64,000 nucleotides of DNA, from NCBI RefSeq assembly GCF_036321535.1, contig NC_087436.1, positions 56,112,001 to 56,176,000 of the forward strand, read 5' to 3'. Positions 1 through 64,000 of this stretch are shown here, piece by piece. This stretch comes from Camelus dromedarius (Eukaryota). A program made the position numbers and the translations under genes. The notes beneath the pieces were generated by a model, which saw nothing but the letters and a program-made list of their open reading frames with translations, did not search any database and was not told the origin of the DNA. How positions within the stretch are numbered: position 1 is the stretch's first letter; each line of letters begins with the position of its first letter.

Positions 1-159
1 AAAATCATTTCCATATACAATTCTTTTTCCTGTGTGCCATTAGAGCTGTAGTTTCTCATACTACAGAGGTCCTGATAGGGCTCATTCTGAAATATACAAA
101 AATAAAATATGCAAGAGCAGGAGGAGAATGAGGATCACCTAGCCCACACTTAACAGTGA

Positions 160-325
160 ATAAGCATGTGGTTTGGGACACTGAACAGACTTGGGTTCAA
201 TTCTTGTTTCTAGCACTTAACTTACCTTGGGCAAGTTCCTTGGCCGCAGTTTCTCACCAGTAAGAGACTGTCATAGAATCTCCCTCATAGGGCTATTTAA
301 AGAAATAAATGAAACAATAGATTTA
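160..325 (+). mobile_element. MIR SINE
   Basis: agacttgggttcaattc...ccttgggcaagtt...cagtttctc core. Confidence 0.75.
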
Positions 326-1039
326 ACACCCCTTCAATTCCTGGAATGGAAGTTTGAGCTATCACTGGTACTCATCTAGTTCTAATGTATGCATTCCATA
401 CGTCTGTATGGAGTGTTTACCTTGTGGCAGGATAGGCACTCTGCTGGGTCCTTTTAAACAGCATTAAACATTATTTATTAACTACACTGTTAAATGCTTA
501 TTTTTCCAAGAAGCACAAGCTATTTAATTATGTCATATATTTTTGTCCTGTTGCTCTGTGACTTGGACATGATGTGTAGACATTTTGATAATGATGTCAT
601 AGAAGTTTTGGAAGTGAAAGCATATTTCTGTAATGCTGATAAAAATATATTTAAGCAAACTGGACCTAACTGTTCTAATTGCCAGAAAAATCCAATATGC
701 CTTGAATCAGATTATATCTCTTCTTAATTTTTACACATTAATTTGCTATCTGTCCCCTGGAGCCAGGGAACTGAGGTAGCACTTATACATGACAGCAGAG
801 ATTTTGTATCATATCCGCATCCTTATCTGCCCCCTCCCCTTTTTTCTGTTGTTGTTTAAGTCACTTTCCCCGAGATAGTCTCTAGTTATTTGGTGTTCCA
901 CTTGGATTTTAAAGGCAAATGCAGTTCAAAGATGGATCAAAGAGTGAACGCTCCTTAAATTAAACTTTCTAGTTCTCTAGGGAAACTACAGTGCACACCA
1001 CCATTTCAGGTGCTTCCTCACTCTAAAAACTCATATTTA

Positions 1040-1340
1040 GTCAGTAATCTTTCAAAACCCTTAGCCCGAGTGCCCATAGAAACACTGACAGATAGTTCCC
1101 TTGTCTCTGCTGACAAGCAGGTCCATCCATGAAATAAGTGCTTGAAAGTTCTTCCTTACATTGGCTTAAATCTTTCTAACTTCCATTAACCATTCTTTTT
1201 CTAACTTTCATTCTATTTCTGCCCTCTGGACACTCATAAGTAAATTTACTACAAAGCCCCCTTTCTCTCACTTATTTGGTCCGATTTTAATCTTAACATG
1301 CCTAGTTCCATCGTGTTTTTACATCATCTGATGAAGTTTT
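1040..1340 (-). mobile_element. L3/CR1 LINE fragment
   Basis: gaaagttcttccttacattggcttaaatc...tttctgccctctgga motif. Confidence 0.55.
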
Positions 1341-2873
1341 AAGTTGGGGTTGGGGGACAAAGGGACATTATTATATTTCAGTTATTGCCTACTAAAAAAG
1401 CAATAATTTTAACTTTGCAATTTAATTTTAATTTTTAAAAAATCCATTTTCAGAGCACTTGAAAATTGGTTTCAAAGCAAGTGCCTTTTTTTTCAGAATG
1501 ATGGATTCATACTTCAGGTTGCCTCTTAACACCTGCATGTCCTGGACTCCAACAATAAATCCACCGTATTTATCCCATACTTTCTAATGATTCATCATGG
1601 ACACCCTGCAAGTTTGTCAACTATTAAAGTTGTTTTGGAAATAAGTTGTGACACATGTGATAAGGCTTATTTTAAAAATCAGCATTGCTTTAATGAAAAT
1701 GAGGCATTGAACTTATTAAAACCAGACAATTAACTTAATGAATAGTATGTAAATCATGTCCGGGGACTAGGAAAGTGACTGACACAGAAAAGACTCTCAA
1801 ATATCAACTCAATCAGTGAATAGTCAGTTTAATGTAGTCATTCTGGTTTTTTTTACTGACTTGCTTTTTTGTTTGTTTTTCTTTGAAATCTGTGGGGACT
1901 TGGGGGGAGGTGGGGCACTCCAGGTGTTTGCTATGAATCATCTGTGTTCCCAGCTCCATCTGAGATTTGGTTTCAGAAAGATTAAAGGTAGGAAGCTATA
2001 ATCACTGAAACGATTCCAGTGATTCCTTTTGTCACGTAATTTGAGGATCATTGTCCTATTGTATTTGGACACTTGAACTAAAAAGTTGTGACTCGAAGAA
2101 GTAGGATGTAAGTAAAAAATAGGCTAAGTTGAGACAAATATTAATGGCTAATGAAAGTTTTGTATGCCCAGTATTTAAAAAAAATTTTTACTTGGTACTT
2201 TTACATTTATACTTCTGGCACGCCCTTTAAGAGTTAAATGGGTCTGTGACAACTCAGGCTAAAGTATCAAAAAGATGAGAAAAGAAAGAAATCTTTAGCT
2301 GTGGTGGCCAGGGCTCAGATGGGTTTATAATCAAGGGAGAGGCTTAAGGTTATATGAATTTAATATGAAGAGTAAATATTATTGTACTGAAGATTTGGAC
2401 TTTATTTCCCACTTGTAAAAAAAAAAAAAAGGTCACAATAATCTCCAAAATTCTTTTTCTTTATATTTTCAACATAGTTTTCCAGATCATTCTTTCTCCT
2501 TCATTGCACTATATAACCTCCTTGAAGAAAACGTGTTTAAATTCAAAGGCATTTTACTGAACCTAAAAAATCACTTTAAAATATTAGGTTATGAATTTCT
2601 GCCTGCTCAATTACGAAATGCAAAACAGTTGGGCCTAAGTGCATTAGTTGCTAAGTATTTTCTTTATACTCTGCTTTGTGCCATCAAATGCCAGTTAATT
2701 CAGGTAACACCCGTTGCCTAACAGAATTCCAGTCATTGCTGACAGTCTTCATAGCAAAGCTAGTGGAGTTACAAACTCAACTTGTGTCTCCAGAAACTCA
2801 TAAGCAATCGTGGAGGTGTTGGGAGCAGAGAGTCAACTTTGCAGGAGGGTGGACCCTTAGATGCTTGCCTAGT

Positions 2874-3353
2874 TGTTACTGCATCCAAGCTCACTGCATG
2901 ACAGGCCAGTAAATTGAAGGACAAGTTGCTGGGGCAAAGAATAGTGACTTTATTCAGAAAGCCAGCAGACTGGGAAGATGATGGACTAGTATCCCAAAGA
3001 ATCATCTTCCCTGAGTTAGAATTCAGGCTTCTTTTAGACCAAAAGGGAAGGGGGTAAAGTTGAACATTTCCTGGCTCCAGTCAGACTTCAGAGGGGATGT
3101 GTTAATTTCTTCCTTCCTGCAGCCATTACTGGTGGGCCTGGTCAGGATGTTTCCTGTGAGCGAAACAAAGATATTTTAGCTTAACGCTCATTACATGAGA
3201 GGCAGAGTTCCCAGAGATGGACCATTGTGTATAATTTAAATTTATAGGCAGCATCCCTATAGTGATTAACTTGTAGCAAAAGCAAGAGAACACAGAGGTT
3301 AAAGGAAAAGAAACAGATCCAATATTGAGTCAGATCTGTTCTTCCCTATTACA
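2874..3353 (-). mobile_element. Solo ERV1-class LTR, about 480 bp
   Basis: TG...CA termini (tgttact...tattaca). Reverse-strand AATAAA (tttatt 2949-2954) near the minus-strand 3' end. 4-bp TSD tagt/taat. Resembles laurasiatherian ERV1 LTRs. Confidence 0.8.
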
Positions 3354-5087
3354 TAATTTCTTTGTTAGTATGACCCCCTGCCATTTCATTTTATCCATCC
3401 TTTTTTTGTGGGGGGTAACTTTCCCTCTCCAAAAGACCTATATTCTTGCCCGGGGGGTTGGGGTGGGGGAGAGTAGAAGTGGAAACTGAAACCTAGGAAA
3501 TTTGAGAAGTTTCTAAAGAAGTAATAAAAGAATCTCTCCTTAATTTCAGAATTTTTACAAACTATATGAGTGAGTCCATAAATTAACTGAGTGTGGTATT
3601 TGAGGGGATGCATTGATCTAATCATAAAAAGCTGGTATTTTTCTGATGTGCCTCCATTACTTAATAAGGTCTGGAGAAGTTTAACGGAACTTTGGGTCTG
3701 AGTGCAAAGTAGGAAACAGCTTTTCTCTGAGGATGAGGACTCATCCTGGCCACTTGCAAGCTGTGTCTCTTGTTTTAAAAGGAAAGCTGTTCTGCACCTA
3801 ATTGAACACCGATACATTTGCAGGGTTTGAGTGGGGAGCTGTGTAGTCTAATGACCCAGGAATTGGAAATGTATGACCTTCTGCTTCCTCGGCTATTGCA
3901 GACTCACAAATAAACTATGAGGAAAAGTTTTCAACTCTGGGAACAGCATGTTTTAATGTGGAAATTATTATTGTGATAAGAATAAAAATGAGGTATATGA
4001 CAGTGCTAGAAATCGCTTTGTCCAGTCTGTGTAGCTCTAAAACCTTTATTCCCACCATTGGGAGAATGAATTCAGTTGATTATTCCGAACCGTATTGTCT
4101 TCAATAAAGTGCAAAGATAATAACACCCTCCACACAAATGTGGTATAATCAGAATAATTAGATGTTAGATCTGATTTGAATGAGGAGGTTGATGAGTGGC
4201 AATTCTGGAAGGGAGAGCCGCCCTCTGTGGGAAATGCTCGAGGCCAAGCTCCATCATGGGTGGCCTTGAGAAAGCCAGCCAAGGGGATAGGCAGGGGAAC
4301 GTGGGTCAATGCTGTCTCTAGTTGGCATCTCTAGAGAGCACAGGAACAAGCCCCTCTTGGGTTGCATGAGGGGTGTTATGAGAGATGACCACTGGGAGCA
4401 GAGGAGAGGCCATACAGAAAGTTAAACAGAACACGCCTCAGGTATATTAACGTAAGTAATAGCTCCAAAATAATCAAGGAATTGTACGACCAGGAGGCTG
4501 GAGTATGGCAGGAGCATTGAAACATGAGTTTGGGGAACTGAGTTTGGTGAAGAGGAAAGGTGGGTTTGTCAGAGGGTCACATGGGATTCTTCCATTCTCT
4601 GTTTACCAAGATTTGTTGGGCCTTTGAAAAAAACTTGCCCCGTCTTTGTTCAATTCCCATATGTGAGAAAAACAGGGAGGAATCCTGGCTATATAGATGG
4701 AAAGCAAGAGCTGGTGCCTGGGAAAATTCTGAAGCTGATGAGCAGACTTGTGTTCTTCTCTGCTCCCTGTGCAGTTTGGCCTCACCCTTTTGCTATCTGT
4801 CCTTTCTCTTACCACCTGTAGCTGGCACTCAGTTCTCTCTGTTGACAGTGGGAACCTAAAACCAACTCAGGGTCACGAATTGGTGACTTTTTGTGCTAAC
4901 TCTCACAAGAGTATTTACATTTTAATAGTCTTCCAGGAATGAGGCAAAATAAATCATTTATGGAATAAATCATGAGTGGTAGATTTTTCAGGCATCAGTA
5001 TAATGTTTTTGGAAGCATTTGACTTCTCACTGCTTCTCCTATTATACCAAATACAGTGACTTTCAACTCAGTGTATTCTTAACATAG

Positions 5088-5800
5088 TCATTTATCCAAC
5101 AAACATGTGTCAAGTGTCTACTGATATATATCATGCACCACTCTTGGTTCTTAAAAAATAACTACAAGAGAAAGGTCAGTTCCTTCAAGAAGCGTGTAGT
5201 CCAGAAAAAGGGGGAAAGGCTCACATAAAGTCATAATAAAGTGTGAGAAAAGAAAAGCAGATCCAGTGGGAACCCCCGATGGCATAGTTGTACCACATAG
5301 AATGTGTTCAGAGAAGGCTCTCTGGAAAAGGTAATACCTGAGTTAAGTTTTGTGTAGTGATACTAACCCAGTGAACAGAATTGAGAAGGAGTTCTGAGAA
5401 AAGGGAGAAGTATGTGTGAACATAAGGGGGCTTAAAGAGCACACTCCATCGGAAGGATTGTGAGTGGTTTGGCCTGAGGAGACTGTGAGATGTTGGGGGA
5501 GGTAAGGGTAAGGACAAGAGATGAGCCTGAGGAAGCTCACGGCACCCTATGCCAACCCAGACCATTCTGAACCCTGAAGGCAATGGAGAAATAGATATGA
5601 TGTGACTGGAATCGTGTTTTAGAAAAAACGTTCCACAGCATTATGGAGAACGGATGGGAGGAGTGAGGACCAGCGTCCGGGGAGGCCAGTTAGGAGCACC
5701 TGCAGTTGTTGGGTCCTTAATGAAGGCGGTAGCAGTAGATACAGCCGGGAGGGGACCCAATGGGGGGAAATAATGACTAGTTTAGGATCCATGATTGCCA
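5088..5800 (-). mobile_element. L2 LINE 3' fragment
   Basis: catttatccaacaaacatgtgtcaagtgtctact (reverse L2 tail) followed by purine-rich L2 body (gaaggcaatggag...gtttttagaaa...ggaggccagttaggag). Confidence 0.7.
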
Positions 5801-7379
5801 CTGCTGAGAGCCGTCAGGAAACCTCCAACTTAGTAACCAGCCCTATTCTCCTAGAAATCACTTAGCCATCTATGAGGATGTAAAACTTACGAATAAAGAG
5901 AAGAGACAGAGATTGAATTTAATTGCAACTTTTTCATTTGCCTAATTTCCTTCAGTGTAAGACAGGCTTATACTGTTTTATGTGAATTATTTATAATATA
6001 TATATTTCCCTCCAGTGTGCAGATTTATGGGTGGATGTGAGGGAGCCTGATGTTAAACATATGTGAACATTCATTTTTGAAAATCAGGAAACTAGAGAGT
6101 TACCATTTCCTGCAGGAACTTCTAACAGAAACCAAAAAAGTAATATAATGTGCCAGAAAGCTCAGGGAAATGTATAAAAGTAAATTGCAAGGAAGAGAAA
6201 CCTGGCCACCCGAAGGAAGATAACTTTCTCTTTAAAATTCTGCCCTCTGTGCCCCTAATCAGATAGGCTGAGTGACTGACACAGGACCTTTTATGGACAC
6301 CCGAGTTTCTTTCGCTTCCTAGACCAGAAACATAAATCTTGTTTCTCTAATAAAGACATTTAAGGCAGAAAGTTATGATAGTATCCTCAATATCTTAAAG
6401 TTAGATGTGTCAAGACATTGGAAGACATCCATCTTCCCTGTCCTGGCCATTCTCCGGTTTGTCCTCAGGGGCTGTGGCATGTGTTTTCCTTGAAATTTTC
6501 AATAAAAGATAAGAAAATAATTTCTTTTGGATCATCAGCTTTCCCAGCTGAACTCCTGCGAGGTTGACTTGTGGAGACAATTAAACCAAGCATTTGCTCA
6601 GTTTACGTGGACATTGTTATTGCAGCATTTGTCCCTTTCCTGACAAATCGCATTATTCCTCTGCCCTCTGAACCATTAGAAGGTCCAGAGGGAATCAGGT
6701 GGTGATAAGGAGGGGCTGATCTCACATTTGTCAACCCCGAGGCAGAGCCAGGCTGATCTGCAAACTCCCTTTGATTCTTTACACTGGTTAGAGGGGGTGG
6801 GGGCTGAGTTTGAGTGGGACATAATTTGAATGCTGTCATTTGCCTCTGAGCAGAAGGCCGTCATCTCTTTAGTGTTCAGAGTGAATGTGATGCCCCCAGA
6901 TTTGTTCAATAATTGCCCTGATTTCTGCCTGAGGCTTAACTTTCTTCTAGCTAGATGTTGTGTCCCCTAACACTCTCCCCCATTACTAACAAAGTGCCTC
7001 TTTCATTTGCTCTGGGCGGTAGCTGCATCTCTGCCTTTGCTTCAGCTCTGAGGCTGATTCAGCGTCACAGACTTCCCTTTGTGAGCATCTTGCCTCTCTT
7101 CCCTCTCCTCTTCCCTCCTCCAGGAGTTGAAAAAAAAATAGGGATTTTAGTTAATGCTGAAACATCTGTTGAATTCTAAAGGATTATCGTTTGTAATGAA
7201 TGCACAAAAGTAAGAGAGGACAGGTAGCCCCTTGAATGGAATCTGTTGGTCTTCTCTTTTTTATCAAAAGACTTTGACCTACTGTGGAGTGCCATGCATA
7301 AGGGTAGTACCAGGGACAAGATAACCCATGAGATTAGGACAGTTTTTAGGAACATGCAGATGTCGTTAAGAGGTGCAAC

Positions 7380-7545
7380 AGTATCTTTTCCTAGTGTGGT
7401 CCAGGGTACAGAACCTAACTACCTCTGAGAATCAGTTTGTCATCTGCAAAGCAGAGGCAATATTACCCATCTTACAGACCGGGAAGCAAATACAGGATGT
7501 ATGTAAGGTACTCACATGACGTGCTAAGCACCCTGAAACTATCAT
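7380..7545 (+). mobile_element. MIR SINE
   Basis: acctctgagaatcagtttgtcatctgcaaagcagagg core. Confidence 0.6.
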
Positions 7546-7729
7546 TCACAGCCACCATTTTCATTGGCATAGTTGTTTTTCTACTTACACCTTGATCATC
7601 TGCCCTCTAAGAGGGCAGAGCCAGGAGCCAGCTGGGAGAACAGGTGTGGCAACATTCCTGACACCTGAAGTCCGCAGAGCTTGGTGGAGCCCATGGTTTC
7701 ACCAGGCCAGTCCTGGGTTCACACAAGAG

Positions 7730-7955
7730 TGAACCAGAGCAACAATGCCTCTGCCCGTGTGGACCACACCTTCCTGTGGCAGGTGAGGGATGGATCTGAG
7801 TGGACTCCAGAACAGGTCAAAAGATAAATGGGGTGCCTGTGAGTGTGCTGAGTACTATGGAGAGTAAAGGGGGCTGAGCTAGAGAACAGTGCGTGGAGTG
7901 GGTGTTTAATTTAGTTTGACTTGTCAAGGAGGGCCTCTCTTGAGAGTGTGGTGTA
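7730..7955 (-). mobile_element. L2 fragment
   Basis: agtactatggagagtaaag...gtcaaggagggcctctc. Confidence 0.45.
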
Positions 7956-8299
7956 GACATACAGGATCCCTTTCAGCTTCAAAAAAATTGATCGCCTCCA
8001 CAGAATAAATAGTGGTGCTTTCAATCTTTCATTGATTTGAGAATGCACAAAGATAAAAAGTTATTGTGAATTCAGTAAAAATTTTTGCATAAATGTGTGT
8101 TTTTTTCATCAGAGCAGTGTCATTGTGTATTTGAAAAGTAGAAGTTACATATGTGTAGGATGTGTTATTGGTTCTTCTGAAGATAATGCCAGGTTTGCAT
8201 TTGGACTTGAGGATTTGAACACTCTAAAATTATTCTGAGCCTCTTGGGTTGTTTGAGGCCCACATGCTGGGAATCACTGACAGAGTGAAAAAAGATTTG

Positions 8300-8530
8300 G
8301 GGTGAAGCAGATAGGAGACCTCAGTCCTGTTTTCTCCTTTTTCAAAAACTAAACAAAGGGCAAAGAAGCGAGTTAATTTTTTTTTTTGAATCTGCTTCTT
8401 CATTATTAGACTGAGGATAATAACATATGTTATTTAACCTCCTAATGATTGTGTGAGGTTGAACTAATCGGACAGATAGGAAAGTCCTTGCAAAGCATTT
8501 CGAATTATATGAAGATGAAAGTATTAGTAA
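8300..8530 (+). mobile_element. MIR-family SINE fragment
   Basis: tctgcttcttcatt...ggataataac...gattgtgtgaggttgaactaa. Confidence 0.5.
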
Positions 8531-8846
8531 TGGCTTGAAATAAGGAATTCTAATCATCCAGAAAAAGCAGTTCAGTCACTAAAAAAACTAATTTGTCAAA
8601 CTACCCACTTCGCCTATCTCTTCCTGGATTAGGACCCTGAGGAACTCTACTGGCATCAGCTGCTTTAGCCTGTGAACATTTCTCTAAATGTTGTGAATGT
8701 GGATCAAATCATGGGCCCAAAAGGGAAAATGGATTCTTATCTTCAACCCTCTAATCTTTGGGGAGGTTACACTATGTAGGCTACATAAACGCTGCAGAGG
8801 TGCCATATTCGAAGTAGCTAGGAATGTCTCTTTTCTCTTGCGCGTG

Positions 8847-8886
8847 CTCTCTCTCTCTCTCTCTCTCCCTCCCTCTCCCCTCCCCA
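8847..8886. repeat. (CT)n microsatellite / pyrimidine tract
   Basis: ctctctctctctctctctctcccctccctctcccctcccc. Confidence 0.9.
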
Positions 8887-11139
8887 TCTTTGTTTGTTCC
8901 TCCCTCACCTTAGATTTCTAAGTACTGACGTTAATGTATTCCCAAGTGCTTTCAGCAAATTCTAAAATTCCTCCCAGCAAGGCCAAATGTGTCATGTAAT
9001 CTATTTATTGTCCTTTGGATCCAATCATTTTGGAGCCCTCTGTCCCACCTCCAACTTTCTTGATGCCCAGCCAGGCTTGCTGCACAGTTGTCAGACTAAG
9101 ATTTCCTTGCCTGTTGCCCCAGAAATACCCTCTGGTTTTACTGGACATTCTGCTTTTTGAAATATCTCACATCTTCTTGTCTGGTTGACTCACCAGTGTT
9201 AGTGAAATATACCCTTTAGCATCTTCCTAAGAAGAGCTGTGTGAAAGATAAAGATAAGAAAGATTAAGTTTTTATGCCTTTCTATATATGAAAACATGTT
9301 TATTCTTTTCAAATTGTCAGTTGGTACAGATTTGTAGATAAGAACTTTATTATCTAAAACCTTAGCTTTTAATAATTCATCTTATTTTCAGATTCCTTTT
9401 TTTGACAGCCTTCATCTGCTATGGTCTACTCTCCCATTCTCATTTTTTCTAGTGTGTTTGTAGCTTTTCTTTCTTTCTTTTTTTTTTATTGGAATTAGGA
9501 TTTTCAGGAGTGAGGTGCAACTATTCACTTGTAACCAATAAATTGTACCTCCTTCATGAAACACCTAAAATATGCCCATTTAACACCATATTTGCCATCA
9601 AACCATTGCAAACATTTAAATTTGCCATCAATAACCATTGCATTCTTTTGATTTTAAAAGTAAATGTTTGCATTTTTAAATGGGCATTTTTTTTTAAATA
9701 GTGAAGTTGCTGAAAATATAGTTTGGAATGAGCCAAACCATATTTTATATTTTGAAAAATATAAAAATTGCTTTAAGCTAACAATTTTAAGCCCTAAGAG
9801 TTAAATGTTACTCTCATTCTCCAGGAGCATATCACTTTATTTCTCATTGTTTGAGTTGCTTTATAAATTATACTCAGGAATTTAAATGTGGAAGTAAGGA
9901 ATGGATATTCTTTATTAGTGAAGTAGGGTGGCTTAAAGGACTAGGAGTAAAATAAGTCAAGATTATGACCTATTTTATGTTATATAACCTATTTCTTGCC
10001 ACATTCTGATAAATTTGGACTACAAATCAAGTCTGCCCCAGTTGCATCACATATCAGCCATGCCTAAACCACAGTTGTCAGGTTTCATTTTAGAGAAATG
10101 AGATCAGGACTGGCCCTAATGGAATCAAACAATAACTTTTCTGATGATTTCAAGGTCCTTGTAAAGCCTGCCACAGTATCTGCAGACCAAGACATTATCT
10201 CTAAGAAGCCTGTGCTATATTATGCCACCTACTACCTGGAGGGCAGGCAACTTCTCACCTAACTCAACATTGATAGAGATGATGTATTCCTACAGATGGG
10301 CTGCAGAGCATTGGAAAGCAGTGAATGGGAAATAGGACCCGTAAATTGTTCATATGGGCATGGAGTTGGAAGTCAAGATACTGGGAAGGCATGTAGTCTT
10401 GGAATCATACCTTGACCTAGCATGTAAGTGGAATTGTTCCTGTTTTTCAGAACTCATTAGATTAAAACAAGAGTTTCTTTTCTTTCCTACTTGGCTGACA
10501 TCGCCTAACATTTACTAATCTCTATTTTTAACAAAAAAAAAAAAGTCTGCCTTAGGCCCTAGACCTACATCAGGCAAAAGTATCTAACTAAATGATGAAG
10601 CATTGTTTTGTGTTCATTTTACGTACTATGGTAACCTTCTGTAGGTGGCAGTTGATACCTTTACCAGTTAATGTGACAATATACAGATATTACAGATTCC
10701 TCTTGTAATAAATATACTTAAGTAAAAACATGAATTGATTTCACTTTTAAAAATCACAAGTAATGGTTCAAGGTGTGCAAATGTATCAGAAATTATGAAC
10801 ATGGGGCTAAAGTTTAGGAAACACTGGCACAGGGCTAGAAGATGGGAGGCGTGGACTTTGGTTCTGTCCATAGCAAATGTATGACTTGGGCTGGTCATCT
10901 AACTTCTCCATCTAAAATGAGTCATCAGACCAGATTCCTGATTTTTAAACCTCTCATAGTTCTTAAATTTCGTGATTTCAAGTATTTATTTTTTCTGGCA
11001 CTTTATATGTGTATCGGCTGTTTTTAGTCTGATGCGTCTGGGGAGGAGTGAAAAATTATGAAGCAGCTGATGATAACCATCAATAGCTTTCCACTAAGGA
11101 ACAGAGGAATTATAGAAGAACAAACTAACTTTGCTTCAT

Positions 11140-11335
11140 AGAATTTTAGAGCTGGTAGCACCCTGAGTGCATATGATAACTAACTTCCCCTGCCAACACT
11201 CATTTAACAAATGAGAAAACTAAAGTGTCTCAGAAAACTTATGAAGCTCATTAACACACAGCTTCATGGTTAGAGGCAAAAAACTGCTTGGATCCTTGGA
11301 CCTTGGCCTAGAACCTTGGGTCCACTTTGATCCTC
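11140..11335 (-). mobile_element. MIR SINE
   Basis: catttaacaaatgagaaaactaaag...cacacagc...ttagaggca. Confidence 0.65.
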
Positions 11336-12324
11336 TACAAATGATATCATTATGACCTTGTGATGTCTTCTTGAACTTGTGGAACTTGTGCTTGTTAAGA
11401 AGTGTGGGTCCCACCTGAATGCTGAAGGTTTTTGCATCTGACACAATCAGAGATGAAACAAGTCTCAGCCAAGTGGGTACTTGAAGAATCGTGTGATTTT
11501 CTTCATCAGTACCAGTAGTAATAACGTTAACTCAAGACTACTATTTTATTTTTCTAATGTACTTTTGGGTAGTTTTGTTCAAAAATATTCTATTTCCCTT
11601 CAGTGGTTAGATCTAAATGAAATATGTGGGGGTATAATCAGACCCCCTTGCAGGAGAATATTATGAAGATTAGCAGACATTGTAAATTACTTCAGAACTG
11701 TAAACAGTTGCATTATTAATTTGTCTGTCTAGGTGGTGATTTATAAGTTACTCAAGGAAAAATGGAGGAGGGGAATGTTTATGTGCTTTTTCTGTTTTTC
11801 CCTCCCAGACTGTTAGAGTCTATTGACCCTTCATCAGTATAATTATTGTGTTAGGTATGTCTAATGTACTTACCACACAGGAGGCTAAGTAGTTTCCTTC
11901 CCCCAAGGTAGCTTTCTATTGCTAGAAAGCGATCTGTCCGTGAGCCACGCTGGCCACTTTGGAAATATCCTCTTATTGATTACACGAAAGAATTTTAAAA
12001 GATGACTCAAGAAACACTACTGAGGAAACACACCAGTGTTTCCTTCTTTAATTATGACCTAAGGCACATCCTTGAAACAAGAGATTGTAAAATATCCATA
12101 GAATAGGGAAGATTAGTGCAGTGACATGGAAATTGAGGAACATGAAAAGAGATGGGCTTGGGCTAGATAAAAAGGAACTTGTGAAATAGCGATTGATCTG
12201 CAGCTGACAATGACCATGGAAAATATATATTTATTTTGTGTCCACAATAGAAGTATTGTATTTAAAATACTTATAGCAGCTCCCGAAGGGGGACGAGGCT
12301 TTGAAAGCAATAAAACAAAAACAT

Positions 12325-12790
12325 TAGTAAGCATTTATTGAGCACTATTGACTTCCCTGAACAGAAGCTTTCAGTGGCTTCCCATGGTCTGTTAAATTAG
12401 ATGCCTTCTCTTCACCTCCACACTGAGCTTCTTCACAAGTGTAAGTCCCAGCCAGGCTGACATGGTCAAGAACATGCTCTCAGTTGCTCTCCCGACACGG
12501 TTTTGTGCTCAGGCTATTTCCTTAAATATTCTCTCCCCAGCCAACTTCGTGTCTCTGACTTTGGAAATTTCATTAATACTGACAGGCTTATTTAAAGACC
12601 TTACTCTGACAAGCCTCACCTGATTCTCCTAACCGGATGCAATCTTTCCTCCTTTTTTTATTTTTAATACCGACTGCATTTATTCCTGCACTCCACTTAT
12701 TAATTATTGGTGTACTTGTCTGATTCTTTCTTTCTGCTTCCAAGACTGTGAAGTTCCTGACCTCCTAAGTATAGCTGTAATTTATATTCA
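12325..12790 (+). mobile_element. L2 fragments
   Basis: ttcagtggcttcccat...gactgtgaagttcct, preceded by a short reverse L2 tail (gcatttattgagcact). Confidence 0.55.
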
Positions 12791-13881
12791 TCAAGTTGAA
12801 AATGTATCTTAAATACCTTACAGTGTATTTTTAAAGAAGTTTTATCTAATACATGAAAAAGTAAATCACCCAAAATTTAGATCACTCTTAGGACCACTGA
12901 AGAAATGTCCCAAAGGGGCTTCAGAGTAGTTTATAATGTTAGAAAAAAGGAACAACCTCTTTAGACTAGGGACTTTAGAAATTGCTGCTAGGGTTTCAAA
13001 TGGGTTTAGAAAGATTTAGCTAAGTGGAGAAAATAATCTAGAGAAGTAGTCTGAACTAAAGTGGAGAGGAGGAGAGTATAGGGTACAACCAAGAAATAGT
13101 AAATATGTGTTGTATATTTATATAGTGACAGAGGGATTTTATAGCTGTTAATTATTTTTGTGTATATTCTCGTCCTCAGTACCACCCTGTAACACTTAGG
13201 TGCTGTAAAAACCCTTTAAGGCCATCTGGTATTATCTGTTTATTCCTCTTCCCTATTGGTCTTGTGTCATCAGAAACAGGGAGAAGCATTTATGTGCATT
13301 TTTATTCTCCTCAAGGCTAAGCAGGTCTTCTAGAAATAAACAAATGGAGAATGATTATGCCTATTATACAAAATAAGTCCCTGAGAGAAGTATGCTTGAT
13401 CACAGAGCCCAGACTTAAACATAGGTCTTCTTTGTCCGTGTCCAGAGCCCTTTCTTCCATGTCAAGGCCTCCAGTGTTACAGGATTGCAGGCTCTGGCAA
13501 TAGAGAGAAGCCTGGAAATGCATAACTGATGGAAGCAACACAGGGGATAGGAGTCATTTAAAAATTATAACCAGCAGACTGAAACATAGATGGTATCTTT
13601 AAGTTGCATAATGGTATTAATCAGAAAGCATTCTGAAAAAAATTACAAGTAGGTAGAGGTGGAATTAAGTGAAGATGTTGCATTAGTAGTCTTACATTTC
13701 ACAAAATGAATAAAACTACAAATGATACATTTTTAGAAACAGCTTTTAGGGAAAATCTAGATAATTGGTACCTGAAATTGCATAAAGACAAGAGAAAAGC
13801 TATTTCACCAGTCTTTCTACTAATAACTGCTGTCCACACCCTCAAATACCAACTTAAGACACCACTTTCAAGATGCTATCC

Positions 13882-13934
13882 CTAAATAAATAAACCTGAT
13901 TACCTTCCCCCTCAAAAAAAATTATTTTTTAAAT
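13882..13934 (+). mobile_element. Severely 5'-truncated SINE tail, Vic-1-like (camelid)
   Basis: ctaaataaataaacctgattaccttccccctcaaaaaaaa flanked by an exact 10-bp direct repeat gatgctatcc (13872-13881 / 13935-13944). The family name is from recall of the Vic-1 3' end. Confidence 0.7.
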
Positions 13935-14570
13935 GATGCTATCCTTGACATGCTCCATCATTCTCTGATATTTCTTAGGCTTTCAATTAAAAATCAATAT
14001 TTCTTGAATGTCAACTATGCATCTAGGGAATATACAAGTGAAAAAAAATATTTTTCCTGGCCTCGTATGAGAAAGGAGCATATCAGATAATTCTACATGC
14101 TCAGATCCAATTAGCCTCACCTCTCTCAGGCCCTTGCCCACTTGTTCTGCCTCAAACACCAGCAGGGGCTCCACCTCAGCCTCTTATGGGTGAGGACTAG
14201 AATAAAAATATCGTGAAGAGGCACTGAATATATATGTTGAGTTCTTTGTATTACTGTCCAGTATGTTTTATATCTTGTGTTTTTTTCCTAGCAGCTTCAG
14301 TTCTCCCTGCAAAGAGTGCTCTCTAATTTTTGCATGTGTAGTGCATTCAATAATTAACAAGTTAAAGCTCCCCCAATCAGAAAATATATTAAAAAGAAAA
14401 GAAAGAAAAATACCTCTAAGATTATATCTTAAGGAAAAATATTTCTATTAGTGAGAAAGTCATCTCTTAAAAAAAAAAAAAAAAAGGAAAACATCCAAAA
14501 CTCAGTTGATAAAAGAAGAAGGAAGACATCTGATGGCTATTTGGCTTTGGAGGTGATGCAGTTTGGCAGT

Positions 14571-15137
14571 TGTATTAGTTTCCTATTGCTGCAAAACAAA
14601 TTACCTTGAAAGTATTCAGCTTAAAATAGCACCCAACTACTGTCTCACAGTTTCTGCAGGTAAAGAGTTCAGGCATGGCTTACTTAGGTTCTTTGCTTAA
14701 GATCTCACCAGGCTGCAGTGCAGGTATCAGCCAGGGGTGAGTTCTTATCAGAGGCTCAATGGGGTGGGGAGGAAATCTACTTTTGGCTCCTACAGGTTGT
14801 TGGAATAATTCCTTTCCTTATGGCTATAGGACTAAGGGCCATATTTCTTTGCTGGCTATCAGTGAGGTCTGCTTTCAGCTCCTACCATCTTCCACAGAAC
14901 CTTACCACATGCCTCTCTCAGACCATGGCAGCCTACTTCTTCAAATCCAACATGGGGAGTCTCTATCTGCTAAGATAGAGTCTTTTGTAATGTAACCTAA
15001 TCATAGGAGAGGCATTCCATCACCTTTACTGTATTCTGCTGGTCAGAAGCAAGTCACAGGTTTCTCCTGCACTCAAGGAAAAGGGTATTATACAAGGATG
15101 TAAGTCATTGGTACCAGTTTAGGCCATGTCCACGACA
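14571..15137 (-). mobile_element. MaLR solo LTR (MLT1 family)
   Basis: Starts tgtattagtttcctattgctgc...aaattacc...cagcttaaa...tctcacagtttctgcagg, the reverse complement of an MLT1 LTR 3' end. Ends ...cacgaca. 5-bp TSD gcagt/acagt. Confidence 0.88.
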
Positions 15138-15156
15138 ACAGTTTTGTCCACTACAG

Positions 15157-15190
15157 TGTGTGTGTATGTTTGTGTGTATGTGTATGTGCG
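15157..15190. repeat. Imperfect (TG)n microsatellite
   Basis: tgtgtgtgtatgtttgtgtgtatgtgtatgtgcg. Confidence 0.8.
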
Positions 15191-15254
15191 TCACAAAGAT
15201 TGGTTACCTTTATCTGTAGCAATGTTAGGGATCAAATCCAATAATTGAAAAGTT

Positions 15255-15845
15255 AACCATTATTTCAGTAACTATATAAGTGGATATAGGCAGGCATTGT
15301 GGCAGTTAAGGATAAACAATGGAGACAGTCCCTATAGTTGATGAACATATACTCTAATGGGGAAGACTAATATTCAAAACAAACAAACAAAAGTCTTACT
15401 CTCATACATAATTACAGTCTCTAGTAAATGCTGGAAAGAAAAAGAGCAGGGTTCTCAGAAAAAGATTAGTGAAGAAACCCACTTGGAGGTTATGAGACAA
15501 TAATGAGAAAAAAGTACTCTGGATTTGGTGACCATGGCTTGCTTTCTTAAAGAAATGTCATTTGACCACCAATACAATGCCTAGAAGTTATTAAAGAGGA
15601 AGGAAAGAGAACTTTAGGTAGGAAGGAAAGTAGTGCAAAGGCCCTGAGGCAGGAAAAACTAAGCCCATCTGAGAGATTGGAAAATATCAGTGCGACTGAA
15701 AGTGATGCAGTGTGGATAGATGAGGATGGGGAGGTAAAGATGGGCTGCAGACCTTGAGGAGGATTTTACAGTTACCCTAAGTGCAGTGAGAATCCATTGA
15801 AGGGTTTTCAGCAGGGTAGTGACATGATCCAATTAGAAAACACTA
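15255..15845 (-). mobile_element. L2 LINE fragment
   Basis: gtgcaaaggccctgaggcaggaa...gaatccattgaagggttttcagcagggtagtgacatgatc. Confidence 0.75.
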
Positions 15846-16448
15846 ATGAAGAAAAAATATTTTGCATGGTTTTTTTATCCTCAGTAACTTAACAGGATTC
15901 TTGCCTATTGTATGCAATACAATGTCTTCTTGTGAAGTTGTTGACCAGGCTTCCCTGGTAGTCTCTAGGGAAGGCTCTACTTAAAGTAATTGCTACTTAA
16001 TCGTGTTTCATTTAACATTTTTAGAATACTGTTTTGACATGGTAATTCTTGTGTCTTAGTTTTTTTCTTATTTTATACTGATTGCATTTTTATTTTAGGG
16101 GCAAAACATTATAGGTGGCATACTTCTATTCTTATTTGTTATCCTAATTATGTTGAAGATGTTAGAAAGACCAGTGATATAAATAGCATGTTTAAAGTAA
16201 ACTGACCTTATTTTGGAAGATTTCAGTGGAGAAACCCAGAGCCTAAGTTCTGTATGTTTCTAGTATTATTCAGGAAATTCATGGAGTAAAATAATGTTTT
16301 CAGTTTCCTTTCAAGTAATAAACAGTATTTTTCCTGTGATTTTTATCTAATTAGTTCTAAAGCTGCATTTATATTTGAAAGCCTTCTGCAGCAACCTCAT
16401 TCCCACATAGAATTCACTGTTGGCAGAAAAAGGACACGCTGCTGAAGG

Positions 16449-16473
16449 TTTTTTTTTTTTTTTTTTTTTTTTT
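16449..16473. repeat. Poly(T) tract, about 25 nt
   Basis: Direct reading. Confidence 0.9.
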
Positions 16474-18269
16474 GCTACCAATTAAATAGCAAAAACCATC
16501 CCACTGAGAAAGCACAGACTAAACTTTATCTCATTAAGACAAAGTCCAGATGCCTTGTTTACTTGTGGTTGAAAATCAATGCCCTATTGTCTTCCATAAA
16601 TACATAACTTGCAACAGAAACAAGAAACAGGAGGTATGCATTCATTGCTTTGAATAAGCCAGTAGTTAAAATGCAAGTTTTTATTTTCAGACAGATAGTT
16701 TTAGCAAATCAGCAATGTTTTAGAATGATACAAACACAAAATAGGGAGAATCCTCTGCTATGGTAGAACTTTACTTACTGCCATGTGCCTAGGCTGACCC
16801 TTAAATAATCGTTGAATGAATGAATAAAGAGTGGTTGAATGAAGTTAGACTCCTGACTTGCAGCTACTATTCTCACTAATTTGGTAGACAGTTTGCAGAA
16901 TCTGGCAACCAGAATTGGGCAGGACTGGTATTGCAATTGGGGATGATGGTTTCTTGGTTGTAATTTTGGTTAAATTCTGAACGGATTCAATTACTCAGCA
17001 GTACAGAATACCTTTCATTAAAATTCTAGAGAAATAATTTCTTCTGATTAGCCAAGTCATTTTGATGACCCAAGTAAATGGTTTTGATTATAACCATGAA
17101 ATCCTTTATTTCAGTTTACATATGGTTAGTGATACAAATTTTCTTTCTGCCTTTTGGGAGCAAGGATATATGCTATCCACTATAGCATTCTACATAGGAA
17201 GCAAAAACAGCTACATTTGGCTAGTTCTTTTCAGGAAATTGTGTCCCAAGTGTGCGATAAAGATGCCAATTTTATGAACAGATTGTAGAACTGGACACAT
17301 TGAATTATGGAGATGGAGCAGAATGCAGACAATTAATAACACCACTGCTTTAAAATATAGATGAGAGTTTCAAAGAAGTGTTTTCAATAGTTGTCTCAGT
17401 GTTGTATGATGAGATGATCTCTACCCCCTGCTTCACACAGCTGATTTAAATATGTTTTATTCCCTGAAGTCCATGTCCAAACACTGTAAGGGCAGTAAAA
17501 GCTCATATGTTATTTCTTCAGTAGATGGACATTTGCCCAAGGAACTGAATTTTAAGTATGATACTGGGCACATCGTGTACATTCATGACCTAGGCATGCA
17601 GTGACATGAATAGACAAAATTCCTCAAAAGAGCTACTTCAGTTTCTACTTGTGGCATATTTTACCCAGTGTACTTTTTTCTATTTTGGAAGAATATATTT
17701 GGTGTTTATTTGAAAACTCATTGCTAGTGTAATGTCTAATGAAGAATCAAGAGAGATATAAAGAAAACAGTTTCTTTGTCTAGAGCATAATTAACTAAAT
17801 CCTTTAGGTACCTAAGTGTTTTCTTACCAAGTTTTCTCTAACATTACTATTTAAAAATCATTGATGGAATGAGATTAACAGGAAAACAAATATGAGTTCT
17901 CATAACCATACTTGTTTAGTTGAAAATAATACCAATTGGCAAAAATTTAAATACATCAATTTATTAACCTTGAAATTTGTTAGACTTTCTCACTTTGTGT
18001 AAAGCATTTATGTTTCTCAGAATCATGAATGGAACCTATTTTATATTCTTTAAGAAAATTCTTCTTGTTTCCCACTTGTCAAACCCCTGCTCTTCCTTTC
18101 TGTCCTCTTCTCTTCAGGGCACCCAGACAGCACACATAGGACTTCCCACCTTTCCTCTTTCTCCCATCGTTTCTATGGCACCCGGTCTCCCAGTTTCCCT
18201 GTCTGAATGCACTGAACCCATGGGCTCTGCCATAGATCCCAGCACAGGGTAGGTAGGAGATTGGTGAAT

Positions 18270-18480
18270 GTCAACGTCTTTAAGCTCTTTGGGCCTCAAC
18301 TCCCTTATCTGTAAAATGCGCATAATTATAATACGTACCTCACCAAGTATTTATGAAGATTAGATTAGCTGAATATAAACAAAATTAGTTGAATATAAAC
18401 AAAAATTAGTTAAATGTAACAGGTGAAGCACTTAAACAGAGCTTGGCACATAATATCATCATCGTCATCATCATCATTAC
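18270..18480 (+). mobile_element. MIR SINE containing a ~20-bp tandem triplication
   Basis: gggcctcaactcccttatctgtaaaatg core; attag(c/t)tgaatataaacaaa units at 18364-18419. Confidence 0.75.
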
Positions 18481-18564
18481 CCTTCTACAAATTTAAATAT
18501 GCATTAAAGTAGAGGTGTTTTCCTCTTTAAGAAAAGCAAATATAGGTTCTCTCTTTTTTCTCAT

Positions 18565-18755
18565 ATCATAGACTCATCAGATATTCCAGGGACCCTTGGA
18601 ATCATATACCTAACACCTTTGCTTTACAAGTGAGAAAAAAGGAGATCCAGAGAACTGGAATATCTTATCCAAGATCACATGGCCAGTGAGTGAGCACCAG
18701 ATCCTGAATCCAAGTGTGCTGATGTCAGGGGCTCAGCACTGTTTCCTGCACAGCA
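18565..18755 (-). mobile_element. MIR SINE
   Basis: tttacaagtgagaaa...cttatccaagatcacatggccagtgagtg. Confidence 0.7.
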
Positions 18756-19021
18756 GAATCTCTTCCTTTCCCTGTCGCTTCCCAGGGTCCTGAAGACACA
18801 AGCCCTCAGAGTCATATCCTGTGGATTTATCTTAAGCTGGAATTCCTTGCCCTATTTATCAGTTATCTGCTTATAATAGCCTGCAAGTTATTTCCTAGGG
18901 CTCTTACCACAGAGGCTGATTCAGAAAAATAAAGCAGCTGCTCCTAGATGAAATCAGAGCAACTGTGCTGCTCTGGAAGGTACCCACATGCTCACTCCCG
19001 GTCAGCGAGACAGAGACAGGA

Positions 19022-19172
19022 CACGGTCAGCTTCATGGGTGTCCCCTGGAAGGGCCCCAGGCTTAGCTGAATGCTGTGCTGTTGCTATCTTGAAATGCTT
19101 AGTATTTTTTTGAACAAGGAATCCCACATTTTCATGATCTCTTGGCCTCACAAATTATTTGGCCAGTTTCTA
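19022..19172. mobile_element. MER45A-like hAT-Tip100 MITE
   Basis: cagcttcatggg...gaagggcccc...aatgctgtgctgttgctatcttgaaat...tttgaacaagg...cacattttcat...cacaaattatttggccagt. Confidence 0.75.
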
Positions 19173-22100
19173 TGGAAGTAGTGGATCTTTGTGGTAAATC
19201 CCTGGGCACTCAGGAGACTTTAGATCTGCTTTGCATAGAAGGAACCAAGATGCAAAATTCAAGACTGTTAACCCACTCACCACCAACCCGCCTCCCCCCT
19301 GCACCCGCAATTAGTACTATAGCTGAGAACTGCATTTTCATTAAAGCAGCATGCTGTATTTTACTTTAAAAGAGAATTCCAGCCAAAGAAAAATAAAAAA
19401 AAAAACCCTGCTCTATGACAGCTGTACCCTTTGATAGGCCATGGAGGAAAGGAAGACTTAGAATTCTATAGGTTTAACCTGGACCAATTCCTCTCCAACT
19501 CTATTGAAAAGAACTTTGTTCTGATTTTTAAAAATAAAAATTGTGTTTTATATGTGAGAATAAAGTTAATCGTGTTTTATTAGAATCTGTACAAAAGAAA
19601 AAGGATTTTACTGTGATGAAGGTCAGCATTTTAACCATCCACTTGAATGAATGACTGTATTAGAAAAGTAAGGTAGTAACTAAAAAAAATCACGAATGTA
19701 CATTGCCAAAAGGCAAGTGACTTTGGATCCAATCAGCAGTCGGTTAGCATTTCGAGGCAGACAACACATAGAGCTCAAAGTCATAGTCTGTGGTACAAGA
19801 GGCCACGTTTACACTGGTGTAAAGAGAGGCTTGCCCAGATGACCTGGCCACCGTGGAGGGAGCCTCCAAACCAGTTAGCTCCTGGGCAGAGAGGAGGGCT
19901 GAGGATGCAAACTGGTGGGAAATGGGGGGGGGGGGGGCTCACTGTGGATCTTTGCCCTTTGAATTAATTCTGGTTGACCTACTTGAGCAATGACTGAGGA
20001 ATTTCTGATTCAGTTTGCCCTGATCTATCCCCCGGTGAGCACGGGCTTGTTATTTTTTAATGAAACCATTTTCACAGCCTGTTGTTTTAGGTGTCAGCAA
20101 CAGAAGGGAGTTTATTTTTTTGCTTCTTATTTCCTTTTTTCATCAGTTCTTCTAGTGCTATTTATGCTGCTGCACTGCTTTGAACCAGCATCTTTCTGCA
20201 AAGTGCACTTTCTAGCAAACAGCTGGATAACACTAGCAAAGGATAAAAATAATCCCACATAATGACAGAAGTGGAAAAAATATAGCAAATACCTTTTTAG
20301 AATTATGACTGTATATTTCTGTCATCCCTTCTGATTTATGTAAAGAAATCTGTTGGGAGGTACTTGTCCCAGCATTGAACTTTTCTGCCCAACTCATAGC
20401 CTATCTCTGGAAATCAGTGGAAAAATAGTACTTTATATTTTTTGCTGATAAGGTGAATGCGGTTTATTTATTCCAGTTTTCATCCTTTGGCAGAGTTAGT
20501 AAAGGTCAGTCTTTGTTCTACCAAGAGGAGTTTTCCAATTAGAAACATTTTGTTCATAGTGTAAGGGGGGACTGACTGCACAGTTAGCTCCTCCTGGTTT
20601 GTGAGATTTCATTACCGCCTTTCAAAAATTGCTTTAGTAGGACTGAAGGTGCCTTCACAAATTATTCATAAACTTCAGGAGTGGACAGAAGTCTCAGTTA
20701 GATAGTTAGAAAGCAGCTGGGTACAGAAGTCAAGCTCAGCTAACTCTTAAAATAAAACAAACGGAGTAGCAATACTGCAGAGAATAGCAGATTTATTTCA
20801 CTGTGTCAGGATGAGCTTCGGTCCATCAAAGCACCACTAAGGACAATGCATTAACAATACTTAGTACAGGTTTGCAGATAAGATGTCCTTAGCTACCCAG
20901 CCGGACATCTTCATTTGTTTTTCTATTTCTTAATAAAACTATCAGATAATAGATTTTCAAAACTGAGTGCCATTATCATAACTTTAATCTTATTTACATT
21001 CAGAACTGTCCTCCAGGTTTGATGCCTAGAGGAGAGACATATAGTAAACTATCTTTAAAAAAACAGATAATTTAGTAATTGCTTTTTGAATTCTATTTTT
21101 AAAGCAGCTATAATTTATGGAATAGCTGGCTATAATAAAACATCAGAAAAATGGTCATTTTAGGTTTTTAATTTCATGTGAGTAACTATCAGTGTGCTAA
21201 ACATTCTCCACACAAACAGGGCAAAATTATGCTCATGTCCGTATTTCAGGGGTGGGGGTTGGCAGGCCACAGAAATAATATTCTCATTTAATATTTAGAA
21301 GCAACAAAAAAATTAGAGATTTGGAAATGTTAGTATTGCACAATGGAACTTCCTAATCAAGGGCAGAGTGTCAGTTGGAGTAACTCTAGTTTGGAAGATA
21401 CTTCAAGAGAACCTTAAGATATGATAAGTGTCCTGTGGGGTTCTCACTTCAGTTCACAGAGTTGCCGTAAGCATTTTAAAGGAAGAGTCTTTTGCTTCCT
21501 TTCTTGATATCCTCTCCACCCCACCCCCTCTACCTTGATTCCTCCAACAGTGTTCTACATTTCAGGGAGGATGATCAGGTTGCAGAAGTTCCATCTTGGA
21601 AAATTCACAATACTTTCACTCATTCAACATTTTGTTTTGTCCTTTGCCCTCCTTAAAATAGTAACTCCTGATCTATTGGTGTGGGGGAGGTAACATTGCC
21701 ATCAACAGGCATGACTGTTAGATTCCCCTGAAGCATCTAACTCCTCCATCTGCCCTACTCCCACCTTGCATTTTTCTCATGAGGTGACACGTAATAGAAA
21801 AGCAGTGTAATAAATCCAAGCCTGTGACTTACTGTATTTCCCCAAGGGTAGGGATCCCTTCTGTTTCCTTTCTCTTTTGTTTCCAGGTTAAAGGGTGCAT
21901 TTGTGGACATCTAATACCATGCATGCTGATCTGAAGGAATTTCCCCAGGGGAATGTGAGATGTATATATCTTATTTATAGTCTCCTGGGAGATTTTCACT
22001 TTTAGATAGTCACAATTAAATCAATATAGCCTCAGTCCTTCTGAACCAGTGGTACATGTTTAGCTGAATTCGTTTATAAAACATCTGCTAAATTGAAATT

Positions 22101-22919
22101 CTCTTATTTTCTATCTTGTGACACTTTTAATCACCTTGCAGTGATAATATTTTTATGGTAAAATAGTCTGTTGGAAAAGTGTTTGGATAATTCAGACTCT
22201 TTTAAAAACTGCTCTGCCAGTTGTTTAAATTTTGCCAAAATGTGTACCATTTTTAAACTAATTAATGACTAATCATTTACTGGAATGCTTTCTCTTAGCC
22301 TAATAAATAATATCTGTTATACAGTTATTTTCTACTGAGTCATGGAAAATGTTAGAAATAACTGTATAATTACTCAATAATGAAGCAGGTTTCTGAGGGG
22401 AGAAGGTCCTTTGTTAAAAATTAGGTGAATTTTTAAGTGATTCAATTCTTCTAGGCCTTAAAGATACATTTCTGTGGGGAAAAAATCATTTATTTTTCAA
22501 TCTACATTAGAAAATGTTATAAGTACCTATTACAGACTACTTTTTTCCCTCACAAAGATGGCTCACAAAAACAAACAAAAAAAGAAAAACATAGTTCACA
22601 TCATAGTTTGTATGACATGATAATTGAAAAAAATTAAGAGATTTGTCATCATTAAAATAGTTATGACACTGCCTACCAAATAGTTTTAATCCACATTTAA
22701 TAGACAGTCTCACTGAGTTCTAATAGTTTACATATAAAATAAGCAATGTCGACAGTAAAAGAAAAGGAGAGTGCAAGATGTATTTGAAAGAAATGACAGT
22801 TATCTGACTGTCTAGCTCATCTGTTGTAAATGATTTAATATATGAAAATTGTTCAGTGTAACTTCTGTGACTGTCAGAAAATGACAATCAGTATAATATA
22901 CTGGAGAGTGATTTCGATC

Positions 22920-23250
22920 ACTTGTAGTCCCAGGCTCCACAGTTTCTAAAAATGTGTCAGTTTGGAGGATGTTTAGCCACTTTGCACCTCAGATTTCTCC
23001 TCAGTAAAAAAGGGTTAAAAATCCCGTCACCAGGTTGTTGTGAATTAAATATGGAAGGTGCTATGTAAATGAAAGCATTCTGTTAGAGTTAGCTTTTTAG
23101 AATCCATTTAGAATCACCAACTTTTAGAGCTAATAGAAGCTTTTGGAGATAAAGAGCCTCCCCATCTCCATTTGGGAAATGGAAGAACAGGTAGTGATCT
23201 TGCTCCTTGTCACACAGGACTTGGATCTCAATTTAGACCTCTTGACACAC
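22920..23250. mobile_element. Two adjacent MIR fragments (+ then -)
   Basis: cctcagatttctcctcagtaaaa (+); ccatttgggaaatggaagaac...gtcacacag (-). Confidence 0.55.
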
Positions 23251-23791
23251 CGAGGTCTCTCATTTGTTTACTTGTGTATTTATTTGTTTTGTCTGATTAT
23301 ATCTACCTTTAGAATGTAGCCCAAAGGATAGAATGCCATTGGGGTTATTAAGAAGTGTAGGGTAATAACGATCTCTTTTGAAAATGTAGACTCCAAGAAT
23401 GAGAATGCTGTAGAGATTTCTTCAGTTGCATCCTCCCTTGTTTAGAAGTTCCAGAAAATGTGCCTGTTTTTGAACATGTTGGAAATGTACCTTGCCTGGC
23501 TAGTTTCCAGCTAAACTTTTTACTAAATCGTGGCTTTAACCCACCAGTGGTGTCTGGAACAATGGAATGAACTAGGTATCCCATGGAGTCTCCCAGTCTC
23601 CCTTTTATTTGAGATTATTTAATCTCTTGCTGGGTCTACTTAATAAAGAATCAGAATGATGCTTCTTACTGTCCAACAACCAGATTGGAGATTATGACTG
23701 GGAAACAATGTTGTCATTTTCATAATGTTGGGGGCACACATTTAAACTGTTTTCAAGACAAGCAATGGACTTTCAACTTTACCTTCTAGAA

Positions 23792-24256
23792 CAGCTCTAT
23801 CCAATAGAACTATACTATACACTGAATATGTAATTTAAAATTTCTTGTAGTCACACCAAAAAAGTAAAAAGAAGCAGTGTTAAAATTATCTTAACATGAT
23901 TTTTAACTCATTATATCTAAAATATCATTTCAATGTGTAATCAATATTTTAAAACTATTAATGAGATATTTTACATTCCCTTTTTTAAATGTCTTTGAAA
24001 TCTAGTGTGTATTTGGTACTCACAGCACATCTTAATTCAGATGCTAAATTTTCATTGGAAGCACCTGATCTGTACTTGAATTCATTAAATTTGCATTTGA
24101 AAAAATAACTTTACATACTTAAGCTGTTCCAGAGATACTTAAATTGTTTTCTTCAATAACTGAATTGAGTATCAGTTCAGTTTGTCAGTTAATTAGCCAA
24201 ATTTCAAGCGATTGATAGCCATGTGGAGCTAGTGGCTACCATAAAGGATAGCACAG
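23792..24256. mobile_element. hAT-Charlie element (Charlie1b/MER33-like)
   Basis: Termini cagctctatccaatag ... gctagtggctaccataaaggatagcacag. Flank ttctagaa fits the Charlie nTCTAGAn target. Confidence 0.8.
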
Positions 24257-24894
24257 TTCAGAAGCCTGTGTAATGCTCTTGTTTTATCATATCTCCATGT
24301 ATATGGGAGGGAAAAAAATGTCAAAAATCCGTCTATCTAGCTACTTAATTTTGTTTCATTGACTAGTGCTTTATTTTGTTATACAAACACCTTCCCCACA
24401 CTTTCTGTAGTGAGTACTTGGATTTTCCTTTTCATACTGAATAGTAAAGCGTTCATTATAAGCACGGATGGGAAGATAAATGTTGGGAAATTGCCTTAAC
24501 TGTGACTGTTAGTACTTGAATTGACCAGATTTCCTCTCCAACAGCTTTGAATGCTTTGTGGGTTTGTAAAACTGTGTGCCCTGCTTCATAAATACTTTCA
24601 GTGTAACCTGCTTTGTTTCACTTGATTGCTCTAGTATGGTTAAGGACAAATGCTTTGGAATAATAACAGACCTACCAAATTGCCAACTGGGAGATCCAGG
24701 AAGTATGCTGAGGGAGGCTTTTTGCAGCATTTTCTGTACCTGGCAAAACGTTTTAGAGAAAATGTTTGACTTCACTATGGACTCTTAACCGGTAGATTCT
24801 AGAAAATACTTCTTTATATAGTATATTGGCTTGTTAATTAGCATTACTCTTAAAAATTAGTGTTCTGGGGCTGTGCAGAGGAACTGAGAGTATG

Positions 24895-25115
24895 GCTGGT
24901 GGGTGAGACTGGCTGTGTTTGTATCATGATTCCACTACTTATAAATTATGTGAATTTGTGCAAAGTTACCTCATCTTTCCAGGCCGTAGTTTTCTCTTTC
25001 TAGGATGAAGCTGGGAATTGGATCTACTTAATGGGGTTGTGAGAGAATCAAGTGAGAATATACCCTGAGCCCTGTGCCGGGCGCAGAGTCAGCGCTCAGG
25101 GTATGAATTGTTACT
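24895..25115 (+). mobile_element. MIR SINE
   Basis: tccactacttataaattatgtgaatttgtgcaaagttacctc...ggggttgtgagagaatcaagtgagaata. Confidence 0.7.
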
Positions 25116-28100
25116 GCACAAGACCGCTAGCACTATAGGCGTTGTCACACTTTAAACCCATCTCCAAAGGTTAAAAAGAGGAACAGCAAATGCTGTACAT
25201 GGCCTTGGTGAAGTAAAGGCAAAGGATAATAATTCTGAAGCGTGGACTATCAAAGTTGAGAGTCTACAGTTGCATTTTTTGTTGTTGTTTTTCTTTTAAA
25301 TGAGTGTGCAAGCTCTTTCTCCCCAGAAGCAAAAGGAATTGTTTATTAGTATCACTGTGAAATTTTTGCTTTTCCTACCTGTTCCAAGATGACGAGTTTG
25401 CATTTGTTTTGAAACAAGACTTTATAAACAAACTCTCGAAAATGATTCTATGAATAATAGATCAGACTTTTAATCAAGGTATGGTTTTATGTTCTGAAAA
25501 TTATAGCAAAGATAAACATTATGAGGTACACTTGCTAGTGTTATGTAGTGCCAGATTGGCAAATTACTGTACTTTTTTGCTGTCCTATTATTGTTGTTGG
25601 TGGTGGTTGTGTTTTAATTTACATCATCCTTCATGTGCCTCAGCTCGTATTTCTCAGAACTCTTTTCTGTATTATTATTATTAATGTGGCATGTGTAATG
25701 TTTATAGTGTTTGCATAAAAATAGATCATCCCTGGTAGGTAGTTTTCAGTGTTTAAAACAAATGTGCTTACTCACTGAATATGAAAAATATCCTTCTGGA
25801 ACAAACACAGAATCATCCGTCTCTTGAACAGAATTCTTATGGGCTTTGCTTATCCACATAACTGCCATGAAAACATAGCTTGGAAATCATTCCCATACTT
25901 TTGGGGAGCAGTCAATCATTTAGGCAGTTTCCACTGAACAGCAGAATCCTTGATATAATCAAGTTATTACTAGTAAAAACATTTTAGGAAGGAGGGGGTC
26001 TTTGTCAGCTAAAGCGAAAACCTACACTGAACTGATGTTGAAGATGCATTATCACAGGCAAAAAAAAGATCTTACTTTGCTCTTTGACAGAGTTAGTTAT
26101 AAAAGTTCATAGTCAGGTCAGCAAAAGCGGAAACACAGGATTTTAGAATATATTTGGCATTATTTTTTAAACCATTAATACTGAGTTGTTAGCTTTGCAT
26201 GTGGATGAAGTTTTAGAATACTTTTTTCTTCCATTTTAAGAGTGGAACTAAGTCAGAAAGTGGCACAGAATTAGAAATGTCAGTATATTTAATTTGAAGT
26301 ATGGCTGTTTATTCTTAAAGATACTTAATTCAAACAAATAGGGCACCATGTCCTATGAAACATGAACATTTTTTAAAAAATATTATTTCTTTGTGAGTTA
26401 GAATACATATTTTTCTCCCATATTTGAATTAATATTCTTTAAATCTGACATTTATGTGAGGAGTGAAAGAGAAATAACTGTATCTAGAGGACCAGTGTTT
26501 ACACACTATCATGAATGTCCAAGCCTTGATAATATGCCTTGTATTTTGCTGACATCTTATGTAGGTTTCTAATTCTTCATTATAATCCATATGAATGTCC
26601 ACTAAGATCCACAAGGAGATCCTTATGGAGAGAAAAGAAGTACTTTACTCATTAAACTAAGTATAAGAGGAGCACAAGATAAGGACCATTTTGGTGAGAA
26701 CTGAGAAGAGCTCGAGCATCTGCCCTTCCCAACAAGGCAAGGACATGGCCACGATGTCTCCTGCTGTCAACATTCTTGTCCCCAAGACAGACTAGCAAGT
26801 CACAGCCCTGCAGAGTTTGTTGGTTTTTGTTAAAGAGAATACCACTATAAGGGAGATGTGAGACCATCTGCATCCCAAAGAATAAACAGGCATTAGACAG
26901 AGAAGGACAGAGGGCCTCTGGTAAAGACAGTGGGATGATCAAAGGCATTCATGTCCAAATTATTCCACTGTGTTAAGTGTGCTCAGAAGAAATATTTGAG
27001 TGCATCGAAAGATGAGTGCTATAGTAAGGAAGGAGGTAAGACTGAAGAAAATATGGAGACATAAATGCTCGACCAGCGATACATGCAGAAAGTGTACCTG
27101 GGCATAATGGTAGTGTCAAAGAAACAAGTTAGAAATTGGTTGTGATAATGAAAGAGTGAGCTAGGGGGGAGTTAAGAAACAGGTGGGAGAAACATTAGAG
27201 AAATTACAGGGAGAGACATTGCAAGTTATGTTGGATGGTTAGAAATGAGTCAGGCTGAGTTTCAGAATGGGTACCACCAGTTACAGTAACTCTTTATGTA
27301 GAGAGAATGTTAGGTGGCTTTTGAAGAGGACTGAGGCTTTTTGATGTTTCAACTTTGTATAAACTTGATTCACTCCTTGACCAACTTTTAGGTTTGGGGT
27401 TATGCAACGATTGTCATCCTAAATAGAGCCTGATTTTTCTCAGGTCGTTACTAAAATATGGGCAAAGAAGAGAATTCTGGGCATATCAGAGCTCAAAAAT
27501 ATATTAAATAAAAAATAAGATTAACGTAGTTTATTTCTTAAACATGTGTAATCTGGAGTTGTTATTATAGGGCTGGACCTTCAGCCACTGGCCGGCACTG
27601 GAGATAAAATTTGGATAGCCATCAGCAAAAAGAATCATTTTGTTGTAAGAATATATAGACTGGCAAGTTTATAAGCACTTTTTGTTTCTTCTATCTCATG
27701 TAGAAAACCATCAGCAGTGGAAACTTGTGACACTCAGTTTCAGAACCCTGGAGTAATACACTGTGCTATTAAAATTCCTCTATGTTCTATAGTTCTATGA
27801 AGTATCATTGAAAATCATTTGGCTTGAGTTCTTACTTGTTTAGTGATGATAAAAATGAATTTTAATGAAAATATAAATTTTTTACAAGAACAAAATGAAA
27901 TTGAGCAGTACAACATTATATGTTCTTCTATCCTCCTGCAAATTGTTGTCTACAATTTTACAAGTATGAGCAGTTTAACACATCTACACAGTGGAGAAAA
28001 CAAACAGCACAGTTTGTTTTCAGAGCATGTTTGAAATAAAACGAAGTCTTTATGTGCCTGAAAAATTTTTCGTTCTTTAATTGAGAGTTTACAAAGCACT

Positions 28101-28289
28101 GAAAGAAGGCCTAATATAAACAGGGACCCATGAATTGTTCCAGTGGTTAAAGACTTCTCACTTTGCTCTGGGAGATCTCCCACTGCCACTTCCACATGGG
28201 CTCCAGACCTCCCTCGGGGCATGAATACAATGTGAGGGAACTCATCACCCTACTCCCCTCTTTAAACTCTGTCCTTTTCTTACATCCTC

Positions 28290-29060
28290 TGTCAAATTTG
28301 TTGGTAGCACCAGTCGGCCCAGCCAGAAACTTCATTTCTCTTCTCCAGTTCCCATATTCAATCAAAGGTCTAAGCACCTCAATTTGGCCTTTAAGTATCC
28401 TTTACATTTTCTCCGTCATCTTCTCCAAAACTACTGTTTTGGTACAGACCTTTATAATCTCTCACCAGATTTGCAATATGCTTCTGCCTACTCATCCCCT
28501 TTTCTGTCTTCTACCCTGTCCAATTCCTCCTCCGCACAGCCACCAGAGTAATTATTTTTAAATGGAAATCTGGACCTGTCACTCCCCTGAAAAATTCTTT
28601 AATGACCTCTTGCCAGGATGCCGTTCATATTTCTTGATTACACCTGCCAGACCCTTATCTACTCCCCAGGTTTTATCCATACTCACGCACATGAAGCCCA
28701 TGTTCCAGCTCGGCCAAACGTCCTGTGCTTCTCCACAACTGCTCTGTTTGGCCCACTTCTGTACCATGGTGAGTGTACAGAGTGCCCTGCACCCACCTGC
28801 CGACCTGTCCAGGTCGTCTTTCAAGATTCTGCCAAAACATAATCTCCTCTGACCTCTTCCCTTGTAGGCACAACTCGTTCCTTTTGCTTTGTACTTCTGT
28901 TTATTCCTGTATTTGTAATTATTTTTTCAATCTCTCTCTCCATTTTACTGTGAATTCTTTAAAGACAGAGACTTTCCATAAGCACACTGTATTTATAGCT
29001 CAAGCACAGGGCCTGGTACATAATAGTTACTTAATAAATATTTCTCACCTGAAGTTGATT
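28290..29060 (+). mobile_element. L2 LINE 3' fragment
   Basis: cacagccaccagagtaattattttta...actgtgaattctttaaagacagagac...cacagggcctggtacataatagttacttaataaatattt (L2 tail). Confidence 0.8.
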
Positions 29061-31439
29061 TAAGAAAGTAGGCATTGGTGAGCTTAATGTTGGGAAAATA
29101 TTCGGTTCTCTTCTTAACCATACCATTGACAAGCGTTCATATAAAGCCTGTTGGGAAAAAAAATGTATTTTTCCACATATACATATATATGTTACATCTA
29201 TACTTGGGACATATAGAATTAGCTATATTTATATGTAATAAAAATATTTGTGTTAGAAATATATGGTTCTAGTTATTACTTTCTTTTAGATTAATTCAGT
29301 TTTTCAATACTCTGCTAATTTAATAAATGACACTTTATTAAGTAAACTCGATGCTGTTTACAAAAGTGTAGAATTTATTGAAGTAGAATAATGTTTGGAA
29401 AGAATCCAGTGCTCTTTTTAAAATGAAAGTTGAAAGAGACAAATTTGAGTATCCTGAAGTGAAGAGGAAACCAGTGGGTCTTATTGAAAATTAAGATGAA
29501 AAGGTTACATGTACAGTTATTTGCCAGTGTAATGAGAATGTCCGTATCTAAGCTTATTAAAAATTGGGAAGTTTATATTAAAGCTAGTTTTCATGCTTCA
29601 ATTAAGTTAGCAAATATGGATGTCAGTAGTATCGCAAATGCAGTATTAGAGCTGATGTTTAGGCCTGACCTGAATGCAAAGATTAAATTAAGTCTAGTAC
29701 TCCACTCCCTCAGATTGAGTAAGGAGTAAACAGCCTGGCGTTTTCCTTATCACAGAAATCTCTTTGGTGTGCTATGGTTTGGTGTTTATATAAATAAGCA
29801 GATAGAAAAGGGTAAGCAGACTCATCACTAAGTCATTGTATTGACTCAGTAAAGTGATAATTGAGTCTTAAGATCCAAAACAGAAATGTTGAGGATGACT
29901 GTTACGGGAGTAGTTTTTAAAAGGAGGAAACGTTAAATCACCAAGAGATTTAATATCCTGCTATTTTTATGCATTTAACAACAATAGTAAATAAAATCCG
30001 TGCACATAGAATTTGGAGTACTTATTCCTTTATAGCTGCTTATCAGCTTGGAAAAGATGTCTGGCTAAAAGTAAACATGTGTGTACACTATACATGTATA
30101 TCTCAGGTAATTTATGTGTCCTTCATTGGAAGAGGAAAAATATGAGAAAGCTTGACTGTTTAGCTTCTTTTTCTTCATCCTCTTCTCTTTTTTATTTGTA
30201 TTTTCACGCTTATCTTCCACTTTGATATTGCATTAAGCTTTGGCAGCACTGTTTACTGTTTATTCTAGGAATGCTTCCTGTATAGAGCTTCTGTCACCAT
30301 ATCCTGCTAACAATACAGTAAATGGAAATTTGGGGAAAGCAAAAGTAGGAACTACTGTGTATCTGTAGTAAGTTAATCAGATTTTGATACCCCAAAACTA
30401 ACACAGCTCACAAGACTGATAGCAAGATGCTACAGTAAATTGTTGCTTAGCAGGAAACCTACAGTACCAGTGTAATTTGGACAATGGGGCATTTGACAGC
30501 TAACCCATCAAAAGCAGTGCACCCTGAGGAAGTTGCTCACTTCCAGCTTTACATTCAGTCAGGCATTGATAAAGCAGTGGCTAAGTAGGAGAATCAATTT
30601 AGAATCAAATGATGGCCAGGCTGTTTATCGCATTGCCAAAAGGAGACACAAGCAGATGGTAGATTACTCTACCTCATGACTTTGTACTATGTACTTACCC
30701 AAATTAGATGGGTCACCTAGGCCTTATGAATTCCTCTTGAGTGCCAGTTTGCTCATATATTAATAGGTAGAATTAAAAGCTAAGTTATTATCTGTTCCCC
30801 AAAGGTTGAGGTATACAAAATGACACAGGATAGTTCTGAGTTGTCTCTCATGTACTGGAAGTAATCAAATTAGCAAGATGATGTTCATGACTTCAAAGAA
30901 AAGATATCTTTGGAGAATATGTACATTATGTTTCTATATGAAAGTGTATCTTACATAGTGGGCCAGAAAGTGTTAAAAGATTTAAAGGGAATAAAGATGC
31001 TTCTAATTCCCAAATTGGATGAGCTCCTTGAATGTGAGCTTTTTATGTTTTATCATATTAAGCAAAGTACACAGTTATTTCACATTCCCCACAGTTATCA
31101 TCAGTCTTTTATGCTTTAAAAAAAAACAAAACACTTTCAGGTTCAAGATCCCCACTCTGTATCCCAACTTGCTATAAGGAAAGACTAGAGATACCAGTGA
31201 CAGGGGAGTCAGGAGAGAGAGCAAAGCTGTGGCAGGGAGCAAGCCAGTGGTGGCTGTGAACCCAAGCCCATTGTTGTATCTGCTGGGCAGTGTAACTGAG
31301 ACTAGTGATTCACTGACATAGGTATCCTAGCCAGATCAATGCCCTCGTGCCATCAAAAGTAGAACCAAAGGAGGAAAAAAACGTTTGGAGACATTAAACA
31401 GAAAAAAAATTTTTCTTACACTTGTAGATCTTGTGAAAT

Positions 31440-31630
31440 CTCTCTACAGATCAAGTGTAACCGATCAAATTTAACTTTTGAGTTGAGATGTGCTGTAATC
31501 AAGAAACACTGTATTTCAAGACTCTGAAAGAAGAAAAGGATATAATATACCTTGTTCTTCATTCTGATGTGGACTACATTTTGAATGATAATATTTAGAT
31601 TTCTTTGGTTAAATAAAAATATTATTAAAA
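31440..31630. mobile_element. Internal Charlie1/MER33 fragment without termini
   Basis: gagttgagatgtgctgta...tttcaagactc...gataatatttagat...ggttaaataaaaatattattaaaa aligns by eye to 49440-49586. Confidence 0.7.
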
Positions 31631-31649
31631 GAAAGTAGAACCAAGCACT

Positions 31650-32039
31650 GTTCTTAGAAGAAAGAAGCTAAAGCATCATTGAAAAATGTTTCAAAGACCA
31701 AAATGACAATGGACTGTAAGCTTGAAATTATAACCCAGGGAAATGCAAACTCAGATTGAAACACTAAATGCAAAACCTTTGTGACATGGAAGGGCCATCA
31801 AAGAACAGGTAACAAAACAAATGCAAACAGTTAGTTAAAAAGAAAAAGAAGTTACTTTTCTGAATTGCTACATTTGTCTTTTTTTCAGATTTTTAATTTT
31901 TTATGACTTCTTTTCTTATTTTAAATAAAATATCCAATTTGTACTTCAATGTATATACGTGATTTTGCATTCTTCTTCATAATAGGTCCTCCCAAATATT
32001 TAAAGCTTAGGTGCCACAAAACCTGGACCTATATACCTG
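31650..32039. mobile_element. hAT-Tip100 element end (Zaphod/MER115-like)
   Basis: Terminal motif gattttgcattcttc...cccaaatatttaaagcttaggtgccacaaaacctggacc. Confidence 0.55.
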
Positions 32040-35000
32040 CAGGTCAGAGAAGATGAGCCTGGAGAAAAGGACTTTACGTTTCCCAAGTGCTGACACCAGA
32101 CTTTGAAATAAGCCAAATTTCGGATTGGCTGGGAAGCCTAGAGACCATATTCTCACTCAGCTTGTCTCGGGCTCCTGAGCTTGTGGGTAGATACTTTAGA
32201 AACCCTAGAGTTTGGGCTTTGATCTTTTCTTCTAGTAACACTGCTACTGACCAGCTGCCCCTACTTACCCCAACACAGACGCTCATACCTATGTTCTAGG
32301 GTTGTGGTCAACAGCCAGTCACTATTAAACTGATAGCATACTAGCATGAGAAGACCCCATTGTCTGAGTATCTTAACAGTCTTGTAAATTTATAGTTTCC
32401 TTTAATGCTTTAGCAGGATTGGGGGGGGTGTTGTTTGTTTTTTAATATCTAGGTACTTGATGTTGCCATTTAGGTGGGTGGTAAGTGTATATGCAATATT
32501 TTACACAGTATTTTCAAATCTCCATTATTGACAGGAAAATACTCAAAATTTAGAAGTATCAAATAATTAAGTTGTACAATTCAATTTGACATTCTAATAT
32601 CTGAGCTTTATACATGTTCTTCAAAATTTAATTACTTTTTGTTAAAGGTCACATTACTCGAGGTTACTATCTCACAGACAGGGATATATGGTGGTGGTGG
32701 TGATGTGTTATTTCTTTTGGGGAAAGTTAAGAAAGGCATGTTTATTTAAAATAAGATAAAATAAGAAGATATAAGAATAGGAACAGAAGCTCCTTCCACT
32801 TCCATTTCGTTCTAGCAGCACGGCACCCACACAGGCCTATTTACAGCAGATCTGTTGTGAACTTCAAGCCATTCAGCACCTTCATGAATAATTTCACAGA
32901 AACATATAATCAACACATCCAGCTCCATGATGTAGCTCTTCAAAGTGGTTCTTATAGAAGCACTATGATGTACAATAATGATGAGTATTCATATTCAGAA
33001 GCAAAGCATACATCTCGTTCTGTGCCTATAAGAAATTCAAGTTGTTCCTTGTTAGAGGATAATGCAGTAAAATTTAAAAAAATATGATTCTAAAATAAAG
33101 AGCTCATTAAAAGTCTATTTATAAACAGTGATGATATTAGGCATTAGAATTTAAAGATGTTGAAATCCTAAGTGTCTTGTTTTTTCTTGTGTACTGAGTT
33201 AAATCCTCTCCCATATAAATTACATGCATAACAAATATTCATTACAATGAGGGTTTAAAATTGATATGGTAAAATTGAACAAAATATGAACTTTCACATT
33301 TCACTTGTCACATGGTTCCCGGGAGAGCAAGCCTTTCTTTAATGAGGTTAAATTAATTAAAGTGGGCTCAGTGCTATTAGCTACATGCAAAATCTGAAGC
33401 TAAATGCTTAATCATAGAAATTAGAGATGATCATTTTAATGAATTCTGAATAGTGTGGTTTTACTCCAGGATATTCACAAAAGGGAGTTGTTTGTCACAC
33501 ATAGAAAGAAAGGTGAGAAAAACAGCATCACAGCAAATCTAGAGATTCAGTTTGCAGGGTTTTATTTTTTAATGACTACTTGTAAGATGTCATCTTAAAG
33601 ATGGTTCCGTAAGGAGTATAAAGGTCTTAGACATCAGGAAAAACAATAATTTGTAATCATACTTATATTAGTGATTTTAAATGTTCTTTATAATGTATTA
33701 TTTATATTCCATCCAAATTTGACCAAGTTAATCAGCCATAAAATACAAATTGATAACCTTGATTTTATTTTAAATAAACTTAAATGTTTTATATTATTTT
33801 AATTATTAAAATCAAAGTAATTTTTAAAATACATTTAAAATACTTGGAAAGAAACTAGATATGTGAATATTGCTCAAATAAAAACTGGTGCATGAGAAGA
33901 TGGGACAAAATATGACTGCTTTCCACTGAAGAGTGTTAAGTCAGCATAGGGCCTAAAAATAGAGTAAGGAACACAGAGAACTGTCAAAACAGAAACTTTA
34001 AAGAGACTGTTTCAGAAATCCTTCCTAAAGGAGGAGGAGCAGAGTGATAAACACAACAAATGCTGTAATAATACTTTTTTTTTTTTTCATCAAGTCACAA
34101 GTCTTTCAGGGACTCCTCACGGCACTGGTACATCTACTGGCCCCATCTACGGACCTTCCCCTAAGAGTGGTTGATGGAACTAACAAGGACAGGAGGCAGC
34201 ACTGCCATCTTGTCACCTCCTTATCTCACGCCTGTGCTCTCTGACTTTCCTTATCACGCCTCAGAAGTGCCAAGTCGTTGTTGCTCTGATGGCTGCTGAG
34301 CACTGATCTACCACCATGTGAAACTAAATCATGTGAAACTAAATCCAAAATTCCACAAGGAATGGGGTCAACCTATCAGTGAAAATAATAGCCCATTTGA
34401 GCGCTTCTTCTTTCTCTGACCGGAAGGCAAGCTCTCCAGAGTCCACTGGGGATATGCCCTAAAAACACTTTGAAAGCTCACACATGTGTGCCGTGATTTT
34501 TTTTTAGAAAGCAGGATACTCTGCTTGGGGAATAGGAAAGCCTCTGCAACAGTGAAAAATGGTAGGAACAGGAAAGATCCGTGAGCTTGTTTGGAGAGGG
34601 TTTTGCATAATTTAATGTTGTTTATGTTTTCTAAGCTTAGATAATTGCTCATTAAAGACTTCAGCAAGTTTATAGAAATAGTGCTTGCTACGTGGTAGTC
34701 ACTGTATGGCATAAACCTATTTTAGCAAATTTTCCGATAGTGCACAGCATGCATCTGTGACTGAGACAAAAATCAATGCTTATGGATTTAGCAGTGTAAT
34801 CCTATCACTTGTTCTGTGAGATATGATTTGAAATGTAAAGTACGTTAAGACTTAAGTGAACTTGGAGGGATGGAGTCTCTGGGGTGTTTCTTAGTATCCT
34901 ATTTATTATTGATCAGCCTATTTCTTTATTGTCTCTTTTCTCCTGGCCCCAGTTATCCTTCTTCCCCTATTCACCAATAGCTTTTAAATTATGTGTTCCA

Positions 35001-35113
35001 GAACCAATAAACTATCCTCAGTATGAATATTTACTTCCTACTTTCAAAACAGGAAATCATTCTAAAGTTTTCAAAGCGAGAACATTATCATGTGATCAAC
35101 TGGGTTAAGTCTT

Positions 35114-35739
<626 letters not shown>

Positions 35740-38499
35740 TTAAAACAAAAATACTAGTAAAATATTAGGCGACGTTTCTGAGTTTTACCAAGACATTTTA
35801 GTGTTTTCTCTAGAAACAAAACACAGTGAGTCAGCTATTTTTAAGTATCTTAATACTTAAATAACTCTAAAGTATTGTGTTTTGTATTTACGGAAAGTCC
35901 TGAATGTAAAATTTGAGAAATTGTGGGTTATAATCTAATTAAGATTTTAAAAATTAGTTGCTTACCCTCAAACTTACTATGAAAGAACAACTAAATCAGT
36001 TTGAAATAATCATAGCTACCTGGAGTCATCCATTCATTCATTTATTCATTCCAGAAATAACTGTGGGAGACCCGGGATGTGCCAGCCACCCACAGGAACT
36101 GGAACGAAGTCTCCACCTGTTGTAATGATCATAGTCTAGTGATTCCTGATAAGCTCTGTAGTGGCTGTTACTAACTGCAATTTACAAAACCCATGTTTGT
36201 TTGTACATGCAAAAAGTTTGGCTTTCTTTTAGCTCCTGAAACGATCATCAGCCATAATTGCCTTAGGGCATCAAGAAAATGTTTACAGTTACATAGGCTC
36301 TCATCAGTACTCTAACCTGATTTGAGATAAAATTCTGCCCAGTTTAATAAAATACTCCTCCCATTAATAGATTATATCTCTGGGTATCTGAGTTTTAGTC
36401 CCTGTTCTGAAAGTGGGTTATACTTTCTGTTTACTGTATTCTTCTGATGTGGATGATTCATCTGCAAACTAACCTGAATTCTAGAAGCTATAGTTTTCAT
36501 CTTGGGCAGCATGCTCTTCATGTGGGGAAGAGCACGAACTGCCAATAGACATTAGGCCATTCTCTGCATAAACTACTAAATCTTGAGTTTAGGCGGCTTT
36601 CGGATGCAGATAAAAGAAGTGAAAGAATATAAGAAAAGAATATAAGTTTCCATGTAAAATAAGACATGAGTGAAAATCATTCAAAACACTGCTGTCCAGA
36701 CTCTGTGTGTGAAAATAATTTTGAGGGAAAAACCTGTCCTATTGGTGTGAGCTTTTCTTGCTTGGATGCATGTATATATGTTTAAAGCTTCCCACTTAGT
36801 GGGAAGGAATCCTTCTGAATTCTGTGAACTCTATGGATAGTATTTGCTTACACATGCAGTCTGAGTCTTTTAAAAGTTATTTTGTCTTTAAAAGAGCAAA
36901 TCCACAGAATGACCTTCAGCTACTATTAATCCATCTAAATGTAGGGCATGAAGGCAAAACACATCTGCCATCTGTCAGCTGAGAATTCCCCTGCCACCAC
37001 CCCGACCCCCACTCCCCACGAAGTCCTCTTGGGGATACGATAACGTAGGGAGGGGTCTTTCTTTGCTGGCAAGGAAAGAGTACATTTAGACTAATCATTA
37101 AAATCCATTACCTAACAAAGTGCATGTTCTCAAGGAACACAGTGATACTTGCCAATGAATTAATCAGCAAACTAGACTATGAGAAGGTGAGATTAGCAGT
37201 CTCAGAAAAGATCAGAATCCATGAGATGCCAAAGCAGTCTCTAGTAGCCATAAATCTTAGCCCAATTAGAGGGATTTTCTCTTAGCAATTTAGAATTCTA
37301 TCTGGATTTGGTCTCTTTGTTGCTCCACACTGAGTTTTATATCTGAGGCTGGAACAATGACCAGCGCTTTCCTGGAGCTTGATAGGGAGAATCATTTATT
37401 TGAATAATTGATCATTCAATTAGTAGAGCAAATGTTGAACAGTTGGACAGCTCTTTTTATCAGTGTTGATGGGAAGTAATTGGCTGTAGTTCATTATAAA
37501 GCAGAAAATTGAAAAGTGTGATTTTAAAATAAGAATATTAAATATAGCCTTCCCCTCACAATAAAACCTTCATACCTGCTCCTTTTGCCATAGCTGTTTG
37601 ATTTTCTTTTCCCTCAGTGTTACTATATTCCAAAATATAGTCAAGCAACTGATTACATTCCCTGAATATTACTGAATAGTGATTTGCATATACAGAGTGT
37701 GTCTAATGTTAACTAATTCTGTAGAGTTGGGGCCTATGAGTGGAGAATGATATTAGCACTTAATTGGGTTTAAAATACCAGAGAAAGGGCAGGCAACCCA
37801 AACTGTTGTCTAGGGGCCTGAGGATACCCTTGGTCTATGCTGACCGTCCACTCAATTTGTAGGAAGAAGGTATATTTTCAAGAAAAATATATACATCTTA
37901 AATGGTCAAATTTGAATTTGTAACAGTAATAGATGGATGCATGGTATGTTAGGGACAATAACATTGCTTTGTCTTGAAAGTAATTTGAAAATACTCAATC
38001 AAGGAAAACCCTGTATAATTGCAACCTATACTTTTTTTTGTTGTTAAGTTTAATCTATTATCAAAAGACTGTAATTTGACTTAGAATGATACACTCATAA
38101 CTCAGTTTTCATAATAAAAAATGTAAAAACCATATTTTGTTTAAAAAAAGAGGAAACTTTTAAAGGTGTAAATGATTTCTGATTCTTGAACTGACCCTGT
38201 TTTAAACCAACATAAGTATTGATACATGAGCATATCTACTTGTTCATATAGACATGGGAACAATTTTAATATTTAAAAACAATATATTTCCTTCTAGTTT
38301 CTGATATCTTCTAACCTACTTCTTAGAGTAGAAACTGTGAATCACCTTATAGCAAGCATATTTCACTGAAAAAGCATGTGTATGTGTTTGTGTACGTATA
38401 TATGAGCTATATTTCTATGTCAAGGGCAAAATTTTAAAAAGATATACCTTTGTATCAAGGGCATTAATAAAAATGAATTAATCAATCAAATATCATTTA

Positions 38500-39520
38500 T
38501 GTTTATTCTGGTTACTTAAAAAACATTTTATTTAAGAAATAGTAAATAATATATTACAACTATGGAATGTAAATAGTGAACACTTTTAATAGTGAACACT
38601 CTTATTTCATTCCTGGATTTTAAAAGATTCAGAACATTGCTTTTCATTTTAAAACAGGACTTTGCTATTTGAAAATTGTCCTTCTAATCTTTTTTTCAAT
38701 GGTTTTATTGAGGATAAGTGTTAAAAGTTATCAAATACCTTTTTGCCTTGAATTAATTATATATTTTGGTTGCTGTGTTATATTAACATATTTTCTTTGT
38801 AACAATGACCTCTGCATTGCTACTGCTACTGTTTCTTCTTCACTGCAGAAAAAATATGTACAAGTCTCTTGATAATGGTTTCTTCTAAAATAACCCATTG
38901 TTTTGGGTTTTTTTTCACCCTTTTTGGGAGTGTGGAAAATTTATTTTCCTGTGAAGCTAAAGAATCTTAAAGGTGTTTTGGTAATGAATTTTTTCTGGTT
39001 AATTTTGACTAAATTTTAAAATATTTTCTTCAATTATTCCTTAATAACCAATTCTAATTCATTTTTATGTTGATTCAGAATCCTGATTATTTACTCTCTA
39101 TGTCTGTCATCTTCTCTCACCTTTTTCTTAATTTAACTTTTCATTTGCTCATCCACTTCCTACTTAAATGTTAATTCAGAGTCAGCTGTGTGATGAGCCA
39201 CTACACAGGGTGAATGAAGGAATGACAAAAAGGATAAAATATTCACTTCCCAGTCTCTGTTAAATATTTTCAGTGTATATAACTCCAATCTATGTTGTTT
39301 TCCATGTCACTTCTACTATTTAATACTTGAAGTGCTAATTTAAATATCCAGTATTACAATTTAGCCTACTGTATCATTGTAATTTAACTCCCATGACATT
39401 TTTAACTTCCTTATAATTAATAATGTGATCTGTTTCTAAACCCTGCATTTACTTTCTATGATCTCTGACTGTGTTTGATTTCCATACTTTTCTGCTTCCT
39501 TCTTTCCTTGTTGTATAGAA
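38500..39520 (-). mobile_element. Highly degraded L1M fragments
   Basis: T-rich sequence with aatagtgaacactcttatttcattcctggattt and ttgaggataagtgttaaa motifs typical of antisense old L1 ORF2. Confidence 0.5.
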
Positions 39521-39699
39521 AGATTCTGATCATACCACCTTCAGTCCCGGGTGAGGGCCTGTTGCCCTCAGCCTCTCAATCTAGAGGGTCTCCGTTCTGG
39601 CCCTCCTCCAGCTATGCCTCTCCTCACCCACCTCCCCTTCTAGATGATGCTATGGGGACCCAGGACTCCAGAATTCTCTGCTCTTGTGGCTCTAGCTTG

Positions 39700-39997
39700 A
39701 TTTCAGGAATGGTCGTGTAGGTGCCTATAAGGCTGCTCATGACAAAGGGGATCTGCAGGTATAAAGAGAATAATCAGCTCTTTCTATGCCCCATGGAACT
39801 CAGAGCACTTAAAGAGTGATCATCAAGAACTTAGCCATGTAATAAATCCCTGGAAGGTATACTTGTCAAGATCGGAGATACCAAATATTTATTAGTGTGT
39901 TAGCTGGATATATAACCTTGAACTATTTAGACGCACAGTATGCAGTCTTCATTTTTACCCTTGTCCTGATTCCTGCAAATGTTGGTGTCAGGTCTGT
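39700..39997. mobile_element. Probable old hAT-type DNA transposon fragment
   Basis: Terminal-like motif cccttgtcctgattcctgcaaatgttggtgtcaggtctg. Family uncertain. Confidence 0.35.
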
Positions 39998-40464
39998 GTT
40001 GAAGTATTACTTTCCTTCGTTTTCTTGGATTATTTTCCAAATTTATTGACATCAGTACTTGAGGGACATTATTGACATTACTTCCCTTCTTTTCTTAATG
40101 TCAAACTGCACACTCCCCGTGTTTGTATTGAGATGTAGACCTGCTGATTCAGACCCCATTCTTCAGTTACTGAAAGATGACAGTTGGAAGCCAACTAGAG
40201 AGCAGGTCTCATCTGTGGTGACTTGGTTAGAGATTGTCATCAAAACGACTCAGTTATATTTAAAATTGTTTTGCAGACTGAGATGAAACAATGTATTCAC
40301 TCTTGCCTTCTTATCTTGAAGCCTAACATAGTTAAACAGCAAAGGTGGGGGGTTACTGGAAGTATTCCCCTCTCTTCCCATATTTGCAAAAAGAGTTAAT
40401 ATCGTTCCTTCTCTAACCCATAATCTAACAGCTAATCCATTTATTTCCTATAAACTGGAAGTCT

Positions 40465-41080
40465 GTTTGTTCACTTATTCGTAGTTGTCTATTGAGTACC
40501 TGCTATGTGCCAGTCATGGACATAGAGCAGTGAAACAAACACGTTTTGCACATGTGAGGAATTAGATGAAAATCAAATTGACACATCAGCATATTCCCTA
40601 GTGTTGGGTGAAGATAAAGGTCACAAAGAGGAATGAAGTAGTACATAAGAAGACAGACAACAGTCAGGGAAAGCTTCTCTGGGGAAATGACAGTGGAGAG
40701 AGCAGAGTGGGAGAAGAAATGTCCCCACTGAAGGAGACAAATGATCTTGAGGCAGGAGATTGTTTGGCAGGTGTTAGAGGAACACAAGAAAAGCCTGAGT
40801 GGCTGGAATGGAGTGGAGGAAGAGAGTAGTAGGGAGGATGGAAAGCTAGTGTCAGGTTGTGTAGATATAGGGCATTCTAGGCCATGGTGAAATGAAGCCA
40901 TGGAGGGTCTTAAGGGACATGTGTTCATTTATGTTTTAAGAAGGTCAGCCTTGTGTTGGGGAATAGTGGTATCTGGGAGTTACAAGTCAAAGCAGGGAGA
41001 GCTGTAAAAATCATGGTGGCTGGCACCCTGCTGGTAGCAGAGGACACTGCAAGAAATGGTTGAATTAGGGGTGTATCTGA
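40465..41080 (-). mobile_element. L2a LINE 3' fragment
   Basis: ttgttcacttattc...tattgagtacctgctatgtgccag...gaagccatggagggtcttaag. Confidence 0.8.
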
Positions 41081-42434
41081 TTTTGCAGAACTCAGCTCTT
41101 ACTTAATTCCAGCTACAAGGAATGCTGGCAGAATCCTGCTACCTTTTCTTCTTCGTCGTCTTTTTTTTTTTTTAATGAATACTCTTCTCACATGGTACTA
41201 TAGCTTCCTGAGAGCCTAGACTCTGGTACCATCTTTTAATCTCAACTGTACAGAAATCTAGATTGTACTCTTTTGTTATATTTGCATCTTCTGAGCATGA
41301 TAGAATGATTTTGGGGTATTTAGAAGCAGAGCAAGAAAGTCTCTGTTCACAAACCACCAACCGCCCATTAGTTCTGGCTTTATTTTAAGTGCTATATAGT
41401 ATATCTGTTTTTATCATAAGATGCCATGAATCTGTTTTTGAATATGGAATGAATAATATCTAATAAAAACGTAGTATTACCCAAACAAGGCTGAAGAAAT
41501 TGAAATTCAGAACGTTTAATCTTATAAAAGGGTTTTGACTATTTTTCAATTGTGTAGACAAAAAAAGTAAGCGAGAGGATTAAGAAATCTCTTTGGAATC
41601 AATGGTGTCTGACAGAACAGATCTTTCCTGTTTGAAACTCAGTTTTGTGTGTGTGATTGAGGAGGGAGGATGAGACATAGCACCTGAAATACCATAGAGA
41701 CCATTATATCTGCACTTGTGTCTGCAGGTTCACCTTATTTGGGCCTCAAATAAAATACATAGATGCCAAACACTCAGAAAACAGCTGTTCTTCTAAATGT
41801 ATTAAGCAATTTACCTTAGGTAATGTAGCCTATAAAATTTTAATTTTAGATTAAATAAACGATATTCTTCACTGTGCCTATTGCACCTTGGTATTCAAGA
41901 GATGAAATATGGGCATATTTAGTGAGTTTCTTCTCAGGATGCTGCACTGGAGAAGGGTCAGTTGTTTCCTAATGAAAATCATCAATAGCAATTCCTCTTC
42001 GGAAGTTCAAGGAAATTAGCATTAAACAACAGGCATGGGTGTCTTGGGTGTTACACAATTATGTTTTAGGATTGTTAACATGTTTTAGAAAATGGTTTCA
42101 GGAGACATTGCATTGAAAAGCTAATTGATGGGGAACAGTGTAATTTTCTGGGCTCTGTTGCTGGTTGTATTATATAATCTGGAAACCAGAAAGATGGGTA
42201 CCTTGAAAGCCTTTACTAAGAAATGCAGAACGTGGTCTTTATAAATAAATTGCCAGAGGTTAGTAAGGGATGTTACATTTTAATGTTTTATTTGGTGGAA
42301 CAGAAGTTATACTGGGTAAAATTTGAATTAAATACCCTTTTGATTTATTGCTTCTCAAGTGTCTGTTTGCTGTATGCTATGAAGTTCTGAGCTTGCTTCC
42401 TTCTGTGAAAAGCTATCTAGCGAACATTTATACA

Positions 42435-42630
42435 GACCCTGTATTCCCAGTGCTTTGTAAATATTAACTCATTTAATCGACTTAACAGTGCTTTGAAGTT
42501 GATAATAAAATGATCCCCATTTCTCAAATGAAAAAACATGGAACAGAGAGGTTAATTAACTTGCCTAAATTCACACAGGCATTAAATGGTGAGCTCAGGC
42601 AATGTAGATGCAGAGACATATCCCTTCCTT
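42435..42630 (-). mobile_element. MIR SINE
   Basis: tattaactcatttaatc...atccccatttctcaaatgaaaaaacatggaacagagaggttaattaacttgcctaa. Confidence 0.8.
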
Positions 42631-43609
42631 ACCCTTTCCATTTCTAATCTCTTTTCCATTGGCTTTCACCACCACTACCAACAACAACAGCAACAAAACC
42701 CTTAAGTGTTTTTCTTTCTTGTCGTAACTGACAGTTTGCTGTCGTAACAGCAAATGTTGAAGCACAATGACAAGCCTGCCTTATGCAAAGTGTGTTTGCA
42801 TCAGTTTAAAAAGCAGTCTGGATTTTCTTATCTTTTACATTTCATACTTATTTTATGACACTATTTCTGCAAGATAAAACCCATGAAATAAAAAGACCTA
42901 CCCAAAATGGCACTATGGTGAGGAGTCTGTTATAACTGGGGAAAAGCTGCTTAACCGAAGCGTTCCTGAAAACAGACAGGCTTTTGATTCACCTGTGAGG
43001 ACACTTGCTTCTCTCAGTTAAAAGAAGGAAATAGGTCATAAATATTGAGCCAAGAAAGTTTATCTGCTTCCTCTGTAACATTTTAATAAATAAAAAGTGA
43101 AAAGAAAATCAATGCTTGCCTATTTTCTAATGCCAACTCTGGTTTATTTCATTGTCTAATTAACATTTGACATACCATGCGGTGTCTCAGAGCACACAGA
43201 ATTCACTAGTGGCCTGAAGCAAATGCCATCGCTGTGATTTTGCTAGGTCACTTACACTAAACTGTATTGACGAAGGTAGTTACAAAAACACTAAGGACTA
43301 TTTTAATGCTCTAAAAGTCTTGCTTTCATAGATGGCATTTGTCCTTTTAAGTATATCCAAAATTAATGTCAGCTGTTCAGAAAGTATTAAATGATAATGA
43401 GTCTACAAAGTTCCTGTATTGGCTGAATACAGGTCATTCACTCTTTCCTAGTCCTTTCTCCCTCAAGAGTCAATACAGATTTAGGAAATTACAGCTGGTC
43501 TCCCTTTGTCCTTGCTGTTTCTTGACTGAAATATTAGCCTTACCATGATTCCATCTGATAAACCCATGTCATGTTTTTCTCAGTTTATGTCCCATCTATA
43601 GCTCTGTTT

Positions 43610-45000
43610 AAACAATCAATTTACTAAACATATATTAAGCTCCCACTGTGTGTAAGTCTGGATAGATGGGGAGATACACTGTTCAGTCTGACAATGGAGA
43701 CAGCAAATTATAACCCAGGTTAGACTGGGTTAAGTGCTGTGGAGGCATAAGATGAGTATTGATTAATTACACCTAAGGAGTCAAGAAATCCTCAAAAAGA
43801 AGGCAATATTAGTTCTATGAGTTTTAAGGATAGGTGAGATTTTTTCCAGCTAAAGGCTAAGTAATTAGGCAAGCAATGAGGGTGCCTTGTAAACAGAAGC
43901 TACAAGGAACAGTGTCATTCAGTGAATTTATTCACTCAACAGGTATTTGTTGAATACTCACTATGTTTTAGAAACTCTTCTAGTCATTTGCAACAGTAAG
44001 CATATAGATGAGCAAAACAGGCAAAAATAATAATAATAATCCCTGTTTTGGTGGGGCCTAAATTCTAGTGAGATAAAAATTAACAGTAAATATTAGAGAA
44101 GTAAGTAAAATGTTGGTAGGTTTGAAGGTGACAGATATTGTAAGGGGAAGAGAGTGGAGCAGAGTAAGAGGAATTAAGATTCTACACGGGGAGGGAGGGT
44201 TGTAATAATAGTAAGTTAAATGAAGATTAAAGATAAGAATTAGAGGCCAAGAATAAAAGTCATATATGATCAGCGTAGGATCGGGAGGTGTCAGATGAGG
44301 TTTGAAAAGTGGACCAGAGCCATGTTAAGAAAGACTTTGGAATATAAATACAAGATGATTGACTTTAATGCCAGAGATAAAGGTGGAACATAAAAGGATT
44401 TTGGAGAAAGTTAGTAATATGATTAGGTTGCATTAGAAAAACAAACAACCCCAGGTAGGGTGGTGTTTCAATTCAGGCAAGAAAAACAGATAGGTGCTTC
44501 TGGTAGTAATTCATTCAGATGGAGCTGGTGAGGATCTGACTAAAAGCTGATGAAAAAGGAAAACAGGGGAGGAATGTAGAGACCTGTCAGAGGTACTACT
44601 GACATGACTCAAAAGTGGGCTGATTGTGGGGAGGAAGGGAGAGGGAAGAATGCAACTTGATTCCCATGTTTCTCACTTGGATAACTTAAGAGGTATATTT
44701 AATTCGCTATATTTGAGCTAAGGAACACAGGAAGGGACTCCAGCTGGTGGTCATCGTATCAAACTCGGGTAAATATAAAGTACCTCGTGTGTGGTAGGTG
44801 CACAGATAATCCACTTTCTTTTACACCCTCCCTTCTCTCCACCTTGGACAGGCTGAATTTGGAGATACGAGTTGCATATTTATGTGAAGATGTCCAACAA
44901 AATGGCACTTGACCCACAGAGGTCTAGAGACATCAATTTATGAGTTATGAACTAAAGTCAGGGAAGCAAATAAGAGTATGCAGGGAAAGAAAAGAGAAAG
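43610..45000 (-). mobile_element. Nested/tandem L2 fragments
   Basis: Reverse L2 tails at ~43612 and ~43917 (ttattcactcaacaggtatttgttgaatactcactatg) with purine-rich L2 body downstream. Confidence 0.7.
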
Positions 45001-46429
45001 AATCAACTTTAAGGAATTAAACAATCTTCAATCACAAAAATTGAAATGTTAACTCAAATTTTGAATCCTTGATTTGATTAAAGAAATATTCCTACCAACC
45101 TTTCTAACAGTTTTCCTTGGTAACTCTAACATACCATCTATACTATGATATCAAATTTACATAAAATCATAAATTGCCCGCCTAGTATCCCTCTCACAGT
45201 TCTGAGCGTTTAACATTCTTCCTTTATAAAATTTCCTTACTCCTTTTCCTCCAGATCACTCATGATTGGTTCAAATTAACAGCTGAGTCAGAGAGAAAAC
45301 CCACAGAAGTTTACTCTTAGCCACACTTAATCTTAAACAAAACTGGCTTATTTTCCATTAATGCCCTCTCATGTTACCTGAAGGGTGTAACAGAGAAATG
45401 TATATATACACAGAGATATACACAGATATAATTGTGTATTACTAGGAGAGTTATGACATTTCCTTTAGAAGGCCGTAAACTTGGACAATTCAACATTTAG
45501 ATAAAAGGTTATTCACTGAATAGTCTTTCAGTTTGTTATCAGACGAAAGACTGAAGGGATTGCATGGTTAACGTCAGCCACATGCTGTTTCTTGCCTGAC
45601 TGATTTAAAGACTGTTCTGTTGCATAATCAGGATAACCTAAATGTGAATTCTTAAAATTACTGTTAACAGTTGGAGAGTGAGTTATAAGCAAAAATCTTG
45701 TGGCTTTGTTAAGCGTCACTAAAATATTGTGCTCTGCATGACTAAAGACATGAACTAGTTTCTTTATAGGTTTGTTTTGTTATTTATCCATACAGTATTT
45801 AGAACATTATGTAAGCAAAGGGTAATGCCAAGGACTTAGAGATTAGAGACTTCTAGTTGTTTATTGATAAACAGTTACTGTGAACATTATTCAAATAAAT
45901 AATTTTAGCTCACTAAAATCAATCCTAATCTTAATGAATATGCTATTTCAAGCAATTAAAAAAAATCATATTATCACCAACCTTGAAAAACCAACCTCAG
46001 GCCTCACTTTTGAATAATTGCTGCTAGTTTTGAATAAATGCTAGTTGGTAATAGTCACCCAGCTTTATCTCAGGTGCATCTTTTTCAACATAAAGACAGC
46101 CAATCTGTTAGCTCAGTAGAAATGGGTGATAGAAGTTAGGAACTTTACGTTTAGTGATAAGGACATTACAAGTTTCAATCAGCCCTGGAATCATTTTTGA
46201 TTCTTCATTTTGCAGATTCTAGAAAGGAAGACTGAGAAATGTACCTTTGTCTGTTGCCAGAGAGATTTGACATTATATTCTATTACCAGGAAACAACTGC
46301 TTGAGGGGTTCCGCAGGCAGAATTCCTAGATTTGTCCTCTGTCCACTGGTAACGAGTAGTAACATGTCCCTAGAATTTCATATTTATCATTGCATCACTC
46401 CTTTCATGGTAGCCTTGTAGCTTCATGGA

Positions 46430-46630
46430 AAGCCCCAAGCTCTACAGTCAAGCAGAACAGCATCCAACCTTCTATACATACAAGCTGGGGAACCTGCTCT
46501 CACTTACCCTTGGTTTCCTCATCTATACATGAAGCTCATACTTGAGCTGATTGTTGTAAGGACTAAGAAGGCCGAGTACTTAAGTGCCAAGTGCTGTGCC
46601 TGCATACAGTAGCTCTCAACAAATGTAATA
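46430..46630 (+). mobile_element. MIR SINE
   Basis: cttggtttcctcatctatac...gtgcctgcatacagtagctctcaacaaatg. Confidence 0.7.
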
Positions 46631-48574
46631 TTACTTAATTCAAAATCTTGGAAATTCTTTGTGAGAAAGTAGTGTGCAGTAAATGTGGCCATGACAACAA
46701 ATAAGGAATATCAAACTGTTTAATGATGTCAGCTATATATTATTCAAGCCATAAATTAATTGGCAACTGTTAGGTGTAGTTCCTTGAGTGTACTCCTTCT
46801 TTTTCTGTCCATTTCTACCAACACTTGTTAAATTTTTATTAGAAAAATTAATGTATTAAAATTCCGTGCCTTTGCCATTCTGTTCCCAAGGATATGCCTC
46901 TTCTATTTATAAGTGAGATTTTGGGTAAATAATTCTTAGAGTAAAAGGCAGATATTATGTAATTAATATCCCAGCTTGACTCTTCTAGAAATTCACTGGA
47001 ATTAGAAATTAGAAAAACAATTATTTCTTGAAACTAGAGAGAGAGTGTGTTGTTATATGCATTTGAAAGACACATAGGTGCCCACATGGGGTGCTACAGT
47101 CAGTGTTTACATAAACTGCCCTTCAACTTCTTGTCTTCCAGCAAGATTAACCTTTAAAAAGGTGAATTACATTAGCTATTTTCCGTTTCAGGCATACAGG
47201 CAACTTTATCAACCCTTTAAAAGGAAGTACTGAAGTTGATGGACCTCCAGTGGGCATTCTGTATAACTCTGTCCTTTTATGTTTCCTGTTGAAAGTCTGT
47301 GTTTGTAAATGGTGTTATTAAAAGGTATTTTTTTTTAATGAGGTTTGACTATTTCATATTCTAAGGCCTCCCTTCCTGGGATCCTTAGAGGCATATTACC
47401 AGAGTGTTACAAGGCAGTGTGGAAATCTGTTCCTTGTTATCTGAGCCACGCAAGATATGTTGTATGAGAGCCCCGGAGCTACCGTCAAAATTCCTTTCAA
47501 GAGCCAAAGGCAGAGAGTTTGTGGTGTGGAAGCAAAGTTTTCTATGTTCGTGGTAGGTGCCAGGAAACTTCATAAAGGACGGAGGGCATGAGATGTGGTG
47601 TTGGCAATTCAGCAAAGTTAACAAACGCCCTCTGTGTTACTTTGCATTGAGGAATAGGTGGCAGTGCCCTGTGCTAAGACAGAGTGCTGAGGCCTCATAT
47701 GGTTGAATCACTTATCAAAGAAGGCCCCCAAACCTGATATAATATGGCCACTTTTAGGGGTTTTCCAAACTGAAGTTCCCAGATGCCACTTCAGTATGTG
47801 TATAAACAACCTGAGCAACACAGATTGAAACAACCATTAAGCATCCTGGTATAACACTGTTGAAGCTATTTTACCCTCCTTCCCAACCAATAAGAGCATA
47901 GTAGAGCAGGAAGCAGGAGTAGTCTTTTCAGATTTCCTGACAACCTCAGGACCATGCTGCATAGACCGTCTGATAACCAGATAGGTAATGTAAAGCCTGA
48001 GGCTTAAGTAAAATTATAGCTTTCCTTCTTAGACTGCCTGCCTGTTAAGGAATGCATGACCACTTTGAACTGAATATTCTTGTTAATTACATGCTCATTT
48101 GAAAAACTTGGTGATTATTTCATTCATATAATCATTCACATAGTACTTTTCTAATAGTGCCTTTGTCCTACTGTGATAAAAATGTAAAACTGCATGTAGT
48201 AATTGCATGGAGTCGCCCACAGTGAGTGGTGTAGCTTGCTACTTTTGCAACTCCTAAACAATGAAAAGCACACATCAAGCTGTCAAACATAAGTGAGCAA
48301 AGGAAGGTTAACAGAACAAAATAGCAGTTAGCTGAAAATGAGTACAGATAAACCTTCCTTTTTATATAGGCCCTGGAGTCCACCCTAACTTTGCTTGAGA
48401 AAGCCAGTAACAGGAAACCAGGTCATAAAGACCCATTGTGGCCAGAAATATGCAGCCTTTTCTTGGCAGCATACTGTTGAAAGAGAGTTCTGGGAATATC
48501 AGAAATCACATGCCCAGAGTAAACCAAAAACCAAGCAATGCAGCCTCAGGAATCAACTCCATGATGCAAGCAAA

Positions 48575-48880
48575 TGCAAGTGTCCAATAAAAATGTATTA
48601 TGACCACAAGTGAAATTTTAAATTTCTAGTAGCTGTGTTAAAAAATAAAAAGAAACAAGTAAAATTAACTTTAATAACATATAGTCTAATATATCTAAAA
48701 TATGATTATTTTAACATATTTTCAATCTTAAAACATTATTAATGAGACATTTTATCTTTGTGTGTGTGTGCACACACATGTGTGCTAAGCCTTTGAAATC
48801 CACTGTGTGTTTTATACTTACACCACTTCTCAGCTTGGCCCAACCACATTTCAAGTGCCCAGCAGCCACATGTGGCTAGT
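48575..48880. mobile_element. MER33-like hAT-Charlie MITE
   Basis: tgtccaataaaaatg...aaatttctagtagc...cacatttcaagtgcccagcagccacatgtggctagt. Homologous to 23792-24256. Confidence 0.8.
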
Positions 48881-49185
48881 TTAACTCTAAACTTTTCTTA
48901 TTGATAAAAAGGATTTAAATTGGGCTCATTAGTTCAATTCTAACCTTAAAGATGTCCTGTATTCTCTGTGGACAACAAATACACAGATGGCAAACTTATT
49001 CTGGAAACTGCTGAACAACAGACTAATCTTAGAAATAATTTTTTTTTTAGAAAATTAGGCTTACAAAAGGCAGTCTTATCCGTATTTACCATCTCTACTT
49101 ATTTTCTTCCTCTAGAATGCCATCCTTCTTATTTCTTCCAATTTTATTGCTCCAGTTGAAACTTCTGTTTAATTTGTTTAGATTT

Positions 49186-49685
49186 CTGCTGTCTAATACA
49201 TAATCCTAGAGACACTGAATAATTAAGAACTTAAAATATTGCAAAGATGACTAAGAAATTCTTCATTTTATTCAATTTTCATTAATTTAAATTTAAAACT
49301 GATCCTGGAGTCAGTTCCTAGAAAATGTTTAAGTATGTTTGGATATTTTGGGTTTGTGAATCTATTATAGTCATTGAAGTCCAAGGTTTACGAAAACCAA
49401 ATTCAAAGCAAGTAATTCTAGTGAAAATTTCTCTCTCAAATTGAGATCACAGAAATTTTAAATAAAATACATACTAGATTTCATAGGCTTAGTACAAGAA
49501 AAAAATGTAAAATATCAATAAATTTTTATGTTGACTGTTACAGTGATTATTTTTGATATATTGGGTTAAATAAAACATTATTAAAACTAAGTTCATTTGT
49601 TTTTTTTTTACTTTTTGTAATATGACTACTGGAAAATTTTAAATTGCCTATGTGGTTTGTATTATATTTGTATTGGGTAGTTCTG
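49186..49685. mobile_element. Charlie1-like hAT element, inverted relative to 48575-48880
   Basis: ctgctgtctaatac ... tgactactggaaaattttaaattgcctatgtgg...tattgggtagttctg is the reverse complement of the MER33 left arm. Confidence 0.75.
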
Positions 49686-49756
49686 GCTTAGGTCTTTACA
49701 CTTACCAGAGCTTTAGGAATGTCTCCAGCACTTGGTTTGAAGAGTAATGGCTGAGA

Positions 49757-50042
49757 CAGGGGGAAGGGGAGTGGGAAGGGATAAACTGAGAGTTCGAGAT
49801 TTGCAGATACTGGCTAGTATGTATAAAATAGACAAACAAGTTTATACTGTATAGCACAGGGAAATATATTCAACATCTTGTAGTAGCTCACTGTGAAAAA
49901 GAATATGAAAATGAATATATGTATATTCATGTATGACTGAAGAATTGTGCTGTACCCCAGAAATTGACACAACATTATAAACTGACTATAACTCAATAAA
50001 AAAAAGAAAAAAAAGAAGGTTTAAAAATAACAACAACAGAAA
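49757..50042 (+). mobile_element. 5'-truncated young LINE-1 3' UTR, camelid/artiodactyl type
   Basis: Typical L1 end: gggaagggataaactgagagttcgagatttgcagatac...actgtatagcacagggaaatatattcaa...aactgactataactcaataaa plus an A-rich tail. A 17-bp TSD with 1 mismatch: aagagtaatggctgaga (49740-49756) / aagagaaatggctgaga (50043-50059). Confidence 0.92.
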
Positions 50043-50868
50043 AAGAGAAATGGCTGAGAATAGGACACATTCCTGAAATCTATAAATCATAACTGGTTTA
50101 CAGGTGGCCCCTTGAAAAAGTCAAAGGGTTTAATGAAGTACATCATAAATAAACATTAGCAGTCATCAGAGCTGGCCTACCTTTCATCATATTACTTTGT
50201 GAAATGTTCTTGCCTCTTCTGTTTCTGGTTTGTTTTTTTTTTTTTTTTTAATGTGTTCATGTTTTAAAATCAATTAATAATTCTTACCAATTCCATAAAA
50301 TGACCTGAAGTATAGTAGTAACTCTGTATTTTGTTAAGTGTTTTGAAATTAATAGTTAAAAAAAAGGATACTATAAAAACACAAGTTGTTTTTCTTACAT
50401 TCTATGGGTAAAGGGAAAAAACATAGACTTATTATCTTATTTAATTTGCTTTTCCAAATACCTCAGTGTTCAATTGAACTACTCAGTTATGATGTATTAT
50501 AATTTCATACATCACAGATAACTAGATTTGATGTTATTTTAGACGTCAAAATATTTTTAAGTCATGAAAGAGGTATTCATACACGAGGTTGAACAGGCTG
50601 TCAGCACACCAGAGGCTAATTTAAACTGTGTCTGGGTTATTTTCATGGGCTCTAATGCTTCTGTGAAAGCATCTATTCAATGCACCATATCTGTCTTTCA
50701 TCAGAATGAATTTGTCAGCCATTTCTAGGGAAGATAATATAAAATAATTTTCTGAATGTACTATTTGTATTCCATTGCTAACACAATCTACAAACATCTC
50801 CTTAGATACAAGCTGGTCAATTCAAAAAGAATTTCTTAATCACCTACTATGAGCCAAGTCTGGTAGGC

Positions 50869-50960
50869 TTCATGTATGACTGAAGAATTGTGCTGTACCC
50901 CAGAAATTGACACAACATTATAAACTGACTATAACTCAATAAAAAAAAGAAAAAAAAGAA
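50869..50960 (+). repeat. Exact 92-bp second copy of the L1 3' end at 49926-50017
   Basis: Base-for-base identical from ttcatgtatgactgaagaattg to ctcaataaaaaaaagaaaaaaaagaa. No TSD. Confidence 0.95.
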
Positions 50961-51264
50961 CCATTTCCTTGAAGCAACTAAAATCTACATGAATCATTTG
51001 AATTAACCTCTGTGAAAAGTTTAAGCAACAGAACAAAGAAAAATAATATTAAATTAGTATTTTGTATGATGTTCAAAAGTTTGGATATAATCAGGAAAAC
51101 ATAATCTTAGCATATTCTAGTTTTCTTGGAATTACCAGCAAGATTTGTGAGGAAAGGAGATCAAAATTTTAGAAGATAAGTATAGATATTTAATATACAG
51201 AATGTTTAGAAATCTAATATTTAAATTCAAATAAAATTGCAAAAGTCAGAGTGTTAAAAAGGAC

Positions 51265-51470
51265 AGGAGAATAAGTGAGTAGATCCATATTCGAGTTCTG
51301 ACCTACCATTGAGCAGAAGCATGACTTGGGCATATAACATCACATTAAAATGTGGATTCATAAACCTGTCCCTTCATGATCTTACAGGGTCTTAGTTGAG
51401 ATCAAGTAAAATAGGTTTCTGAAGGGTTTTTTCCTGACCTTTAAATGACTAGTCAAATACAAGGCATTAT
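51265..51470 (+). mobile_element. MIR SINE
   Basis: ttcgagttctgacctaccatt...atgacttgggca...cttacaggg...gagatcaagtaaaata. Confidence 0.6.
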
Positions 51471-51744
51471 CACTAACCTAACTTCCTGAATTTCTTTGAA
51501 GGTTTATAATGTGCCTCTGCTTTCTTCAGCTGTTTGTAGACCTGATATCATTGCAAATTATACTTAGGCACAAGTAGAAGTGTTTAGTCATAAACTGCCT
51601 GACAAAGAAAAGTTATTTTAAAATAACAAGCTCAGTGTTCAGCTCTGCTGTTTCATGTGGCAAAAATAAGCTTAACAATGAAAAACTACAAAGTTAGGTT
51701 TGACTGGGTGTAATCAGAAGATCACAGAAGGTTTTAATATGGAA

Positions 51745-51964
51745 CAGTAGTCGTCCGTAGAACAACCTGGGGTTTGGGGCATTGGCCCTCCGCACAGCCG
51801 AAAACCCGAGAGTAACTGATAGTTGGCCTTCTGGGCCCGTGGTTCCTCTGACCCGTGGAGCCAACCAACTGCAGATCATGTAGTGCTGTACTCTTTGCTT
51901 CTGAAAAAAATCTGTGTAAGGTGGACTTGTGCCGTTCAAACCATTATTGTTTGAAGGTCAATTG
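51745..51964. mobile_element. Tigger2-derived MITE (Tigger2a_Art/MER8-like, TcMar)
   Basis: Degenerate TIRs cagtagtcgtccgtagaacaac ... ttgtttgaaggtcaattg followed by TA. Internal caaccaactgcagatcatgtagtgctgta...gaaaaaaatctgtgtaaggtggac. Confidence 0.8.
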
Positions 51965-53149
51965 TACTTTACAAATTATTTTACAATTAGGTTTCCAGCT
52001 AGCGTTTTATTTTAACAAATGTCCTACCAGTAATAGCTTCTTGTTACATTTTATAATGAACTATATGACTTGTTTAGTATTTAACTTTTTGTTTAAATGG
52101 GAGATTTTAGACTATGAAGCAATTTCTCAAGACTTAGAAGAATCCAGGAAGAAGTCAGGACTTTAACCGTGTTGCCTTTGTTATTGTTGGACACGCTGCA
52201 CAGTTTAGACTCTTCAGCAAATTTAAGGTAAAAGGATATTGCAACTCATTCATCTCTTGTAATAAACTTGGGGTGAAATACAACTTGTAAGTTGATTAGC
52301 ATTTTCAGCGTCACCTATATCTTATAAAATAATGCTTACTTTGACTTCATTTCTTTATTAAAAAGCATAAGCTTGTACCTTTTCTCTTTTGAAAAGTAGG
52401 TAACTCCAGGCCCTTTTTTGAAAGGATGGTGGATTTGCAGCATCTGCTGCATGATATTCTACACAACCAAATTTAATTTCTCTTTAAATGAAAGTAAAAA
52501 ACATAGATTATTGCTTATAATTTGGACATGACAGAACTGCTTCTCAGGACATTCCTTAGAGTGGAGGAATGTTGGGGGGAAAGTTACTTGGTACATTATA
52601 GGTAAGTCCTGGATTAGAATAACGATACTGCCCTGTGGATGAGTCTCAGAGCTCAGATCTCTGGAAATTACCAGTTATCCCAGGCAACCTGGTCGTGTTT
52701 TTGCACTTACCTTTCATGTTGTTTATTCTCAATTTTTCATATGCATTGGTGTTTGAGGCATGTGGAGTTTCAACTTTATGTTTATTAGATATAGATCTGT
52801 GTTTGAAAAGATCACTTGACATTTCAGCATGTATTTTGAGTGTTGAGAACACTTTTAAATATGGCATGAGCCATTAGAAGTAGCATTAGTAGAAAGTAGA
52901 AATCAAATCTTCAAACAGCATTATGAAATAAAATTTTCGATGAGGATGTGCCTGTAAAAGCTAAGTACAGTACTATTTCTGTTAGAAAATTGAAAGAATA
53001 AATTATGCTTTATTTTGTTTTGTTTATACTGAACTGCGCTAGATAAAGATTTTGGCAATGCTCAGGAAAATGCATAAACCACAATGAATAAGATAAATCA
53101 TAGAGGAAGTTGGTAAGGCAGGAAAATCATCAAGGCTATGATGATAATG

Positions 53150-53395
53150 AATTTATGATTATGGTGATGTGTTTATTTAGCGTGTACTCAAGGCCAGGCA
53201 CTGTTGTGAACACTTTTCATGTGGAAACTTATTTAATCCTCATGGTAACCTTACCAGTAGGAACATTCTACAGATGAAGAAAAGACATTAAGATACATGT
53301 TCTAAGTCACAGAGTTAAAAAGGCAGAACCCATGTTGGAAAGTTGCCACCTGGCCTTCGAGCCTGGGCTCTGGGTGACCGAGCTCCCCTGCCTTC
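53150..53395 (-). mobile_element. MIR SINE
   Basis: ccaggcactgttgtgaacactttt...ttatttaatcctcat...ttctacagatgaagaaa. Confidence 0.8.
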
Positions 53396-54864
53396 TCTGT
53401 AAACCCAGCATGTGGTTTACACACAGGGTACCACAAATTTGGCTCTAAGAGTTTTAGCAGCTAAATCCAAAACTGCAAACATAATCGTAGTGTCAGTAAG
53501 AAAAATCTATCAACCATCCTGGGGAATTGAAAAATACACAACACTTTATAGGTGTATTTTTAACTACGTCACTGCACCATGTATTGAATCATACCAAGAG
53601 TTAAATTATGCCCCCATATCAATAATGGGATGTAGCTCTTGAAAGTATCCACACCTCTAAACAGCAGCATATTTGTACAAGCCAGGTGAGCACCGTTGTA
53701 GTTTGCCACCTCGGCTTAGAGCCAAACCTTTCAGCCTCCAGACCAAATGGTGTTTTGTGGCATGCAGTCCAGAGGGTGCTTTAGGATATTTCACATCATG
53801 AGTGAAGACAGCAGCGGGTCAGACTAGCAATAATGGAGGTGGGTAATTTTGAACATGCAGCCAAACTAGTGGCAAATCTTACTATGTTAATAAACACCGA
53901 TGTGAATGTATATGGATTTGTCATGTCAATACTTTATCCAAAGAGTTTGGCCAGCATGGTTCAAATGCTGGGTTACAATTGCTTCCTCCAGAAGAGAGAT
54001 CTAGCATCTGAGTAAGGCAGTCCAGCCAAGCCCAGGGGTTGGAGCTGTCTTGTCTTGTGAACTAGAGGTTGCCTGGTCTGGGTTTGACTCCAGGAGTGAG
54101 AGGTCAGGCAAGCTCACCGAGGGTGGCAAGGGGAGCTGTGGCTGTTATTCCACCAGAAAAGAAAAGCAGCGGCATTGCCCTGAAGGTCTCAGAGTATTTT
54201 TTTGTAACTAAACAGTGAACTACCTTGGCTTTGCTTCAGAAGAGGCATTATATCAAAGAACTTTTTTTTCCTCTCTCTCTCTCTTTTGTGACTCAGAACG
54301 AGAGAGAAGCAAAAGCCTCTTTTATATGGTGCATATTAATCACTATCAAAACACACAGCTGTTGGATTAATTTGGGTACTAATTTACTTATAGTTTGATT
54401 TTGCCACTTAAAATGAAGTATTATCGCCGAGGCAACAGTGTGAAAGTATGTTGTTGTAAATGACCTTTGAGTCATAAAAGCTCCACTTGTTTTGCCAAAT
54501 AATTAATCTGATGCTCAATGAATCTCTGACTGCCCAAAGACCTCTGTAATCCTGAGATGCAACATATTATGTTTGCAGATGCTTGATTTAGTGGTGCCTC
54601 TGCCAGCTGATGGCTAGCAAATGATAGCACGTAGCACGGCCAAGGAAGGCCAGCGAAATTTGCATCTGGTTTGTGTAATGGGAAACCTGTGGTGCCAGCT
54701 GTCTGCCAGAAACTCTCCTTAAAAACTCAAATAGGGTGGACAATAATCAGTTCATTAAAAAATGCAACAGCCAAGAACTATTATGGAGATTGAAAATACT
54801 GGCTGGTGCAAGTGTTTGGCCGGGCCAGTCTACCAGCTGAGAGATGTGTAGTTGAGTTGGGTTT

Positions 54865-54946
54865 CTGTGTGTGGCTCCAGGTGATGACATTTACATAAGC
54901 GATGGTGTGAATGGCGCCCCCTAGAGTTGTGTAATATGGTAGTTCT
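54865..54946. mobile_element. MER91-like palindromic hAT-Tip100 MITE fragment
   Basis: ctccaggtgatgacatttacat...gtgtgaatggcgccccctagagttgtg is a degenerate inverted repeat matching the recalled MER91 core. Confidence 0.7.
54912..54930 (-). promoter_or_regulatory. Candidate CTCF binding motif
   Basis: Minus strand ACAACTCTAGGGGGCGCCA against the CTCF core CCASYAGRKGGCRS; the CpG is retained. Motif match only. Confidence 0.55.
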
Positions 54947-55294
54947 ACATTTTATATATTGTTCACGTTTTTCTTTTTACCGTTTTACCGTTTTATGGTT
55001 TTTAACATTTTAACTGTATCCTATAATTACTTAACACATGTTTGTGTCCCTACTTGCCTATAAACTTCTTCAGGATTAGTTTTATTTTCTTATTCTTAAT
55101 AGTGCCAAGCCCTGGTAGAGTCGCTATGGCAGAGGAAGCTTTTTTCTTTTTTTAAGCTTATACATTTAATTGAACAAAAGTGCAAATGTATTTTGTAAAG
55201 CCAAGCATTTTAGCTTTTGGGTTTAAACAAATAAGAACATGGAACAGTGTTTCCAAAAACATTATTTGCATTTGTATGTCGGCTCAGCCCACAC

Positions 55295-55810
55295 TGTAAT
55301 ATTACGTGAGAAATCTTCAGGCTGCAAGTGAAAGAAGACCAAATCAAACAAGTGAAAAGAAAAAAAAAATTTTAGTAGCTCATGTAACAGGAAACCCCAG
55401 AATTAGATCTACCTGATATTGGTTGCAGCCAGATTCATTGACCCAAATGATGACCTCAACACGTTCTCCCTGCATTGCTCAGCTCTGCCTTTCTCTGTGT
55501 TGGCTTCATTCAAGCTGGCTCTTTCTGTCCTACATCAAGATGGCCACCAACAGCCAGTTCTTTTAGCAATCAGTTTCTTTCCAGGACAACAAAAGCTCAG
55601 ATTCCATGTTGATGACACTAACTTGGGTCACGTGCTCATCTTGCTCATCTTGCACCAAGTAATTGTGGTCATGGGACTGGAACGTTCTGAGGGGCCAGTG
55701 GAGAAGTGAATGGGAAACTGAACCACATGGCCTGAAAGTGTTGGAGATGTTTCTGTCAAGAAACAAGAGAAAGTGGATGAAAGCAGGCAAAGAAGAACAA
55801 CGCAACAATA
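55295..55810 (-). mobile_element. Old MaLR LTR (MLT1J/K/L-like)
   Basis: Motifs cttcaggctgcaagtgaaagaagacc, gctcatgtaacaggaa, ctcagctctgcctttctctgtgttggcttcattc and caagatggccacc. Confidence 0.7.
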
Positions 55811-57819
55811 TCCTCCGCTTAACAGGTGGTGAAACTAAGGCTTGGGAAGGATAGATGTCTTGACAATGTAGGTCTTCTGACACTGAGTCCAGTGTGTTTT
55901 GCTCATTATTTCTCATCCATTCAGTCATTCCTCTGAAGATTCAGGCTTGTACATAGTTAACAGTAAGGACGTATTTTAGATCTGCAGCATGGTACTCTGA
56001 CATACAGAAAAATCAGAACAGTGCATGGGTAAATTGATTATAGGAGTCATGGGAATATTCTCTGAGTCTTTGGTTCACTAGATTTCAACCTGATTTCCCA
56101 GTTTATCAAAAAAGGCAGCTGATTTTCCTGACAGATCACATAAGTGAAAGCTTTCCCTGAGTACTGGTAGTGATTTCAAAAGAAACAAGTTCAGATAGCT
56201 TCTTTGCTTCTCTGCTCTCCTGACTATTGAAAGGATTTTATTTGCTTTGCTTTGGTTGTGGTTCTGGTTTTGGTGAGAGTGAAGTGGCACTCTGGCCTGA
56301 GGGACTTGTGTGTGTTTTAAAGAGTCACAGGCATTCAGATGCCCATGGCCCACACTGCATGGGAGACATGTTCGTAAATACTGCATGATTGTGCATCCAT
56401 ATTTGCACAGAGCGGCACATCCTTGATAACCACATTTTATTTTAGTTTAGTTTTGTTTATCTTCTGATTCACTTTTTGCAGCAGTCAGTCTGGAAGGTAT
56501 GAGAAGGATAATGATTTCACAAGAACTTGAGTTGAACCCATACAAAGGAAGAGGGAGTTAGGGGGTCTGCCCTGAAATCAACCTGCTTATTTAAGTAGAT
56601 TTGAAGAAAAACAGAGCATGAAAACAACAAATCAGCCTGACTTCTCTAGGAGGAGTGGATGAAATAGTCCCTGCAGGAGGAAACGTGTAACCCAATCCAG
56701 GAGTTTATCACATCTTCATGAAACCTTGAAATAGCTCTATGAATTTATATTGTTTCTGAAAGCCATGTGAGCCATGCTGTCTTGCTGTGCCCCACTGTGA
56801 ACCCTGAAATCAATCCATTGCTCTCTCAAACTTTGGGAAAATGATATGCTGCTAATGTCAATGAACTAGCTGCATTCACAGAATGCTTTTTCACTCCCTG
56901 AGTTTATTGAAGTGGAAGACAGAAAGGGTATGCCTTCCTGAAAATAACCACATGTGCTCAAAGACCTAGATTTTCTAGGCATGAGTGCATTTCTGATAAA
57001 ATACCTCCTTAGCATGAGGAAACCTTGTTATTCTTCCTTTCCACAAATCATTTGCCTCCTTTATATTTGTAAAGATTGTCAACTCCTATTTCTCTTTTGG
57101 AGCTTTGATAAAACAGAGGCCGTGGTGAAAGGAAAATGGATACTGTTCAAAGAAATCTGCCTCCTGTAACCAAAGAGGTCAGAGCTGTATCCTCAGTGCC
57201 CCTGTCTTTCCACAGATCTTCCTCCTCTGCCTCAGTTTACATTAGTTCATATTCATTATTTATATTGTAGATATTCTGAGGAGGTGCTTTGTACCTGGAG
57301 AAAATGCAAGTTAGGATTTCTGACTCAAAGATAATAGCTAAAAGTTGTTAAATTTGCAGTATGTGTCTTAGAATATTTTCCTTGTGTTCTTTTTACAAAT
57401 TGTCTTAGCTTGTTATTACTTATTTGAGAATAATTCTGATAGTGCTAATACTCTGTGGGGTAGTTAACAATTTTCAGATTTCTTCCACATATTCTGTGGA
57501 CTGTGTTTTATTGTTCCTCTCTCTGTTGTGGACAAGGATTTGCAAAGTCTTTTTCCTTTAAATTGGATAAAAGCTTTTACAGGTAATTTAAAGCTGTTAA
57601 ATATATAAGTATAAACGTAAGTATGTTTGAATAAATTAGAAAGGAGACCAAATGAAAGAGCAAGAAGAGCGTATCATTGTGACTCTGAAGAGGCTAGCAG
57701 ATGAATATTACAAAATTACGTACTGCTTATTTCATTTTGACCTATAGCTCACAAGTAGATGTTGGTGCCTCCTTGAGAAACTCCACAGGGCTGATTATTC
57801 ATCACCTGATTCTCTAAGT

Positions 57820-58260
57820 CTGTATACTGAGTGTCAAAGAACATTTCCGCTACTTATTAGCTGTGTGGGCCATGGGCAAGTTAATTGTCTTCTCTGTGCC
57901 TCTTTTTTCACCTTTATGATGCAGATAACTACATTATACACGATGTTGTGAGAATTAAGGAGGGAATAAATCTAAAGTTCCTAGGGGGCATTTTGTTAGT
58001 ACTTGGTAAGTATCTGTTAATTTATTTTATTATTTCTGTGTTGTTGCTAGCAGTAGTACTGTAAGAGAATTGTGGACAACCACTTGCTAAGTTGTAAGTT
58101 TTCACATTGTGGGAGGCAGCATCACTTATAAAGCACTCAGGCTTATAAAACCAGAAGTACCTGGATTGCTTTCCTAGCTCTTCCATTAAACGGATGAGTA
58201 GTCTTGGGAAACACACTCAAACTTTCAAAACCCAAGTCTTCGTTTGTAAAAAACATAGGG
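57820..58260 (+). mobile_element. Two MIR SINEs
   Basis: ctacttattagctgtgtgggccatgggcaagttaattgtcttctctgtgcctc, and a second copy at ~58130-58260. Confidence 0.75.
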
Positions 58261-58296
58261 AGCACATTATAAAAAGTCACATCCCACCAGGTAGCT

Positions 58297-58332
58297 AAAA
58301 AAAAAAAAAAAAGGAGAGAGAGAGAGAGAGAG
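58297..58332. repeat. Poly(A) followed by (GA)n
   Basis: aaaaaaaaaaaaaaaaggagagagagagagagagag. Confidence 0.9.
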
Positions 58333-59859
58333 ATAGCAATATGCTATTAAATAATAGAGGAAACAATTGGGTTCATGAAGAAAACTTTCTTCACCTCTTC
58401 TTAGAAAGTCTCTGGCCTTAAGCAAGTGATAGTCAAGCCCATCATTAAATCTCATTCAGTCTTTTGCCCTGGAGCTGAGTATCCTGGGTCAACAACAAAT
58501 GGTACATATCTGGTCTTTACATTGTAAAACAAAATTAAAGTAATATTTCCTGTTTATTTACAAAATGTAGAAATAGGTTAAAAGTAATTGGCAACTTGGC
58601 AAGTTTTAATTTTATCTCGGCAGAGAAAATACTTAATCAGTGCCATATTCTCACTCTTGATCTCTTATTTTCTTTGATCTTCACTTTTGTCTTCTAAATA
58701 GATAACAGTATTAAAAGTGCTGCTTAATTCAGAGATCCAACATGATTCCTAAAACAAATTCATTGGGAATGAGTTCAACTATACTGATTAGGTTAATTTT
58801 TTTCTGTTTTTGTTGAAGAATTTAATTATAGACCCCAAATAAACTACTTCCAAATACAATAATCTATTTTTAAAAGTTTAACTGTCTTTAAGTGAGACCA
58901 GAGTCTAAACTTTTTGTTTACTTGTAAACTTCCAGAAATGCTGAGGCATTTGTCATATTTCAAAATCTAGTCTTTATCTGAGACATCAAGGTAGATTTAG
59001 GTTTTGAAATGTTTTCTATTTTATAAAAATAGCTCACCTCTTTCAACTTCATGTAAAGATGGCAGGCTAGGCTAAAGTGACAAAGAATGCCTTAAGGGGA
59101 ACTTTGAATGAATAACTTTAAAGGAAAACTATTTTCACCAAAGACTTGTCCAGATTTAATTAGTTACGGGAGTTAAAGGCAGGGAGAAAAGGCCAGGAGC
59201 CTAAAGGGATTTCAGGAGTAAAGTGTCAAGGAGAAGTGAGGTCTCACGTGGAGAAGGAAGTGTTGCTGCTTTAAGGTTTAATAATTTTGTGACCTAGTGT
59301 CAAGTATTGTGATTTCCAGGGGCAGGAGAGGTGAAAATGTGAAAACCTTAACCAACCCTGTGTCTTGCTGGAGGTGAGTCATACCCTTACTGTCTTCTTC
59401 AGTGTACTGGGTGTATTATCTTTTGAAACAGTAAATTTTGGAAGAATGTCAGTTGCTCCATCAAAAAGGATGAAAATGGATGTATTGGTACCTAATCAGT
59501 ACCCTCACTTAATAAGCAGAATTCATGAAATATGAATTTACATCACATGCCATATGGAGACTGTGACTTTAAAAAAGACACACATGGATCCAGAATTCAA
59601 CTATCAAAGCTAAAGAAAATAATGACATTAATAAAGGTTGTGATGCTTGTATGCTTTTGTTATAAAACATCTGCTGAAAGTTTAGTGTCATGCAGACAGT
59701 ACAAAGCCTTAAATATGCAGTGTTTTTGTTTTGGTTTTTGTTTTTTCACACTGGATGTCAGCCAACACTAAACATAGTAGGCATATCACAGCACTCACTT
59801 TGGCAAGTGATCGATCAAGTGAGGCAAAGAATTTGCTATAAGAAACAGTAGTCAGCACA

Positions 59860-60125
59860 GAGCCCCGTGTACAGCATGATCCCATTTCTAACTTCTAAAG
59901 CCATATATATACCCACACACATTTACACACACGCCTGCATAAGTAACTGCATAGAGGAAGATCCGGAACAAAACACATTAGTGTTAACAGTAGATAGATC
60001 TGGGGAGCAGGGTAGAGCTTGAGGAATGACGTGCCTTTCTTGTTATTTGTTTATTGTAGAATTTTAGCAACTAAAATCTCTAAGTGTTATAACTTTTTAA
60101 TGAAGAAAAAAATAACAACATTTTT
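59860..60125 (+). mobile_element. Old L1 (L1ME-like) 3' end
   Basis: tgtacagcatgatcccattt...gtgttaacagtag...tctgggga...aactttttaatgaagaaaaaa. Confidence 0.6.
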
Positions 60126-60894
60126 AAAAGTAATAGCCTAATGCGTAGCTCAAATATAAGAAGACAGCAAATAAACTGTCAGGTGAATTAGAAAAGGGGG
60201 TTGAGGCAGTGCCACAGAGTTTACACAATCGGAAAATATGGACCAGAGCCACAAAATTTCAGTATTGACCTGGGAGGTCTGTTTCTGCCACTGGAAATGA
60301 GATTAGCCCCTGAGCATCTTTCTCCCACCATCGTTACCATGGCTTCCCTCCCCCAGTCCTGACCCACAGTCATGATGGAAGCACAGACTTCTGGACCAGA
60401 CGACTTCTAGATACTCTCACTCTCTGGAAGCTCTGCTCTTTACATGTATGGTGTTCTCACAATTTGGATTTTAATCATAATACTAACCTACCTATCAACC
60501 TACCTAACCACACTTAAGAAAAGCACTAAATCATTGGGAAGTGACTGGGACCAGCACCAGGTTCCCAGCTTGCAGTTCAGTGGTTTTTTTGCCCCTCCTG
60601 CTGGCTCCTCCAAAGTAGCAAAATAAACATATTTTAAGAAGTGATATGGTAACTGAAGTTTGTATATATGGAGACTGTTAATGAGAGACCAAATTCTGAA
60701 ATTTTATTTATAAATTACGTCCAAAATTTTAAAGACAGAGAATTAAGGAGAGACAAAACTATTTTATATATGCACAAGAAAGAAGACTTTTATGAAAAAT
60801 CTAAAATCTCGTTTCTTATAAAGTAGAAAAATGAAGAGTATTAACTTCTACATTTTAAAAAAAAGCGTTTATAACATATTTTCGGTAATTCCAT

Positions 60895-62460
60895 CAATTC
60901 ATTCAATAAACAAAATCTTGTATTCATATTTGGTCCTGCTGTTTACCAAACATGGCTGGATACTATAGATTCAAAAATGAAATACACAAAATCTTGTTCA
61001 GATAAGCCCTCTGGGTAGGGGAGACACAGAAAAGGTCAGTATGACATTACTGGGTGATCAGTGCAACAGTAACAACAATGCATAGTGTGCCATGGTGGCA
61101 GAGAGAGAGGGCCACAAACCCATGCTGGAAGGATCTAGAATGACTTCCTGGAGGAGAAAAAGCTTAAGGTGAACTTGGAAAGAAGAGTTTATTAGGCACA
61201 GGTGGGAAAGGACATTTCAAGGAAGATGGATTAAAGAGATACTTTAATTCAAGTCTGTTTAGAAAAATGAGAGAAGCTTAGTATCCACAGTAACAACACA
61301 ACAAGAAAATAATACAAATAGTTATCATATATGAAAATCTTATCTGTGGCCAGTTCTATGCTGAATCATTCGTTTTACCTTATTTCATGTAACCTACACG
61401 CTGCCACCACATACCTGTCCAATTTATAGCCACATAAACTGAGATTGGTTGAAACGCCGAGTCATATACATACAGTAAACAGCGGTGCGGAGATAAACCC
61501 ACGTCTGTGGGGTCCCAAAGCCTATTTTTGTAGCAATTACACAATTCATAGTCTATGAGAACCCAAAGTCTATGTGTTCTTCCCTGGGTACAGAAAGCCC
61601 TGCAATCATTTATTCAGAAAACATATATTCAGCTCCAGAGACTATAATAAGCACCAAGTATACAAAGATGAATAAGAGCCAGTTAGCTAGCTACGAAGTC
61701 AGTTATAAACTTCAGTGTTAGACATATACATAAGCTTCTAACAAAGTTGAAGTTGGGGGCAGGGAGAGGTAGGGTCTAAGCTGGCAGAGGTGAGGAAAGC
61801 AGAGAAAACTTCCTGGAAGAAAGATGCCTGAGCTGAGGCTTAGAGGATAAGGAGGAGCAGGTAAACCAGGAGAGGGCTGTCATTGAAGACAGAAGGGGTA
61901 GAAACTGCATATTGTGCCCAGAGCAGGGTGGACAGATGGTCTGTATTGTTGGAATGTAGAGGCCAAGGCAGGGCATGGTAAGAGAAGCAGGTGGAATGGT
62001 AGGCACGCTTCAGATCAGGGAGGAGCTGGTATGCCAGGCACATGAGCCTGGATTTACCTCATAGGAAATAAGGAGGAGCTTTAGGGTTTGAAATAGAGGA
62101 CTAGATATCAGTTATCCAGAAATAAAGATAAGCACTGTTCCTAACTCTTGGCCTTTCTTTCTAGCAGGGAAGAAATTTAAACAAGAAGAGTAGTGAGCAG
62201 TGGGAGGTGATGTTAGTGGTTAATGTCCAAGATTTGAGTTGCTTTTAGAAAGGAAGCAAAGGTTAGCAATTATGAGGCTTTGAAATGTTCTTGCAAGAAT
62301 TGATGATGACATTGGAATCAGAAATGGAGAAAAAGAGGCAGATTCAAGAAGCATGTAGGTCATAAAGTTAGTAGGACTTGTTGCTGTCTTCATGTCAGAA
62401 GTAGGGGAGAGGAAAGAGTCAGTGACAGTTCTTAGATTTCTGGCTTGGGGAAATCCTAGG
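60895..62460 (-). mobile_element. L2 fragments with an interposed MIR (~61315-61545)
   Basis: Reverse L2 tails at ~60897 and ~61606; gacttcctggaggag and cttagatttctggcttggg L2 motifs. Confidence 0.65.
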
Positions 62461-63399
62461 CAAGATGGACTGTTTCGTAGCTGTGAAATTCCCTGTACCC
62501 TTGAACTTCATTATTGACTTATGGGCTACTGTGTTTTTCAACTGTACTGTTAATAAATTATTTCAGTAAATTTAAGGAATAACTTCTTCACTTTAAAGTC
62601 ACTAAACAGAGTTTCTAATTTGTGTAGGAAATCTCAGGTTAGAGTTTTTTTAATGGTTATGTTATGTAATATATACATTAGTCCATGATTTAGACCATCA
62701 TTGATCATTGTTATTTTTAGGTCTTAATTGTGTCGATGAACATTGTACCCATAAACCAAGTATTCTTATTTTCAATGTATTTCCATAGATTTTATTTCCG
62801 GTTTCCAAAATTACGAATTTAATTCATATTCTTAATTTGGTGTTATTTCTCCTTCACTATCTCAGCCTAGTACTCTGATATGTTCAGTTTTTTTTTAGAA
62901 TGCTTAAAAAAAATGATTGTATGTAAAACAAAATTAGCACACAGTTGAAATTCTTTGAAGCTGGGTTATGGGTAATTGAGATTCTTTTCTATCATTTTGC
63001 ATAGACTTGAGAATTTCCATCATAGTTAAAAATGTACATAGATTTTTGATAAATAGATAGATATGGATAGATTATACCCTGATAATTCGAATTATCATAA
63101 CACATTATCTATGGAAATGACATTAATTTTCTTCATAATTCTTGAAACAAGTAATCAATTTTAGATGTGTTCACTTCAACTGAGAGAAAGTTTTAGAGCC
63201 AACTGGATATGTGTTTGAGCCCAGCTGCAGTAAGGAATACAAAAATAATTGGGACTCTCAAATTGCATTAAAGGATTTTTACAATTGAACAGCCAAGAAT
63301 GGTTTTCTCTGGGAGGATTAAGAATAGGTTTTTCGGTGGTATTGAGATAAGCTTTGAAGAGTCAGTAGGGAACAAGGCATTATGTGCAGAGTGAATATA

Positions 63400-63960
63400 T
63401 GGAAGTGAGAAAAAAATTTTAAAGCTATGTCTATGGGATATGGAATTACCCAATTTAGCTTTGGTAAAGTGGTGGTATAAATAAGCTGAAAGTTAAATTA
63501 ATTTGGGGCCACATTTTGCTGAATACTGAAAGTTTCCAGTGGAAGCTGTTATGATTCCACTTTCTGTTTAGAAATGTTAACCGAGTGATGTGGTATAGAT
63601 GCTATTGTGAAGGGAAAGTCAGGACCAAGCCAAACCAGTAACAAGGGTCTTGTAATGATTGTCATGAATGGAAGGAGGACTTCAGCTGGAGTTCTGGTGA
63701 TGAAGGGGGACTAAGGGTTGATGGTGAGAGAGACAATGTAGAGGAGATTTCATGTGCTGTACATGTAGGTGGGCTCACCTTGATGGGGAGATGCGGCTCC
63801 ACACTTGCTTTTGACTGTGAGAGTATTATAGTCAGAAATAAGCAGTTGAGTCAAAAGAAGAAGGTAGTTTTTGAGGGGAGATAAGTTTATCTGATGTTGA
63901 TGCTGAGGCTAGAGTGTTAAACAAAATGGGTAAAATTTCTGATTTCATGAAGCTTAGAGT
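63400..63960 (-). mobile_element. Degraded L2 fragment
   Basis: Purine-rich L2-like body (gagtcaaaagaagaaggtagtttttgag). Confidence 0.45.
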
Positions 63961-64000
63961 TTTGTGAGAAGGGAAAACAAAATAAGCAACTAACTTAGTG

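Follow-up and report, generated by a model that had tools for sequence, protein, structure and literature searches.

The 92-bp segment at 50869-50960 of the window (the whole 64-kb stretch of DNA that was analysed) is an exact copy of 49926-50017, and we consider it probably a repair-mediated local duplication ('doublet') that was templated on the end of the neighbouring retroposon. Both copies lie on one strand in direct orientation with a start-to-start spacing of 943 bp, and the exact-repeat search agrees in this with the first-pass annotation, which had placed an identical copy 943 bp downstream of an L1 end. A repair copy is favoured since the exact repeat is unique, the pattern of its tail occurs only at the two copies and the downstream copy carries no target site duplication (TSD). 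In addition, no TT/AAAA-type target is found at its junctions as they stand, and its size and spacing lie inside the published range. In the following the upstream copy is called the donor and the downstream copy the acceptor.

Table 1. Positions of the donor element, the acceptor copy and its flanks in the window.
Feature	Position	Strand	Method
Acceptor, 92-bp exact copy of the donor 3' end	50869..50960	+	exact-repeat search
Donor stretch, same letters as the acceptor	49926..50017	+	exact-repeat search
Donor element, 5'-truncated retroposon, 286 nt between its TSDs, with G-rich tract, AATAAA at 49995 and A-rich tail	49757..50042	+	
TSD of the donor element, 5' copy, 17 bp	49740..49756	+	
TSD of the donor element, 3' copy, one mismatch	50043..50059	+	
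25 nt that separate patterned tail and 3' TSD, absent from the acceptor	50018..50042	+	
G-quadruplex-type motif at the 5' edge of the donor element, one of three such motifs in the window	49759..49780	+	
Left flank of the acceptor, old L2-like 3' end, reversed	50815..50868	-	profile and pairwise tests
Right flank of the acceptor, possible continuation of the same L2, no statistical support	50961..50995	-	profile and co-linear tests

Exact repeats of at least 18 bp were searched for in the whole 64-kb window on both strands. Of the 16 rows obtained, the 92-mer is the longest and the only exact repeat above 24 bp in the window, whereas the remaining 15 rows are at most 24 bp long and of low complexity, the next longest being homopolymer or dinucleotide runs. 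Within the window the donor is the sole other copy of the acceptor. The acceptor consists of 72 nt followed by the interrupted tail A8-G-A8-G-AA, with an AATAAA at 50938. This tail had been annotated in both copies; its runs were recounted, and the pattern A7-9 G A7-9 G, searched on both strands of the window, is confined to donor and acceptor. Comparison of the sequences flanking donor and acceptor gives 6/20 and 5/20 matching bases, which corresponds to background, and the identity ends sharply on both sides. No filler is visible at the acceptor, as the identity to the donor extends from junction to junction. Between the two copies lies a T-rich tract (50230-50257) whose 28 nt show 86% complementarity to either tail; it is of low complexity, and the complementarity is probably due to chance.

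The donor stretch is part of a longer element, which is assigned to the retroposons by its anatomy, namely a G-rich tract, an AATAAA, an A-tail and a 17-bp TSD. The TSD with its single mismatch was recovered as annotated. We presume the element to be an L1 3' UTR. The acceptor stops 25 nt before the 3' TSD of the donor, and the copy therefore represents an inner segment of the donor locus; the uncopied 25 nt may represent a decayed tail or 3' transduced sequence. An alternative parse of the donor TSD, which takes in a GGTTT that precedes the 5' TSD and also follows the tail, was rejected as the ungapped extension fails, and in our reading it would worsen the endonuclease site. Three related stretches with about 70% identity were seen at 23797-24014, 49465-49680 and 48611-48754, one of them inverted and two located just upstream of the donor element. 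They resemble old DNA-transposon relics, probably of the MER5 type.

At the acceptor no TSD was detected. The longest word common to the 40-nt flanks has 5 nt and lies away from the junctions, and a shifted search, in which bases of the tail or the insert were allowed to count, gave no TSD of at least 7 nt. Both searches thus agree with the earlier description of the second copy as lacking a TSD. The left and right flanks were also compared as a decayed TSD, and this candidate was rejected (p=0.61). The junction flanks as they stand contain no TT/AAAA-type target, where it should be considered that the A's of the tail could mask target bases.

The first-pass annotation had placed the insert inside a reversed L2 that seemed to lack about 30 bp. 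For the tests of this claim L2-like 3' ends chosen by eye within the window served as references instead of a consensus. The left flank was compared with 12 hand-picked L2-like copies and reached p<0.05 against shuffles for 6/12. With a profile built from five seeds it was the best of nine non-seed matches (E=0.012), and with a 12-seed profile the search of the window gave it only E=2. The right flank had no match in the profile searches of the window, and in a co-linear test, in which it was constrained to lie downstream, 1/12 copies reached p<0.05 (combined p=0.35). The spacers in this test ranged from -1 to 71 nt with a median of 29, and the search range could yield such values by chance. 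When the right flank was compared pairwise without this constraint, the combined p was 0.019, a result that was discarded because the inferred spacer was negative in 10/12 copies. The L2-like character of the left flank is partly supported, the continuation on the right is not confirmed, and with the co-linear result the loss of about 30 bp of L2 is not established. Judged from the similarity of the left flank, the acceptor site is probably an old L2, a name that we assume for the flanking repeat. In so old a repeat an indel could predate the copy event, and a loss of about 30 bp is not datable to it. If real, such a loss would exceed the deletions of 1-15 nt given in Table 1 of PMC2671141.

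The absence of differences over 92 bp limits the divergence of the two copies to 3.2% (95% bound), which corresponds to 3-15 million years at rates of 5 to 1.1 x 10^-9 per site per year, the ends of this range being partly our own bracket. Of these rates, 5 x 10^-9 was derived from figures in PMC8605555, and a value of 2.2 x 10^-9 is given in PMC2671141. The copy had been called recent, which is justified as a divergence under about 3.2% but not beyond this, as the time range depends on the rate. The mismatch in the donor TSD had moreover been mentioned in a way that implies an older donor. However, one mismatch in 17 bp does not differ significantly from none in 92 bp (Fisher p=0.16), so that the ages cannot be separated.

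As a possible course of events, a break or a stalled fork in the germline would have opened within the old L2-like sequence. A free 3' end could then have annealed by a few bases of microhomology about 0.9 kb upstream, either on the sister chromatid, on the homologue or on the same molecule, and 92 nt would have been synthesised off the upstream locus, with DNA and not RNA as presumed template. Finally the strand would have come off its template and been joined to the second end, where some bases were probably lost. In such a process the A-tail at the acceptor would be inherited from the template, and no reverse transcription of an RNA at the site would be needed. A polymerase-theta-type route had also been proposed; nothing in the window singles out this polymerase. 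Templated insertions by polymerase theta, as reported by Schimmel and colleagues in 2019, are like the window copy in being locally templated inserts at a repaired break, and the inserts are said to be mostly much shorter, with templates closer to the break. The doublets described by Thomas and colleagues in 2004 are reportedly short identical or near-identical pairs of less than 100 bp at close range. In contrast to these, the donor in the window can be distinguished from the acceptor as it lies inside a TSD-flanked element.

The class to which the copy is best compared are the repair-mediated duplications (RDs; Pace, Sen, Batzer and Feschotte, 2009, PMC2671141). They are defined by an insert of 50 bp or more, whose donor lies at a distance of 50 bp to 5 kb, and by an interrupted older repeat, the halves of which continue within +/-30 bp of the consensus. 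The donor had to be the reciprocal best match and the single other copy in the genome, an operational filter that excludes repeat donors. Among the human duplicons 824/1,136 fall within 5 kb with a mean spacing or apparent peak of about 1.2 kb, and the median length is 147 bp at a detection floor of 50 bp. Seven human cases are identical pairs, and one of ten tested human-specific cases was polymorphic. The breakpoints show microhomology of 2-9 nt, small deletions and filler. For cow and dog 202 and 192 RDs are reported, respectively, and from the cow rate of 0.20 RDs per Mb of repeat DNA about 140 are expected for a 2-Gb genome with 35% repeats (all PMC2671141, except for the last estimate, which is ours).

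The window copy resembles the RDs in size and distance (92 bp, donor 943 bp away), in the lack of a retrotransposition-type TSD and in the identity of the pair, which is also seen among RDs. Of an interrupted older repeat the left half has some support in the tests, and the right half is not significant. In contrast to the RDs, a retroposon end serves as the donor here, a kind of donor left out by the published pipeline, and the acceptor ends in an A-tail, the same as that of the donor, whereas a poly(A/T) tract was present in 0/39 sampled proximal acceptors, from which repeat donors had been filtered out beforehand (PMC2671141). According to the authors duplications of part of a repeat were systematically excluded. 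As donors derived from repeats did not enter the pipeline, the window copy corresponds to an anticipated but uncounted subclass that mimics an L1 insertion, and the locus offers a clean example of it. Insertion of a patch templated on the neighbouring L1 during break repair, as first suggested, stands as the best explanation and matches a described class (PMC2671141), whereas the deletion, the relative age, the recency and the role of polymerase theta that came with this suggestion are weaker. In literature searches, which were not directed at this locus, no paper on such duplications in camelids was found; the available parts of PMC8605555 and PMC6675863 give camelid repeat counts without subfamily sequence.

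Other origins of the acceptor have to be weighed against a repair copy. For a classical L1 insertion by TPRT the 3' poly(A) signal and the tail are present, but the required TSD is not. Non-classical, endonuclease-independent L1 insertions (Sen et al., 2007, PMC1920257) are 3'-truncated, RNA-templated and devoid of a poly(A) tail. Like these and like L1 insertion-mediated deletions, the acceptor is an L1-like fragment without TSD and possibly with a target deletion; however, it keeps its tail, and an identical neighbour is no defining trait of the class. Templated sequence insertion polymorphisms of class 2 (TSIPs; Onozawa and Aplan, 2016, PMC5110952) likewise patch a break and leave no L1-type hallmarks there, but they derive from a distant template, whereas here the identical template is found 943 bp away. 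An independent RNA-templated insertion accompanied by a target-site deletion, starting from a sibling L1 with the same source element or from a local transcript that reads through the donor and is primed internally at the A-rich tail, would explain the AATAAA and the A-tail at the 3' end of the acceptor. Target DNA is deleted in about 2% of human-specific TPRT insertions (PMC1920257), about 350,000 L1 fragments are listed for camelid genomes (table in PMC8605555) and RNA-derived repair patches are known (PMC5110952). Nevertheless, we judge this origin distinctly improbable, as several conditions would have to coincide: closeness to the donor, the same strand, identity over 72 bases, a tail of the same pattern and the loss of the TSD. 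Furthermore, the poly(A) tail was absent from 21/21 non-classical L1 insertions, which was a selection criterion there (PMC1920257), and TSIP patches originate at distant sites (PMC5110952). A local transcript and DNA as template are indistinguishable by sequence alone.

Insertion of the retroposon and copying of its end could also have been one event, in which the fresh cDNA or the new strand patched a second break 0.85 kb away. The inseparable ages of the two (0/92 versus 1/17, p=0.16) would agree with this, as would the facts that the L1 endonuclease makes breaks and that duplication rates follow L1 activity in primates (PMC2671141). We regard it as highly improbable, since direct support is lacking, no endonuclease-type target is seen at the acceptor junctions and two sequential events need no special coincidence. 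Even less credible is gene conversion, in which 50869 already held an older and independent piece of a retroposon, the sequence of which was then converted to that of the neighbour. It accounts for the perfect identity of the neighbours, but no unconverted residue is left in the flanks, which are at background (6/20 and 5/20), and a fragment without TSD has still to be presupposed. Going beyond the single locus, DNA repair may in general copy retroposon 3' ends with their tails to nearby sites, no retrotransposition being involved, and the element itself may provide the trigger; we consider this rather unlikely. The trigger could possibly be the insertion event as such or fork stalling at the G-quadruplex tract of the element, and the G-quadruplex-type motif that the donor carries at its 5' edge is the sole, speculative hint to such element-triggered copying. 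If true, copies of this kind would pass for TSD-less L1 insertions with deletion, and some of the cases classed as 'L1 insertion-mediated deletion' would be local repair copies.

An assembly or polishing artefact, which would have put the 92-mer in place of about 30 bp of true sequence or imposed the neighbour's reads on a diverged second fragment, would yield perfect identity as well. It appears improbable, as no other such repeat occurs in the 64 kb, the window contains no N and 92 bp is below the typical read length. The region 50060-52400 was compared with sequencing runs using 242 sampled words, and 24 runs were listed, ranked by best share, a ranking that carries no information on allele frequency. 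Among the runs listed 20/24 hold the stretch, 19 of them at a share of 0.99 and one at 0.98. These 20 runs belong to nine studies and two organism labels, and 14 are marked as possible sources; all six that are not so marked (three studies) have a share of 0.99. The other 4/24 listed runs are small, have a share of 0.00 and provide no evidence of an empty allele.

Junction-specific words make up 60/2,311 of the possible words, so that complete absence of the junctions predicts about 6.3 missing sampled words or a share of about 0.974, yet 19/20 listed holders are at 0.99. A share of 0.99 corresponds to 2-3/242 missing words, and the probability of at most three missing words with absent junctions is 0.11 if sampling is random. 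In favour of an artefact, no listed run attains a share of 1.00, every listed holder misses at least two sampled words and the 2-3 lacking words may come from the junctions. In the making of the run contigs (Logan) isolated short contigs alone were discarded (PMC12424806), so that words from within the repeat should have been kept. Taken together, word-sharing leans mildly to real junctions.

Metagenome contigs were also searched for family copies with a 20-nt stretch of the window. Two matches in one contig were obtained, with the similarity confined to 23 nt, and were taken as chance. The two matched loci are near-identical reverse complements within this 5.6-kb contig, which suggests a fold-back or low-quality assembly unrelated to the window.

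The copy is a single event of 92 bp in non-coding DNA, is most likely neutral and belongs to a class with hundreds of members per mammalian genome. For repeat annotation it calls for caution, as an A-tailed fragment without TSD need not stem from retrotransposition. If the copy is segregating, it could serve as a simple presence/absence marker.

Elsewhere in the window, an intronless acyl carrier protein frame was found at 35272-35739 on the minus strand (Pfam PP-binding, PF00550, E=3e-9). Its C-terminal part is open while the N-terminal part looks disrupted, and we take the frame to be a processed copy of NDUFAB1. By eye, 2769-3352 on the minus strand reads like a solo LTR of retroviral type. 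Short side-by-side duplications at 34315-34345, 36622-36646, 38572-38604 and 18364-18419 have periods of 15, 13, 16 and 20, respectively; two of them are perfect, and all are ordinary tandem-duplication indels.
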